From contig JAYZEG010000006.1 of NCBI GenBank assembly GCA_036337435.1, forward strand, positions 1 to 64,000: a DNA stretch of 64,000 nt, read 5' to 3'. The notes under the pieces are model-generated. The model had not been told where the DNA came from, ran no database searches, and worked only from the letters and a program-made list of their open reading frames with translations. Positions 1-64,000 of the stretch are shown here, in pieces (position 1 is the stretch's first letter; each line of letters opens with the position of its first letter). This DNA is from Myxococcota bacterium (GTDB lineage Bacteria; Myxococcota_A; Bradymonadia; UBA7976; UBA1532). The translations under genes were made by a program, and so were the position numbers.

Positions 1-1
1 C

Positions 2-76
2 GTTAATCAAGCCGTTGTCGCATCAGCTGTCGGCATATTCTGTTTCGATTACCTCGTCACAGCGATTTTACCATGA
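2..76 (+). CDS. mlaE: 3' end of an MlaE-family ABC permease (partial, runs off the window start)
   Basis: Frame 2 reads VNQAVVASAVGIFCFDYLVTAILP*, matching the MlaE C-terminal helix (cf. TTNAVVLCSLAVIILDFFI in the next gene). Its TGA overlaps the ATG of 73..819 (ATGA). Confidence 0.7.
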   Translation, partial: VNQAVVASAVGIFCFDYLVTAILP

Positions 77-819
77 GTGTTCAAACGCAGGTTTTTGTTG
101 ATAATCTCGCCTTTGTCATCAAGAGAATGATGGGGCGGACAAAAGCGGATCGGGGCTCGAGATTACGTTATTGGAATGCTCTGAATGATGTCGGAATCAA
201 CAGTGTGTTCTTCATCGTCATTACGTTGGGCTTTGTCGGGACCATTATGATGCTTCATGGCGGTTATCAGGCCGGTCGTATTATTGGGGACTCAAACCTT
301 GTCGGTCCACAAATATTACCGCTGATCATTCGTCAGCTTGGACCAACTCTGGCTGGATTAATGGTCGCAACACGGGTTGGCACGGGTATGGCCGCTCGAA
401 TTGGGAGCATGGTTGTCACCGAGCAAGTCGATGCACTCCGTCTGTCCAATGCATGCCCGGTTGATTACTTGATCCGGCCGTCTTGGAACGCGGCATTGCT
501 CATGGTGCCTATCTTGGCAATCTTCGGCATTACCGCCGCCTTTTTTTCCGGGATGATGACGGCTTACATTGTCTTTGAGACCGCTCCTGGGGTCTACGCT
601 GACTGGAGTTTCGTAGCCCCGTTGGATGCCGTCGAAGCACTGATTAAATCTCTGGCATTTGGCGCTGTGATTCCGTTGATCGCGGGTACGTGTGGATTAT
701 CAACTCATGGTGGTAGTGCTGGCGTTGGCCGCGCGACGACCAATGCCGTAGTTCTCTGCAGTTTGGCGGTCATTATCCTCGATTTCTTTATCGGGGCACT
801 GATTTTGGGACTCCGATGA
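73..819 (+). CDS. mlaE: MlaE-family (Mla/Mce) ABC transporter permease
   Basis: RQLGPTLAGLMVATRVG, IGSMVVTEQVDALR and GGSAGVGRATTNAVV motifs; multiple hydrophobic helices; operon with ATPase and MCE genes. Confidence 0.93.
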   Translation: MSVQTQVFVDNLAFVIKRMMGRTKADRGSRLRYWNALNDVGINSVFFIVITLGFVGTIMMLHGGYQAGRIIGDSNLVGPQILPLIIRQLGPTLAGLMVATRVGTGMAARIGSMVVTEQVDALRLSNACPVDYLIRPSWNAALLMVPILAIFGITAAFFSGMMTAYIVFETAPGVYADWSFVAPLDAVEALIKSLAFGAVIPLIAGTCGLSTHGGSAGVGRATTNAVVLCSLAVIILDFFIGALILGLR

Positions 820-1559
820 TCGAATTTAGAAATGTATCAAAGGCCTTCGGAGACAGGCAGATTTTGAGGGGGGTATCACTGACAGTCGAAGAGGGTAAAG
901 TGTTGTTTGTGATCGGCAAGAGTGGTGCCGGTAAGAGTGTTTTGACAAAGCATGTCGTCGGTCTGATTCGTCCAGATTCCGGTGCCGTTTTATTCGACGG
1001 TGTTGATGTGTCGAGCTGGACGGAAGACCAGTTCTATCCCTTGCGAAAACGCTGCACAATGGTGCTCCAGCACAGCACTTTGTTCGATTCTATGACCATC
1101 GTCGAAAATGTGGCGCTGCCCATTCGGAAACACAGACAGCTTGATTGGAACGCATCCTTAGAGATGGCCATGTCGTACCTAAATGATGTGGGCATGCTCG
1201 ATTATGCTCAAAGGATGCCCGACACGTTGGGCGATGGCCTGCGAAAACGAATCGCCATCGCACGGGCTTTGGCTATCCAACCGCAGTGCGTCATTTTCGA
1301 CGAACCAACCACTGGTCTTGACCCACAAAGTGCAATTCAGGTGGATGGATTGATCCGCTCCCTTGCAGACCGTTTTGCTGTGACCTGCATCGTTGTGTCC
1401 CATGATCTCAGAAGTATCTTCTCGATTGCAGACCGTGTTGTCATGCTATACCAAGGACACATCTTATTGGATGGGTCTGCTGAGGAGTTCCGACGTTCGG
1501 AACACCCGGTGGTGAAACAGTTTATGAGTGGTGCGCCAGATGGCCCAATGGAGCTATAG
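816..1559 (+). CDS. mlaF: MlaF-type ABC transporter ATP-binding protein
   Basis: Walker A GKSGAGKS, Walker B IFDEPTTGLDP, H-loop VSHD, C-terminal HPVVKQF; signature is degenerate (LGDG for LSGG); ATGA overlap with mlaE. Confidence 0.93.
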   Translation: MIEFRNVSKAFGDRQILRGVSLTVEEGKVLFVIGKSGAGKSVLTKHVVGLIRPDSGAVLFDGVDVSSWTEDQFYPLRKRCTMVLQHSTLFDSMTIVENVALPIRKHRQLDWNASLEMAMSYLNDVGMLDYAQRMPDTLGDGLRKRIAIARALAIQPQCVIFDEPTTGLDPQSAIQVDGLIRSLADRFAVTCIVVSHDLRSIFSIADRVVMLYQGHILLDGSAEEFRRSEHPVVKQFMSGAPDGPMEL

Positions 1560-2591
1560 ATGAGTCAGAGCGGTGTAAAATCAAAGGTGGTTTTGCTGGT
1601 CATTATCGCACTGGCATTGACCGCAGCCTTTGGTGCGGCTCTCGGTGCCTTTGATTTCCGGGAGACGACTTTATTCCGTGTGGCATTTTCAGATTCAGGG
1701 GCACTTCGGGTTGGCGCGAAGGTCCGTATCGCAGGGATTGAGGCTGGTCATGTAAGCTCCGTGGATTTTATTGCACCGAGTGATCCGCGGGCCATCCCTG
1801 ACTCGTTCGTTCAACTCGGTCTAAATATCGACACTAAAATGGCTGAGGTCATCAGGGAAAATGCGGAATTTCATATAACGACACGCGGAGTGCTTGGAGA
1901 AAAGTATGTCGAAGTTGTTCCTGGAACCCAAAGCCGTGGCGCATTATCAAGAGAGCAAGTTGCACGCGGATTTGACCCTCCGAGAATCGACCTGTTCTTA
2001 AGTAAAGTAGATCGGATACTCAGCCAGTTTGTCACGCTCATGGGTGAAGACGACGGCGATATGAAAGCACTCGCGACAAGCCTGACGCGCCTCATCACTC
2101 GGTTAGACCAATTCATGGCCAATCACGGCGATCAGTTCGGACAAGTGATTCAAAATGCGTCCGGTGCAAGTCAAGACCTAAAAGTCATTCTGAGCCGCTT
2201 GAGTGACGGTATGCCAACTGGTCAGAATTTGGCCGAATCTCTGGAGAAAGTTGATCGTCTGACGAACACCATTCAGCGTGAACTGCCCGGAACAACTCGG
2301 ACCGCTCGAAAGGCAATGGCCGATTTGAGGGCGGCTGCCCAAGCAGTCAAAGGCGTTGCTCAGCAGGTGTTGGATGGCGAGGCCTCCTTTCAAAGCCTTA
2401 TCGACCGTCTACCGATGATCAGCCGCTGGGCTGAAGACAGTTTACGTGATTTGGCTGCGATCTTGAGCGGTCTTGCAGCCGGGCAGGGGAGTGTTGGTTT
2501 ACTATTGGCCAGCCCGGAGATTCACGACGAGGTGAAGTCCTTGTTGAGTGAACTTAAAAAACGCCCATGGCGATTGATGTGGCGAGACTGA
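1560..2591 (+). CDS. mlaD: MCE/MlaD-family substrate-binding protein with long helical C-terminus
   Basis: N-terminal TM anchor, MCE domain (GALRVGAKVRIAGIEAGHV...RGVLGEKYVEVVPG), helical tail ending GSVGLLL...PWRL. Confidence 0.88.
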   Translation: MSQSGVKSKVVLLVIIALALTAAFGAALGAFDFRETTLFRVAFSDSGALRVGAKVRIAGIEAGHVSSVDFIAPSDPRAIPDSFVQLGLNIDTKMAEVIRENAEFHITTRGVLGEKYVEVVPGTQSRGALSREQVARGFDPPRIDLFLSKVDRILSQFVTLMGEDDGDMKALATSLTRLITRLDQFMANHGDQFGQVIQNASGASQDLKVILSRLSDGMPTGQNLAESLEKVDRLTNTIQRELPGTTRTARKAMADLRAAAQAVKGVAQQVLDGEASFQSLIDRLPMISRWAEDSLRDLAAILSGLAAGQGSVGLLLASPEIHDEVKSLLSELKKRPWRLMWRD

Positions 2592-2603
2592 TATGGTCGG
2601 GCT

Positions 2604-3302
2604 GTGCGACCTGTCTTGGAGAATTGTATGTGCAGACTAAGTTGGGGGGTATGCCTGGCATTAGCCCTCTTAATTTCTGGGTGTGGAGACGATGCGAACT
2701 CAGACGCCAATGATGGCGGTGTGGTTAATCTTGTCGATGACGACCAAGCAGATGGTTCGACCCCGATGGGCGATGTTGATTCGGGAAGACCAGATGAGTC
2801 CATCGCTGTCGCGCCTGCTGATCTGCCCACGAGCACTGGGTGTGATGAACTGAGTGCTCAGTGGCCGTCAGATTGGGTGTCTTTGGAGACCGCGGTGCTT
2901 CAGCTCGTCAACGAGAGGCGAGCGAGTATGCAAGATTGCGGCAGCGCAGGACGGTTTAGCCCCGTTCCGCCACTTGAGGGCCATCCGCTGTTGGATTGCG
3001 CAGCGCGTCGCCATTCCTTAGATATGGCTCAACGCGGTTTCTTTGACCACATCAATCCTGACGGTGAAGCACCCGATGCACGTATCCTGGTGACCGGCTA
3101 TCAACCCAGAGCGATGGGTGAGAACATCGCTGCAGGAGCGATGACAGCCGAAGATGTGGTTGAGGGCTGGATGAACAGCGATGGGCATTGCCGCAACATT
3201 ATGAACGGCAGTTTTCAACAGCTGGGCGTGGGCTACATCTTCGATGCAGACGTTCAATACAACCGGTACTGGACACAAGTCTTTGGCACCGAACGCAATT
3301 AA
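2604..3302 (+). CDS. CAP/SCP-domain lipoprotein
   Basis: Lipobox LISGC, acidic linker, then VNERRA...AARRHSLDM...FFDHINPDG...GENIA...WMNSDGHCRNIM...YWTQVFG. Start may be ATG 2628. Confidence 0.9.
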   Translation: MRPVLENCMCRLSWGVCLALALLISGCGDDANSDANDGGVVNLVDDDQADGSTPMGDVDSGRPDESIAVAPADLPTSTGCDELSAQWPSDWVSLETAVLQLVNERRASMQDCGSAGRFSPVPPLEGHPLLDCAARRHSLDMAQRGFFDHINPDGEAPDARILVTGYQPRAMGENIAAGAMTAEDVVEGWMNSDGHCRNIMNGSFQQLGVGYIFDADVQYNRYWTQVFGTERN

Positions 3303-3311
3303 ACGGGCCTT

Positions 3312-4514
3312 CTAAGGGGTCTCGATAATGGTCGCCACACCTTGTCCAACACCGACGCATAGCGTTGCGAGTCCACGTCCACCGCCGCGCTCACGAAGTG
3401 CATGGACGAGCGTGGTCATAATCCGAGCGCCGCTACATCCGAGGGGATGGCCAAGTGCGATGGCTCCTCCGTTTATATTGACCTTATTTTCATCCATTCC
3501 AGCTGTCTGGATGACAGCTAAGGACTGCGCTGCAAACGCTTCATTCAGCTCGATCAGATCAATCTGAGCCAGATCGAGACCGGCTCTGTGCAAGCACTTT
3601 TCAGTGGCTGGGACGGGTCCAATACCCATAATTCGAGGGTTAACCCCAGCGGCTGCGGCCCCTTTGTAAACGCCGAGGATTTCAAGACCTGACGCCTGTG
3701 CTCGTTTCCGTTCCATGAGAACGAGTGCCGACGCACCGTCGTTTAGGGTGCTGCTGTTTCCAGCCGTGACACTGCCTCCGTCTTTGCGAAATGCGGGTCT
3801 CAGGCGGGCGAGTTTCTCGAGGCTCGTGTCTGCCCTCGGTCCCTCATCTCTGTCGACGGTCAGCGCAGGGCCTTTACGTTGAGGCACCTCAACGGTCATC
3901 AATTCGGCATCGAATGAGCCATTCGCCTGCGCAGTCAATGCTTTTTGATGACTAGAGAGTGCAAATTGATCTTGGGCCTCGCGGGATATGTCGTGACGGT
4001 CCACTAAGTTTTCGGCCGTAAAACCCATGCCTTCGAGGGGAAACAGTGCTTCCATCGCCGGATTGGGGAATCGCCAGCCGAGCGATGTATCATACACGGT
4101 GACGTTGCCCACAGGAAATGCGGCCGCCGCCTTGGGCATGACCCATGGGGCGCGACTCATCGACTCAACACCGCCAGCGACAATTGCGTCTGCATCGCCG
4201 ACCTGGATGGCCCTAGCAGCTTGGTTAATTGCACTCAGTCCTGATGCGCATAATCGATTGACAGTCATCGCTGGGACCGTTTGTGGGAGGCCGGCAAGCA
4301 GCGTCGCCATCCGGGCGATGTTCCGATTATCCTCGCCGGCTTGGTTTGCGCATCCGAAGATCACCTCGTCGATTGCATCACCCGGCACACCAGCACGCCT
4401 GAGCGACTCTGCGATCACCAGGGCGGCCAAATCATCAGGTCGGATTGATGATAGACCACCACGAAACCGGCCTATGGCTGTTCTCACTGCACTGACAATG
4501 GCTACTTCACGCAT
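3312..4514 (-). CDS. Acetyl-CoA C-acyltransferase (thiolase, PcaF/PaaJ-like)
   Basis: NRLCASG (catalytic Cys), NEAFA, GHPLG and CVGVGQG motifs; [11 protein letters not shown] is typical of the PcaF/PaaJ group. Start moved to ATG 4514 (MREVAIVS), just after the upstream stop at 4516. Confidence 0.93.
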
Positions 4515-4515
4515 T

Positions 4516-5058
4516 TTACTCAGCATCCTCGACAGCACGCAGAGCCGCATAAAATGTTTCTTCTAAATCGCCAAGCTCTGCATCGTCTAAATGGCGGGCT
4601 GAGTCCGTGGATGTAAATTCAACGGGTACGAGCTCAGGTGTCGTCGGTGTAATGACCAAGTAGGTGTTGTCTCCCGTCTCCAATTGCACCAGCACAGCGT
4701 ACTCTTCTTCTTCACCGTCATCGGTTCTGACGCCAATGAAATCACAGTCTTCGAGGAATTCGTCGTCTGGTTCACCCACAAGAAAAAGTCCGTCAGGACG
4801 CGATTCGCTCTTCAGACCCCACTCCCTCACGGCCGAGTTTAGTTCGCCACGAAGGTGTTGAATCGTGGCGTCATCGACTGGCTCAAGAACATCCGCGCCA
4901 TTTTCTTTGGAGGTCTCGACAAGATGGATTGGGAAGTCCAAAGGAATTAAGAGACCGTAAGCCCGGTCATCGACATCCAATTCGAGGTAGACCTCCATTT
5001 GGGTGGGTTCACCATCGCCGTGGACTGTTACGATTCGATTCTGGTCTGGCTCGGACAT
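4516..5058 (-). CDS. Acidic DUF3727/DUF1292-like protein
   Basis: Two related half-domains ([35 protein letters not shown]); very acidic; AGGAG RBS upstream of the ATG. Confidence 0.6.
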
Positions 5059-5229
5059 ACGCTGCTCCTCTCATCATGGATTGCTGTGCCGAGCAATACC
5101 GTGTCGGGCGGCCGCAGACAACCGAGAACCGCTGTCTCTTGTCTCTTTGAGTGGAGTGGTCAGTGGGTTTGGTGGACAGTGCGAACGGTTTTACCCAGAG
5201 CAGATGTTGGCCGAGTCCTAATACGGACC

Positions 5230-5532
5230 TTATTTGAGCCCTTTGAACAGGGCTTCAAGCTTGGACCGTGCATCGTCTGCCTCGGCGGCGTCTGTCTCGA
5301 GTGTTGCTTTGAACTCAAACGACATGCAGAAGTTCGCTTTTTCTCGATCGCGAATGTAGAAGGACCCGTTTTCGCGACACTCGTTTTGGTAACTCGGATC
5401 CCAAAAACGGCAATTCTTACAAACGTGTAGGTCTGCTCCGCAGGTTGTACATTCATCTCGTCGTTGAACACGGGCCGACATATCGACATCGGTTCCACAT
5501 TCATGACAAACGTATTTTTTTTCTTCTAACAT
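5230..5532 (-). CDS. Small Cys-rich putative Zn-binding conserved hypothetical protein
   Basis: CHECG, CTTCG.DLHVCKNCRFWD...CRE...NFC...F pattern with C-terminal ARSKLEALF; lies directly downstream of typA. Confidence 0.8.
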   Translation of the reverse strand: MLEEKKYVCHECGTDVDMSARVQRRDECTTCGADLHVCKNCRFWDPSYQNECRENGSFYIRDREKANFCMSFEFKATLETDAAEADDARSKLEALFKGLK

Positions 5533-5567
5533 TGCTCTTCGACCCCCGCACCTTGCTCAATGTGTCT

Positions 5568-7385
5568 TCAGCCGGCCGCCTTTTTCTCTAGGCGTCGCCG
5601 CTCGCTGTGGTCCAACACTCGCTTTCTCAGTCTAATGGCCTCAGGCGTTACCTCAACCCATTCGTCATCATTTATGTATTCGAGAGCTTCTTCAAGGGAC
5701 ATTTTACGCGGTGCGTTGAGTCGCGTATCTACGTCTTTGAACGCTTGCCTCATGTTATCGAGTTTCTTTGCCTTGCATGGATTGATGACCAAGTCCTGAA
5801 CCCGCGCATTTTCTCCGACGATTTGGCCCGCGTAGACCCGTTCGCCAGGATTGATAAATAAGACACCGCGATCTTGCAACGTTTCCAGCGAGTAGCTTGT
5901 CGTCTGACCCGTTTCAAGGGCGATGAGAACGCCATTATGTCGTCTCTGAAAATCGCCCTTGTATGGGCCGTAGTCTGCGAACGTCTTGTAGAGCGTCCCT
6001 GTTCCCCTTGTCTGGGTGAGGAAGCGGCTCCTGTAGCCGATGAGGCCACGACTGGGGATGAGGAATTCAATGCGCACAATATCAGCATCGATGCGCATGT
6101 CCTGCAGTTCTCCTCCCCGCAAATTTAGATCTTGTATGACGGCACCGCTGAAACTCTCTGCACAATCAATTGTCACTGTTTCATAGGGTTCTTCGCGGCC
6201 ATCGGGACCATCCCTGAAAATCACCCGAGGCATGGATACCATCAATTCGAAACTTTCTCTGCGCATCGTTTCGATGAGGATACCGAGGTGGAGTTCACCA
6301 CGGCCAGAAACGCGAAAAACATCCGATGAGTCTGTCTGTTCAACGCGAAGGCTGACGTTAGATTGTAATTCTTTGGCGAGTCGCTCGCGGAGATTGCGAC
6401 TTGTCACGTATTTGCCAGACTGGCCTGCGAAGGGTCCATTATTGGCGATAAATTCCATAGATATTGTGGGCTCATCAACTGCGATGGGTGGCATGGCATC
6501 CAATGCATCTTGGCTGCATATGGTCTCCCCGGGTAAGGCGTCAGTGAAGCCCGCTATGCCCACGATATGACCCGCTTGGGCAGAGCTAATATCAACTTGC
6601 TCTAGCCCCTCATATCCGCTTAAACGCGTCACTTTAGATTTTCGTGATTCGCCGTCGATACTGATGCAGGCGAGCTGGTCGCCCTTCGATACAGAGCCAC
6701 GGGTAATTCGTCCCACCGCGATTCGCCCAACGAACTCGTCGTAAGCGATGGTTGCAACCTGCATTTGAAAAGGACCATCCACATCAACATCCGGTCCCTC
6801 GACCCTTTCGACGATGGCATCGAGCAGGGGGGTCACGTTGTCTTGCGCTTCATCGAGTTCATTGACGGCCCAACCGTCCCTCGCAGATGCATAGAGGACA
6901 CTAAAGTCCAGCTGTTCGTCATTCGCACCGAGGCTGACAAAGAGATCAAAGACAGCATCGAGTACAACGTCAGGTCGCCCATCAGGCCTGTCGCATTTAT
7001 TGATGACAACCATCGGTTTTAGACCGTGGTCCAACGCTTTTTGCAGCACAAAACGTGTCTGCGGCATCGGTCCTTCAAATGCATCGACAACGAGCAGGAC
7101 AGAATCAACCATTCCCAGGACGCGTTCGACCTCACCACCAAAATCTGAGTGGCCTGGAGTATCGACAATATTGATCGTTAGACCGCGCCATCGGATACCG
7201 GTGTTTTTCGACAAGATGGTAATGCCACGCTCCCGTTCCAGGTCGAGCTTATCCATCGCGCGTTCCTGAAGGTGTCTATGTTCAGGGAGCGTTCCTGACT
7301 GATTGAGAAGGCAGTCGACCAGCGTGGTCTTCCCGTGGTCAACGTGCGCAATGATTGCAATGTTCCGGATGTCTTCGCGTTTCAT
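5568..7385 (-). CDS. typA: Translational GTPase TypA/BipA
   Basis: [33 protein letters not shown] and the C-terminal [18 protein letters not shown] motif. Confidence 0.98.
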
Positions 7386-7564
7386 ATGCTCGCCTGTGAA
7401 CTTTGTTTGCTTACTGCAGACTCAGCATGCCTGCTGGGGGCATTTGACACAGGCCGACCCACAATACAAGTGCGAATGACAAGTCGACCTTCGAGAACGG
7501 CCAAAACAGCCTGCTCTTGGTGTCGTTTAAAACTGCGATTTGGCCGACTCAGAGCGGGGCGATG

Positions 7565-8371
7565 TCAATCCCAGCGGCACTGAACTCGACCTTGTGAGAT
7601 GTTGAATCGCTCACCCATGACCGAGTCGCGGTTGAGTTGCAACTCAAGCCGGCATAGGGTCTCAAGGCTAACGGCTGGATAGTTGATAGAGAAGTTTTTG
7701 ACACTCTTCAGTGGCTTACCGTCGTTTGATGTGAGCGTCATAAGGCCTGCGTCTTGGCCAACTAAGACTCGAATTTCCAATGGACCTTCACCACGAGATT
7801 GAATTCGACTGGATAAGTTAATTCGAGCCACATGATTGGCGAGAAGAGGGTCACCCCGCTCGGTGTGCCCCTGTAGGCTTGCGTTTGGCCCGACCAGCTT
7901 TTCTCTCAGGTCTGCATACAACATGGCTTCCTGCCTGCGCTTCCTTGGATTCCAAATCTCAACGTAGAGGTACGGTGCCTGCGCAAATGAGCCAGGACTG
8001 ACTAAATTGAGTGCAATGTTGAGCCTAAAGTGGTCATTTGGTTTAACGACATAGGCTGAGAGTGCCGCGAGCATATCATCGGATGCACCGGCTTTTTTCA
8101 GACTCAACAACGTGGTTGCATCGGCGACAGCCATCACCCGTCTCGTGCGCATCATTTCGATTAATGTGGGGCTTTTGACCCCAGCTTTTTTCAGTTGGGT
8201 CAGTTCATCAAGCGTCAGTGGCAAGGCGTCGCTTTTTCTGTTGAAACGCTCCAGTCTGTCAAACTCATCGGCTTTAATGTCCATAAGGTTGGTGACTTGG
8301 GATGGTGGGGCTGCCGGACTCACCGCTGGGACAACTAAAACAAAGAGAGGCAATAGTTTTCTAAGCAGCAT
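7565..8371 (-). CDS. Secreted hypothetical protein with two short helical repeats
   Basis: Signal peptide MLLRKLLPLFVLVVPAVSPA after a GGAG RBS (start moved to 8371); repeats LTQLKKAGVKSPTLIEMM and LLSLKKAGASDDMLAAL. Confidence 0.7.
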   Translation of the reverse strand: MLLRKLLPLFVLVVPAVSPAAPPSQVTNLMDIKADEFDRLERFNRKSDALPLTLDELTQLKKAGVKSPTLIEMMRTRRVMAVADATTLLSLKKAGASDDMLAALSAYVVKPNDHFRLNIALNLVSPGSFAQAPYLYVEIWNPRKRRQEAMLYADLREKLVGPNASLQGHTERGDPLLANHVARINLSSRIQSRGEGPLEIRVLVGQDAGLMTLTSNDGKPLKSVKNFSINYPAVSLETLCRLELQLNRDSVMGERFNISQGRVQCRWD

Positions 8372-8421
8372 ATGAGATCTCCGGAAATTGTTCACGGTAG
8401 ACGGTTGGAAAAGTTCTAAAT

Positions 8422-8745
8422 TCAATCAGCAGAGGCATCGGATTGAGTGACCGCTGAATGTCCTTGATCCGAGACAGCTTGGTCTCCGTGCTGTTCTCCG
8501 CCGAGATCGGCCGCTGTTTGCGAGCCATCTGACGTCATCAATGTGGCATCGAGCTCGCCTTCGGAGCCGACATCGGCAAGTGCGTCTGGGGCGTGAGACC
8601 CGAGATCAAGGGCATCCATCGGGGCTGGATTCGCGATATAGACAGTGGCGTCCTGAGCCGACTCTTTGAGCATAACCCGACTGAGTTCGTCTCCACAGCC
8701 GGCTCCAATGAAAATCAAAATAACAACTCGCCACACGAGTAGCAC
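8422..8745 (-). CDS. Short, low-complexity acidic lipoprotein
   Basis: Lipobox IGAGC followed by D/A/G/S-rich sequence with no recognisable folded domain. Confidence 0.55.
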   Translation of the reverse strand: MLLVWRVVILIFIGAGCGDELSRVMLKESAQDATVYIANPAPMDALDLGSHAPDALADVGSEGELDATLMTSDGSQTAADLGGEQHGDQAVSDQGHSAVTQSDASAD

Positions 8746-8980
8746 TCCCCGAATGTCATCACCTGCAGTGTGTATAACCTAATTCTGATTTGATAACCAC
8801 GAGCATGAGGCTCGTTTTTAAGACAACTCTCTGACAACAGACTGTTCCAATCTGGTTTCAAGCGAGCTACCATCCGAGAATGTGGCTCGTCTGTTCGAGC
8901 ACCTGTTTTGTGCCTTGAAGCTTGATATGGATTGGTCGGCCCATGAACCAACGATGCGTAATGATGAGTAACGTGTAAGG

Positions 8981-9781
8981 ATGATAGACGTAACAACCTG
9001 TCCTCAATGTGCTGCGCCTGTCGCGCCGGGAAACCGATTCTGTGGTCGGTGTGGATACTCACTGATGTCCGCTGACGATGTTGTGTCCGGCAGCGAAACG
9101 GAGTCAGCGGCTGGAGGCAGTTCTGCTGTGGCCCGTGCTCGATTAGTACGCATTCATAGCGGTGGGACCGATGGCGACACAATCGACATTGGGTCCAAGC
9201 CAAAGACCATTGGACGAATCGACGCTGATATTTGTTTCTCCGAAGACGCATTCGTCTCCCCACTTCATGCGTCGATTTTCTTTGAAGACGGTCGACTGAT
9301 GGTGCGAGACGAGCAGAGTGCAAATGGTGTCTTCAAACGTTTGTCTGGAAGCGCGATTCTCAAATACGGTGATGTCTTCATGGCGGGCGAAGAATTGATC
9401 CGAGTCGAAGACCGAGGGCCAGACCTATCGAATCACGATGCCGAAGGAACCAGTTTTTTTGGCAGCGTGCCCAATAGCCATCCCTATGCTGTACGGCAGA
9501 TCCTTGAAGGTGGGCTGGATGGCCTTCTCGTGAGACCTCGCTCCAGCAGATTGACCATTGGTCGTGAGCGCTGCGATTTAGAGTTTCCCTACGATCGTTT
9601 CATTAGCAGTACCCATTGTCGACTTGAATTCGACAAAACCGGTGTTCAATTAACGGATTTAGAGTCCCGGAATGGAACCTATATCAAAGTGAATGGCGAG
9701 GTGGAATTGCAGGCTGGAGACTTTATTTTTATCGGGCGCCAATTACTGCGAGTGGATTTCAATGTGGACACGAGCGAATGA
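8981..9781 (+). CDS. Zinc-ribbon plus tandem FHA-domain protein
   Basis: CPQC...FCGRCG; FHA1 IGR...VSPLH...SANGVF; FHA2 IGR...ISSTH...SRNGTY. Confidence 0.9.
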   Translation: MIDVTTCPQCAAPVAPGNRFCGRCGYSLMSADDVVSGSETESAAGGSSAVARARLVRIHSGGTDGDTIDIGSKPKTIGRIDADICFSEDAFVSPLHASIFFEDGRLMVRDEQSANGVFKRLSGSAILKYGDVFMAGEELIRVEDRGPDLSNHDAEGTSFFGSVPNSHPYAVRQILEGGLDGLLVRPRSSRLTIGRERCDLEFPYDRFISSTHCRLEFDKTGVQLTDLESRNGTYIKVNGEVELQAGDFIFIGRQLLRVDFNVDTSE

Positions 9782-9802
9782 GCATTTTGGGAGAATAGCA
9801 CC

Positions 9803-11536
9803 GTGATTATCTGTCAAAGCTGCGGCGCTCAAAACGAAGACCATTACAAGTTTTGTTTGAGTTGCGGAAGCGAACTTTCCCAAGCGACAGCCGCCCCCGT
9901 TGTCGACAGGCCTTCAAAGCCGTCAGTGCAAAAGCAGTCTGCTGAAGGCCCACAAGAAAACCGGCCGAGGATCCCAAATTTGAAGGCCCGGCTTCAAGCC
10001 TTACGCACTGGGCGGGACGCGCTTGTTGAAAGGCAGGGAAAGGAGCGGGGCGTTTCGTCGAAAAAAGAACAACAGTTACCTGGTTGGACCGCGCCGCCGA
10101 TGGTTGCATCGCCGGTTGCCAATGCAGCAGTGCCGGCCGTTGGAGAGCAACAATCAGAGTTAGACGCGCCGAGAACGACCCAAAAGCAGGAGCAAAATCC
10201 TGATTTAGACGTCGAATCGATTGCTCGAACAGATGGCGAAACTGTGCCCCTAGGTCACCCTGCCGATGATGCGGAGTTGACCTCGGAGCCGTCCGAACAC
10301 TCGAATTTCATGACTGCTGACTCAAATATACGGGTGGATGAAGCCGGGGTGAGCACCAATGACCAAGACCCTGTGGATGGTGATGAACCTCCGATAGCTG
10401 ATGACGATAATGATGGGTCAACGGAGGCTGCCGATGGCGAACCTTGGGCACCCAGTAAAGGCTCTGAGGCACAAGTACAGCTGCCTGCGCCAATGAGTGT
10501 TGGCGGAAGCAACGCCGTTGAGTCGGCTCCTGAATTAGATATGGATGGATTGACTCAAACTCAACCTGCTATGGAGCGACTTGTCGTTCAATACACAGAT
10601 GGCTCGGAAGACCTACCTACTGAAACGCAAAGTTTGAGGGGGAACGAAGCGGATTCGGAGTCAGTGGGACGCCGAGCTGATGAGCTAAACGGTGGACAAG
10701 AACAAAACGATTTAGCTGACTCTGATGCGCGAGAGACTGTGGTCGCGCCGATGGTGTCGGATGACATGAGTCCATGTCCTGCATGCGGCGCGATGCAACC
10801 CAACGAGTTTAAATTCTGTGGCAATTGTGGTGCTCGGCTCGAGGGGTCAGGCACAGACCAAAAGGCCGATTTGAAACCTCAGGTACAGTCAATTGGCAAG
10901 ATGACGCTCATCCACTCCGATGGGAGCGAAGGGGTCAGTTTCGACCTTGGAGACGGGAATCTGGTCCTTGGCCGTGAGCATATCAACCCGTTATTTTCAG
11001 ACGACCAGTGCTTGTCACCTGTACATGCAGAGCTGGTTTATTCCGATGGATGGCTTACCATCAAAGATCTCGGCAGCCTCAATGGTATTTTTGTCCGCCT
11101 TCGGGGAGACACCCGTCTCATTGATGGCGACCGATTTCGCATCGGGCAGCAGCTGTTTCGGTTTGAAAGTTTGGGGAGTCTGTTCGATGGTGTTCGGCCC
11201 CAAAATGACGGTACGCACGTACTCGGCTCTCCCACGAGTGGTTTATGGGGCCGATTAGTCTGTATGTCGAGTGCAGGTGACGAATCGATGGCATGGACGC
11301 TCAAGACGCCTGAAATTTATCTAGGGCGTGACCGAGGGACAATTCGTTTTCCCGACGATGTGTTCATCAGCGGCTCACACTGTCGACTTCGACGCGACAA
11401 TGACGGAGCCCAAATCAGCGATCTTTCCAGTACGAATGGCACTTATGTTCAATTGAAATCTGACTTTGCCATATCCACCGGTGACCTGGTTCTACTCGGA
11501 CAGAGGCTGTATCGCTTCGACTTGGCACAGCGTTAA
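9803..11536 (+). CDS. Two zinc ribbons, a long acidic disordered linker and tandem FHA domains
   Basis: CQSCG...FCLSCG; about 300 aa D/E/P-rich linker; CPACG...FCGNCG; FHA LGR...LSPVH...SLNGIF and LGR...ISGSH...STNGTY. Confidence 0.88.
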   Translation: MIICQSCGAQNEDHYKFCLSCGSELSQATAAPVVDRPSKPSVQKQSAEGPQENRPRIPNLKARLQALRTGRDALVERQGKERGVSSKKEQQLPGWTAPPMVASPVANAAVPAVGEQQSELDAPRTTQKQEQNPDLDVESIARTDGETVPLGHPADDAELTSEPSEHSNFMTADSNIRVDEAGVSTNDQDPVDGDEPPIADDDNDGSTEAADGEPWAPSKGSEAQVQLPAPMSVGGSNAVESAPELDMDGLTQTQPAMERLVVQYTDGSEDLPTETQSLRGNEADSESVGRRADELNGGQEQNDLADSDARETVVAPMVSDDMSPCPACGAMQPNEFKFCGNCGARLEGSGTDQKADLKPQVQSIGKMTLIHSDGSEGVSFDLGDGNLVLGREHINPLFSDDQCLSPVHAELVYSDGWLTIKDLGSLNGIFVRLRGDTRLIDGDRFRIGQQLFRFESLGSLFDGVRPQNDGTHVLGSPTSGLWGRLVCMSSAGDESMAWTLKTPEIYLGRDRGTIRFPDDVFISGSHCRLRRDNDGAQISDLSSTNGTYVQLKSDFAISTGDLVLLGQRLYRFDLAQR

Positions 11537-12414
11537 GGCGTAAACTTAAGGGCATCAAGAAACCGACAGATGCGCGAGTTTATCATCGATGGGAATTCGA
11601 TGGGTGCTGTGTGTGTCCCTTCTGGAATGACGAGCAATTCAGCCTCGGGAATACGGTCGGCAATCGTCTTTGACAAACGACTGGGCGTAAATTGGTCACC
11701 TCCTGCAGCAATCACAAGCGTCGGTACGTCCACGTCATCAAGATAATGGTCGGCCGAGTGCTGGCTGGCCCCGTTTAGCATCTCAAAAAACAAACTCGGC
11801 TTGATATCGGATAAATGCTCCAAGTAGGGCTCAAAGTCCTCCCGACGAGTGAGGTCCGGATGAACCTCCGTGAGCCGGGCAACATGAAAGGCGATGGGTA
11901 AGCGTAGTGCTGCTCTCCAGACTGAACCGAGGCTACGGCCACCCAAACGGGCTGCGATACGAAGCAGGGGCAGAAGGGTTTCCATGGCGGACCCATCATG
12001 GAAGGTCGCAATCGGGTTTTGATAACTGCCGCACATCAAAACCAGAGCGTCGACATGCTGCGGGTGCCTCCGCCACAGTTCGAGTCCCACTTGGACGCCC
12101 ATGCTGTGACCAAGGACAATGCTATTTCTCCGACCGAGTGCAGCGAGAATAACGCTCCAATCATCCGCAATATGCCGAATGTGTATATTCTCGTCTTCGG
12201 CAGGCTGCCCGCTTTGCCCATGACCTCGCATGTGCATGTGGATCACTCGGCCTCGACTTTCCAATACAGGCTTCAGGTACCGCCAGATAAATCCATCGCA
12301 GCCAATGCCATCGCAGAGTACGAAATCTACAGAGCCGCTTCCGGTTACGGCGTAGTGTAATGGTGTCCCGTCAAAAGATATTATGGTGCCCGATTTCACG
12401 GTTGGAGAAGCCAC
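11533..12414 (-). CDS. Alpha/beta-fold hydrolase
   Basis: GHSMG nucleophile elbow, HMRGHG, DQFTP acid and GTHTAP catalytic His. Confidence 0.9.
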   Translation of the reverse strand: MASPTVKSGTIISFDGTPLHYAVTGSGSVDFVLCDGIGCDGFIWRYLKPVLESRGRVIHMHMRGHGQSGQPAEDENIHIRHIADDWSVILAALGRRNSIVLGHSMGVQVGLELWRRHPQHVDALVLMCGSYQNPIATFHDGSAMETLLPLLRIAARLGGRSLGSVWRAALRLPIAFHVARLTEVHPDLTRREDFEPYLEHLSDIKPSLFFEMLNGASQHSADHYLDDVDVPTLVIAAGGDQFTPSRLSKTIADRIPEAELLVIPEGTHTAPIEFPSMINSRICRFLDALKFTP

Positions 12415-12995
12415 GATAGCTCTGATAATCCGGGGGCACCGCTCACAGTCAAGCGCACTTGAGTCGGCCGCGTTCCTGAGTAAGGAAACTCCACCAAATA
12501 ACCCGTTTTTAACCGATCCGCATAGGGGAAAAATGGTCGCTTGTCGGCCATTTCGTTGTCAGTCAAAAACTCGAGTTTTGTTGGTGCTATTGCCCGTTGC
12601 GACCCATTTACATAGAGCCTGGCGATCAGCGTGGGAGAGCGCTGATCGAGATCGTTCCAGTGTGAATCTGAGGTGGCAACGGCCATGAAGACCTTAATCT
12701 TTTCATTGCTGTCGCTGAGCAAGGTTGCTGCATGTTGCCGCGCCTGCTCTTCGGTGAGGCCGGCCCGTTTAGTTAATTCCTTCGTCAACCGCTTGCTGAA
12801 AGCGGGCGACAAAAGTGTGGCCTGGACAAAAATTTGTGTTTGAAATTCGTGATAGGCCACCGACGTTCGTGTCCAGTCAGCCAGAGCGAACCGATAGCCT
12901 CGTTTTGGATTGTCTTCCGTCCAATTAATCGATTTTGGGACGGCACATCCCAGGCCGAGAACAAGGCAAAGCAGCAGTGCTAAACGTCCCATCAT
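12396..12995 (-). CDS. Conserved hypothetical lipoprotein
   Basis: Start moved to MMGRLALLLCLVLGLGC (lipobox) just after the pyrE stop; the longer ORF call overlaps pyrE. Confidence 0.7.
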   Translation of the reverse strand: MMGRLALLLCLVLGLGCAVPKSINWTEDNPKRGYRFALADWTRTSVAYHEFQTQIFVQATLLSPAFSKRLTKELTKRAGLTEEQARQHAATLLSDSNEKIKVFMAVATSDSHWNDLDQRSPTLIARLYVNGSQRAIAPTKLEFLTDNEMADKRPFFPYADRLKTGYLVEFPYSGTRPTQVRLTVSGAPGLSELSWLLQP

Positions 12996-13002
12996 GAGTC
13001 GC

Positions 13003-13581
13003 TTACTCGCGGAAGTCAGACAGCTTGAACAGAGCACGTGCGAACAAGCCGTTTTGCTTGAGGGTGTCCATACCTCCGACCTCGCGGTCGATAATAACCG
13101 CCACACCGATTGGGTTGAGACCCGATGCACGCACTCGTTCCAGTGCTTTGAGAGTGCTGCCGCCTGTTGTGACCACATCTTCCACCATCAGCACATGGGC
13201 ACCCGCTGGAATATTCTTTAACCCTTCTAAATACTCTTGGGTCCCGTGACTTTTTGGCTCTTTTCTCACCAGGTATGCAGGCAAATGACGGCCACGCTCA
13301 AATGCGGCCAGTGACGTCGCTGTCGCTAATGGGTCGGCTCCAATCGCCATGCCGCCGACACCAAGTCCAGTTTCCCCAACGTGTTCTTCGATCGCCTCAC
13401 ACAAGCTGAAGAGCTCGGCACCAAGTACCTTTGCCCCCTCCGGATGCAGCGCCGTCTGTTTACAGTCCACGTATTCGTTGCTGGCTGTCCCAGAGGCGAG
13501 TACAACATCCCGGTTTTCATAGGAGAGTGTTTTGAGAAGCTCAAACAGCCGCTGTCGATTCGAAGTCTCAGCCGCACTCAT
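13003..13581 (-). CDS. pyrE: Orotate phosphoribosyltransferase
   Basis: LASG.S..Y.DCK, RKEPKSHG, PRPP-binding VEDVVTTGGS, IIDRE.GG. Confidence 0.95.
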   Translation of the reverse strand: MSAAETSNRQRLFELLKTLSYENRDVVLASGTASNEYVDCKQTALHPEGAKVLGAELFSLCEAIEEHVGETGLGVGGMAIGADPLATATSLAAFERGRHLPAYLVRKEPKSHGTQEYLEGLKNIPAGAHVLMVEDVVTTGGSTLKALERVRASGLNPIGVAVIIDREVGGMDTLKQNGLFARALFKLSDFRE

Positions 13582-14042
13582 CTCTTTTTGACGCTCACGC
13601 GACGCTTGCTGGCTGAACTGGGTAGTTCAGGCTCATCCTCGTCTTGGTCTGGCGCGGCTGGGGGCACGGTGGCGGCCGGTGCAGTCGCCCGGGTTGTGGA
13701 GGGCTTCTGTCTGGTTTTTGGGGCACCCGTCATTTTCACGAATCCGCGGATTCTAGCACCGTCATCGACAATGATTTTCGCGGCGGTTAAATCGCCGGCA
13801 GCAATGGCTTTCCCCGTGACGTGGATCGTGTCTTCTGCTGTTACATTGCCGACAACAATCCCATCGATGAAAACGGAGGCTGCTTGGATCTCGGCGTCAG
13901 CTCGGGCCTTCGCGTCAACCGTCAATGAGCCGCTGATCTCAACGTGCCCTTCGACTCGACCGAGGAGCTCGATGCTCTCCTCACCGTGTATGCGTCCGCG
14001 AATAACCGTACCCGCGGCGATGGTTGTAGCTGATTTTGCCAT
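13578..14042 (-). CDS. bacP: Bactofilin with Pro-rich linker and basic C-terminal peptide (BacP-like)
   Basis: Bactofilin beta-helix repeats, then TRATAPAATVPPAAP...SASKRRVSVKKR, resembling the basic tail of M. xanthus BacP; third gene of a bactofilin triplet. Confidence 0.8.
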   Translation of the reverse strand: MAKSATTIAAGTVIRGRIHGEESIELLGRVEGHVEISGSLTVDAKARADAEIQAASVFIDGIVVGNVTAEDTIHVTGKAIAAGDLTAAKIIVDDGARIRGFVKMTGAPKTRQKPSTTRATAPAATVPPAAPDQDEDEPELPSSASKRRVSVKKR

Positions 14043-14044
14043 GG

Positions 14045-14359
14045 TTATTGTCCCATATCGATGCTGCCCTTATAGCGGGCACCATCGGCGATAAGAATGC
14101 GCGGGGATTTGACATCGCCAACCATGCTCCCTTCGGCTTTGATTTCCACCCGGGTCTGAGCGTCAATGTTTCCGGTAACGCTGCCGGAGACTTCGACCGA
14201 TTCTCCGGTCACATCAGCTTCGACGGTTGCCGAATTTTCCACAAATACAGATTGGCTTGTCTCGATTTTACCCTTCACCGTACCCTGTACGACGATGGCT
14301 TCTTGGCTTGTGATTTCGCCTTCAATCACGATACTATTGCCGATTGTTGTGTTGGCCAT
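14045..14359 (-). CDS. bacO: Bactofilin (BacO-like)
   Basis: MANTTIGNSIVIEGEI...VQGTVKGKI...GDVKSPRILIADGARYKGSIDM closely follows the BacO pattern; GGAGG RBS. Confidence 0.85.
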   Translation of the reverse strand: MANTTIGNSIVIEGEITSQEAIVVQGTVKGKIETSQSVFVENSATVEADVTGESVEVSGSVTGNIDAQTRVEIKAEGSMVGDVKSPRILIADGARYKGSIDMGQ

Positions 14360-14404
14360 GATTGTTATCCTCCAGCGCGTTGGTCTTGGTTTCTATTTTT
14401 GTTC

Positions 14405-14725
14405 TTAGTCGATTGTTGGGATATCGAAAGGCATGTCGATTCGGCCCTCAAAATGAGCCCCGTCTGCGATGCTTATTCGTGGCGTGTTTACGTCGCCGGT
14501 CACACTCGCGTTCCTGTCGATTCTGACTTCCTCGGCTGCCGTGACTTGTCCATTCAATTGGCCGGAGACCAGAACACGGGCCGCTTCAACAGTTGCATCA
14601 ACCGTTGCTTGCTTGTCCACGGTCAATTCCTTGGAGATTTGCACGCTACCTTCGATAGATCCGACGACCGTAAGGTTTTCGTCACCGGTGACTCGACCGC
14701 GGATTGATGTGGTTGACCCAATCAT
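14405..14725 (-). CDS. bacN: Bactofilin (BacN-like)
   Basis: Bactofilin repeats ending DGAHFEGRIDMPFDIP. Start moved to ATG 14725 (AGGAGA RBS), because the ATG at 14764 lies inside the predicted -10 box. Confidence 0.78.
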   Translation of the reverse strand: MIGSTTSIRGRVTGDENLTVVGSIEGSVQISKELTVDKQATVDATVEAARVLVSGQLNGQVTAAEEVRIDRNASVTGDVNTPRISIADGAHFEGRIDMPFDIPTID

Positions 14726-14759
14726 TTTAGTCTCCTGTTTAGGACTTGAATTCTCCGCT

Positions 14760-14788
14760 GTCATAGCTGTATCGGGCTACTGTGTCAA
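14760..14788 (-). promoter_or_regulatory. Sigma70-type promoter of the bactofilin-pyrE operon
   Basis: Minus strand reads TTGACA-N17-TATGAC (perfect -35), about 35 nt upstream of the bacN ATG. Confidence 0.65.
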
Positions 14789-14867
14789 CGCGCTGAATTC
14801 CGAATTTTTCGTGTGTCGGCTTGTCCCGAATTTCTTGGCCCTCGCATCTATCCCATGGAGGTGCGAG

Positions 14868-15389
14868 TCAAGCAGGCGTCGCTTCGCTGTCTTTGTGAAT
14901 AATTTGCATCGGGAGTGGCGTGAACTCATCGCCGCTCACGGCCAATGCATGGACGTTATTTTCACCAAACATGACCAGTCCAGTCTGCCATTCATGACTG
15001 AAGAACGTGTGGTGAAGTAACAGCGCGTCTTGACCGATTTCGATGGTCTCTGCCCCCGTGCCGACGTACCAGCCAACAATTTCCCCGTCGGGCATGCTGT
15101 GCTGCTGCGCCTGCATTGCAGCCTTCCACTGCGATCGAAGGAAGCGTGTTAGGTCCGATATCTCGGGCACGTGCGTGCCAGACACAAAACCCTCTACTTG
15201 AGCGTAGATGGCCCCGTCGATTGGGCACGAGTAATGTTTGCCGACCAAGATGCCTACAGCCATCCGGTCTGTCCGCCATCTCGCATTGAACCACAACTCT
15301 TCGAGCACATCATCTTGTACGTAGATGCTCGGGTTGCCGGACTCGCTTGGCCCCTTAATGGGCCGGGGTTTTGTCTGTGTTTCCATCAT
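14868..15389 (-). CDS. JAB/MPN (Mov34)-fold protein lacking the JAMM catalytic residues
   Basis: Scaffold motifs IYVQDDVL, AVGILVG, EIVGWY and LHHTFFSHEWQTGLV are present, but E, HxH and SxxD are replaced. Confidence 0.65.
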   Translation of the reverse strand: MMETQTKPRPIKGPSESGNPSIYVQDDVLEELWFNARWRTDRMAVGILVGKHYSCPIDGAIYAQVEGFVSGTHVPEISDLTRFLRSQWKAAMQAQQHSMPDGEIVGWYVGTGAETIEIGQDALLLHHTFFSHEWQTGLVMFGENNVHALAVSGDEFTPLPMQIIHKDSEATPA

Positions 15390-15501
15390 GAGCTACCTGT
15401 CTCATGAACCGGCCAAAAACACAAGTCCTGCAGAAAGACTTTCCGCTGTCTAGCCTTGCATCGTATCATGTCCCGGAGAGTGTTGTGTGACTGGCGTTGA
15501 G

Positions 15502-18375
15502 ATGCGATTGCGACCCAAATATTGTTTGCTGAGATTCTGTTTTGAGTGGGCACTGTTGTTGCTTCTATTAGCCAGTGCCAGCGGTTGCTCCGATCCGGCA
15601 AAGGCTCGTCTCGACTTAACAGTGAGATTAGCAGCGGAATTGAACACGTCTCACTTTGTTGTCTTCACTCGAATTGGTGATGGTCGCCGCTACGCAGCTG
15701 GTGCGAGCGTGAATACAGCTGAACAGCTCGGGTTAGCCAATGGCGTACGAGAAACGACCATTAGCCTCGACCCTGTAGACGGTCTCGACGGGCAAGTTAT
15801 CGTCGCCATTGCGGCATGCGACGGCGTGGCGACATGCCAATGTCAAACAACCAGTTGTACACAGGCTGAAAAAGCCCTTGGGCCAGACTGTAACTGCCAA
15901 TCTTTGGTCGGTTTCGGCGCGGGCGAGATTCGGGTCGATGGTGTGACCAATCTAAAGATCAATGTGGACCCCATCGATGAACGATGTGACCGAGACGGTG
16001 ATTTAATTCCAGATTGCAATGCCCCCGACGGGCCCGGAGGCTGTTGCCAAAACCTTCCTGCATCCTTGGCAGTTAAAGTGACGGATTGCTGCGATGCTCC
16101 TACGGACGAGTGTAATGCGCGGATGGCACACCCATTCCGCCCACCCGAAGTGACCATTGACGAGGCTCGAACAGAGGCCGCAAGACTACGGTACCGACAA
16201 GTCTGCGGTGATGACACGGACAATGACTGCTCTGGGTCCGACATCCCCTGTGGTGATCAGGATGGAGACGGTTTCTTCTGGCCCGAGGATTGTAACGATG
16301 ACGATCCGAGCATAAACCCCATGGCAGTTGAAGACTGTGATGATGAAATCGACCAGAATTGTGATGGATTGCTGTTTTGCGACGCCGACAACGATGGCGT
16401 CTCGGGCGATCAAGATTGCGACGATAACGATCCAAATCGATTTCCAGGAAATGCTGAAATTTGTGAAGATGGTATCGATCAAGATTGCGATCCCAATCAG
16501 GCTGACGCGCCCTGTCTGGATGACCTTGATATCGATGGCGATGGCGTCAGTTGTGCAGTGTCATTCCTCTGGCGTGTTGGCCAACCCTGCGATGGACCTG
16601 GCGACGATTGTAATGACCTCGACTCCAGCATCTATCCCGGTGCGTCAGAGACGTGTGGTGACCAAGTCGATCAGGATTGCGATGGGCGTGTCGACGAAAA
16701 TTGTCCAGGGCCAGACCAAGACCGCGATCGGGATGGTTTCACCAGTGCCGCCGCTGGTGGACTCGATTGTGACGACTTCGCAAAGGAGGTGAACCCTGCC
16801 GCTGCAGATCGCTGTAATGATGGGATAGATCAAGACTGTGATGGCTCTGATGCCATTTGTTCTGCGGACAATGACCTCGATGGTGACGGATACACAGGTG
16901 CGTATGATTGTGCAGACCGAGATGGTCAGGTGAATCCCTCGGCACTGGAAATTTGTAATGGAAGGGACGATGACTGTGACGGATTTGTTGACGAGGGCAA
17001 TCCGCTTCAAACCGACCCCAATGGACCCATGGCGCCTGAAAAGTGCGGACAGGATTGCGCGCGGGGCGTGCCGTGTACGTGCAGACGGGGTCCGTCAGCC
17101 TGTACAACCTTTTCGTTTGAATCTGGCATGAGTCTGGACGCAGCTGTTCGCTGCTTCGGACGCAGTTCAGCAGACACTGGCCAGGAGGACTGTAATGGAC
17201 TGGACGATGACTGCGATGGGATTGTCGACAACGTGGTCAATACGGCATGCTATCCAGGCGCAGCACAAGAATTAACGGGCGCTGACGGAATCTGTAGCGA
17301 GGGCCAGACCGTGTGCCGGGCGGAACAGCCTAATGGCCGAGTTGACTGTGTCGCCAATGGAGATTGCGGTCCCGGACAAACCTGCGTTTTTTCAACATGT
17401 GCCTACCCGGCAGCCCCGGTTTGTGAGGGTTTTCAGACACCTGAACCGGAAGTGTGCGGCGGTGATGGGCGCGGACGAGATGAAGACTGTGATGGACAGG
17501 TGGATGAAGACATTCCAGCCAATATCTGTGGTAGTAATATCGGCGTGTGCCGGACGGGGGTTGAACGATGTGTTGGCGGGCGTCTGATTTGTGAAGGTCA
17601 GGTTTCGGGATCCAATGAACGCTGTGACGAAGACGACAACGATTGTGACGGCTCTGTAGACGAAGATTTCGATCGCTTGGGTCAAGACTGCACCGTAGGG
17701 CAGGGGGCGTGCAGACGACGTGGTAACTGGGTCTGTCGAGATAATGGAAACAACACCGTGTGTAGCGCGACTGCTGGGTCTCCAAGTCAAGAAATCTGTG
17801 ACGGCAGGGATAACGATTGTGACGGCCGGACCGATGAATCGCTTCGGCGAGACTGTGACCCTGTGGGTGGCCAGTGCGCAGCTGGTGTCAGTACATGTCG
17901 TAATGGACGCTGGGGAAACTGCGCAGGACGCCAAGAACCAGGCAATGAATTGTGCAACGACCGAGATGACGATTGCGACGGTCGAGTCGATGAAGATTTG
18001 GTTCGAGAATGTGGCCAGGATGAAGGGGAGTGCACCGCCGGCGAACAGCGTTGCCAAAACGGGCGGTTTGGCCAATGTATGGGCGTCATTGAACCAACTG
18101 AGGAGTCGTGCGATGGACGCGACAACGACTGCGATGGAAGAGCAGATGAAGATTTAAGTCGACCCTGTGGACTCGATATTGGTGAATGTCGTCGTGGCGA
18201 GGAACGTTGCGTCAATGGCTCTTTCGGTGCCTGCATGAACCAGCAGTCACCCGTCGCAGAAGCTTGCGATGGCCTCGACAATGATTGCGATGGTCAGCAA
18301 GATGAAGACGCAGATTCCCGGTGCCCCATGGGTCAAGTCTGCCGGAGCGGGGCTTGTGGCATGCTGGGCGATTAA
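15502..18375 (+). CDS. Large Cys/Asp-rich lipoprotein with about 13 MopE-like 'putative metal-binding motif' repeats
   Basis: Lipobox ASGC; repeated DCDD.DP...P...E.C.D.IDQDCDG and E.CDG.DNDCDG..DE units. Start could also be GTG 15487. Confidence 0.85.
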   Translation: MRLRPKYCLLRFCFEWALLLLLLASASGCSDPAKARLDLTVRLAAELNTSHFVVFTRIGDGRRYAAGASVNTAEQLGLANGVRETTISLDPVDGLDGQVIVAIAACDGVATCQCQTTSCTQAEKALGPDCNCQSLVGFGAGEIRVDGVTNLKINVDPIDERCDRDGDLIPDCNAPDGPGGCCQNLPASLAVKVTDCCDAPTDECNARMAHPFRPPEVTIDEARTEAARLRYRQVCGDDTDNDCSGSDIPCGDQDGDGFFWPEDCNDDDPSINPMAVEDCDDEIDQNCDGLLFCDADNDGVSGDQDCDDNDPNRFPGNAEICEDGIDQDCDPNQADAPCLDDLDIDGDGVSCAVSFLWRVGQPCDGPGDDCNDLDSSIYPGASETCGDQVDQDCDGRVDENCPGPDQDRDRDGFTSAAAGGLDCDDFAKEVNPAAADRCNDGIDQDCDGSDAICSADNDLDGDGYTGAYDCADRDGQVNPSALEICNGRDDDCDGFVDEGNPLQTDPNGPMAPEKCGQDCARGVPCTCRRGPSACTTFSFESGMSLDAAVRCFGRSSADTGQEDCNGLDDDCDGIVDNVVNTACYPGAAQELTGADGICSEGQTVCRAEQPNGRVDCVANGDCGPGQTCVFSTCAYPAAPVCEGFQTPEPEVCGGDGRGRDEDCDGQVDEDIPANICGSNIGVCRTGVERCVGGRLICEGQVSGSNERCDEDDNDCDGSVDEDFDRLGQDCTVGQGACRRRGNWVCRDNGNNTVCSATAGSPSQEICDGRDNDCDGRTDESLRRDCDPVGGQCAAGVSTCRNGRWGNCAGRQEPGNELCNDRDDDCDGRVDEDLVRECGQDEGECTAGEQRCQNGRFGQCMGVIEPTEESCDGRDNDCDGRADEDLSRPCGLDIGECRRGEERCVNGSFGACMNQQSPVAEACDGLDNDCDGQQDEDADSRCPMGQVCRSGACGMLGD

Positions 18376-18405
18376 AAGGCCCTTAAAGGTCTGGTTTCGC
18401 CGGGT

Positions 18406-19845
18406 TCAATCGGCCTCGGACGTATCAGCGTTCTTTGGGTTTTCGATGCCATATTTCTTCATGAGTTTTCGGAAATATTTGCGGTCGATTTCTGCATCCC
18501 GTGCCGCATGGCTGATGTTAAAGCCATGCTTTTCAAGCAAACGCACGATGTAATCCCGCTCGAAACTCGAGACCCACTTCTCTTTCGCATGTTTGAAGTT
18601 TCCGAGCTCGTCGACGGTTTGGCGCCCCTGATTGGTAATTCGAGCACCCAGCGTTTGAAGCCTCTGCATGTGATCTGATTCCGCTAAGTTTGCCGGCAAA
18701 TCGGCGAGGGTGATCGTGTCGCTGTCTGCAAAGCTCACAGCGCGCTCCATGATGTTAAGTAGCTCTCTCACGTTGCCAGGCCAGTCGTAGCCTCTGAGGG
18801 CTTCCATGACTTCACGCCCGATTGTCTGCACCTTGCGTTGACCATCGTCTCCTCGATTAAACCGACCCGTATTCAGGAAATGACGTGCCAGGAGCTGGAT
18901 GTCCTCTCGCCGTTCTCTCAATGGTGGTAAGCTTAGCCGAACGACGCTCAGCCGATAAAACAAGTCTTCTCTAAATCGACCCGCACGAACCTCTTCCTCC
19001 AGAGAGCGGTTTGTTGCAGCGATGACGCGGACGTCGACCTTCATCGGCCGCGTCCCACCGACGCGCCGTACTTCGCGCGTCTCAAGAACGCGCAGCAGTT
19101 TTGGCTGAAGGTCGCTGGTCAATTCTCCCAATTCATCGAGGAAAACAGTGCCGCCATGGGCCAATTCAAATAGGCCAGGTCGGGCCATGATTGCCCCTGT
19201 AAAAGACCCTTTTTCGTGACCGAATAGTTCACTTTCGATGAGGTTGGCTGGCACGGCAGAACAATCGAACACAATGAACGGCTTTTCTGCGCGGCGTGAC
19301 TTCTTATGGATTGTATTGGCGACGACTTCTTTGCCGGTGCCTGTCTCACCTTCGATGATCACCGTTGCATCGGAGGGGGAAATTTTTTCCAAAATGCCAA
19401 AAATGGCTCTCATATCCCGGCTCGCGCCAATGATGTCTCCAAACCGTTCATCGGACAGAGGATTGATATGGACCTCTTCGTCGAAACTTTGGAATTGGAT
19501 CCGGGTATTCCCAAGTTCGATTGTACATCCAGGCTTGAGATAGGCTTCCTTGACCCGTACTTGATTGACAAAGGTTCCATTGGTGCTGCTTAAATCCTGC
19601 ACCAAATATGAACTGCCTGCTTGATAAATCCGACAGTGGTTCCTGCTGACCGTATCGTCGGCAACTGTAACTGTGTTGTCTTCAGACGACCCTAAGGTGA
19701 TGTCTGATTGCTCAAACGTGTGTTCTTTTCGCTTCCCGTCGATCTCTACAATGATCCGACATTTGCGCAAATGCAGGGTCGTTGCACCGTCGGGTCTGAA
19801 AGCAACTTGGGTAGGTGGCACGAAGTTTGGGAATTTTTGATCCAT
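18406..19845 (-). CDS. FHA-domain sigma54-dependent transcriptional activator (bEBP)
   Basis: N-terminal FHA (VSRNH...SSTNGTF), AAA+ [14 protein letters not shown] loop, [21 protein letters not shown] and a Fis-type HTH. Confidence 0.95.
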
Positions 19846-19920
19846 GTCTGCAGTGTTGATCGGGAGAGATGTTTCGTCAACCGCGTGACTGTTTTCGATG
19901 ACAATATTGATTCAGCTTTG

Positions 19921-19949
19921 TAGACGTGAACCGAGGTAAGCCGTAGAAT
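19921..19949 (+). promoter_or_regulatory. Sigma70-type promoter candidate for the kinase gene
   Basis: TAGACG-N17-TAGAAT ending 8 nt before the ATG at 19958. Confidence 0.5.
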
Positions 19950-19957
19950 CTGCACAC

Positions 19958-22480
19958 ATGCAAGAACGTTTTGGCCCATACGAGTTAATTGAACGCATTG
20001 CCGTCGGCGGAATGGCGGAGATCTTCCGCGCGAAGAGGACCGGTGTGCGTGGTTTTGAAAAAATCTATGCGGTCAAAAGGCTGCATCCACGCTATAGCCA
20101 AGATGACGATTTCATCGAGATGCTCGTTGATGAAGCACGGATCACTGTTCAATTAACGCATCCCAACATTGGCCAAACCATTGATCTCGGGCAAATCGAC
20201 GGTCATTACTACATTCTCATGGAATTTATCGACGGCCGTGACTTATACCGCGTCTTGCGCCGATTGCGGGAATCGCAACAGGCTATGCCCATCGAAGCTG
20301 CAGCTTTTCTCGCGATGGAAGCCTGTCAAGGGCTTCAATATGCTCACGATAAGAAAGATGGGGACGGTAAGCCGCTCAAGATCGTTCACCGTGATATCTC
20401 GCCCCAGAATGTGTTGGTGTCTTTTGAAGGCGAAGTGAAATTGATCGACTTTGGCATCGCCAAAGCTGAATTAAGGGCCTATGAGACTGAAGCTGGGATC
20501 ATAAAAGGGAACTTCTATTATATGTCTCCCGAGCAGGCTCGTGGGGAGATTCTCGATCATCGGACGGACATATTTAGCCTCGGGATTGTTTTGTACGAGA
20601 TGGTCACAGGCTCGCTGCTCTACAAGGACGACGATGAGATTACATTGCTCAGTCAAGTACGCCGCGCTGACATAGACCCACCGAGTCTGATTCGGCCTGA
20701 TATCCCGAGTCGTTTCGAACAAATCATCATGCGTGCTTTGGCCAAAGACCGAAGCGAACGCTACGCGCATGCCGGCCAAATGCGTCGAGAACTCGAGCGT
20801 TTTCTCAGAAGTTATGATGCGAGCTTCGATCGAGTCAAGCTCGGACGAATCATGCGAGATTTGTGGCGCGATGAGATCGGCAATGACCATGGACGCGAGC
20901 ATGACGATTCATTGGCGATTTTTGATGCGGCCAATACGACGGGCTTATCCGACTCCATAGCCTCCTTCGATGAAGCGAGCGATCCAACGGTGCTAGAAGG
21001 TGAAAGCGCGCCACAGGAGGAAAGCGTTTTCGAAATCAATTCGGGGATTGTGGAATTGGCACATGATTCCATTCCAACCGCTGAATCCCTGGATATGATC
21101 GAGGAGCCCAGCGTGGTCAACGGATTGCAGACCGCCAACAGCGTCGATCCGTCCGAAGATTTCTTTGAGAATGAGCCGACCCGAGCGTTCGATCGGGATG
21201 ACGAACTCGATGAACCGGATGAACCATCGGTGATCTACAAGGAGGAACAGCCGGCCCAACAGCCCGTTCCAGCACGGCCTCGGGTGATCGGCACGAAGCA
21301 GCGCAAAATGCCTGATGCTCGTGCTGACGATCCGGATGAGGTAGATTTTTCAGCTCAAGCGACCTCGATGTTGTCGGAAGAGGAGTTGGCATCGCCGCAT
21401 CCGGCCTGGAGTCCCCCAGTTGACGAAAACAAAAGCGGGTCGGGCGTCCCGCCACGGGCTCTCTTGGACAAGGCGAAAGATTTTTTCAAAGCTCGAAAGG
21501 ATTGGGTTGTGTTCGGTGCAGTCCTCTTCGGGATTGCTTTGCTGACGATGGTGATCACCCAACTGGTGGTCAGCGACAACAAACAAGGCGCACCTCAGCC
21601 AGAGCGTACTGCTGTACCGATTGGTAATGGGACTAGGCCTATTAACCGTGTCCCGGCGCGACCGGCTCAACGCTCCAAGGCCGTGAACGCTGTGGTCCGC
21701 ACCCAAGCGACGCTGGAGCTAAGAACAAAACCAAGTCGAGCCCAAATTTATATCGACAACATCAAGCAGGGAAATGAAATGACCCCGGCCAGTATTGCGA
21801 TTAAGCCTGGGCGGACTGTGCGTGTGAGGCTCGAAATGCAGTCTTACCATCCCCATTTGGTTGATGTGACATTGGGACAAGGTGAAACTCGAATTCTCGA
21901 CGTTGAACTAGACCCAATTTTGGCGACCATTCGAGTCGAATCTAATCCGTCTAATGCAACCGTTTTTATCAATGGCAAAGAGTGGGGGCAGACCAACACA
22001 ACCATTTCCAATCTTTCAACGGATGGCGTTTATCAAATCACCGTTAAGAAGGATGGCTTTGTGCCCTACCAGGAAACGGTCAAATGGTCGCGAGACAGTC
22101 GGCGATTCAATCAGACCATCAAGGCTGATCTAAAGGAAATCCAAATCGAGCCTTTAGTTCGCGAAGAAAATCTACGAAAAAAACGAGCTAAGAATCGCCG
22201 AGAACGCACAAGACGCAAGAGTCGCTCACGACGAAGCCACTCTTCGGCAAAGCCCAAAGGACGTGGGTCATTGAGCGTTATGGCAAGACCATGGGCATCG
22301 ATTTGGGTCGATGGACGATTTGTACGCGAGGAAACCCCGTTGATTCGATATCGATTAGGTGCTGGACGCCATCGAGTTAAAGCATGCTTTTTAGGCAACC
22401 GGCGAAGCTGCCAAACGAAGTCTGTAACGATTCGCGACGGTGAGGTCACGACCACGAAATTTATCGGTCGTTCAAGGTGA
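19958..22480 (+). CDS. Membrane Hanks-type Ser/Thr kinase with periplasmic PEGA domains
   Basis: GGMAEIF, AVK, HRDISPQN, DFG, YMSPEQ; acidic linker; TM WVVFGAVLFGIALLTMVITQLVV; PEGA-like repeats (RTKPSRAQIYID, ESNPSNATVFING, ARPWASIWVDG). Confidence 0.95.
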   Translation: MQERFGPYELIERIAVGGMAEIFRAKRTGVRGFEKIYAVKRLHPRYSQDDDFIEMLVDEARITVQLTHPNIGQTIDLGQIDGHYYILMEFIDGRDLYRVLRRLRESQQAMPIEAAAFLAMEACQGLQYAHDKKDGDGKPLKIVHRDISPQNVLVSFEGEVKLIDFGIAKAELRAYETEAGIIKGNFYYMSPEQARGEILDHRTDIFSLGIVLYEMVTGSLLYKDDDEITLLSQVRRADIDPPSLIRPDIPSRFEQIIMRALAKDRSERYAHAGQMRRELERFLRSYDASFDRVKLGRIMRDLWRDEIGNDHGREHDDSLAIFDAANTTGLSDSIASFDEASDPTVLEGESAPQEESVFEINSGIVELAHDSIPTAESLDMIEEPSVVNGLQTANSVDPSEDFFENEPTRAFDRDDELDEPDEPSVIYKEEQPAQQPVPARPRVIGTKQRKMPDARADDPDEVDFSAQATSMLSEEELASPHPAWSPPVDENKSGSGVPPRALLDKAKDFFKARKDWVVFGAVLFGIALLTMVITQLVVSDNKQGAPQPERTAVPIGNGTRPINRVPARPAQRSKAVNAVVRTQATLELRTKPSRAQIYIDNIKQGNEMTPASIAIKPGRTVRVRLEMQSYHPHLVDVTLGQGETRILDVELDPILATIRVESNPSNATVFINGKEWGQTNTTISNLSTDGVYQITVKKDGFVPYQETVKWSRDSRRFNQTIKADLKEIQIEPLVREENLRKKRAKNRRERTRRKSRSRRSHSSAKPKGRGSLSVMARPWASIWVDGRFVREETPLIRYRLGAGRHRVKACFLGNRRSCQTKSVTIRDGEVTTTKFIGRSR

Positions 22481-24351
22481 AGGGACCGGTTTTACTGTGG
22501 GGCTATATCCTGTGTTTTTGTCTCACCGTTTTGGCGTGTGAGCCGGCTCCTTCGGTGAGTTTGAACTCGATTACTGTTACGGCACCAAAAGCAGGCCGCG
22601 TCTTAATCAATGGAATTGAGCAGTTTGTCAGCCCATCTGAACCAACCACGTTTGAGGGCTCTTTTGGAGAGAAATTCGACATAACGTTTGTGTCTGACAC
22701 CGACCGTCTTACTCTCCTTGATGTGCGTACGCCGTCGGTGAGTTTTGAGTCTTTTATGACCACAGATGATTTTGTTCGTGCTCGCCGAACGCAAGTCTTT
22801 TTCAGGTTAGAACCTGAAGAACACGCCGATATGGTCGTTGTGTCAGATGGAGAGATTTTCTATCCGAACCGGATCGACGATAGTTCGACGCTGAGCATTG
22901 ATGTCCCTGCGGGCGTCCCGCTTACAGCACTCGCACTATGGCGCGGTCCTGACGAGTTCGGGTGGACCATCCGCCAATTGGATTTACCAGAGACTTTGAC
23001 AGGTCGCGAAATTGTTCTCCAACCAGATGTTGAGCCTGCCCAAGAGTTGCTTACCCAAACGCTCAACAGTCCAGTTGGCTGGATGACGACAGAGTTGGTC
23101 TACAGAGGAATCAGGACCGGATTGATGGTTGGAGAAGGCCACGTCAGTCCCCGCCAGGGCGTCGCGGTTCCATCCCTGGGTCAAGACGATGACGACCTGA
23201 GTTTCTGGACTCATATCGTGGCCCGTTCAACGGCCTCTAACCAACCCATTGCGGCTGCAGGCTTGTCCATTGAGTTTGGTCGGTCTTCTTTGGGTCTTGA
23301 ATGGCCAGCCCCACCCCAAGTCAGTCCCGTCGCGCGGACGGAATTGGACGCAACCCCACTGCCGGCACAAGGTACGACATTTGAGTTTGATTCCCAGCCG
23401 CAAACCGATGGCTATTATGACATTCACCTGACAGCCCTCGGCTCCTGTCAATCCCTCGATTGGAGATTGATCACACCCATCAGAAATGGCGTCAGCCTCC
23501 CCGAGATTTATGGTGACCGGATCTTCGAAGCACCCCTGATTCGCGGGCGAATAGAACGGGTTGAAACGGCGGGTTTGTCTCTCCGGGAGATGATCTCTAG
23601 TCAAACCGAACCAATGACATACCCGCAAAAGATGGGTCAGGTCATCGGGCGCGCCGTCCAAGGGCATTGGCGACGCGATGAAGCGTGTGAGGTTGATGCG
23701 CTCTTCGGTCGGTTTGCCATTTATCGAGCTGACGAATCTCAATGCCCGATTGCGGGTGTGTCAGATACCTACATGATCGGTCGTTGTGGCGACTTAATTC
23801 GGACTGGTGTTGGGAGCGTGGACCAACCGGAACATTGTGGTGCCTTCTCAGCGACTGAATTCGTCTCTTACGTCGGACAAGCACTGCCTGTCGTTGAACT
23901 GGCCCCGTTCGGCTACACCGTCGGTGCTGGGGTCACAGGCTTTTTGGTTGTTCCCATTGAGCCACCTTCGATGACAGCTGACAGTCAATTGGTAGGTGAG
24001 TGGTTTGAATATGAAATCACTGAACAAGACTTTATCGAAGGGCCCGACGCTGTCGATAGCCCTCAGAATGACCCGGTCCGGATCGCCGTTGGACGGCGAA
24101 AAGGAGGCCCTTGGCTCACGGTCGATGCATCGGGTCGCGCGCGAAGTGTCGGCCATTTGGCGCGGTTTGACTTGTCTCTTCGGACCGATGGCGAAAAGGA
24201 ATTTTTTGAAGTCGATGCACCCGGCTGTCGACGTTATCCGCGCCAACTGGTTCGCTCACCGGCAGACGATGATGTCCTTTTACTGACGGAACGCATTCCG
24301 TATGAAGTGCCGGGGGAATACCGGCAGCGCATTTATACCTTTCGACGCTAA
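22477..24351 (+). CDS. Hypothetical beta-rich lipoprotein, coupled to the kinase gene
   Basis: GTGA overlap with the kinase stop; lipobox VLAC; 624 aa open frame. Confidence 0.75.
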   Translation: MKGPVLLWGYILCFCLTVLACEPAPSVSLNSITVTAPKAGRVLINGIEQFVSPSEPTTFEGSFGEKFDITFVSDTDRLTLLDVRTPSVSFESFMTTDDFVRARRTQVFFRLEPEEHADMVVVSDGEIFYPNRIDDSSTLSIDVPAGVPLTALALWRGPDEFGWTIRQLDLPETLTGREIVLQPDVEPAQELLTQTLNSPVGWMTTELVYRGIRTGLMVGEGHVSPRQGVAVPSLGQDDDDLSFWTHIVARSTASNQPIAAAGLSIEFGRSSLGLEWPAPPQVSPVARTELDATPLPAQGTTFEFDSQPQTDGYYDIHLTALGSCQSLDWRLITPIRNGVSLPEIYGDRIFEAPLIRGRIERVETAGLSLREMISSQTEPMTYPQKMGQVIGRAVQGHWRRDEACEVDALFGRFAIYRADESQCPIAGVSDTYMIGRCGDLIRTGVGSVDQPEHCGAFSATEFVSYVGQALPVVELAPFGYTVGAGVTGFLVVPIEPPSMTADSQLVGEWFEYEITEQDFIEGPDAVDSPQNDPVRIAVGRRKGGPWLTVDASGRARSVGHLARFDLSLRTDGEKEFFEVDAPGCRRYPRQLVRSPADDDVLLLTERIPYEVPGEYRQRIYTFRR

Positions 24352-24408
24352 GGTATTTGAGTTTGAACCAAATGACACGTTGTCAAACGTCAGCGTTGTA
24401 TTCTGACC

Positions 24409-26913
24409 TCATCGTTTAAACCGAAATGGGACAATAGAAAGTGCTGTTCCCGGCTCGAAAAGAAGAAATGATGAAGTGAGGGAACGGTAATAGTCTGTCA
24501 CGAAGGGGGGTAGGTTCAGGGGCATGTGATTCGGTCTCTGGTCAGTTTGTGTTCGCGCCAATGGGAGTGACCCAAAACTCCACCCAGCAGCCGGTCTAGG
24601 TTCGATGCGGATAGCCAGAGTAGAAAGAGGTTGGCCTGTTAACTCAGCCGCGTCTCGAAGGGTTTCTAAAAAGCCTTGATTTCCATCTAAAAGACCATTG
24701 TCTTTTGCTTGGATACCCATCCAAACACGGCCGGCAGCGCGTGCTTTAATCTCGTCGCGCGTGAGATTCTTTCTGCCGGCGGAGACCCGATCCAAAAAGA
24801 CATTGTAATAGGCGTCCATGCTACGTTGGATGGCAGCACGTTCACTGTTCGACCAAGGCTGAGTTATGCTCAGCATAGCTGCATGGCGACCGCGCAAAAA
24901 ATAAGTTCGATTGGCCCCCAAGCGATCGAGGAGCGTCTGGCCACTGACTTTACCGGCGAAGACTCCGATGCTGCCGGTGACTGACATGTCACTTGCATAG
25001 ATTTTTCTCGCCGCCGAGGCGACATAATACCCGCCGGATGCCGCGACATCTCCCATTGAGACCAAGACTGGTTTGACCTGATTCACCCGCTGAACAGCCC
25101 GCCATATGGAATCTGATGCCGAAACGGAACCGCCAGGACTATCAATTCGAATCACAACGGCTTTGATATCACTGTTGGTTCGAAGACGTTCGAGTGCCGC
25201 CACGATGGTTTTTGAGCCGCTACTCGCTGCACCAAAAACCGGATTTTGATTTGAGGCTCCATCCGTGATTGTACCAGTGACAAAGACAGCGGCGATGGAG
25301 TCAGGGTGTCCCCAGTGTCTATTGGTTGGCCTCAAAAACGCTGAAGCCGGCATGAGCCGAGCACTTTTACCGAATTCTTTGTGGAAGAGTGATTCGAACT
25401 CGTCGTAGTGAATCACGCGATCGACAAGACCCGCATTCAGAGCACGTTTCGCGGTATACGGTCCATCGTCAATGATGGCCTTGACCTCAGCGGTGCTTTT
25501 TTGTCTGCCCGTGGCGATCTTCTTGACCACATCTTCGTAGAGGGTGTTCACCATTTGAGTTTGAACCTCTTTTGATGCGTCAGAAGGTTTGGACTTGGTA
25601 AAGGTCTCCGGAAAAGTCTTATACGCGCCGGTCGTCACAAATTCCGCATCGACGCCCAAGCGGTCAAGACCGGTTTTTATGTGGTCACTTTGGCCCACAA
25701 CGCCTGTGAGTAGGAGTCCGCCGCTGGGCGTAATTAAAATTCGATTTGCTCCAGCGACGGCCGCATAAGTGCGGGTATCCCCAGCCGGCATCCATACATA
25801 AACCAACTTGCCGGCGTCCTTCAATTTTTGGATCCGGACCGCCAATTCACTTGCCTGACCCCAGCCGATTTGTCTCGACCGTACATCAAGTAGAACGCCC
25901 TGCACCCGTGCGGTTGATGCCAAGTCGTCGAGGGTGCGCAGGAGATTTAGGAATGGCGCGTGTGCTTCAGGGGTGAAAAAACCGGTGACTTGGTACTCAT
26001 TGGTGTTGTCCATGATGACATGAGCAAATTTGACTCGGCTGGTTGGGAGTGGTCGAGACTCACCTGGCCTGCTGGTTCGCAGCGTAAAGACAGCATTTGA
26101 CGAATCTGAGTTCAAACGACCTGCTGCACCCTCCACGGCGAAGCCTGCATCCAGCCCCGAATTCCAATTAAAACCCAATAGAATGCGCTTTTCATCAGCG
26201 TCGCTTTGCCTCGTTTCATCGAAGCGAGCAATGAGTCCCAGGGGACCATAGACTTGCCAAACACCTCGAATCCCGTAGGCGAGGGCGTCGCTGTCTTCCG
26301 TTAATTCTGCCAGTCCGCTCAATTGGACACGGGTCGTACCCGGCCTGAGTGCGAGCCCGAGTCGCCAAACTCTGGGCAGATCTTGATCGCCTACGGTGGG
26401 CCGATTCACATTCATTGCTGTGGCGCCAGCCGCCAGCCAGCGCGATGGTCGGATTTGGAGACCTGCCGTGATTTGATTTAAGCCATCGAACGCACCCCAC
26501 TGGCTGCCTGACAAGTGATGCCAAGTCAGTCCAAGTCCTATGTAAGGTCCAAGGCGAATCGCATTTGCCCATGACCATCTCGCTGGAAGCGATGTTTGTT
26601 CGCCGGGCAACTGCATACGCTCGTAAGCGAGTCCCGTCGCCAGGCTCAGGCCGAGTCGGCCACTCATCATGAGTGCGTAGCCATGCCCACTGCGGTCAGT
26701 CTCACCGGTTGCATGCGTAAACGACAGTTGCAGCGATTCACCGAAAATGAGGCCTGCCGGGTTGATTATCACCGCCTCGGCATGGTCACCAGCGACCGGG
26801 TCAGCGTAGGGTTGAATAACCAGTTCGTTATTCGGCTGGCCGGATACGTTTGCCCCCCAGAGACAGCAAAGCAATAGGATCGGAAGGCAACGAAAACCCG
26901 AAAAACTTTTCAT
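24409..26913 (-). CDS. sppA: Signal peptide peptidase SppA (S49, tandem domains) with N-terminal beta-stranded extension
   Basis: GAYK (catalytic Lys), RIDSPGGS, AASGGYY, TGSIGV, GRVWMG; about 280 aa of amphipathic beta strands (NPAGL motif) after a signal peptide. Confidence 0.9.
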   Translation of the reverse strand: MKSFSGFRCLPILLLCCLWGANVSGQPNNELVIQPYADPVAGDHAEAVIINPAGLIFGESLQLSFTHATGETDRSGHGYALMMSGRLGLSLATGLAYERMQLPGEQTSLPARWSWANAIRLGPYIGLGLTWHHLSGSQWGAFDGLNQITAGLQIRPSRWLAAGATAMNVNRPTVGDQDLPRVWRLGLALRPGTTRVQLSGLAELTEDSDALAYGIRGVWQVYGPLGLIARFDETRQSDADEKRILLGFNWNSGLDAGFAVEGAAGRLNSDSSNAVFTLRTSRPGESRPLPTSRVKFAHVIMDNTNEYQVTGFFTPEAHAPFLNLLRTLDDLASTARVQGVLLDVRSRQIGWGQASELAVRIQKLKDAGKLVYVWMPAGDTRTYAAVAGANRILITPSGGLLLTGVVGQSDHIKTGLDRLGVDAEFVTTGAYKTFPETFTKSKPSDASKEVQTQMVNTLYEDVVKKIATGRQKSTAEVKAIIDDGPYTAKRALNAGLVDRVIHYDEFESLFHKEFGKSARLMPASAFLRPTNRHWGHPDSIAAVFVTGTITDGASNQNPVFGAASSGSKTIVAALERLRTNSDIKAVVIRIDSPGGSVSASDSIWRAVQRVNQVKPVLVSMGDVAASGGYYVASAARKIYASDMSVTGSIGVFAGKVSGQTLLDRLGANRTYFLRGRHAAMLSITQPWSNSERAAIQRSMDAYYNVFLDRVSAGRKNLTRDEIKARAAGRVWMGIQAKDNGLLDGNQGFLETLRDAAELTGQPLSTLAIRIEPRPAAGWSFGSLPLARTQTDQRPNHMPLNLPPFVTDYYRSLTSSFLLFEPGTALSIVPFRFKR

Positions 26914-26921
26914 ACTAACCC

Positions 26922-29336
26922 TTATTCATCAGCGAGTAAGACCGCAGTCACACCATCACCACCCTCGTGCCGGAGACCAGGGCGTTGTTCTGAGACGTAT
27001 GGACTCGACCGAAGCCAACTACGGACTTCTTGTTTCAAGGCACCCGTTCCATGCCCATGGATGATAAATGCACTGCCAAAGTCGCGGCCGTAGCACATAT
27101 CCAAAAACTGTTCGACCCGTGCCAAGGCGTCAGAGACTCTGGCACCGCGCAGATCGAGGGTGTTGTCAGGAATTTGAGGCGAAACTGCATCCCAACCTTT
27201 CTTCTTTGGTCGAGTCGAGGCTTTCTGAGTCCGCAGCTCTTTTTTCTTCTCTTCTTTACCGAAGCGATTCGATCGCAGGTCGCTCAGGTCTACTTTGGCC
27301 GTCATAATGCCCGCCTTGACCTCACACCGTCCTTTGGCGTCTGGTCCCGACGTCAGCGTCGCCTGGGCGCGAAGCGAAACAACCCATACTGCCTGACCGA
27401 TCGTCAGACTGGCCGGGTCTAATTCGGGGCCGGCCATCGCATGCTCCGCCTCCTGGGCAGTTTGGCTGAGTTTACTGGCAACATCACCGGCCTTTTTCTG
27501 AGCCGTCTCAAGCCAATCAGCGTCTCCCGCGACCACTTTTTTTCGGATGCTCTTTCGAATCTGCTTCAGATCGTCTCGCAGTTTTCGGGCATCGGTCAGT
27601 GCGGCACTCTGCTCGTTCTCAAGACCTTTCTTCAGCCTCTCTTTGAGTTTTTTGTCTCTTGCTTCGAACGATTTTCGTGCGATTTCGAGTCGGATGCTCT
27701 CTTGCTCGGCACTCGTCCGAAACTTGTGTAGTTGATCTCGTTCTTGTTCGAGAGTCTCGATGACGTTTTGAAGTGCCTGTTGTTGTGGTCCGGCAAGTTC
27801 TTCAGCCCGTCTTACAATTTGGTCGTCCAGCCCGAGCCGCCTGGCTGTTTGCAAAGCACTCGATGCCCCTGGAGAATCGAGACTTAAACGATACGAGGGT
27901 TGGCCTGTGGACGGATCGAAGCCCATCGCTCCATTTCGAAATCGGTCGTCGGTAAAGGGCAGTAATTTGAGCGTTTCATAATGCGTTGTCACAATGACTT
28001 TTGCACCCAGTTCTGCGAATGCTTCCAGGATCGCTTGCGCCAGTGCAGCACCTTGTACGGGATCTGTACCCACGACCAATTCATCCAGTAAGACCAAGGA
28101 ATGCTCTTCCAGTTTGCCAAAGATGAGATTGAGGTTGGCGATATGACCGCTGAATGTCGACAAACTTTCGTCTAAGTTTTGTTCATCACCTATGTCGGAA
28201 AAAATACTTGGCGATAGGGGGACTTTTGAGCCAGGTGCGGCTGGAATATGCAGTCCGGACAGCGCCATTGTGACGCAGAGCCCCACCGTTTTCAGGGCAA
28301 CGGTTTTACCACCGGTGTTCGGTCCAGTCAGTACGAGGACCGCATGTTGACCATCTAACTCGATATCATTTGGCACAACATCTGTTCCACTCAGTAACAG
28401 CAGCGGATGTCGGGCGTTCTTTAGCGACAATGTCGATCCCTGACCGATGACCGGTTGCGAACAGGTCATTTCAGAGCTGAGGTGACCACATGCCCATGCA
28501 TAATCTAGCTTACCCAAGGTCTCGAGGGCCTGCTCGATCTCGTTCGCTTGCCGCCCAACCTGAGCCGACAGTTTACTGAGAATGCGGCGTACCTCTCGAT
28601 CGACCTCTGCTTGTGCCAAGACCAATCGATTATTGGCGTCAACCACCTTTTGCGGCTCTATGTAGACGGTGGCTCCGCTGCCCGACCACCCATGGACAAT
28701 ACCATCAACGTGATTTTTGTGGCCGCTGCGGATCGGCAAGACATATCGGTCTTCTCTAATCGTGAAGTACTCGTCTTGTAGCATGCCTTCAAAACTTGAA
28801 TCGTTGACGAGCCCGTGAACAGTGTCTTTGAGCTGCGAATGGAGTGTCTCAACTCGATTGCGAAGATCGTAAAGGTCGCCACTTGCGTGCTCAGAGAGTT
28901 CGCCACGGTCGTTGAAGCAAATCCGCAACTCGGCTTCTAAATCGGCTTGTTCGACTAAATCAGCAACAAAGTTAAACATCAGAGGTGCTGATTCCCCGAT
29001 TTCCAAGAGTTGGCGTCGACAACGGCGGATTGATTCCAGAACAGCACCGATGGCGACCAGTTCATCTGGACTCAATGTGCCGCCTCGGGCCGCGAGTCGG
29101 GCTGCGGGCCGCACATCTCCTGGTTGTCCAATGGGAAGGCGATATCCCTGATCAAAAAGACGACGCGCTTCCGAGGTTAAGGCCAAGGATTCCGAGATCT
29201 CAACCCGACTCGATAAGGGTAAGAGCGATCTCGCGCGGTCGTATGCCAATGGGGTTCGGCAGCGGTCAGCGATCGCCTCTCGAATTCGATTCCAGTCTAG
29301 GTGGGTTTGGCTTTTCTGCGTGATTGTAGTCGACAT
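26922..29336 (-). CDS. mutS2: MutS2 (MutS ATPase, coiled coil, KOW and Smr domains)
   Basis: TGPNTGGKT, DIGDEQ...LSTFSGH, LLDE, TTHY and Smr IIHGHGTGALK...GDGVT. Start moved to ATG 29336 (MSTTITQKSQTHLDW). Confidence 0.95.
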   Translation of the reverse strand: MSTTITQKSQTHLDWNRIREAIADRCRTPLAYDRARSLLPLSSRVEISESLALTSEARRLFDQGYRLPIGQPGDVRPAARLAARGGTLSPDELVAIGAVLESIRRCRRQLLEIGESAPLMFNFVADLVEQADLEAELRICFNDRGELSEHASGDLYDLRNRVETLHSQLKDTVHGLVNDSSFEGMLQDEYFTIREDRYVLPIRSGHKNHVDGIVHGWSGSGATVYIEPQKVVDANNRLVLAQAEVDREVRRILSKLSAQVGRQANEIEQALETLGKLDYAWACGHLSSEMTCSQPVIGQGSTLSLKNARHPLLLLSGTDVVPNDIELDGQHAVLVLTGPNTGGKTVALKTVGLCVTMALSGLHIPAAPGSKVPLSPSIFSDIGDEQNLDESLSTFSGHIANLNLIFGKLEEHSLVLLDELVVGTDPVQGAALAQAILEAFAELGAKVIVTTHYETLKLLPFTDDRFRNGAMGFDPSTGQPSYRLSLDSPGASSALQTARRLGLDDQIVRRAEELAGPQQQALQNVIETLEQERDQLHKFRTSAEQESIRLEIARKSFEARDKKLKERLKKGLENEQSAALTDARKLRDDLKQIRKSIRKKVVAGDADWLETAQKKAGDVASKLSQTAQEAEHAMAGPELDPASLTIGQAVWVVSLRAQATLTSGPDAKGRCEVKAGIMTAKVDLSDLRSNRFGKEEKKKELRTQKASTRPKKKGWDAVSPQIPDNTLDLRGARVSDALARVEQFLDMCYGRDFGSAFIIHGHGTGALKQEVRSWLRSSPYVSEQRPGLRHEGGDGVTAVLLADE

Positions 29337-29503
29337 ATGATGCCATGAGTCGTGCGATTGGATGCAATATGCGCGTCTTAGAAATTTGGTGCAAGGATGG
29401 ACTCCCAAGTCTTTTCGTTCGGCACTGTTTGACGGGAACTTTTTTGCTTTGTAGAGCATCGAATTAGCGCAGGTTAGGAAGCATCGCTTAGGGCAGGCAC
29501 AGG

Positions 29504-30190
29504 TTGGAAAAGCGACCAAAAGTAATTGTGAGCCGTTGCTTGACTGGGATTGCTGTTCGCTATGACGGGCGGCATAAAAGCCAAGATTGGTTAGACGCGT
29601 TAGCGCAGCACGTTTCATTTGTCGATCTCTGTCCAGAAGTGGACGCGGGTCACCCGGTTCCGCGACCGCCCATTGATGTTTACCTGACGCCAAGTGGAAC
29701 GATGGAATTGCGAGAGTCACTGGACGGTATAGACAAGTCATCAGCCATACGGTCGCTGAGCTTGAAATGGAAAGGGCACTTGAGCAGGACGCCCGTTGAC
29801 GGTGTTGTTCTTAAAGCCCATTCGCCCAGTTGTGCCATCGACAATGCTGTTTATTTTGATGCAGAGTCGGGGCGGTCATCAGGCCGAGGTCCTGGTATGT
29901 TCGCAAAGACGATACTCAGTGCCCACCCGAGTCTACCCAGGGCGGATGAACAACAATTACAGACAGCTGAGCATCGGATGCGGTTTAAGGCGGAAGTACT
30001 CGTTCATAACCGGCTGAGAAGAAATCAACTCGCTGCCGGTGATTGTCTTCCCCTAAGACGTTTGGTTGAAGGCATATGCCCTGAAGGGGACCCACTTGAA
30101 TTGGTCGACTATACGAATATCAAGGCGGCCGTGGGCCGACTGTCGAGGGCCGAATTGTCGACCGTCAATGTCTGGCCGGACGGCCCGTAA
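29504..30190 (+). CDS. DUF523 / 2-thiouracil desulfidase (TudS)-family Fe-S protein
   Basis: VSRCL.G..VRYDG, CPEV..G..VPR, LK..SPSC and G.G.FA motifs. Confidence 0.85.
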   Translation: MEKRPKVIVSRCLTGIAVRYDGRHKSQDWLDALAQHVSFVDLCPEVDAGHPVPRPPIDVYLTPSGTMELRESLDGIDKSSAIRSLSLKWKGHLSRTPVDGVVLKAHSPSCAIDNAVYFDAESGRSSGRGPGMFAKTILSAHPSLPRADEQQLQTAEHRMRFKAEVLVHNRLRRNQLAAGDCLPLRRLVEGICPEGDPLELVDYTNIKAAVGRLSRAELSTVNVWPDGP

Positions 30191-30257
30191 GGATGCGATC
30201 GGTTTGTAATTTGCATGTTTATCTACACATAGGCGTTAAAAGGTTTACACTAAGACT

Positions 30258-33116
30258 ATGAAACCATGTTTTCACAGGCGACTTTGCGTCGTTTTTTGGA
30301 TTGCAACCCTCTGCATCTCGTGGGGGTGCGACAATGAAGCGGTGCAGGAAACTGATGCAGCTCTTGTCGATGTGGGCCCAATCCCCGGCGACCAACGCGT
30401 AAATAACCCAGTCGATCTTGGGATTGCATCTGATGCAGCCGAACTGGCAACCCGTCTGAATAGTGTCTTTCCGAATCGTTCAAGTGTTGATGGCGAGATT
30501 GCGATGCGGTTGGTCGGCTCGGAATTCATCGATGGCGTTCAAGTGATGATCGGCGCAGACCCATGCCGTGCGACTGAGGTGCTGAGCAGTAATCACATTC
30601 GCTGCATTGTGCCTGCCGTCGCACAGCCTGGACGGCGTGACGTTAGTGTCATCTGGCCCGACAATGGTGCAATAGAAGTCCTGGAAGATGCTTTTTCATA
30701 CTTCATCCCGCTTGAAGCCGACCGTCTGCAACCCGCGACCAGTCCGGCGACAGGTGGCATTTTGTTAACACTCACTGGGCGTGGCCTCACCGAAGGTACA
30801 GAAGTCTTCTTTGGAACAGAGCGTGTGCGTGTCGAGTCTGCTGATGAAACAGGAGAGTCCGCGCTGGTACGCTGTCCAGAGGGCGAACCCGGTACAGTCG
30901 ATGTAACGGTCAGGAACTTGAATGGAACCGCGGTCATTGAGGATGGGTTTTCTTGGTACGAAGATCTCATGCTTGATTCAGTTGAACCGCCGCTGGGGCG
31001 ACTCGACGGGGGAGAGGTCGTTCGATTGGTCGGCATTGGTTTGTCCGCAAACAGTCAAGTGTATTTTGGGGGACTCGAGGCTGACGTTGTTGAGGCTGGT
31101 TTGGGACGTCGGTCTCTGCGCGTGCAGACGCCAGCAGGGCAAACGCCCGGCAACGTTGATGTGCAGGTCATAAACCCAAGCGGTGAATTCAACCTGCTGA
31201 ATGGCTTTCTCTACGTCGATGAGACCGAAGGCGGTTTCGCCGTCCATGGCATGGTGCCGCGGCGACTGCCTACCGATGGCGGGACTCCGCTCTATGTCGC
31301 CGGTCAGGGCTTTAATGACGATACCCAGGTTTGGGTCGATGATGTTCGACTCAATTGCGTCACTGAGAGTCCGCAGCGCCTGCGATGTACGACTCGTCCA
31401 CACCCTCAAGGATTGGCATCGGTCGTCGTGACTCAAGGTCCAGTGGAGTCCGATTGGCCCAATGCGTTGACATTTTACGCGCCCATTGAAATTTACGATG
31501 TCAGTCCCGCAAGGGGCAGCGTCGCCGGGGGCACCCGTGTCGCGATTGTGGGGCGTGGCTTTGATGAATCGACACGGTTTAGTTTTGAGGACCGAGAGTT
31601 AGACGTCATCGAGCTTATCGATGACCAAAACGTCGTGGCGAGGACACCGGCGCATCGAGCAGGCTGGATTTCTCTGAAAGCCGAATCTGAGTTTACACAA
31701 ACCATCATGCCACTGGCGTTCGAATACTTTGACCCAACAGCCCAGTTCGGCGGCCTCTGGGGTCAACCCATCGACGGGTCATTAAATGTAACCGTGATCG
31801 ATGGTATGTCGGGGGCCCCACTTCCGGGTGCTCAGGTCATCGTGAATAATGTTGGTCAAAATGGTCGATGGACGGCGTTGACCAACGAGCAGGGTCAAGC
31901 AACGGTGTCGGAGCCGGAATTGCGGTTACCCGCGGCCGTCACCGCATCGTTGGCTGAATATACGACGACGACCTTCGAGCGTTTGACCGTTGAAAATGCG
32001 ACCATCGTGTTGATGCCTCAAGTCCCGCCCATGGGCATGGGCGATATGGACCCCATCGAACCGGTTACCCTCGCCGGACAGATTCGGGGACTTGATCTCC
32101 TTGAAAAACCAACCAACGAAGGCTTTGCTTTGGTGTGCTTTGTGGAGACAACGCATTCGGAACCGGGCAATCGGTTAGGTGCATCTCCCCCCTTACCCAA
32201 CGGCTTACTCGTCGAAGATGGCCCATTCGAAATCGTGGTCGGTCCAGGCGAATTTGCTGTGGTTGCCATGGCTGGTTACATCCCGGCGGTCATGAAGATT
32301 GGCTACGAAGAGGGGCAAGTTCCATACTGGACATTCAGAGATGCCTTGCAACCCATACGCATGGGATTGAGACGCTTTGTGACAGCATCACCCGGTGATC
32401 GCTTTGATGATATCGAGATTGCACTTGACTTAGACATGGATGCGAGAGCAGACGTGCGCTTAGGTAACCCGTCGGGTGGGGTTCGAGGTGCGCCTGATTT
32501 ATTTCGTGTCCACGCGATCATTGACCTTGGGTCAGACGGCTTCTTCGACCTGCGCTATCCCTTAAGCGGTGACACGACGCAGTTCGAAGTTGATGCACTC
32601 CCTAATTTGAATGAATGGCCAGACATGGGTATCTCGCTACGGTGGGAAGGAGAAGCTGAGCAAACGAATCAAGATGAACTGTACCGGTATGCATGGGCCG
32701 TGACATCAGTTGACACACTGGATGAAGTCGTCACTATCGGACCTTTTGTTGGCAATATTGAGATTCTGGAACCGAGGCATCAAGGGCAAATGAATCCCTT
32801 CAGATGGGTGGAATGGCGCGGGATTGCTGGAATCGACGGCGCGATGTCACCCACTGAACCAGCGGACCTTCATTTGTCACGGGTGATTTCCGGCCAGACC
32901 ACCCTATGGACACATTGGGTGCCGGGGGCAGCAAACCGATTTCAATTTCCGCAACTGGGTGCGGGCGCGCAAGATCAAGACTTGCCCGAAGGCCCCTTGC
33001 AGCTTAACCTCTATTCCCTGTTGATCGATGGTCCCTTTGAATTTGACGATTTCACGTTCAACGACCTGAATCGACTCAAGGCCTATAGCTTTAGCTACGT
33101 GACCTTCAGGAATTGA
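30258..33116 (+). CDS. Lipoprotein with five IPT/TIG domains and a C-terminal beta-sandwich region
   Basis: Lipobox SWGC; five x-P-x-x-G-x-x-x-GG-x-x-V-x-x-x-G-x-G units each ending in F-x-Y; then a carboxypeptidase-regulatory-like VTVIDGMSGAPLPGAQV...TNEQG segment. Confidence 0.85.
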   Translation: MKPCFHRRLCVVFWIATLCISWGCDNEAVQETDAALVDVGPIPGDQRVNNPVDLGIASDAAELATRLNSVFPNRSSVDGEIAMRLVGSEFIDGVQVMIGADPCRATEVLSSNHIRCIVPAVAQPGRRDVSVIWPDNGAIEVLEDAFSYFIPLEADRLQPATSPATGGILLTLTGRGLTEGTEVFFGTERVRVESADETGESALVRCPEGEPGTVDVTVRNLNGTAVIEDGFSWYEDLMLDSVEPPLGRLDGGEVVRLVGIGLSANSQVYFGGLEADVVEAGLGRRSLRVQTPAGQTPGNVDVQVINPSGEFNLLNGFLYVDETEGGFAVHGMVPRRLPTDGGTPLYVAGQGFNDDTQVWVDDVRLNCVTESPQRLRCTTRPHPQGLASVVVTQGPVESDWPNALTFYAPIEIYDVSPARGSVAGGTRVAIVGRGFDESTRFSFEDRELDVIELIDDQNVVARTPAHRAGWISLKAESEFTQTIMPLAFEYFDPTAQFGGLWGQPIDGSLNVTVIDGMSGAPLPGAQVIVNNVGQNGRWTALTNEQGQATVSEPELRLPAAVTASLAEYTTTTFERLTVENATIVLMPQVPPMGMGDMDPIEPVTLAGQIRGLDLLEKPTNEGFALVCFVETTHSEPGNRLGASPPLPNGLLVEDGPFEIVVGPGEFAVVAMAGYIPAVMKIGYEEGQVPYWTFRDALQPIRMGLRRFVTASPGDRFDDIEIALDLDMDARADVRLGNPSGGVRGAPDLFRVHAIIDLGSDGFFDLRYPLSGDTTQFEVDALPNLNEWPDMGISLRWEGEAEQTNQDELYRYAWAVTSVDTLDEVVTIGPFVGNIEILEPRHQGQMNPFRWVEWRGIAGIDGAMSPTEPADLHLSRVISGQTTLWTHWVPGAANRFQFPQLGAGAQDQDLPEGPLQLNLYSLLIDGPFEFDDFTFNDLNRLKAYSFSYVTFRN

Positions 33117-33132
33117 TGGGTCTCAGTCGGTT

Positions 33133-33984
33133 TCAGTAGCGAGACCGTTGCAACGGCCGCAGCTCGCGTCGTTTGATGCCTGTGCCCCTCAAACGGTCCG
33201 CGTTCGCCTTGGCTTCGTAAAAACAATGCATATCTTCGGTTCGCTTGCAGAAGTCGGCTAAGCGGACAAAGATGACTGGATTATTGGGAAAGTCAACGGC
33301 CAGCTCGTCATAAGTTTGTCTAGCGAGTCGCCGTTGGGCACCCTTTTCTGCTTGTTCGGCCAGCTTAAGTCTTGCCAGTGCATCACTCCGGGTGAATTTG
33401 ACGTGCCGCCCGAGATATTTGATGGCAAGCTTAGGGTGCCCGCGCTTCGCGAATGCGTATCCGAATCGAGAAAAATCCCTCAGTTGCAGCGCATATCGTT
33501 CGTTCGCTAAACGAGCGAACTTGAGCGCATTCGGCACGTCGCCGACATCCAAGCATGCAATTGCGTACTCACGGAGTATGGGGCCATGCATTTCACCATC
33601 CTTGACCAATTGTTCGAGGACGGTCAGCCGTTTTTTTAGTTGGAGCTCCGTATTGAGCAGACAGTCCTCCAAAGCGCGATAGTCTGCGATGTTTTTACGA
33701 CTGAGTCGAGTCGCTTGCCCGATATGGCTTGCTGCTAAAACGCAATTATTTCGACCGAGTAGATCAGCTGCATGTGCGCGGTGTGCATTTGCGAGAAGAG
33801 CCTGAATTTGCTCGTTTTTCGGGTTTTTTTCGTAAAGGGGTTGAAAGCGTTCTACAGCCTTTGCATATCGGCCTTGTCCAAGGTCGTTTTGACCATTGTG
33901 AATCGCGAGAGCGGTGCATCCAATGTGGAAAAGCCCTGACATTAAAATGAAACTCAAGGCCGTTATTTTGTTTGTTTGTCTCAT
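33133..33984 (-). CDS. TPR-like helical-repeat lipoprotein
   Basis: Lipobox HIGC; Ala/Leu-rich helical repeats (GRYAKAVERF...NPKNEQIQALLA). Start moved to ATG 33984 (GGAG RBS). Confidence 0.7.
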   Translation of the reverse strand: MRQTNKITALSFILMSGLFHIGCTALAIHNGQNDLGQGRYAKAVERFQPLYEKNPKNEQIQALLANAHRAHAADLLGRNNCVLAASHIGQATRLSRKNIADYRALEDCLLNTELQLKKRLTVLEQLVKDGEMHGPILREYAIACLDVGDVPNALKFARLANERYALQLRDFSRFGYAFAKRGHPKLAIKYLGRHVKFTRSDALARLKLAEQAEKGAQRRLARQTYDELAVDFPNNPVIFVRLADFCKRTEDMHCFYEAKANADRLRGTGIKRRELRPLQRSRY

Positions 33985-34064
33985 TGTTCTCCGGCAAACC
34001 GCTAACTTGGGTTTACTCCGTTGCGTCTGATGCGCATACTGTACCGGTCTCTTACTTTCGTGCA

Positions 34065-34622
34065 ATGGCTTCGATAACCGTGTGTCTTAAACGACAACTT
34101 TTTATGCTCGCCGTCTCGCTCTTCATACTGGCATGCGGCACTGCACAAGATCGAAACCGAGCACGGCTCACAACTCAGGCACAGGGTCAAAAAGCAAAAA
34201 CTGTCGATTTTACCTTGGAAGATCTTGATAAGAACATCATCCATTTAGCTGACCACCGCGATTCTATTGTTCTCGTCACATACTTCACCACCTGGTGTGC
34301 GCCCTGTGCTGAATTACTCCCGTTACTCAATACGCTGGCAAGCGGACCCGAAGCACTGTCTAATGTAGTTGTCATCGGCATCAGTGTTGATCTTCAACCG
34401 AAGAGGTTATTGCCGACATTCATCGAATCTTGGGAGATTAATTTCCCGGTTGCCATCGCTGACCGAGCCATGTTGCATGGACGTACACCTTTCGGACAAT
34501 TGGTTGCAGTTCCATCGACCCATTTGATAGATCCCAATGGTTATGAAGTGGGTCGATTTGTGGGCGCTGTGCCCATGACGCATTTGCGTCAAAAATTAGA
34601 ATCTTTGGGAGCAAAGAGATGA
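34065..34622 (+). CDS. TlpA/ResA-family thiol-disulfide oxidoreductase lipoprotein
   Basis: DFTLEDL, FTTWCAPC (CxxC), VIGISVD and cis-Pro VPSTHLID; lipobox ILAC. Start at 34065 or 34104. Confidence 0.88.
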   Translation: MASITVCLKRQLFMLAVSLFILACGTAQDRNRARLTTQAQGQKAKTVDFTLEDLDKNIIHLADHRDSIVLVTYFTTWCAPCAELLPLLNTLASGPEALSNVVVIGISVDLQPKRLLPTFIESWEINFPVAIADRAMLHGRTPFGQLVAVPSTHLIDPNGYEVGRFVGAVPMTHLRQKLESLGAKR

Positions 34623-35275
34623 CGGAACTTTTCGAATTCCTACAACGCGGTGGTTTAATCATGTATCCCATCGCAGCCTTCTCCCTCATTGCACTGATGG
34701 TCTTCTTTGAACGCATGTTGGCCTTAAGAACGGAACGGGTTATCCCACGACAACTTTGCATGCATGTCAGACGCAAACTGAACGATGATAAGCCCGCTGA
34801 GGCTCTGGCGTTATGCGAGGCGGATAACTCATCGATGGCCGCGATACTGGCATCGGGCATTCGCCGATATTCGCGCCCACGCGAGACCATTAAAGAAGCC
34901 TTTGAAGAAGTGGGTCGACTCGAGGTCACGTATTTGAATCGATTTGTAGAACTTCTCGGTACGATTGCAGCGGTCACACCGCTGATTGGCCTGCTTGGTA
35001 CAGTCGTTGGGATGATCGATGTTTTCAGAACCGTCGTAGAAGAGGTGGGGGTGAGTGCTGGTGCTGTTAATCCTGGTAGCCTAGCCAATGGAATTTGGGC
35101 AGCCTTGTTGACGACGGCAGCTGGATTGAGCGTCGCGATACCCGCCTACTTAGGGTATCGGTATCTTCTCGCACGGGTTGATAGGCTTGCCATTGAAATG
35201 GAAGAGGTTTCCCTGAGTTTACTGGACGAGATGACGACAGAGCACCCCATCGAGATACCGGTCGAGCCAACATGA
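34619..35275 (+). CDS. exbB: MotA/TolQ/ExbB proton-channel protein
   Basis: GGLIMYPI...ER, TPLIGLLGTVVGMI, GIWAALLTTAAGLSVAIPA. Confidence 0.88.
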   Translation: MTELFEFLQRGGLIMYPIAAFSLIALMVFFERMLALRTERVIPRQLCMHVRRKLNDDKPAEALALCEADNSSMAAILASGIRRYSRPRETIKEAFEEVGRLEVTYLNRFVELLGTIAAVTPLIGLLGTVVGMIDVFRTVVEEVGVSAGAVNPGSLANGIWAALLTTAAGLSVAIPAYLGYRYLLARVDRLAIEMEEVSLSLLDEMTTEHPIEIPVEPT

Positions 35276-35706
35276 ATTTTCGTGTCGGCTCTACAGATGG
35301 CTCGAAACGAAAAGCTGTCGTCGTCGACCTGACGGCCTTGATCGATGTGATCTTTCAGCTCTTAATTTTCTTCTTGCTCACATCGACCTATGTCACTCAG
35401 CAAGCGGCCTCTGCGGCTCAAATTCCTGTGGAGCTTCCAGAATCGAGCTTGTCTGAGACAGCCATCCCACACGAGCAGATGACCATCACCGTGACAGCCA
35501 CGGGAGAGATGCTCTTGGACGTTGACGAAATCGCGGGCGTTGACGAGTTGACTGTACGGCTGTTGGAAGTCAGAGCTAAGAATCCCAAAACCATCGTCCT
35601 TGTCCGTGGTGACCAAGCCGTTCCGTACGGGCGAATCGCGTCTGTACTCGCTGCTATTCGGGCCGCCAACTTGCCTGTCAGTGCTGTTTTGAACACCGCT
35701 GAATGA
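35272..35706 (+). CDS. exbD: ExbD/TolR biopolymer transport protein
   Basis: DLTALIDVIFQLLIFF with the essential Asp; VRGDQAVPYG; ATGA overlap with exbB. Confidence 0.9.
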   Translation: MNFRVGSTDGSKRKAVVVDLTALIDVIFQLLIFFLLTSTYVTQQAASAAQIPVELPESSLSETAIPHEQMTITVTATGEMLLDVDEIAGVDELTVRLLEVRAKNPKTIVLVRGDQAVPYGRIASVLAAIRAANLPVSAVLNTAE

Positions 35707-35899
35707 TGAGAGCAATCAGGCTCTGAAAAGAGAGTCGACGCCTTGTTATTGGTGTTTTCAGGCAGGTTCCCGGAGCCTTTAAATGGCTCGTTCATACTCA
35801 TTTTCTCACATTGTCGGGAAATGTAGACTTTAGTGGTTGAATTGGTCGATCATTCGGGATAACTAGGGTCTTGGGGACGCAGCCGGAGACACCAGTTCA

Positions 35900-36262
35900 G
35901 TGAGAGATGAGCACTCAAGTTCAAACCTGTCTAAAGTTGTGATGGGTCTGCTTCGTCGAAGCCTTTCGGTTGTTTTCATCGGTGTACTTTGCCTCAGTAT
36001 TCTCGCTATTTCTGAATGGTCAATTGACCCTCGTTTGCGCCAAAAAAATGCTGAGCTGCAAGCTCAATTGTCGCGGATCGAACTGAGAGTGCAGCAGCTC
36101 AAAGATGATACGCGACGGTTACGCGACGAAATATCAAGGCTTAAAAGTAATCCGAACGAAACTTTGTACCATGCTAGAAATAGTCTGGGTATGATTCGAC
36201 CAGGTGAAGTCATCTATCGCTTCGATGACCGCCACGCCCAGTCAAGGGACGCATCTCAATGA
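35900..36262 (+). CDS. ftsB: FtsB/DivIC septum-formation initiator
   Basis: Single TM, coiled coil, ARNSLGMIRPGEVIYRF motif. Confidence 0.85.
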   Translation: MRDEHSSSNLSKVVMGLLRRSLSVVFIGVLCLSILAISEWSIDPRLRQKNAELQAQLSRIELRVQQLKDDTRRLRDEISRLKSNPNETLYHARNSLGMIRPGEVIYRFDDRHAQSRDASQ

Positions 36263-38463
36263 ACAAATGGCCGTTGCGACTTCAAGCTGCATGGTCGACG
36301 GTGGAACCTTGGTCGTTAATCGGTATTGGCTTGCTGGGTGTATTGGCCCACGTTTTCGGTCTGTTTACCAAGGGCCAACTCGGCTTAGCCGCATTGAGCG
36401 TCGGAGTTTTGTTGTCCGTTGGCTCGACGATCGACATTCGTAATCGACTCGATAAAACCAAGAATCACCGGCCGTATTTGAATTACGAAGGCCCTCTTTT
36501 GTGGGTTGTGACGCTCTGGTCCGTATCCGCAGTTTTAGGTGCTGGGCGCGGTGAGGTATTTGTTTTCTCCGTCGCTTTGGTCAGTTGGATTTTCGCGACT
36601 CAGTCTCGTCAATCGCGCACGACGGCTTTGATCGCTGCCGTCGGTTTGGAGCTTGCTTTCGTCTTCAATGGCGTAAACGGGATTGAGAATGTTCTCATTC
36701 GTCTCTCAGCCATCGCCTTTGGTTGCTTAGCCCTCGAGAGGTTTGCCTCTGCAGAAGCCTTCCGGACCCGACTTGGTGAGCTCAGGGAACAACATGATCG
36801 GGAGGCGATTCAAACAGAGCGAGCTCGAGACTTTGGCTTGTTGACAGCTCAAGCACCGATTCTCGACGCATTGCCTGCGTTGGGCGGCATGAATAGCAGC
36901 AATGAACAGAATGCACTCGAGTTTCTCGATGACTCATTCGGAGCGACGCTGGAGGCTCTGAGGCTGAGTTTAGATGCAACCTCGGCTGTGATTCTTTGGC
37001 GCAGTACGAATGGGTTTACAAAGAGTGCTCATTCGAGCGTCCGAACCGATGTTATGGACGGTCCATTTCACATTGGAAAAGGGCTTCCTGCCAGTGTTCA
37101 GGGTGAGGTTCGTGAAGTGGCTCTCGAACACGTTCGAGAAAACTATGAAGGCTTGCCGTATTACGTGAAACCCGGCGGCGTTGGGAGTGCATTCGCGCTC
37201 GCAATCGGTGCTGCTGAGGGCGACGGCGCACCACCGTTAGGCGTACTATGCGTCGATCGAGTAGCGTCTGGCGAATGGGCTGAAAATGATCGCACTATCC
37301 TTCGCAAAATTGCCAGGAAGATCGAGTTGGACGTGAAGACCAGCCAAAGGCTGAAAGCGGCAGAAAATGAGAAAAGCATGGTGCGCCGATTCTGTGCGGC
37401 CCTTGGAGAGCTGAATAAATCTCTTGGCATCGATGGAACAGCACAGTCCACTTTTGAAGCCGTACAGGAAATGGCCAATGCAGACTTGATGGTGATCACA
37501 CTCGCTGGAGATAAAGGGCATCGTGTCGTCGCGGCCCGCGGCGTGAATGCACAACATCTGCTCCATATGACTTTTGATGGGCGGGAGTGTCTTGTTGGCA
37601 AAGCAATCGAAGTGCGACAAACATTGCCGTTATCGGGTCGATATCGCGGCCATGGGACCGTATTTGGCCCGGGTGAAGCCATCTCTGATATGCAATCTTT
37701 GATGGTGATTCCTTTGGTGCTACCCAGCGAGACCGCGGCTCGCGCAGCGGAAGGCCGTTCCGAGCAATCTGCGGTCCCAGTTGTCGGCGCTTTGACGGTG
37801 GCTGCTCGCCGTGCGGATGCCTTTCATTCGCCTGCGAGAGAAATGATTCAGCTGATCGCGCGACAAGTCGCCATCAAGTTAGATCTAGCGGATGCCCATG
37901 AACAGATTCGCGAAATGGCAAAAACGGACTCCATGACCGGCCTGGCGAATGAACGCTCGTTCGACCACGCGTTCAGCAATATGTTGAGCCGGGCAGCCCG
38001 CCGAAATGATTCGCTCTGTCTTATCATGACCGATATCGACAAGTTCAAAGTGCTCAATGATACCTATGGGCATCCTTTCGGAGATGAGGTGATTAAGGCG
38101 GTCGCACGATGTTTGCAGAACGCAATTCGGTCAGTCGATTTGGCTGCGCGGATCGGCGGAGAAGAATTTGCGCTACTTCTGGAAGATACCGACCGCGATG
38201 GTGCCTTTGAATTAGCGGAGCGGATTCGCAAAGAGATTCAGGATATGGTCCTACATCATCGGGAAAAAGGGCCTGTGCAATTGACCTTGTCGATGGGGAT
38301 CGCCGAGTTTCCGTCTGCCGGTTTGGACCAACCACAGTTGATGGAAATGGCTGACAAGGCCCTCTACCTTGCTAAGAACAGCGGGCGTAATCAAGTCCGA
38401 CTGTGGTCCGAACTGGAAAATGTACATGCCGAGCAAGTAGCACGCACTGCAGTGAGGCATTAA
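36259..38463 (+). CDS. dmxA: Membrane diguanylate cyclase, TM-GAF-GAF-GGDEF (DmxA-like)
   Basis: About 6 N-terminal TM helices, two GAF-like domains, TDSMTGLAN, DIDKFK..ND.YGH, intact I-site RSVD and GGEEF; ATGA-coupled to ftsB, as described for M. xanthus dmxA. Confidence 0.85.
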   Translation: MNKWPLRLQAAWSTVEPWSLIGIGLLGVLAHVFGLFTKGQLGLAALSVGVLLSVGSTIDIRNRLDKTKNHRPYLNYEGPLLWVVTLWSVSAVLGAGRGEVFVFSVALVSWIFATQSRQSRTTALIAAVGLELAFVFNGVNGIENVLIRLSAIAFGCLALERFASAEAFRTRLGELREQHDREAIQTERARDFGLLTAQAPILDALPALGGMNSSNEQNALEFLDDSFGATLEALRLSLDATSAVILWRSTNGFTKSAHSSVRTDVMDGPFHIGKGLPASVQGEVREVALEHVRENYEGLPYYVKPGGVGSAFALAIGAAEGDGAPPLGVLCVDRVASGEWAENDRTILRKIARKIELDVKTSQRLKAAENEKSMVRRFCAALGELNKSLGIDGTAQSTFEAVQEMANADLMVITLAGDKGHRVVAARGVNAQHLLHMTFDGRECLVGKAIEVRQTLPLSGRYRGHGTVFGPGEAISDMQSLMVIPLVLPSETAARAAEGRSEQSAVPVVGALTVAARRADAFHSPAREMIQLIARQVAIKLDLADAHEQIREMAKTDSMTGLANERSFDHAFSNMLSRAARRNDSLCLIMTDIDKFKVLNDTYGHPFGDEVIKAVARCLQNAIRSVDLAARIGGEEFALLLEDTDRDGAFELAERIRKEIQDMVLHHREKGPVQLTLSMGIAEFPSAGLDQPQLMEMADKALYLAKNSGRNQVRLWSELENVHAEQVARTAVRH

Positions 38464-38487
38464 TGGAGAAAATTGTGAAAGGACGAC

Positions 38488-39801
38488 ATGCGTAAAGTTT
38501 TTGTGTTAGACACGAATGTTTTGCTGCACGATCCCCGTGCGCTCTTCAACTTTGGAAGCCACGATGTGGTGTTGCCCATCTATGTAGTCGAAGAACTCGA
38601 CCAATTCAAAAAAGCGGTCAATGGTCTTGGTCGAAATGCCCGAGCCACGTCGAGAGAACTAGATGCTTTGCGCAAGCTCGGCTGTCTTAGCCAGGGCGTT
38701 CAATTGGATGGTGGGGGTACCTTTCGGGTTGTTTTCCTAACTGACGAAGACGCGACCGGCTCGTTCTTTGCCATGACGAACCAGTACGACAATCTCATTA
38801 TACGTTGTGCCTTACAAATTGCGCGCCTGGAACCCGATGCGAAGGTCACCTTGGTGACAAAAGATACAAATTTGCGAGTGCGGGCGGATGCAATCGGGTT
38901 AATTTCAACCGATTACGATCCCACCCCGGTCGAAATAACGAGTTTGTACAAAGGTCATCGCGAACTTGTCGTCGATGGCTCTGCAATTCGTGAAGCCTTC
39001 AGGGAAGGTCTTCAATATTCAGATGATGATCTCAATGCGAATGAGTACATTACACTGGTCGACGAAGCGAGCGATACCCATCGCGCTCTTGCAAAGTACG
39101 ATAAAGCGGCCAACCGCATCCTCGCACTACCGAAGTTTGATGATCCCGTTTGGGGAATTGTTCCCCGCAATCCAGAGCAGTTATTTGCCTTGGATCTTCT
39201 CCTTGATGACAAAGTTAAAATGGTGACTTTGGTGGGTAAAGCTGGAACGGGTAAGACCCTGTTGGCTTTAGCGGCTGGATTAGCTAAGACCACTGAAGAG
39301 CAGATATATCAGCGTGTTCTCGTCAGCCGGCCCGTCTTCCCTTTGGGTCGAGATATTGGTTTTCTGCCGGGGACGGTCGAAGAAAAACTGGGTCCATGGA
39401 TGAAGCCGATCTATGACAATGTTGAGTTCTTAATGGGACTCACGCGCGGTGGCCGTCGTCGGGGCCAAGGTCCCGAGACATTGGTTGATATGGGCGTCTT
39501 GGAAATCGAGCCGTTGACCTACATTCGCGGTCGCTCCATACCTCGGCAATTTCTCATCGTTGACGAGGCTCAGAACCTAACACCTCATGAAGCGAAAACG
39601 ATTTTGACACGAGCAGGGGAAGGGACAAAGGTCGTTTTCACCGGTGACCCGTACCAAATCGACAATCCATACGTTGATTCCTCGGATAATGGGCTCGTCC
39701 ATCTCGTCCACCGGTTTCGGGACGAAGGACTTGCAGGCACAGTGACCCTGATGAAGGGGGAACGGAGTGAATTGGCCGAACGAGCCGCGAATATCCTCTG
39801 A
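38488..39801 (+). CDS. PIN-PhoH fusion (PhoH2/YlaK-type ATPase-RNase)
   Basis: PIN FVLDTNVLLHDP...EELD...DN...KD; PhoH GKAGTGKT, GFLPG, IRGRS, DEAQN, GDPYQID. Confidence 0.93.
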   Translation: MRKVFVLDTNVLLHDPRALFNFGSHDVVLPIYVVEELDQFKKAVNGLGRNARATSRELDALRKLGCLSQGVQLDGGGTFRVVFLTDEDATGSFFAMTNQYDNLIIRCALQIARLEPDAKVTLVTKDTNLRVRADAIGLISTDYDPTPVEITSLYKGHRELVVDGSAIREAFREGLQYSDDDLNANEYITLVDEASDTHRALAKYDKAANRILALPKFDDPVWGIVPRNPEQLFALDLLLDDKVKMVTLVGKAGTGKTLLALAAGLAKTTEEQIYQRVLVSRPVFPLGRDIGFLPGTVEEKLGPWMKPIYDNVEFLMGLTRGGRRRGQGPETLVDMGVLEIEPLTYIRGRSIPRQFLIVDEAQNLTPHEAKTILTRAGEGTKVVFTGDPYQIDNPYVDSSDNGLVHLVHRFRDEGLAGTVTLMKGERSELAERAANIL

Positions 39802-39804
39802 GCC

Positions 39805-42800
39805 TCAGCTCCACGTTGAGAACATACCTCGCAAATCCTTCAGTTTTTTTTGGAGGCGGTAGACCTTCTCACTGCGCTTTAACCCTTGCCAAATGTTAAC
39901 CGCGAGTTCCAATGCGACGATGCCTCGTTCGCTTTGCCCTTGATGAATGGCCGCCTGGCCACTGTTCTCTAATTGGATGGCAATATCGATGTCCAAAATC
40001 CCAGTTCTGACGAGAGTTTGTTTGATGAAGTCGACGGTTGAGTCCCATTGAAACCAATCTTCTGAGTGAGTCAGATAAGCTAAAAGATTGGTTTTTGCTT
40101 TGGTTTCAAGAACCTGATGTCCTGCGTCTTGGCAGGTGGCGATGATCCGGTCGAGTAAAAGCTTTGCTTCAAGGAACCGGCGATTGCCTATGAGAAGAAA
40201 CGACAGGTCGAGTTCGACTCTGATGCTTTGTCTCGAACCGACCAGCTCGTATAATTCCAAGGCAGACCGATAGTGTTCTTCAGCTTCGATAACGTTGCCT
40301 TTAAAACGAGCAACATCACCCCGCAGATGGTCGGTCGCCGCGACACCCGCACGTGCGCCTGCTGCTTCGAAATCTGAGCGAGCCGCACTGGCCAGTTCGG
40401 ATGCACGCGCAAAATCTTCTTGTTGCCGAGCGACGTGTGCAAGCCCGATCAAACAGTAGGCGGATTGAACAACATCATTCAATGACAAGAACGCTTTTTC
40501 CGCTCGTGCAAATGCATCCTTCGCCCCCTGCAGATCGCCTGTTGCTGCTCGAGCTCGACCCAATTGTTGCTGGCTTCTGGCATAGAGATCCGCTTGTTCG
40601 AGACCTTGATATGCGTCCAGGGCCTCGGTCAGCATCTTGAGCGCGATTTCGTAATTACCGCTGTCGATCGCAATTCTCGCGCGGATAATAAGGCACTGGC
40701 ACACCAATCCGTTAAGACGCTCTTGGTTCGCCATCTTCACCAGGTTTCTTGCTTTGTTGTCAGCGACATCACGTTGCCCTTGCAATACAGCAACCTCGCA
40801 ACTGACGACGTCGGTCTCAAGCCAGGCAGGGCTGTGATTTGGTACACCCATTCTGCGTAAGGTGTCACGCCACTCAACGAGGGCTGTATTCGTGGTTCTA
40901 TGGTCGCCCAAACTCACCGCAAGAGAGACAGAGCGTCTTAAGGGCTCGAGTGAACCATGAAGGTCACCGGACCCTCGTAGGTGTCTCGGCAAGCGTGCAT
41001 CGGTTCGACCTTGGCTTCGCAGCAAGGCTACGCACGTTCGATGATGTTCTTCTAACCGCCCATTTTCAGCTGCATGACGTTCGACAGCCTCTCTGAGCAT
41101 TCCGTGAACGAATACAAACCCGATGTCGATATTTTCTTCGTCGATAGGTTGCAGCAAGTGGTCCCGAAACATATCATCAAGGAGGTCCGGCGACGGGGTC
41201 AGCCCGCTCAAGCGGCAGGCCGTCAGCCATTCTTCTCGGTCGATTTCTTGACCCAAGACGGCAGCCAGCTCAATGGCACTGACATCGTGGTCTGTGCGCC
41301 CTGTCATCGCCACTTGTATCCTAGCACCCCAGACTTCCGAGAGGTCCTGGGGCAGTTCGGTCGGGGCGCCAGGAGCCAACTCGAATCCGCCCTCGGTCGA
41401 GATGAGATAACCCTGATTGACCCAGTTTCGAACCAGGTGGATCGCAAACATAGGATTACCCGCTGTTCGCTTTTCGACCGCGTTTGCAAGAGATGGTTCG
41501 AAAGACAGAAGACTGGCGACGAATCGACTGTGGCCCGCTTCATCCAATGGTTCCACAGAGAATTCATCGACATTGTCGAGCTGTGCTAAATCGTCTAAAG
41601 CCATCGATTCGACGATTCGCTCGCTCAGGGCCTCATCTCGCACCGTGAGTATGATCAAGAAGGGCGAGCGTCGTCGCTCAAGTATCCATTGGACAAAGTC
41701 TAAGGATTCATAACCCCATTGGGCATCGTCGATCCATAAGATGACTGTTCGGTCGAGCGCGATCCGTTCGAGTTGCTTACCGAGGACGAGCCGCCGTTCG
41801 ACCACACTGAAAAAACGGATGGTATTTTCGGATGACGTCTCAGAATGCGGCGTCGGTTTCATCAACTCCGTGAGCGCATCGGCTTCATCGGTCGGTGCAC
41901 CCTGAGATACCATCAGTGCATTGAGTCTCTCTTTCGTTGCGCGCCTGTCCAATCCCGTACAACGCAGGTGTCTAGACAGCATGGGGACCAGGCCATCTGT
42001 CGATCCAGAATTCATCGCATGGTGTGCCTTGAGCACAGTCGCCGCACCAAACTCGTGTGCGCGTTCACAAAGCCAACTGGCGATTCGTGTTTTGCCAACC
42101 CCCGATGGCCCTCTCAGGACGACCGCTTGGGGTGTTGCGACGGTGTGCACTTGGCGAAGTGATTCCCATAAGGTGTCGCAGAGTGCTTCTCGTCCAATCA
42201 AAGGGGGATTTCTGAGTCCAAAGAGTTCCAAACCCACGTTCTTCATAGGGGGTTGTTCAAGTCGACGACCGGCTCGCCAATCGATTGGAATCGGTGCCCG
42301 AGTCGCCCTCAGGTGAGTCGTTGAGACCCCTTCATACGTCGGTTCGAGATCCTTTATGGCGTCACCTTCCAAGCTCGCGTCCGTATCGAACCCGCCGGTA
42401 ACGATGGTATCCTCACCACTTCTCAGCAGTGTATCCTGGCCGACGCTGCCGGGGTTTTCGCCCAGGGACACCATCGATTCTTCCGTATCGATAACGGCGA
42501 GACCTTTCAATGCCCACGCTGCGTCAGCGGCCCTCTGAAAGCGATTCCGAGGCGTTTTCTTCAAAAGGCGTCTGACCCAGCGTTCAAAGCCGGGAGGCGT
42601 CCTAAATCGAGGCCGCATGATGGGCGGTTCACGCTCAAGTTTAGCGAGCATTGTACCCATCGGGTGCTCTTCTTGAAATGGGGGGTGCCCGCACGCGAGT
42701 GCGAACGCGACGCAACCAACAGCATAAAGGTCGGTCCATGGACCAAAGTCACGCCATTGGCCATGGCATTGTTCAGGTGCCATGAATTCAGGGGTTCCTG

Positions 42801-43335
42801 CCGCACGCAACCGTTCCATGTCGATCCCGGAGTCATCGGTTGCAAATGCGATTCCAAAATCTGAAAGTTTGACGCGGCCGTCCAATCCGAGAAGCAAGTT
42901 GTTGGGCTTTAAATCTCGATGAACAACCCCCCTCGCGTGTGCGTGGGCCAACCCATCCAATAAGGCGACAAGCCAACTTTTTAACGTGTTCCAATCACCG
43001 AGTTGGCTGTGATGTGCCACATGGCCAGCGACATATTCCATCGCGATATATGGGGCGCCTGGCCCGAAATATCGTTCCGCGTCACTGCCAGCCTCCAGCA
43101 GTCCATACTCGTAAATTTGAACGATATTTGGATGGTCTAGCCGCGACATCGCACGCGCTTCATTGCGAAAGGTCTGCCTAAAACGGGGCCGCTGAGCCAT
43201 CCGGCCGGTCAAAACCTTGATGGCAACAGGCAAGTCGGACCCCGTGTGAATCCCATGCCACACCTGTCCCATTCCGCCTTCAGCGATCGCGTGGTCTAGA
43301 GCAAATGGTCCGATTTTGATTTGGTTGTCGCCCAT
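39805..43335 (-). CDS. Cytoplasmic Ser/Thr kinase-P-loop NTPase (STAND-like)-TPR protein
   Basis: Kinase GGMGQV, VAIK, HRDLKPNN, DFG, GTPEFMAPEQ; Walker A GPSGVGKT, Walker B WIDDAQW, GNP motif; C-terminal TPR-like helices. Confidence 0.92.
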   Translation of the reverse strand: MGDNQIKIGPFALDHAIAEGGMGQVWHGIHTGSDLPVAIKVLTGRMAQRPRFRQTFRNEARAMSRLDHPNIVQIYEYGLLEAGSDAERYFGPGAPYIAMEYVAGHVAHHSQLGDWNTLKSWLVALLDGLAHAHARGVVHRDLKPNNLLLGLDGRVKLSDFGIAFATDDSGIDMERLRAAGTPEFMAPEQCHGQWRDFGPWTDLYAVGCVAFALACGHPPFQEEHPMGTMLAKLEREPPIMRPRFRTPPGFERWVRRLLKKTPRNRFQRAADAAWALKGLAVIDTEESMVSLGENPGSVGQDTLLRSGEDTIVTGGFDTDASLEGDAIKDLEPTYEGVSTTHLRATRAPIPIDWRAGRRLEQPPMKNVGLELFGLRNPPLIGREALCDTLWESLRQVHTVATPQAVVLRGPSGVGKTRIASWLCERAHEFGAATVLKAHHAMNSGSTDGLVPMLSRHLRCTGLDRRATKERLNALMVSQGAPTDEADALTELMKPTPHSETSSENTIRFFSVVERRLVLGKQLERIALDRTVILWIDDAQWGYESLDFVQWILERRRSPFLIILTVRDEALSERIVESMALDDLAQLDNVDEFSVEPLDEAGHSRFVASLLSFEPSLANAVEKRTAGNPMFAIHLVRNWVNQGYLISTEGGFELAPGAPTELPQDLSEVWGARIQVAMTGRTDHDVSAIELAAVLGQEIDREEWLTACRLSGLTPSPDLLDDMFRDHLLQPIDEENIDIGFVFVHGMLREAVERHAAENGRLEEHHRTCVALLRSQGRTDARLPRHLRGSGDLHGSLEPLRRSVSLAVSLGDHRTTNTALVEWRDTLRRMGVPNHSPAWLETDVVSCEVAVLQGQRDVADNKARNLVKMANQERLNGLVCQCLIIRARIAIDSGNYEIALKMLTEALDAYQGLEQADLYARSQQQLGRARAATGDLQGAKDAFARAEKAFLSLNDVVQSAYCLIGLAHVARQQEDFARASELASAARSDFEAAGARAGVAATDHLRGDVARFKGNVIEAEEHYRSALELYELVGSRQSIRVELDLSFLLIGNRRFLEAKLLLDRIIATCQDAGHQVLETKAKTNLLAYLTHSEDWFQWDSTVDFIKQTLVRTGILDIDIAIQLENSGQAAIHQGQSERGIVALELAVNIWQGLKRSEKVYRLQKKLKDLRGMFSTWS

Positions 43336-43346
43336 CAAGTGCCCGA

Positions 43347-45503
43347 TTATTCGTTGACCCTCACGGGCGTGTTATCACGTTGCGCACGCAGTGTATTCAG
43401 CCGTTTTGTGTCAGTTTGGCCATTCTGGACCAGAACACCAGGGCGAGTGAATCCCACGTTACTAGCGCGCCAGATTTGTCGAACTCTGTCTGCAACTTTG
43501 GTTCGCTCAAGTTCTGTGGCTGTGTAATCGTAACCTAATTTGCTGAATGCAGGTAGAGATTGCAGTGCACGGCCTGCAATAAAGCGGACGGCAGAGTAGG
43601 GGTCATTTAAAAGATCGGCCAAGAACGGGGCCATCCAGCGGGTGCCGCTGGCACGCTGCGCAGGAGGCCAGCCAAAATGCCAAGCATAGGCTGCTCTTTG
43701 GACGGCATCCCCCTTGAGCAGACCGATCACGGCTGCAGATTCACTTGGCTCGATGCCGATGTGACCGGGTTCCGGTTGCCCGTACCAATCGTGCAGAGAC
43801 TCGGCTATTTCGTAGAGTGACTTATCCAAATGACAGAGAACGCACGCGTTGGGTCGACCGTGTTCGGACGTCATTTTGGCTGTTGGACTGTCGATTCGGT
43901 GGGCTCGGATGAGGCCCAGTAAGCCCACCGTTGTATGGGGCATATGGCAGTTATAGCAACGACTGGCCTCATGCCCTTGCGGATGGTGGGTGTGAGCCGC
44001 AATATCATCCTTGTATTTCGGATGGCAGTTTAAGCAGACCAGATCGGATTTCGCAGCCAATTTCAATTGGTCGTTTGGATCCGAGTCGTGCATTGAGTGG
44101 CAGGATGTACACGCCATTTCACCTTTTGTAAAACAGCCCGTAATCGCCATCCCATTGTAATCGCGGCCGGCAATTCTCATGGTCCCATCTTTCCAAAAAC
44201 CATCATGGAGTAAGTTGGGATTTCCTTTAAGTTCATCTGCGAGCCACTTTGGTGGTGCCTCCGGTAGATATTGCACCACGTGAAACTCTGATTCTATAGG
44301 CTGCCCGGGTCTGAAATGATTCGTCTCATTTTTCATCAGAAGCTCCGCATGGCACTGAGCGCAAACATGAGATGATGCCTGATTGTCGAGTTTAGACGGA
44401 TTGATGATGTCGTCTGGTGGCAATGAGTTTTGTTTGGCAAGATAGCGATTGATGGGGTTTTGGTTTGCGGCAATGTGGTTGCCTCCTGGTCCATGACACG
44501 CCTCGCAAGAGATTCCTAACTCGACGACTTCAGCGTCTCCGGTCGTTTTGTTGCCGACAAAACTGTAGCTGGGTTTCACACTGTGGCATTGGTCACATCC
44601 ATCGCTCCAATTATCGCCAAATGGCTCAGGTTCGTGGTCGAGATTAGGCGGTTGCAGGAACGTATGGTCTTCGTGGACCCATCTTTTTTGTTTGATCAAG
44701 TAGACGAACGGAAACTGATGCAGCCGACCCGTGTATTGAATCTGCGTCGCAAACTTCAATGCTTTTTTATAGTTTGGGCTCGACTTTCGGATTTGAGCGT
44801 GTTGGGCCAAATCGAGAGCGTTTTCTACGTCCTCGGGGGACAGCCGGTAATCCACTATGGATGGCGCGGCAGCCCCTAGGCCATCCTCGCCATGACAGCG
44901 CGAGCACATGTCGTTGAAAGCCTGTCGGTCCACTGGGTCTATCTCGTCGGCGAAGTCATCGACAGGAATCCAATAGGCTTGCATGTGGTGAGACCCTGTT
45001 GTCATGACCACAGGTCGTACACTCCGTGTATCTTCTGAGTCGCCCTCGGTTCCCATGGCGGGCATGTTGACGAAAAAGGCATCGCCTTTCTTGTGGACTT
45101 GATATGTGCGGCCAGAATCGCTCATCACCCGTCCATCGAATGGAGCGAGCACTGATTTTGTACTGGCGACCTGAGTCATGGTGCGATGATAGGATTTGTA
45201 CCAAGTCGCATAGGCCTTCGGATGGCATGACCGACATGCCTTCGAACCGACGTAATCAGGCTCGCTCGATTGGGTTGCGTCGAGAGGACGATATTTGGCC
45301 AATTGGGTGACCGTAGACGGTTTACGAAACCCGTCTCCCAGAAAGAATGCGGGAATCCCTAGACCGATTATCAGTAGCCTGGTGCGCATGCGCTCAGCCG
45401 TCAGCGATGCCGCGGCCAGAAGCAGTATGATCGTCAAGATTTCCAAGAGCACGACTCGAATTAGCGTTTCCCCGGGGCACAGTTTATCCACCTGCGCTTT
45501 CAA
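43347..45503 (-). CDS. Membrane-anchored multiheme c-type cytochrome (9 CxxCH) with C-terminal HEAT-like region
   Basis: CRSCH, CSRCH, CDQCH, CEACH, CAQCH, CTSCH, CLNCH, CYNCH and CVLCH; hydrophobic N-terminus; LLNDPYSAVRFIAGRAL. Start uncertain (45503, 45452 or 45389). Confidence 0.9.
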   Translation of the reverse strand: MKAQVDKLCPGETLIRVVLLEILTIILLLAAASLTAERMRTRLLIIGLGIPAFFLGDGFRKPSTVTQLAKYRPLDATQSSEPDYVGSKACRSCHPKAYATWYKSYHRTMTQVASTKSVLAPFDGRVMSDSGRTYQVHKKGDAFFVNMPAMGTEGDSEDTRSVRPVVMTTGSHHMQAYWIPVDDFADEIDPVDRQAFNDMCSRCHGEDGLGAAAPSIVDYRLSPEDVENALDLAQHAQIRKSSPNYKKALKFATQIQYTGRLHQFPFVYLIKQKRWVHEDHTFLQPPNLDHEPEPFGDNWSDGCDQCHSVKPSYSFVGNKTTGDAEVVELGISCEACHGPGGNHIAANQNPINRYLAKQNSLPPDDIINPSKLDNQASSHVCAQCHAELLMKNETNHFRPGQPIESEFHVVQYLPEAPPKWLADELKGNPNLLHDGFWKDGTMRIAGRDYNGMAITGCFTKGEMACTSCHSMHDSDPNDQLKLAAKSDLVCLNCHPKYKDDIAAHTHHPQGHEASRCYNCHMPHTTVGLLGLIRAHRIDSPTAKMTSEHGRPNACVLCHLDKSLYEIAESLHDWYGQPEPGHIGIEPSESAAVIGLLKGDAVQRAAYAWHFGWPPAQRASGTRWMAPFLADLLNDPYSAVRFIAGRALQSLPAFSKLGYDYTATELERTKVADRVRQIWRASNVGFTRPGVLVQNGQTDTKRLNTLRAQRDNTPVRVNE

Positions 45504-45587
45504 GTCAAAGCCAGAGGACTTGACGTGTGAGGACGGAACCGACTAAACCCGCCATTGCAACTTGGACAAGGCGAGGCTAAGGACGTC

Positions 45588-46502
45588 ATGGCAACAGAAC
45601 CTACAGACAATCCGTTGGAGGATGGCTCAGGCGGGGTTTTAGTTCGCGCGATCGGCGGTGCTCAGACTATCCGACTGATCGCAGCCGATACCAGCGGCAT
45701 GGTTGAAACACTGCGGACAACCCATGATTGTGGTCCCCTCGGTACGATGGCCATCGGGCGTGTTGCAAGCGCAGCCATTTTGCTCAGCGCGACCCTCAAG
45801 GACCGGCAACAGATTGGATTTCAAATCAATGGTGATGGACCGTTGCGAGAGGCGTATGCAATCGCCGATGCGGGCGGGCGTGTTCGGGCGACGATATCTT
45901 CACCGAGGGCCGAGCCGACAGGTGATGAACTCAAAGTGGGTTCGGGCTTTGGTCAGGGCCGCCTCTCCGTTACCCGGCAGCTCACTGATGAAGCTCCGTA
46001 TCGAGGTATCGTTCAACTGGTTACAGGTGAGGTTGCAGAGGACCTTGCTCATTATTTGCACACGAGTGAGCAAATCCCCAGCGCCGTTTCATTGGGTGAG
46101 ATTTTGGACTCGTCCGGTGTCGTGGCGGCCGGCGGTCTGCTGGTGCAAGCACTACCTGGTGCTGAAGATTCGGTGCTGGGCCCCCTGATTGAACGCATTG
46201 AAAGCTTGCCACCGATATCGGAATATTTTGCTGGGGGTGGAACGCCGACTGCCCTTGTGTCGGGCTTGATGGACGACGTCGAAATTCTCGAAAAGCGAGC
46301 TGTCAATTTCGTTTGCCCTTGCACGCGTGAGCAGTTCGCACGTCGGTTGTGTACAATCGGTGAAGACGAACTTCGAAAACTGACGGAATCCTTGGAAGAA
46401 ACGGTTGTTGAATGTCATTTTTGCCGAACGGAATACACATTTGACAAGGAACAAATTGGAGCACTTTTGTACGGCGCACGCATGTACGATGAGGCTGACT
46501 AA
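45588..46502 (+). CDS. hslO: Hsp33 redox-regulated chaperone
   Basis: GDGPL, AEDLAHYLHTSEQIPS, AAGGLLVQALPG, Zn site CPC...CHFC. Start moved to ATG 45588. Confidence 0.95.
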   Translation: MATEPTDNPLEDGSGGVLVRAIGGAQTIRLIAADTSGMVETLRTTHDCGPLGTMAIGRVASAAILLSATLKDRQQIGFQINGDGPLREAYAIADAGGRVRATISSPRAEPTGDELKVGSGFGQGRLSVTRQLTDEAPYRGIVQLVTGEVAEDLAHYLHTSEQIPSAVSLGEILDSSGVVAAGGLLVQALPGAEDSVLGPLIERIESLPPISEYFAGGGTPTALVSGLMDDVEILEKRAVNFVCPCTREQFARRLCTIGEDELRKLTESLEETVVECHFCRTEYTFDKEQIGALLYGARMYDEAD

Positions 46503-47278
46503 TGGGGCAGCCAGCTGGGGAATTTTCGATTTTCACCTCTGAGGGTCTCGAGTGCAAACTGACGTCAGGCGTTGCGACGATCCGCTGGCTTGTCGACCGA
46601 ATCACCTGGCAGGGCCTTAATGAATTTAGGCATATTTGTGGGCTGATCCACGAGGATGAACGCGTCCAGGTCGCCGTGCTGAAGAGCCGCGGTTCTGACT
46701 TCAGCCATGGTGTCGACCTCTCTGACAAAGAGTTGATTGCGGCCGTCGCTAAAGACGGTGGCAAAACAGTTGCTGAAGTCGGCGCAGACGCAGTCCAGGC
46801 CTGGGCCAATTTACCCTTCTGTACCATCGCAGCCCTAGACGGGTATGTGATCGGTGGTGGTGCTTGCCTCGCCATGGCATCGGATTTCCGCTGTGCCACG
46901 GCGTCTAGCACCCTGTGGTTTCCGGAAATCGACCGAGGCATGTATTTGTCATGGGGCATCATTCCAAGGCTCATTCACGAAGTTGGCTTACCGATGGCGC
47001 GTCGGTTGGCCATTTTGGGTGAGGCGATCCCATTGAGTGACTTGCCCGTTGATGTGTGTCGAATCACCGAGAACTTGGACCACACCATTCTCGCTCTCAC
47101 CCGGCAGCTGCTCACAAAGCCAAGGGGGGCTGTTGGCTTAATCAAACAATCTTTCCTCGATCATTGTCTTGCTGTCGATGATTTCGGAGACAAAGACATC
47201 GAGCGATTCATGCAGTCTATCGACTCTCAAGCATTCGCTGCGCTCATGAACGCATGGCTTGAAGATCGCAATCGGTAA
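46502..47278 (+). CDS. Crotonase (enoyl-CoA hydratase/isomerase) family protein
   Basis: FSHGVDL, TIAALDGYVIGGG..LA.ASDFR, FPEIDRG. Confidence 0.88.
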   Translation: MGQPAGEFSIFTSEGLECKLTSGVATIRWLVDRITWQGLNEFRHICGLIHEDERVQVAVLKSRGSDFSHGVDLSDKELIAAVAKDGGKTVAEVGADAVQAWANLPFCTIAALDGYVIGGGACLAMASDFRCATASSTLWFPEIDRGMYLSWGIIPRLIHEVGLPMARRLAILGEAIPLSDLPVDVCRITENLDHTILALTRQLLTKPRGAVGLIKQSFLDHCLAVDDFGDKDIERFMQSIDSQAFAALMNAWLEDRNR

Positions 47279-47279
47279 A

Positions 47280-47564
47280 TTAAGGATCGACATGCCCCAA
47301 TGGGCGGCCCGGTGCCAAGTGGTCGCGCACCAACCGTTTGACGAACTTCGCTTCGAGAAATCCATCGGTGGCCCGATCCATAATGAGCACGTCGCCAAGG
47401 CGAATTTGAAAAGTTCCTGTGTCACGTGACGGAATGAGCGCGACTTCGCTCAGGTCATCTGCGAAGGTTGTCAGCAGCTCTTGGGCATACCAGGCGGCCC
47501 GGGCCAGCCAGCGACATCCAGGGCAATAGCTGATCTCGATTCGTGTTTGTCTATCCTCGATCAT
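47280..47564 (-). CDS. Rdx (SelT/SelW/SelH)-family protein, Cys form
   Basis: YCPGCRWLARAAWYAQELLTTF...LVRD..PGR.LGHVD. Confidence 0.92.
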   Translation of the reverse strand: MIEDRQTRIEISYCPGCRWLARAAWYAQELLTTFADDLSEVALIPSRDTGTFQIRLGDVLIMDRATDGFLEAKFVKRLVRDHLAPGRPLGHVDP

Positions 47565-47680
47565 GACGGTTTTCCAAAAATTTAGGATCTCTGAATAAGA
47601 TTATGGAGTCAGTGGCCCTTCTTAACGTATACTATTTATGTTCGGGTTATAACTAGGAACGGATGTCCGGGGGAACATAG

Positions 47681-50600
47681 ATGAGGGCGAACATGTGGCG
47701 TGCTTTAACGCTACGGAATTGTTTTGTTTTTCTGTTAATGCTGGTCCTGTCGGGATGCGGTGGCGACAGCGGTGGTGGACAGGGTGGAACGCCCTCGGAG
47801 CCGGGAGCTGATGCGGGTACTGACGCAGCACTGATGGCCGATATGGACATGGTCGAGGCCGATCAGGGGCAAATCATCATGCGTTGTATCAACGATGAGA
47901 TGTGTCCAGAGGACCAGTATTGCCGCCTTGCTAACGACCGCACACAGAGCGTGTGCGCATTCGGTTGTCGTGAGGGCAACTGTGGAGCCGGCCAAATCTG
48001 CGAAGATGAACGACGGGTCTGCGTGCGAGATCCAAGTTGCGGGACTGATGATGATTGTTTTGGTGGCGAGTACTGTGACGACGGTACATGTGCGGACGGA
48101 TGCCGGGTCGGTAATGCAGACGATTGTCCGTATGATGAAATGGGACGTCCCCGAACGTGCGACCCAGCCACTCACACGTGTGAACTGCAAGTCGTTTGCT
48201 GCGATGCACTCGACCAATGTTCCCTAGAACTGCCAGATGATTGCGACAGTCCGCTGCTCGACGAACGCGGCTGTTTTAACCCCAATCCGTGCACGTTGCG
48301 ATGCATGGACGACTCCGACTGCGAGTCGGGTTTCTACTGTGGCGAAGGCAATCGCTGTGTCCAGGGGTGCCGAACGTCCGGCCAGTCTGGATGCCGGGAT
48401 GAGCGGATCTGCGATCCCGAGACTAGAGTGTGCGTCAGACCACCATGTGCCATTGATACCGACTGCGAGGACGACTTTTTCTGTGACGGCATCGTCTGTC
48501 TCCCTGGGTGTCGTCTCGAACCAGATAATTGCCGCCGGGGAGAGTATTGTGATGAACGTCGTCGATGCGTGTCTGATGATGTTCCTCGAGATTGTGCCGA
48601 TGACGCTGAGTGTCAAGACGCCAATGGACCAGGATGGTTCTGTGATGGTACGGATTGTCAGCCACCGTGTGGCGGTCACGATGATTGTCCAGCGGGTGAG
48701 GCGTGTATAGATGGCCGCTGTGCTGTTGGCTGTCGTGATGACGCTTGGGAGCCCAATGACGACCAAGCGCGTGCGCGAGTACTGAACTTCGAGGCAAACG
48801 AGTATCGTTCTGAGGGAACGCCCCTTTTCGCCTGCGGTCGGAATTCGGATTGGTTCACCTTTGAGACGCCCAACGAGGGGATGACCATCGACATCAACCT
48901 TCAGTTTGTGCACGCCATTGGCAACTTGGATATGCGCTTGTATGGACCCGATGGAATGCTGATTGAGACGGCAAATAGCCGCGACGATAATGAGTCGCTT
49001 CGGCTCGCGTCGTCAGCTGATAACGTGGTCCTCCAAGGGCGTTACTGGCTCGAGATTTACGGACGTGGTTTCGATGAGAATGACTACAGCTTTTCCGTGA
49101 CCTTACTCAGGGGGCTCGGGCCCGACGATGCAGAGCCAGACAATGATGCACAGTCGGGCACTAATTTGGCACTGCCCAACGTGCAACAGTCCGAGACCAT
49201 CAGCGATCGAACCATCCATCCAGGAGACCAAGATTGGTTCTCCGTTGAAATGGGACAGCGTGACGGAATCACCGTGCGCTTAGAGATGCTTGGCAATGAT
49301 GTAGGCCGTGATGCTGAACTTGAATTTGCCCTTTTCGGACCTGGATTGCCAGAGGCGGGTCAGGGGCCGATCGAAGCAGGTGTGACGGAGTCTGGCGACC
49401 CCTATGTCGAGTTTACCGCTCGCCAGTTTAACTTTCTGATCCAGGACGGTCGATACGACATCCGCGTTCGTGGCGTCAATGAAGACCAGGTCGGGCGCTA
49501 TCGACTTTTCGTCGGCGTCTCCCGGCAGAACATACTGTGTATCGATGATGTTGCCGAGCCGAACAATGTGGGAGAGGCTGCGTTTAATCTCATGGATCGT
49601 GATGGCTTTGTGTTCAACGGATTTGACGGGCAACGAGAATTAATTCCTGACCAAGACTTGAGACTCGCCAACCTGACTCTGTGTGATGATGATGACGATT
49701 GGTACCAGGTCACTCTTCGCGAGAATGATGATTTTGAGGCGCGATTAGAGCGCTTGGAAGAGAACCAACGGGGAGACACAGAGGTCAGTATCTACAATGC
49801 AAATGGCAACGAACTTGCCACTGGATTGAGCGGAGAGCGCAACAATGTCGCTCGGATTGAAGGTGCCGCTGCTGGAACCTATCGAGTTCGCCTGAGAAGC
49901 ATCGGCATGACTCGCACTGCTTACGATCTGGTTCTGTTCAGGACGGCCGGTCCAATCGTTTGTGGAGATGACCGCTATGATGCAGCCGGTGCCAATGATG
50001 AACAAGCGCAAGCATCTCCGATAGCGCTTGGAAGTCACCGAGATCTTTCTTTGTGTGGCGCGGATGGCGATGAGGACTGGTATCGATTTGTGGTCGCCGG
50101 TGAGGGTGTTTCGACCGTGACAGCAGAGCTGACTTTTGCTCACGCACAGGGTGACCTTGACCTCGATGTCTATGCCGAAGGTGAAGTCGAACCGCTCAAC
50201 GCTGGAATTCGAGCGGGCCATAGCGATACCGATGATGAGTTGGTTCGTCTGGAAAATCGTGGGCCTGGCACCTACTACTTGCGTGTTCGGTCAGTCGGGG
50301 CGTCTAATGTCCGTTATTCCATGAACATTAGCGTCGAAGCAGCTGAGTTGGTTTGTCAGGATGATCCAGATGAGCCGAATAATGCATTCGTTGGTGCGAC
50401 TGAATTGGGTAACGGTCTAGTCGATCGAGGCGAACAGTGGATTTGTGAGCGGCGGCCCGTTGATGATGACACCTTCTATTTTGTCATTCCGGCTGGTGCT
50501 GCAAGAACCGTTTCTACGACATTTTTGTTTGGTGACGACGGCGATTTATTTCTGCAACTCTTCAATGCGGACGAAATGGTTTTGGCGTCCACAGCAGATA

Positions 50601-50812
50601 TTCAGCGCGGAAACTCAAAACAGTGTATTATTATTCCAGCGGCTAATGTTGCGCGCGGATTCTTCGTGCGTGCTGTGCCACTGGCAATCAATCGGATCCA
50701 GCAAGATGATGAGCGTCTGGATTACAGACTGCGCATTATCGACGGTGAAGACTGCGAGGTGATTCCACCAGAAACGCCTGGTGTGAATTGGCCGGTTGCG
50801 GTCGACGAATGA
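47681..50812 (+). CDS. Large lipoprotein with N-terminal Cys-rich repeats and five PPC-like beta-sandwich modules
   Basis: Lipobox LSGC; repeated C..D.DC..G.YC....C..GCR units; five modules opening D..EPN(D/N) with D.DW(F/Y) and G(D/N)LD(L/M).(L/V)Y motifs. Confidence 0.82.
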   Translation: MRANMWRALTLRNCFVFLLMLVLSGCGGDSGGGQGGTPSEPGADAGTDAALMADMDMVEADQGQIIMRCINDEMCPEDQYCRLANDRTQSVCAFGCREGNCGAGQICEDERRVCVRDPSCGTDDDCFGGEYCDDGTCADGCRVGNADDCPYDEMGRPRTCDPATHTCELQVVCCDALDQCSLELPDDCDSPLLDERGCFNPNPCTLRCMDDSDCESGFYCGEGNRCVQGCRTSGQSGCRDERICDPETRVCVRPPCAIDTDCEDDFFCDGIVCLPGCRLEPDNCRRGEYCDERRRCVSDDVPRDCADDAECQDANGPGWFCDGTDCQPPCGGHDDCPAGEACIDGRCAVGCRDDAWEPNDDQARARVLNFEANEYRSEGTPLFACGRNSDWFTFETPNEGMTIDINLQFVHAIGNLDMRLYGPDGMLIETANSRDDNESLRLASSADNVVLQGRYWLEIYGRGFDENDYSFSVTLLRGLGPDDAEPDNDAQSGTNLALPNVQQSETISDRTIHPGDQDWFSVEMGQRDGITVRLEMLGNDVGRDAELEFALFGPGLPEAGQGPIEAGVTESGDPYVEFTARQFNFLIQDGRYDIRVRGVNEDQVGRYRLFVGVSRQNILCIDDVAEPNNVGEAAFNLMDRDGFVFNGFDGQRELIPDQDLRLANLTLCDDDDDWYQVTLRENDDFEARLERLEENQRGDTEVSIYNANGNELATGLSGERNNVARIEGAAAGTYRVRLRSIGMTRTAYDLVLFRTAGPIVCGDDRYDAAGANDEQAQASPIALGSHRDLSLCGADGDEDWYRFVVAGEGVSTVTAELTFAHAQGDLDLDVYAEGEVEPLNAGIRAGHSDTDDELVRLENRGPGTYYLRVRSVGASNVRYSMNISVEAAELVCQDDPDEPNNAFVGATELGNGLVDRGEQWICERRPVDDDTFYFVIPAGAARTVSTTFLFGDDGDLFLQLFNADEMVLASTADIQRGNSKQCIIIPAANVARGFFVRAVPLAINRIQQDDERLDYRLRIIDGEDCEVIPPETPGVNWPVAVDE

Positions 50813-53800
50813 TGGGGGATGTTAACGTGGTAAAGCAAAGACTACGCTCGACGTTGCTTGTGGGGTTGGCGGTGTGCATGGCGACCGCCGCCTATGCTGA
50901 GAAGATGCCAGCCCATGTCTTTTCAGGCGGCGGCGGGAAATCTGAGACTGCAAACGGAAGTTTACGCCACTTTAGTGCCGTTGGCGTGGGCATGGCTGTC
51001 GGGGATTCCGAAAATGGGACGCATCGTGCGCATCATGGATTCCTTGGCGGTGCACGCGTGTTTGCAAATCAAGACCAAGAGCCTCCGGTTTTTGACCCAC
51101 CCCTCGCTGACATAGAAGTCGCTGTTGGACAAGACAACTGCATCGCAGATGTCGAGATTCCAAATGTTCGAGCCACCGACGACCGTGATAGAAACCCATC
51201 GATCAGCTTGGTTCTCGTCATTGATGCAAACCGTGAAATCGATGTCGATCCAGGGGAAACGGTCGGCCTCGAACCCGGAAGTTACGACGTTCTCGCCGTG
51301 GCCACTGACAGCCGTGGTAATGAGACACGTGGCTCTTTCATTATCGACGTTGTTGACGATGTCGCACCGGTCGTTGCAGCACCCATTCCTAACCCGACGC
51401 CTGTCGGAGGGGAGGCTGAGGCGACATCACCCGCTGGGACTCGCGTTGCCATCAACTTCACGTGTCGGGACAATTGTGACCAGAATCCTGACGAAGGCGA
51501 CGTTCGAGAAGTCTTTCCATTCGGTGAAAGCCAAGTGCAGCTCCTGTGTACCGACGAATCCGGTAATGAAAGTGCGACGCCTGTCACCATTCGTGTCGTC
51601 GACACCCAAGGACCGACTGTGGTCGGACAGGTACCGGACCGATTCGAAATTGCTTGCAACTCGGCCGAGGGTGCTCGGATCGCTGTACCTCAGGTCATTT
51701 GGTCGGATAACGGCAGTTTAGCCCAAGATTTGGTTCAAAGTCTGACGATAAATCCAGGTGCCAATGAGCAATCGTTTAATGTGTTGCCGGAGACCATTAC
51801 TCTCGCGGTCGGCGAGCATACCCTGAGGTATGTTGCAACGGATACCTCCAATAACAGTTCGACTGTGGATGTGGGCGTGGTCGTCACCGATACGGGTGTT
51901 CCGAGAATTGAGGTATCGGACCTTCCAGAGACGGGTTGGTTTGGGCAGGATGCCTCTTTTACGTTCCGCGTGGTCGACGACTGCGGTGCTCCGGATAATT
52001 TGGATGTTGCCATCGAACCAGCACCATCGACCATCGTGCGTAACGGCAATGACATCACCATTAGCTATGAAGACGATGGCCGATATGCATTGATTATCTC
52101 CGTGACCGATGAAGGGGGCAACACCGCACGTGACAACTCTGTCTCTTTCGGTATTGATCGGACGGCACCGGAAGTGTCGATTGCGTCTCCCAGTCAGCGT
52201 GGCGTAGATGGAGACAACACGCTCACCTATCCGTTTTTTGGACAAGGACAATCTCTCGGTTTGAGCGTGGGTGCTGAAGACGAGGGTGATGGGCTGCCAT
52301 CCGGTATTCGTAGCATCCGCGTGGTCGCGGATCCGGGCGAATTCTTCCAAAAGGTTTTGGCGGAGCGAACGTTTAATGGAGCGGGTCTCCCGATTCGTGG
52401 CGACCGCAGCGTGCAAAATATCGCTTGCGATAGCCAAGAACAGGTTGCGGGGCAGCCTGTCTGTACAGACGGTGCGATCTCACTCCGGTTTTTGGAGCCT
52501 GGAAACCGTGTCATCCGAATCGAAGCCATCGACTTTGCGGGCAATGTCGGATCGACCAATGCCTATTTTATTAACAGCAACCTAGGCGCGGCTATGCGGC
52601 GGGTTCGGGATACCTTAAATAACATCGCCAATCCGTGTGATACGTGCCCTGCCAACGATGACATCGACGCAGCACCGCTCTTACGTCTAGCCCGTAAGCT
52701 CGGTGACGGTGCGCACATGACCGACCGTGGCTATGCTCAGGCTCCTTACGGAACTTCGATTTTCCTCGGCGGTGCATTGAAAGCGACCCAATCTGCTATG
52801 GCCGATCTCGTCGCGCTCATCCGGGATACTGATGATGCAGCCCAGCTGACCGTTTATAATCAACAAGCCAGGATGCTGGTCAGAGCGGCCAGTTCAGACC
52901 TTAGCCTGTACAATGAATGGATCCAGGGGATGAATCCAGCTCGCGGCCAAGCGCGTTATGTCCGTATTGGATACGATGTTGACATGCAATTTGTCTCTGA
53001 CAATCTCGATGCGATGAGTGCGGCCATCGAAGGCGACCAATACAGTCAGGCGATGTCAAACGCCATGTCGGCATTTTTTCATCAGAAGCTTGCGCACCAA
53101 CTTTGGCTCATGGACTACGACGAAGTGCCGACGCCTCAGGAAGATGTCGATGGTGAAGTGGATCGGTTCAGTCCGAACTACATCCAATACGCCAAGGGAC
53201 GCGCTGTACTCGGTGCCATTCGTGATGAGTTAACCGAGTATCTGGGCCTCATCAACAAGCCGGCAGAACAAACCATGACCCAGATTCGGAATCGACTCAG
53301 TGCAGTCGTGGAGTCCCTCGACCTGCTACTTGACCAGGGCATCGCCAATGGCCTTGAGGACAGCGAGTACTTGGAAGCGTTGCTAGACTTAAGGTCGGTT
53401 GCGCGAAATTCGTCCCTCGCTGGTAACGAAGGGGCCTACGTCCGCGTTTATCAATTTGCCATCATGCAGGTGGTCCGCTGGATGACGCATTTCTCGCTGT
53501 CGACGGCCCAGCTTTTCGACGAGGCCGCAGCCGGAAACCAAATGTACCAGTATGCACAAAGCAGTATCGATGATGGGATTCAATTACTCGATAATCGGGA
53601 AATTCAGGCTGTGATCAATCTCTACGGAGACACAGAACGCGCGCTCTGTCCTATTATTGGAATCTATCACTGCTGGTTTTTGCGCGATGAGCAAGCCCTG
53701 CTGAATCAGAACGACAGAGATGCGCCGATTCCCGATGATGACATTCCGGACGAATGCCTCGATATGGGCATGCTCCTGCCATCTGAATGGGCAGCAGCAC

Positions 53801-53853
53801 CAGAAGGGGAGCAGCTACCCCAATGTCGGATGACACCACCAGACGGTAATTGA
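50809..53853 (+). CDS. Secreted protein with about five HYR/Ig-like domains and a helical C-terminal half
   Basis: Signal peptide ending AYA; repeats DQEPP, DDVAP, DTQGP, DTGVP and DRTAP with ATD..GN motifs; ATG 50809 overlaps the upstream TGA. Confidence 0.8.
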   Translation: MMGDVNVVKQRLRSTLLVGLAVCMATAAYAEKMPAHVFSGGGGKSETANGSLRHFSAVGVGMAVGDSENGTHRAHHGFLGGARVFANQDQEPPVFDPPLADIEVAVGQDNCIADVEIPNVRATDDRDRNPSISLVLVIDANREIDVDPGETVGLEPGSYDVLAVATDSRGNETRGSFIIDVVDDVAPVVAAPIPNPTPVGGEAEATSPAGTRVAINFTCRDNCDQNPDEGDVREVFPFGESQVQLLCTDESGNESATPVTIRVVDTQGPTVVGQVPDRFEIACNSAEGARIAVPQVIWSDNGSLAQDLVQSLTINPGANEQSFNVLPETITLAVGEHTLRYVATDTSNNSSTVDVGVVVTDTGVPRIEVSDLPETGWFGQDASFTFRVVDDCGAPDNLDVAIEPAPSTIVRNGNDITISYEDDGRYALIISVTDEGGNTARDNSVSFGIDRTAPEVSIASPSQRGVDGDNTLTYPFFGQGQSLGLSVGAEDEGDGLPSGIRSIRVVADPGEFFQKVLAERTFNGAGLPIRGDRSVQNIACDSQEQVAGQPVCTDGAISLRFLEPGNRVIRIEAIDFAGNVGSTNAYFINSNLGAAMRRVRDTLNNIANPCDTCPANDDIDAAPLLRLARKLGDGAHMTDRGYAQAPYGTSIFLGGALKATQSAMADLVALIRDTDDAAQLTVYNQQARMLVRAASSDLSLYNEWIQGMNPARGQARYVRIGYDVDMQFVSDNLDAMSAAIEGDQYSQAMSNAMSAFFHQKLAHQLWLMDYDEVPTPQEDVDGEVDRFSPNYIQYAKGRAVLGAIRDELTEYLGLINKPAEQTMTQIRNRLSAVVESLDLLLDQGIANGLEDSEYLEALLDLRSVARNSSLAGNEGAYVRVYQFAIMQVVRWMTHFSLSTAQLFDEAAAGNQMYQYAQSSIDDGIQLLDNREIQAVINLYGDTERALCPIIGIYHCWFLRDEQALLNQNDRDAPIPDDDIPDECLDMGMLLPSEWAAAPEGEQLPQCRMTPPDGN

Positions 53854-53940
53854 CATAGCTTATTGAGGGACGACTCAAGACGGGTTGTCCGCTCACAATC
53901 GAGTGCTTGTGACGATTGTATGCCGCTTCTGTAACAACTT

Positions 53941-53982
53941 TTGACTCATTTTGTTGACGGCTGATCTAATTCGCTGTATCAC
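53941..53982 (+). promoter_or_regulatory. Two overlapping sigma70-type promoter candidates for the Gly-rich lipoprotein gene
   Basis: TTGACT-N18-TCTAAT (53941-53970) and TTGACG-N17-TATCAC (53954-53982). Confidence 0.5.
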
Positions 53983-54042
53983 CCACGATGCCGGGGTAGA
54001 CTTTTTTTTTTTAGCCTCGGAAGGAAAACCAAATCGGGGATA

Positions 54043-54936
54043 ATGATGAAGAATTTTCAATTGATTGCGTGCCTTTTTGCGGCATTTGCTTTCGCGTCTG
54101 TTTCGACAGGTTGTAGCGATGATGATAACGATCATGACCATGGTGGTGCTGGTGCCGAGGGCGGTACTGGTGGTGCCGGTGCTGAAGGTGGTGCTGGTGG
54201 TGGAAACGTACCAGCGAGCCCAGACTGCCCAGCTGAAGGCGACAAGTGTCCTGCAGCTTGCACGTATCTTGCAGCCTGCGCCGTCAATAGTGGCATCTGC
54301 GAGGGCTATGAGGCTGGCAACGAAGAGACACAAACCGCCATCTACGAGAGTTGTCTAGAGACATGCGCAGGTCTGCCTGTACAGGCAACACTGGTTTGTG
54401 GACACACGATGTGCAGCCAGACAATTTCCTTAGCCACCGGTGCGAGCTAAGATTTCAAGAACGGCTGTGAAGGCACAACTGGTGCTGGCGGCGAAGGCGG
54501 TGCTGGTGCTGAGGGCGGTGCTGGTGGTGCTGGTGCTGAAGGCGGTGCCGGTGGTGCTGGTGCTGAAGGCGGTGCTGGCGGAGCCGGCGCTGAAGGTGGT
54601 GCTGGTGGAGCTGGTGCTGAAGGTGGTGCTGGTGGTGCTGGTGCTGCAGGCGGTGCTGGTGGAGCTGGCGCTGCAGGCGGTGCTGGTGGAGCTGGCGCTG
54701 CAGGTGGTGCCGGTGGTGCTGGCGCTGCAGGTGGTGCCGGTGGTGCTGGTGCTGAAGGCGGTGCTGGTGGTGCTGGCGCCGAAGGCGGTGCAGGCGGTGC
54801 TGGTGCTGAAGGCGGTGCTGGTGGAGCTGGTGCCGAAGGCGGTGCTGGTGGAGCTGGTGCCGAAGGTGGTGCTGGTGGAGCTGGCGCCGAAGGTGGTGCT
54901 GGTGGCGCTGGTGCTGAAGGCGGCATGGCTGAATAA
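54043..54936 (+). pseudogene. Cys-rich lipoprotein with Gly/Ala repeat tail, interrupted by one in-frame TAA (54448-54450)
   Basis: Lipobox STGC; the frame continues after TAA as DFKNGCEGTTGAGGEGGAGAE(GGAGGAGA[E/A])15GGMAE*; the same repeat occurs before the stop (GGAGAEGGTGGAGAEGGAGGG). Confidence 0.65.
54514..54918 (+). repeat. 15 x 27-bp coding tandem repeat, GGN GGT GCN GGN GGN GCN GGN GCN G(A/C)A
   Basis: Counted directly: units 1-4 end in Glu, units 5-8 in Ala, units 9-15 in Glu; all other variation is at third codon positions of the Gly/Ala frame. Confidence 0.95.
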
Positions 54937-55010
54937 GCACCTCAAACCGACCTAGTCTTTCTCGTGCTGTGAGGTACGGTGGCCTAGGACGGGTCGAGCG
55001 TTTTGAGATC

Positions 55011-55044
55011 GGGGTACCTAATGGCTAGGTACCCCTTTTTTTTT
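55011..55044 (+). terminator. Intrinsic terminator for the plus-strand transcript, overlapping the hrpB 3' end
   Basis: Perfect 10-bp stem GGGGTACCTA-atggc-TAGGTACCCC followed by T9. Confidence 0.8.
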
Positions 55045-57528
55045 GCGGCGGCCCAGGCCTGGGGCAGCTTTGATTGGGTCATCCGGCCAAGGATGCTTCG
55101 GGTATCGACCTCGAAGTTCTTTACGTACTTGTGGATAGGTCTCTCGCCAGAAATTGGATAAGTCTCGCGTCATTTGTATGGGCCGCATATTTGGCGCGAG
55201 CAAATGAAGCAAAACGGTCTCGCCTGCGACCGTTGGCGTTTCATCCAGCCCGAATAGACGTTCAAATCGTGTTGCCAGCACCACAGATCCGTCTTCAGCG
55301 TAATTCAACGTTTTCTTGGAGCCGTCTGGCAATGTCATCGACTCGGGTGCATGTTGGTTGAGCAGGCTTGCGAGGTCGAACCCAATGAGGCCAGTGATGT
55401 AGGCCACCAAGTCTATAGATTGCAACTCGGTAAAGCTCTTATGGCCAGCACATAGCAGCAGCAGCTGCGAGCAGACGTCTGGTCCCGACTTTAAAAAAGA
55501 CAATTCCGGTAGTCCGATGGACGGTCGTTTGTTCCGAAGCCAATTGTAGCGCTCAATAAATTGAAGTTTAGTTGAGCCTTCAACAAGGCCAAATGCGTGT
55601 TCCGGCATCATTGCAGCCGCCCGTGCTAAGCGTTCCGTACAGTCGGGCGAGTTGGGGTCTACCGGTGCGGCTGAACTCGAAATAATCAAATCTAAGTGAC
55701 GATGTACAAAGCGTGCTTGAACGCGACTTGCCGTTTGATCCCACTCGTATTCCAACCTTTCTTCCAAATTGAGCTCGTCCAAATCGATGCGATGAGCCAA
55801 ATCGATGGTGTGGACGCTGTGTCCATTACGGCGAGTTGGACGCAGGCTTAGAGCACAGATGAATTGGGATGATTTGACGATGCTTTTATCCGAAAGAATC
55901 GCCCCTTTGCCCGAGGCGAGCAGAAAACGATTCTCACCCGGTTGGCGCCGGACACCGAGGCGTTCGGGAAACGCGCGCAAGAAATGATGTCCGAGTCCTT
56001 GGCTGTTTTGCAGGACCGGTCGCTCGAGCTCGTCAATCTTTGTCAACTTGAGTATTTCATCCCGGGCCTTAATGATTTCGTTGGCTGCTTGTCTGTTGAC
56101 GCCAGGGAATATTCGACCGTCTTGGACACCCTGTAGTAACTCATAACGAATTGTGAAATCACTCTCACCGACTGAATCCACAGCGCCGGATATAAAATCT
56201 CGACCACTCAAGAGAGCCACCAGAGTCGCTACTTCGGTAAGGTCTAATGTGCCCACTGCGCCTAACAATAAGCCGCCCAGCCTTGGGTGAAGCGGGAGCT
56301 TTACCAGTGCACGTCCAGTTCGGGTCATCCCGCGTTCATCGATTGCTTCGAGCCTCCTCAAGACTGACAAGGCATGTTGTACTGGCTCGTGTTTCGGTTT
56401 TTCAAACCAGCCAAATGCGTCGACCTTGCTGCCCCAGGAACGGACTTGTAAAACGGTCTGGGTAAGGTCCAATCGATGAAGCTCAGGTCGCAGTGCCGGT
56501 CGCATCGAATTTTGAACCGATGTACTCCAAAGCCGGTAGCAGACGCCCGGACCGGTGCGACCAGCTCGACCCTTTCTCTGGTCGGCAGCATGCTTGTCGA
56601 TGCGAACGGTCTCCAGTCGATCTAGGCCAAGGGCTGGGTCGAAACTTGGTTGTCGGGCAAGCCCCATGTCCACGACCGCACTGACCCCATCGATAGTCAA
56701 CGATGTCTCGGCGATATTGGTAGCGACGACGACTTTTCTTAGGCCTGTTTCAGCAAAAGCCTGATCTTGTTCTCGTGGTTTGAGCCGACCATGGAGGGGG
56801 ATTACCTGATATTGATTGGGATCGACGTTTAGGGCGTTTACGACTCTGTCTATTTCATTTACGCCGGGACAGAAGACGAGGACGTGCCCTTGGACCTGTT
56901 CGCGGAGGGCTTTTAGAATGGTTTTAGTCGTATGGGCGATGAGAACCTGCGGGTTCGCAGCTGGCTCATACAGCACTTTTACTGAATGTGCTTTTCCAGA
57001 TACCTCGAAGACCCTTGCATCCAAGAACGCAGCGACTGGTTTAGGGTCTAGGGTCGCAGACATAACGAGAATTGAGAGCTCTGGGCGCAGACTGTTTTGA
57101 ACTTCCCTGACCATAGCCAGGTTCAAATCAGTTGCTAAACTGCGTTCATGAAACTCGTCGAAGATGACCATGGAGACCCCTGTGAGAGTTGGGTCGCGCT
57201 GAATTTGTCTGAGTAAGATGCCTTCGGTGACGATTTCAATTTTAGTCTGCTGCGAAATTTTTCGATCAAACCTCACTCTATAGCCCACCGAATTACCGAG
57301 GTTTGAACCAGTCAAATACGCCATGTACTTGGCGGTCGACCGCGCCGCTATCCGTCGGGGTTGACAGACGATGATCTTGCCGTCCGGATGATCAAGGAAA
57401 GCCAGGGGCACGCGGGTCGTCTTTCCAGAGCCGGGTGCAGCAATGATGACGGCATTCCGTCTGTTATCGATGCACGCTTTGATGGCGTTTAAATGGGCAT
57501 CGATCGGCAATGTCGCTTGAAAGGACAT
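55018..57528 (-). CDS. hrpB: ATP-dependent DEAH-box RNA helicase HrpB
   Basis: APGSGKTT, DEFHER, MSAT, ATNIAETSLTI, QRKGRAGR and the HrpB C-terminus LLAPNMRP.Q.T.DL..FW...Y..VRKELRGRYPKHPWPDDP. Start moved to ATG 57528. Confidence 0.96.
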   Translation of the reverse strand: MSFQATLPIDAHLNAIKACIDNRRNAVIIAAPGSGKTTRVPLAFLDHPDGKIIVCQPRRIAARSTAKYMAYLTGSNLGNSVGYRVRFDRKISQQTKIEIVTEGILLRQIQRDPTLTGVSMVIFDEFHERSLATDLNLAMVREVQNSLRPELSILVMSATLDPKPVAAFLDARVFEVSGKAHSVKVLYEPAANPQVLIAHTTKTILKALREQVQGHVLVFCPGVNEIDRVVNALNVDPNQYQVIPLHGRLKPREQDQAFAETGLRKVVVATNIAETSLTIDGVSAVVDMGLARQPSFDPALGLDRLETVRIDKHAADQRKGRAGRTGPGVCYRLWSTSVQNSMRPALRPELHRLDLTQTVLQVRSWGSKVDAFGWFEKPKHEPVQHALSVLRRLEAIDERGMTRTGRALVKLPLHPRLGGLLLGAVGTLDLTEVATLVALLSGRDFISGAVDSVGESDFTIRYELLQGVQDGRIFPGVNRQAANEIIKARDEILKLTKIDELERPVLQNSQGLGHHFLRAFPERLGVRRQPGENRFLLASGKGAILSDKSIVKSSQFICALSLRPTRRNGHSVHTIDLAHRIDLDELNLEERLEYEWDQTASRVQARFVHRHLDLIISSSAAPVDPNSPDCTERLARAAAMMPEHAFGLVEGSTKLQFIERYNWLRNKRPSIGLPELSFLKSGPDVCSQLLLLCAGHKSFTELQSIDLVAYITGLIGFDLASLLNQHAPESMTLPDGSKKTLNYAEDGSVVLATRFERLFGLDETPTVAGETVLLHLLAPNMRPIQMTRDLSNFWRETYPQVRKELRGRYPKHPWPDDPIKAAPGLGRRKKKGVPSH

Positions 57529-57670
57529 GTCCGAATCTAGCCCTCCAGACTTTTGATTACCAGTTCTCTCCTTATGATTTGAGTTTGATTTGCGAGAGTA
57601 TCTAGATCTAGTCTGAGGTGATGGTCTGACCGACCAGGTATCCATTAAAGAGAAACGGGCTTAACTGCTT

Positions 57671-59767
57671 ATGATAAATTTTATTTTTCGGGGCCTAATC
57701 TGTCTCTTGACCGTCATTTTGCTGTCATGCGACGGATCGAATTCCAACACAGGAACCATTGTTCTGATCGATGCGGGCCATCCCGATCAGTCTCTGACCG
57801 TGAGCGATGGTAATCGAGCTTTAGACGGATCAGGTGGCATGTTGGACGACGCCGCTCTCCTTGTCGACGTAGGTGTTCCAGGCCCTACGATTCCAGGGCG
57901 CTGTGTCCCAGGAGACAGTTACGCAGCCGGTCGGTCAGTGTTTGTCGAGCGAACGACGGAATGGAAATTAGATCGGGCTGCCGTTAACGGTAATCGAATC
58001 ACCCTCGGGGATATTGATGGGGATGGATACGCGGATTTGGTGGTTAGGAAAAGTGGGGTTCGTGCAGATGTATTAGACGAAGCACAGGGGATAAGGCGCC
58101 ACCATTGGGTGCTCAGAAATCGCGGAAATGCCTTTCAAGATGTCACTGACCAGACCGGTGTATTTGAACCACGTGGTCAGTATCCACTCCGTCTTGGACG
58201 TCCCAGTGAAGTCATTGTGTTTGGTGACTTCGACAATGATGGCGATATGGATATCTACAGTGGTGTCGATACGCGCGCGGGTGTGGAATTGGAACTCGAC
58301 GGAATTGACCGAATCCAAGTCAATGAACGCAGCGAATTGCTCGTCAATGATGGCAATGGTGCATTCACGGCACTTGAGGCTGATCATACGCTGAGGCGAA
58401 TCGGGCGCGATGACGTTCCATCCGGTGCGTCGTGGCTAGACTTTAACCTCGATGGACATCTCGACCTCTGGATTGCGCAGGGTGGATTAGGCACACCAGC
58501 TCAAGACAGATTGTTTGTTGGCGATGGACAGGGTGGTTTTAATGATGTGACGTCTCAAGCTGGTCTTGAGACCAGACCTTGGATGAGTCTTGCCGATTTA
58601 AATTCAGGCCGGGCTCACACAACGGCATGGTCTGCCCTCGCTTGCGATTTGAACCGCGATGGGTTGCCTGAGTTACTCGCCGGATCTTATGGTCGTGCAC
58701 CAAATCATCTGTGGCAAGCTCAAATCGAATCAGGTCAGGTCAGGTACGAGAATCGAAGCGTCGAGTCAGGGTACGCTTTTGACCAGAATCAGCAGTGGCA
58801 GGATAATCAATTCGCTCGCTGCTTCTGCCAAGATCAGCCTGATATGCCGGATTGTGAGACTGCGCCTGCACCCAACATTGCGTGTAACCAGAGCAACTGG
58901 CGACATCAAACAGACAGGGAAGCCTTCCGGAATGGCGGGAACAGCGGAGCGACCGTATGTGCGGATTTCAACAACGATGGATGGATGGATCTTTACACCA
59001 CAGAAATCCGACATTGGTGGGCGGGGGTCGGTTCAGACGCCAGTGAAATTCTCATAAACCAAGGGATGGCTGACGTCACGTTTTCAAGACCTGGCCGGCA
59101 ACAGACTGGGCTCGGCATGGAGCACCAAACCCCGTCTTGGGATGAGGGTCACATTACCGCGGTTGCCTTTGACTTCGATAATGATGGTCGACAGGATATT
59201 TATTTAGGTGGAACAGACTATCCAGGCAATCGTGGTCACCTGTATCGAAACATCTCAACGGACGGGGATGTGCGTTTCAGCGAAATGAGAATCGATGATT
59301 TCTTTGAACACAATCGAAGTCACGGCATGGCCGTGGCGGACTTCGATCGAGACGGTGATCTCGACATCGTCGTCGGCCACAGTCGCAATCGATGCAATGC
59401 CAATCAGCCCAACAATTGCTATGAAACGGCCTCCCTCAGATACTTCGAAAACCAATTCGGCCAAGTGAACAACTGGATTCAGCTTGAGTTGGTTGGGATG
59501 GCTGGGAGTAATCGAGGTGCAGTGGGTGCAACGGTGACTGTAACCACTGGTTCGCTAAAGCAGACACAGCAAGTCATCGGAGGCTATGGTCATTATGGTG
59601 CACAGAATGACCGAATTCTTCACTTTGGCCTTGCAGGGCATTGTGAGGCACACATCGAAATCAAATGGCCTGACGTCCAGCAAACCAGTCAGAGCCTCCG
59701 ACTTAATTCAGGACATCGCTATCGGATTGTTCAAGGTCAGGCGGCGGAACTCAGCCCAGTTGAATGA
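57671..59767 (+). CDS. CRTAC1-family lipoprotein (FG-GAP/VCBS repeats plus ASPIC/UnbV domain)
   Basis: Lipobox LLSC; seven D.D.DG..D repeats; C-terminal NRGAVGATV...GYG..QNDRILHFGL...IKWP. Confidence 0.9.
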   Translation: MINFIFRGLICLLTVILLSCDGSNSNTGTIVLIDAGHPDQSLTVSDGNRALDGSGGMLDDAALLVDVGVPGPTIPGRCVPGDSYAAGRSVFVERTTEWKLDRAAVNGNRITLGDIDGDGYADLVVRKSGVRADVLDEAQGIRRHHWVLRNRGNAFQDVTDQTGVFEPRGQYPLRLGRPSEVIVFGDFDNDGDMDIYSGVDTRAGVELELDGIDRIQVNERSELLVNDGNGAFTALEADHTLRRIGRDDVPSGASWLDFNLDGHLDLWIAQGGLGTPAQDRLFVGDGQGGFNDVTSQAGLETRPWMSLADLNSGRAHTTAWSALACDLNRDGLPELLAGSYGRAPNHLWQAQIESGQVRYENRSVESGYAFDQNQQWQDNQFARCFCQDQPDMPDCETAPAPNIACNQSNWRHQTDREAFRNGGNSGATVCADFNNDGWMDLYTTEIRHWWAGVGSDASEILINQGMADVTFSRPGRQQTGLGMEHQTPSWDEGHITAVAFDFDNDGRQDIYLGGTDYPGNRGHLYRNISTDGDVRFSEMRIDDFFEHNRSHGMAVADFDRDGDLDIVVGHSRNRCNANQPNNCYETASLRYFENQFGQVNNWIQLELVGMAGSNRGAVGATVTVTTGSLKQTQQVIGGYGHYGAQNDRILHFGLAGHCEAHIEIKWPDVQQTSQSLRLNSGHRYRIVQGQAAELSPVE

Positions 59768-59774
59768 CCGACTC

Positions 59775-60788
59775 TTAATTTGATTGGCCTGCCATCAACT
59801 TTGCCAGAGGCTTGGTCCCTGCTTGGCTATCGAGCAGCACGCACATCGTTGCGGAGATGGGTACGGCCAAGAGCATGCCAGGAACACCCCAGAGCATACC
59901 CCAGAAGACCAGGCTCAGTAGAATTGTAATGGGATGTAGCTCCAGTGAATCCCCCATAATTTTCGGCTCCAAGACGTTGCCTATGATGATGTGGACCGTT
60001 GCCGGAAGCAGGACGGTTAACAAAACGGTCGTCCCGCTTAATGTGGGTTCGAAGAGGACTAAGGGAACGGGCAGCAAGGTTGCGATGATGGATCCAACAC
60101 TGGGAATGAAGTTCAACAGGAAAGCGAGAATACCGAAGAGAAGTGCTGCGTCGACCCCCAGGCTCAAAAGAATGATTGCTGTAAGAATCCCTGTTGCAGC
60201 TGACAGGGCAATTTTGATGGTCAAGTAGCGCTTGATGCGTCCTTCAATCTTCTGACGCACGGGTGACGAGTTTGCGTCAGTCTCGTCTAATGATTGTCCC
60301 TGCAACAGGTAAATGGCAAAGATGAGGATCAAAAAGGTATTGGACAAGAAAGCAATCAGCCCGTTTGCCAAATCACCCGCAGTCTCGCCCCAGTTCATAT
60401 TGCCCAGTTTTGACTTTATAGTTTGCGTATCGACTTCGAAACCTCGGAGCTGCAACCATTGGCTGATATCATCGATCATTTGTCCTAGCTTTGTCTGGTA
60501 TTTACTCGAGTTTGCCGACAACTCGCTGATGGATGAGGCGATGAGAAGAATCAGTCCGTAGAAGACCAGGCTGCAGACCACGAGCGAGCCCACGATGGCA
60601 ATGCCTCCCGGCAACCGCAGACGTGTTTGCAGTAAGCTGACCAGTGGCGAGAGCAAATAGGCTAAGAGGATCGATAGAATAAAGGGGATCATGACGGGTT
60701 TTAGCCAATAGAGAGCCGACGCGGATGCGATTGACGCGAGGATTGCTAAACAGACTGTTTGTGCCGTTTGGCTGGACTTTTCGCTCAT
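59775..60788 (-). CDS. AI-2E family transporter
   Basis: LLNFIPSVGS, GNVLEPKIMG..L.LHP, WG.LWG..G.LLAVP motifs. Start moved to ATG 60788. Confidence 0.93.
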   Translation of the reverse strand: MSEKSSQTAQTVCLAILASIASASALYWLKPVMIPFILSILLAYLLSPLVSLLQTRLRLPGGIAIVGSLVVCSLVFYGLILLIASSISELSANSSKYQTKLGQMIDDISQWLQLRGFEVDTQTIKSKLGNMNWGETAGDLANGLIAFLSNTFLILIFAIYLLQGQSLDETDANSSPVRQKIEGRIKRYLTIKIALSAATGILTAIILLSLGVDAALLFGILAFLLNFIPSVGSIIATLLPVPLVLFEPTLSGTTVLLTVLLPATVHIIIGNVLEPKIMGDSLELHPITILLSLVFWGMLWGVPGMLLAVPISATMCVLLDSQAGTKPLAKLMAGQSN

Positions 60789-60875
60789 GGCAGTTCTACC
60801 CCGAATTGGCGAGTTCATTTGGGAGCATGCCATGGTTTTTCTAATTGATCGAAGTTCTGTACTCAGTCGTTTTGT

Positions 60876-62321
60876 CTATGTCTTTAGACCAAGCCTTGTC
60901 TTCAGCTCATCAAAACGCCTGACCGCTTCGGCCTGGGCCTGTTTGAAGTCATCACTGTTGAGAATACTGTTCGCAAAATTTCCAAGCTTTCCCCGCCACA
61001 CACCCTTTGTCATCACGCCGTGCAAGGCTTGTGCAGCGTCTGCATACGCCAAGCTTCGTTGGATGTCATTCGCCGGCCAAATGGCGGGGTGTTCGAGGTT
61101 CCAAACGGTTAAATTCGCAAGGTGTCCGGCTCTAAGTTGCCCACACTTTACTTTTGGATGAATCTTGCCAGGTGTCTTCCAGACCGTGTCTAGCAGGGCG
61201 TGGGTGTCATTCATAAATGTACGATTTTTTCTCTCATCCACGCGGAATTGGTCCAAGGACCGGGCTGTCGTCTGTGTCGATTGCTCGGCAAAAGACCGCC
61301 TCAAATGTGAATGCGTTACTCGATAAGTTGGTCCTTCTGCCAGCAATCGTAACTCTTGTTGGACGTTCATGGTGTCATTGCAGGCTCCGGAATCGGTACC
61401 CAGCGCAATCCCAATACCGGCTTCCTGCCAGATAGAAACGGGCGCGGGAAAGCAAAACTGAACCTGGGAATACGGGCAATGCCCCAGAACATGTCTCTCT
61501 TTATCGAGCAGTCCAAGATCGTCTCGACTGACGAATTGTCCATGGACGAGCAAGAAAGCAACTGGGCTTGCGAGGACACCCAGTCGTCCGAGTCTAGCCA
61601 CCGGAGAACAACCATAGTCGGTTATATTCCTTTCGTACTCTTCGATGGACTGTCCGACGTGCGCATGGATTGGTATGTTTTCCTTTGCGGCCCAATCTGA
61701 AATCTTCCGCCAAAGGCTATCGCTGACCGTGTCTGTGGCATGGGGGCCCAAGGCTGAATAAATTCCCGATTTTTCATAGGCGCGACCATGGGTAATTGCA
61801 TCTGTTGCAATCCATTGTTGGTCGAGCCATTGGACGCCAGGTCCATTTAGGTCTTGCAATGTCGGTGCGACTACGCCGGTGACGCCTACATCCATCAATG
61901 CATCAGCGACGGATTGGGCATGGTAGTAATGATCCCAAACCATACCGATGCCGGATAACAAACAGTCATAGGCACCCATCCGGCTGAATGCTCTGACCTC
62001 TGCAGCTGTCAGGGTGCTCTCCAAATGAAAATATAGATCTTCTACGATATTGCCCGCCATGGCGGCTAAGCCAATTCCTCGGTAGACATTCATGGATAAG
62101 TGGGTATGAGAATTAATGAACGCTGGCGTTACGAGATGTGTACCGAGGTCGGTTACTTCGGCATCGGGCGTAACGGCGGCCGCGATTTGAGAACGCTCGA
62201 TCTCATCAACTCGGGTAATCAGTCCGTCTGTGATCTCAAGGAGCCTCGGTCCGATGGCATCGCTGGAACAACCCGTCATGACCCGGTCTGAAAAAATGAG
62301 TTGTGTCTGTTCTGGTCGCAT
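60876..62321 (-). CDS. Metal-dependent amidohydrolase (MtaD/GuaD/SsnA-like deaminase superfamily)
   Basis: PAFINSHTH, PHA, HAH, VHG, LGTD and G.LA(D/N)L motifs. Confidence 0.88.
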   Translation of the reverse strand: MRPEQTQLIFSDRVMTGCSSDAIGPRLLEITDGLITRVDEIERSQIAAAVTPDAEVTDLGTHLVTPAFINSHTHLSMNVYRGIGLAAMAGNIVEDLYFHLESTLTAAEVRAFSRMGAYDCLLSGIGMVWDHYYHAQSVADALMDVGVTGVVAPTLQDLNGPGVQWLDQQWIATDAITHGRAYEKSGIYSALGPHATDTVSDSLWRKISDWAAKENIPIHAHVGQSIEEYERNITDYGCSPVARLGRLGVLASPVAFLLVHGQFVSRDDLGLLDKERHVLGHCPYSQVQFCFPAPVSIWQEAGIGIALGTDSGACNDTMNVQQELRLLAEGPTYRVTHSHLRRSFAEQSTQTTARSLDQFRVDERKNRTFMNDTHALLDTVWKTPGKIHPKVKCGQLRAGHLANLTVWNLEHPAIWPANDIQRSLAYADAAQALHGVMTKGVWRGKLGNFANSILNSDDFKQAQAEAVRRFDELKTRLGLKT

Positions 62322-62436
62322 ACCTACTTTCTACACCAAGCAGTGATGTCTGGGAGAGCTTGGTCGTTCATTATGGCCGATCGATAGGACGGTCGTCGAT
62401 GTTTTTTATGCCATCATGCAACACGGAGTTTAGAAC

Positions 62437-62985
62437 TCAGTTCGTTGCGCACACGAATTGGTTCATTAATTCATCGTAGTCGTAAAGCGAGCCCAGTTTG
62501 TCACAGGATAGATCTAACCAGTCATCTAGATTGTGCCCGCGACCAATATTGGGCCACTCTGGAGGTGGCTTGAGCCAACGGTTTAATTCATCTCGCATAT
62601 GACGCCTGTCCGATTGGAACTCTCCGAGAAACAGATGGGCTTTGCAGACCTTGAAGATTGGGTGATAAATTTTTGGAGCCCCTTTGAATGCAGCAAATGT
62701 CTGTTGAAGCCAATCGGTTGCTGAACAGGGAAAGGGAAGCCGCGAATCAAAGTCCCAAATCAGCGGGCTGGGATCGTAAGTGAGTGCTATCACGTGGTAA
62801 TCCCAAATGACGATGCCCTGTTCATCGCCCTGTTGCTGCTGGGCTAATGCGACGTGTTGGTCTTGATTGGTAATGAAAACGGCAGCATCGTTCGAGGGCC
62901 GTTGCACCGCCCTCGTCTTTAAGAATTGCCAAATATTTTCTTCGCAATAGAAGGCCTGATAGGCGTACTCAGTCCTCGTATCCAT
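62437..62985 (-). CDS. Protein N-terminal glutamine amidohydrolase (NTAQ1/WDYHV1 family)
   Basis: YCEENIW, AVFITN, VIWDYHV, WDFDSRLPFPC, F.SDRRHM and W.KPPP.WP motifs occur in the same order as in eukaryotic NTAQ1. Confidence 0.9.
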   Translation of the reverse strand: MDTRTEYAYQAFYCEENIWQFLKTRAVQRPSNDAAVFITNQDQHVALAQQQQGDEQGIVIWDYHVIALTYDPSPLIWDFDSRLPFPCSATDWLQQTFAAFKGAPKIYHPIFKVCKAHLFLGEFQSDRRHMRDELNRWLKPPPEWPNIGRGHNLDDWLDLSCDKLGSLYDYDELMNQFVCATN

Positions 62986-63004
62986 GGTCTACCTTCAATG
63001 TCAT

Positions 63005-63823
63005 TCAGAGGGATGCGACGAATCGCCTAATTAAATTTGCTGTCGGACCGGGTGCCTCAATGTGCGGTGCATGACCCGCTGTGTCGATGACACCACGGGT
63101 CGCATTGGGCAATTGTTTACGTAATTTCTCTGCCAGGCCGTCGTACTTCGTGTCTAGGCGACCCGTAATGAGTAAGACCGGCAGCGTCAATTGATGCAGT
63201 TCGTTCCATCGTGACGGTAGTCGACCAGGGCTAAGTGTCTTCAATGCATATGCAAGGCCGACCGCCGTGTGTTTTTTACGAATTGAACTCATTCGTTTTT
63301 GCAACTCGACACTCGCATTTGACTGGGTCGAAATAAGCGGAGTCTGGTTCCACAGCTTAAGGAATTCGTCCACGCCCAATTCTGTCAATTGGTGAGCCAA
63401 GGCGATATCTTTTTGGTACCGTGCCTCTCGTTCAGCAGGCGCACTGATGCCTGCAGTCCCGCTGATTAAAACCAGTGCTTTGGGCCTATGTTTTTTCCGT
63501 ACAAGCGTGTCGATAGCGACTCGAGCACCCATTGAGTAGCCAATCAAAACCGTGGAGGAGTCAGCTGCTTCGACGATAAAATTGGCGTAGGCGTCAATCT
63601 CGAAGGCTGTTGGGCCAGCTTTTGCGAGGGGACCATGCCCCAATAAATGGGATGCGGTAAAATGATGTCCTAGGCATTTGGCGAGTTCGCTGTAGTCACC
63701 AGGCCCACCCGTAAAGCCATGGAGGCCAAAGAAATGGGGCTGACATCCTCGCCAAATCAGCTTGGGGCTAGGCAGGCCTGGCCTTTTTGAATCGGTGGTC
63801 TCGCGACAGTCTTGAGTGGTCAT
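63005..63823 (-). CDS. menH: MenH-like (SHCHC synthase) alpha/beta hydrolase
   Basis: LHGFTG, GYSMGARVA, AGI....R..R...D..LA, FL..W...PL, G..D.KY, AGHAPH.E. Start at ATG 63823 or GTG 63859. Confidence 0.8.
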   Translation of the reverse strand: MTTQDCRETTDSKRPGLPSPKLIWRGCQPHFFGLHGFTGGPGDYSELAKCLGHHFTASHLLGHGPLAKAGPTAFEIDAYANFIVEAADSSTVLIGYSMGARVAIDTLVRKKHRPKALVLISGTAGISAPAEREARYQKDIALAHQLTELGVDEFLKLWNQTPLISTQSNASVELQKRMSSIRKKHTAVGLAYALKTLSPGRLPSRWNELHQLTLPVLLITGRLDTKYDGLAEKLRKQLPNATRGVIDTAGHAPHIEAPGPTANLIRRFVASL

Positions 63824-63830
63824 GAGACCA

Positions 63831-63998
63831 TCATACACGCTGGCGTCTACGCCTGACACCCGGTCCTACTGAGCTGCCCACAGTTGGTTCCTCCATGGGC
63901 TCGCCGACCGGTTGACGCTGTATCTTGCTCCAACCTGACAACGTCCAAAACCGATTGCCAGATGCATCGGTATGCTCTTCGATCGGGTATGACAGGCC
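63831..63998 (-). CDS. Possible 3' end of an upstream gene (partial)
   Basis: Open minus frame GLSYPIEEHTDASGNRFWTLSGW...RRRRQRV* ends 8 nt before the probable menH ATG; the other frames are also open here, so the frame is uncertain. Confidence 0.3.
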   Translation of the reverse strand, partial: GLSYPIEEHTDASGNRFWTLSGWSKIQRQPVGEPMEEPTVGSSVGPGVRRRRQRV

Positions 63999-64000
63999 TC

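Follow-up and report, generated by a model that had tools for sequence, protein, structure and literature searches.

An N-terminal amidase step is, to our knowledge, known only from eukaryotes. The window analysed here, a stretch of 64,000 nucleotides from a Myxococcota bacterium, was found to contain a gene of the NTAQ1 type. The locus raises the question of whether a bacterial chromosome encodes an intact N-terminal glutamine (Nt-Gln) amidase and, if so, what becomes of the N-terminal Glu (Nt-Glu) that it would produce. The preliminary description had proposed an intact bacterial homologue of the eukaryotic enzyme, and a route in which Nt-Gln is turned into Nt-Glu, taken up by Bpt and passed on to ClpS.

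The gene occupies a single open reading frame (ORF) on the minus strand (62437..62985), which in the ORF listing begins with ATG and encodes 182 amino acids. Its assignment as an NTAQ1-family N-terminal glutamine amidase gene is based on PF09764, the human NTAQ1 chains, an AlphaFold2 model, Foldseek, and invariant alignment columns. The protein matched PF09764 (Nt_Gln_amidase) over the full profile (1–184 of 184) at 161.2 bits, the cut-off being 27 (E 2.6e-47; Pfam scan), far beyond chance, and the ORF reached 160.8 bits in the whole-genome scan. PF09764 was the sole Pfam family matched by the protein, and no NCBIfam model was found for it. All 15 phmmer matches among the PDB sequences were human NTAQ1 chains, the best of which (E 2e-25) paired residues 6–177 of the query with residues 20–200 of the chain. 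The motifs YCEENIW, WDYHV, WDFD.LPFPC, and SDR.HM, named in the preliminary description, were present at residues 13–19, 61–65, 77–87 (WDFDSRLPFPC), and 125–130 (SDRRHM), respectively; the proline motif had been given as PPP.P, a trivial slip for PPPEWP (140–145), i.e., PPP..P. With no hydrophobic stretch read at the N-terminus and the catalytic Cys already at position 14, the sequence shows no signal peptide, as had been stated together with the length of the protein.

The C28, H81, and D97 residues of human NTAQ1 were aligned by phmmer with C14, H64, and D78 of the window protein, which is the placement claimed earlier for the triad. Human Glu29, Asp79, Tyr80, His148, and Met149 corresponded to E15, D62, Y63, H129, and M130, respectively. 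In the human enzyme, these five residues are reported to hold the substrate by its alpha-amino group and by its first backbone atoms (PMC11168063), and the triad and its thioester mechanism are described in PMC4214742. An alignment of 31 sequences, comprising the window protein, 27 metagenomic or bacterial sequences and three crustacean sequences, contained invariant C14, E15, E16, N17, W61, D62, Y63, H64, V65, D78, R127, H129, M130, and P142 residues. All eight positions of the triad and the alpha-amino-binding set were invariant across it. The human Glu158 residue was substituted by Lys139 in the window protein, in a column that was variable in the alignment. In the human enzyme, Glu158 shapes the preference for the second residue, and the Lys139 counterpart counts against our main reading.

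The AlphaFold2 model of the window protein, built from the 31-row alignment, had a pLDDT of 95.7 and a pTM of 0.91. The top 15 Foldseek matches in the PDB were human NTAQ1 entries (TMq 0.88–0.90, rmsd 1.8–2.1 Å, 31–33% identity). The highest TM was found for 8jjh and 4w79 (TM 0.90, rmsd about 2.0 Å), and the model contained the three-layer alpha-beta-alpha fold of NTAQ1. The next folds were protein-glutaminases and SseI, with E about 1e-2 to 0.25 and TM 0.31–0.37. This distant likeness in fold (Foldseek; PMC4214742) could suggest an enzyme that deamidates Gln inside its protein targets, in the manner of protein-glutaminases or of papain-fold deamidase effectors. However, these matches are weak beside the TM of 0.90 for NTAQ1, and no close match to protein-glutaminases was found (E 1e-2 or worse, TM 0.36–0.37, no Pfam family besides PF09764). 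The alpha-amino-binding residues are also invariant, and the protein has neither a signal peptide nor a secretion-system context, so that such a role is very improbable.

Judged by its HMM match, its fold, its triad, and the residues that bind the alpha-amino group, the 182-aa ORF is an intact, full-length bacterial homologue of NTAQ1, as the preliminary description had proposed. Because the family, the fold, the active site, and the residues that bind the N-terminus are conserved, we strongly infer the deamidation of N-terminal Gln; judged from sequence and model, the chemistry is very probably that of an Nt-Gln amidohydrolase. The enzyme would hydrolyse the side-chain amide of Nt-Gln on proteolytic fragments or peptides to yield Nt-Glu and ammonia. 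Cys14 is predicted to act as the nucleophile, His64 as the base, and Asp78 as the partner of His64; the free alpha-amino group would be bound by Glu15, Asp62, Tyr63, His129, and Met130, which would restrict the reaction to Nt-Gln. Our main reading, with a rough probability of 0.7, is that of a cytoplasmic NTAQ1-type cysteine amidase, most likely Nt-Gln-specific, whose product has no described entry into the ClpS route in this genome and whose relatives probably feed Bpt in other phyla.

The NTAQ1 gene lies on a bacterial contig of 65,050 bases, in a block of genes on the same strand. Upstream, a menH-like alpha/beta hydrolase of 284 aa (63005..63859, minus strand; TIGR03695, Abhydrolase_1/6) ends 19 nt before the ATG of the NTAQ1 gene. 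The preliminary description had given this distance correctly, but its name for the neighbour, menH, has to be weakened to menH-like: the best NCBIfam model, menH TIGR03695, scored 175.7 bits, below the cut-off of 208.55. A menD gene above its own cut-off sits on another contig of the genome. The 19-nt gap contained a putative Shine-Dalgarno-like GAAGG (62992..62996, minus strand), read from the sequence 6 nt before the ATG, which agrees with the AAGG ribosome-binding site reported before. The menH-like and NTAQ1 genes are probably co-transcribed. Downstream, 115 nt after the NTAQ1 gene, a TRZ/ATZ-type metal amidohydrolase of 481 aa was found (60876..62321, minus strand; Amidohydro_1; NF006549 at 146.6 bits, far under the cut-off of that model), followed by an AI-2E family transporter gene (59775..60833, minus strand; PF01594, 157.9 bits). 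The transporter gene is the last of the same-strand block held in common with G001, a genome of the same genus.

The order of a 399–405-aa protein of unknown function, menH-like hydrolase, NTAQ1, TRZ/ATZ amidohydrolase, and AI-2E transporter was identical in G001, where NTAQ1 shares 4 nt with the end of the menH-like gene. In G003, also of this genus, the amidohydrolase directly follows NTAQ1; neither of these two genes was found in G002, a genome of the genus that is 81% complete. Marine or seawater metagenomes from 11 studies contained the stretch, and contigs of independent marine metagenomes covered the NTAQ1 ORF. A DNA contig from an independent run (62559–63117) bridged the junction between the NTAQ1 and menH-like genes. 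In two RNA libraries, no contig was found over the NTAQ1 ORF itself, and contigs from RNA libraries lay only on the two neighbouring genes.

The NTAQ1 gene is native to the bacterial chromosome, since it has an ordinary GC content (0.48–0.51 in the ORF vs. 0.49–0.55 in the flanks), a gene order kept in the genus, and independent contigs that link it with the adjacent gene. A chimeric assembly or contamination from a eukaryote might come to mind because the family was described in eukaryotes and crustacean proteins (37–39% identity) occur among the matches. However, the 65-kb contig is bacterial with GC equal to the flanks, synteny was found in three genomes of the genus, an independent contig crosses the junction, and the nearest relatives of the protein are metagenomic or bacterial (65% and 48% identity). 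The case against contamination made in the preliminary description was borne out; the chance of such an artefact is practically negligible, and it was rejected on the junction-spanning contigs and the synteny.

In bacteria, the NTAQ1 family is spread widely but unevenly. A collection clustered at 90% contained 267 matching proteins at E <= 1e-5, mostly unnamed metagenome proteins, and 1900 clusters at 50% identity matched at E <= 1e-3. A scan of species genomes, limited to one peptide pattern, gave 140 stretches that encode an NTAQ1 relative. Among the 80 loci retained, the Myxococcota labels were Nannocystales, Polyangium, Minicystis, and Paraliomyxa and the Planctomycetota labels were Kuenenia and Uabimicrobium, followed by Acidobacteriota, Gammaproteobacteria, Lentisphaeria, Spirochaetales, Bdellovibrionales, Hydrogenedentota, and Obscuribacterales. 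Two of the loci (L016 and L007) encode identical NTAQ1 proteins. By whole-genome scan, PF09764 was present in 18 of 61 genomes of the class sample (the window's genome, G000, and 60 relatives), 47 of 401 of the phylum sample, and 8 of 151 Planctomycetota, and in none of the 14 control genomes. Automatic annotation already names bacterial members, such as the JGI entry 'protein N-terminal glutamine amidohydrolase'. In the literature on NTAQ1 together with bacteria, Bpt, or ClpS, nothing evidently dealing with a bacterial NTAQ1 homologue was found in titles and abstracts and in the portions of PMC10318531, PMC4214742, and PMC11441550 consulted.

A quick IQ-TREE was calculated from 136 rows and 179 columns, with L012 (partial envelope) and five exact duplicates left out; its root is arbitrary, and its eukaryotes are metazoan only, with no plant, fungal, or protist sequence. 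The nine metazoan sequences formed one clade (SH-aLRT 99); at an unstarred 93, this clade joined a group made up of sequences from Gammaproteobacteria, Lentisphaeraceae, and Uabimicrobium. The window protein was grouped with that of G001 (93) and with a sequence of family f6 (91), and the sequences of family f1 were scattered over at least four places. As the deep branches are unresolved, the tree does not decide where the eukaryotic gene came from; all that it shows is a departure of the NTAQ1 gene tree from the species groups.

The genome of the window (4.38 Mb, 95 contigs, 87% complete) was found to contain one ClpS (97 bits), whose ORF overlaps or abuts one of the ClpA type that contains Clp_N, AAA, and AAA_lid_9, and one Aat (214 bits). 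An N-recognin with its protease is thus present as a clpS-clpA pair, and the earlier call for clpS and aat in the carrier genome was answered by ClpS, ClpA, and Aat all being found. A pyroglutamyl peptidase gene was present as well. NTAN1 (PF14736) had no match in this genome or in any control genome, which gives this negative little weight. The two domains of Bpt/ATE1, ATE_C and ATE_N, were not found by profile search in this 87% complete genome, which therefore offered no transferase, ATE1 or Bpt, for the Nt-Glu product. The same held for Bpt domains in G001, which is 100% complete, and in G002 and G003. Canonical Bpt was likewise not found in any of the other 27 family genomes, which gave only two partial, low-scoring ATE_C matches, in G017 (35 bits) and G025 (66 bits). 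The ORF of G025 (357 aa) scanned as ATE_C-like/Acetyltransf_6, not as canonical Bpt, and the one ORF scanned at the site in G017 matched no Pfam family. The absence of bpt had been named beforehand as a refuting result, and Bpt was not found in the window's genome.

As Bpt was not found, the Nt-Glu product has no entry into the described ClpS route in this genome. By the published rule, N-terminal Asp and Glu are destabilising only where Bpt, the Leu-transferase for these residues, exists: reportedly, the life of Asp-beta-gal was long in Escherichia coli and short in Vibrio vulnificus (PMC3692480). In the parts of the two sources drawn on here (bioRxiv 10.1101/2021.07.26.453911; PMC3692480), the bacterial pathway comprises just primary and secondary residues and lacks an amidase step. 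The full route, in which Nt-Gln is deamidated, Leu is added to Nt-Glu by Bpt, and ClpS-ClpAP degrades the protein, could still be argued for this bacterium from the presence of ClpS, ClpA, and Aat, from the 87% completeness that could leave a bpt gene unassembled, and from the carriers of other phyla, which nearly always contain Bpt. Against these points stand the searches of G000, the complete G001, G002, and G003, in which ATE_C and ATE_N were not found, and the two partial matches (35 and 66 bits) that were all that 27 family genomes gave. The full route is quite improbable here, and the Bpt step proposed for this carrier genome is not supported.

A co-occurrence check, as the preliminary description had called for, gave different pictures inside and outside the lineage of the window. 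In the class sample, ATE_C, ClpS, and Aat were present in 11, 54, and 59 of the 61 genomes, respectively, and ATE_C in 5 of 18 NTAQ1 carriers vs. 6 of 43 non-carriers (p 0.27); two of these five carriers had partial matches (G017 and G025). In the phylum sample, ATE_C was present in 120 of the 401 genomes, with 17 of 47 carriers vs. 103 of 354 non-carriers (p 0.31). Four of the 17 carriers had low-scoring matches (35–65 bits), and those of G182 and G247 were of the ATE_C-like type of about 350 aa. NTAQ1 was found in 7 of 17, 14 of 35, and 7 of 25 genomes of families f1, f6, and f29, and ATE_C in 1, 3, and 0 of them, respectively, none of it canonical.

Across diverse carriers, 50 of the 80 loci had been picked for distinct labels and longer contigs before any Bpt result. 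Full ATE_C matches were found in 43 of these 50 carriers, and ClpS in 49. The seven ATE_C-negative carriers were G061 (the same as G001), G069, G070, G076, G092 (Sulfidibacter), G099, and G106, the last of which encodes an NTAQ1 protein identical to that of G008. All 10 carriers labelled as Gammaproteobacteria, by class or by one of its orders or families, contained Bpt, vs. 104 of 200 background genomes (102 of 198 without G499 and G577, which are flagged as unpublished). ATE_C was present in 32 of the 151 Planctomycetota, namely in 6 of 8 carriers vs. 26 of 143 non-carriers (Fisher p 0.0012; 5 of 7 carriers and p 0.0044 without the centre genome), where p-values of this kind overstate the association because related genomes are not independent. 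All three carriers labelled Lentisphaeria contained Bpt, two of them in two copies. Among the other 150 genomes of the phylum around the Lentisphaeraceae carrier G081, ATE_C was found in one, which has no NTAQ1 and matched at 63 bits; this background is the phylum of G081, and the GTDB phylum of the other two carriers is only presumed to be the same.

The pattern is clear: NTAQ1 travels with Bpt outside the lineage of the window and not inside it. The check thus came out in favour of the association in Planctomycetota, Lentisphaeria, and Gammaproteobacteria, and against it in the phylum of the window itself. The proposed passage from Gln through Glu and Bpt to ClpS is not supported for this genome, in which no Bpt was found, and gains support elsewhere, where carriers are rich in Bpt. 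In Bpt-bearing bacteria of other phyla, the NTAQ1 family would probably supply substrates for Bpt. This co-occurrence makes a tertiary tier of the N-degron pathway, entered through Gln, a good hypothesis for bacteria with Bpt; for the Bpt-bearing carriers of other lineages, we give such a tier about even chances.

For the lineage of the window, our main reading is that the amidase would either prepare N-termini for a different fate (the breakdown of peptides, for example, or pyroglutamate avoidance) or feed an unrecognised link to ClpS-ClpA. The second of these fates would be an N-degron route free of Bpt, through an Aat of wider range, an unrecognised transferase, or an unknown recognin of Nt-Glu. 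A natural fusion of NTAQ1 with an Aat-like domain points in this direction: P0158 of Achromatium sp. WMS3, annotated as a 'hypothetical protein' of 460 aa, contained PF09764 at 8–169 and a divergent Aat-like PF03588 at 249–419 (82.6 bits). In the same direction, the L/F-transferase of E. coli is reported to accept Thr besides Arg, Lys, and Met (bioRxiv 10.1101/2021.07.26.453911). Two Aat matches were found in five genomes of f1, of which four are carriers (G008, G017, G021, and G027, the second match of G027 being partial) and one is a non-carrier (G004). The five ATE_C-like matches of f1 and f6 were all in carriers, and three of the four scanned were ATE_C-like/Acetyltransf_6 proteins of about 350 aa.

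However, the Aat-like fusion is one cluster among 26 hits, and it is a lead only, because NTAQ1 was also found fused to unrelated domains (NUDIX, low-molecular-weight phosphatase, and methyltransferase). The genome of the window contained a single Aat, no stand-alone Aat-like paralogue of the P0248 type, and no ATE_C-like protein of about 350 aa. When P0248, the C-terminal half of P0158, and four Bpt ORFs served as tblastn queries, no Aat- or Bpt-like gene was found near NTAQ1 in 92 loci, whose flanks measured at most 6 kb (1.5 kb around the loci of the class relatives); queries from L098 and L003 were discounted as probably the wrong ORFs. A Bpt-free degron route in this bacterium is possible but unlikely.

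The first fate would be that of a catabolic or housekeeping peptide amidase without a degron role, which turns Nt-Gln into Glu ahead of cyclisation to pyroglutamate and keeps peptides open to aminopeptidases. Canonical Bpt was not found in the three carrier-rich families of the phylum, and the genes of two further hydrolases and of a transporter share the same-strand block of NTAQ1. G001 is labelled Bradymonadia, which we take to be a predatory group, and the carriers include Bdellovibrionales, Nannocystales, Polyangium, and Uabimicrobium, many of them presumably predators or large-genome heterotrophs. All of this would suit such an enzyme. On the other hand, the genome already contains a pyroglutamyl peptidase, the gene block is kept only within the genus, and spontaneous cyclisation is slow relative to the action of aminopeptidases. 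The strong co-occurrence with Bpt in other phyla would also be unexpected of a purely nutritional enzyme, and we regard this role as possible but rather doubtful.

The gene context did not favour any of these fates. When the neighbours of the 92 NTAQ1 loci were clustered, none was common across phyla, and in the case of the window none was kept beyond the genus, so the context gives no clue to the role in this genome. The recurrent neighbours look incidental, namely histidine kinases (12 loci), an RluA-type pseudouridine synthase (6 loci), and an Omp85 protein (7 loci with Nannocystales-type labels), the last reflecting shared synteny.

The bacterial NTAQ1 family is documented in our study, together with its co-occurrence with Bpt in three phyla in which Bpt is otherwise uncommon to rare. 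Owing to this co-occurrence, a bacterial 'Gln tier' is directly testable with existing reporter assays. The carriers without Bpt, including the bacterium of the window, raise the question of what purpose the deamidation of Nt-Gln has where Nt-Glu is no known degron. The wide spread in bacteria also bears on the source of the eukaryotic enzyme. A joint reading, in which the amidase of the Bpt-less lineage is tied to turnover by an unrecognised transferase or Nt-Glu recognin and a Gln tier operates in bacteria elsewhere, is tentative and would need some luck to be right; if it is true, eukaryotic NTAQ1 would be a single branch within an older family that is largely bacterial.

Yeast Nta1 and mammalian NTAN1 have folds that are unrelated to that of NTAQ1. 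The step that these enzymes perform in the eukaryotic Arg/N-degron pathway is of the same kind (PMC11168063). The window protein resembles human and mouse NTAQ1 (PF09764; PDB 4W79, 3C9Q, 8JJF-8JK2) in the full HMM match, the 32–33% identity, the TM of 0.88–0.90, the triad, and the Glu/Asp/Tyr/His/Met set (PMC11168063; PMC4214742). Unlike the human enzyme, it belongs to a bacterial host without ubiquitin or ATE1, contains only 182 aa with a start about 14 residues later, and has Lys139 in place of Glu158; unlike in the eukaryotic setting, a transferase for the Nt-Glu product was not found in its genome. It shares the papain/transglutaminase-like Cys-His-Asp core with the protein-glutaminase of Chryseobacterium and with bacterial transglutaminase-like cysteine proteases (PMC10318531; PMC4214742), whereas those enzymes work on residues inside a protein or cut peptide bonds and are distant in fold (TM about 0.36, E about 1e-2). 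The V. vulnificus Leu/N-degron pathway includes Bpt, which was not found in the genome of the window, and the pathway is described without an amidase step in the parts of the literature drawn on here. As in this bacterial pathway (ClpS-ClpAP and Aat, with Bpt in V. vulnificus), the genome of the window contains clpS-clpA and aat, and the NTAQ1 carriers of other phyla hold both Bpt and ClpS.

The NTAQ1 open reading frame of the window (62437-62985, minus strand) was found to differ at positions 62638, 62808, 62834, and 62865 in contigs from two other marine metagenome runs. Judged by codon phase, no fewer than three of these four places lay off the third codon position, and therefore the protein sequence varies in the population. 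The window NTAQ1 protein shared only 48% identity with the syntenic NTAQ1 of G001 (L007/L016), despite the placement of both in one genus, and the downstream amidohydrolase showed 54% identity in the copy of G003, another genome of that genus. Either the genus is broad or the NTAQ1 block is fast-evolving.

Upstream of the menH-like gene, and overlapping it by 29 nt, lay a minus-strand gene (L015:4832-6049, corresponding to 63831-65048 of contig C6 of the window genome G000, partly past the window) for a protein of ~400 aa. This protein contained internal repeated segments, in which GGL.GS..RW... recurred, and was kept in G001. Convergent with the NTAQ1-bearing block was a plus-strand gene (57671-59767) for a 698-aa protein containing a signal-like N-terminal segment, six FG-GAP-type repeats, and an ASPIC/UnbV domain.

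In the families f1 and f6 of the host phylum, ATE_C matches were found in five genomes (G017, G025, G182, G247, and G367), every one of which was an NTAQ1 carrier. Three of the four matches scanned (G017, G025, G182, and G247) belonged to a ~350-aa ATE_C-like/Acetyltransf_6 type; the ORF scanned at the match site of G017 matched no family. Proteins of this type, devoid of ATE_N, were encoded at L101:456-1529 on the minus strand and at L102:565-1614, L104:598-1659, and L105:549-1610 on the plus strand. The type was also present as a second copy in some Bpt-bearing genomes of the phylum. Two Aat (PF03588) matches each were contained in five f1 genomes (G004, G008, G017, G021, and G027), four of them NTAQ1 carriers. 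Except in G027, whose second match was partial (185 bits), both matches covered the full length and scored above 215 bits. The window genome contained one Aat copy.

The bpt gene was present 3-6 kb from clpS, on the same contig, in the Gammaproteobacteria-type carriers G064, G087, G094, G095, G105, and G109, with NTAQ1 located elsewhere in these genomes.

An NTAQ1-domain open frame of ~438 aa was found in L018 (5206-6522, plus strand), L041, and L076, loci of a common Nannocystales-type synteny that is shared by L027, which bears the title Nannocystales. The ~265-aa N-terminal extension of these three frames had no Pfam match and could be either genuine or an artefact of the long spurious frames that high-GC DNA can contain. 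A natural fusion was found in Achromatium sp. WMS3, where the 460-aa protein P0158 contained a full NTAQ1 domain (residues 8-169) followed by a divergent Leu/Phe-tRNA-protein-transferase-like domain (residues 249-419, 82.6 bits). The stand-alone relatives of the latter domain, ~280-aa proteins of the P0248 type, form an Aat-like subfamily.
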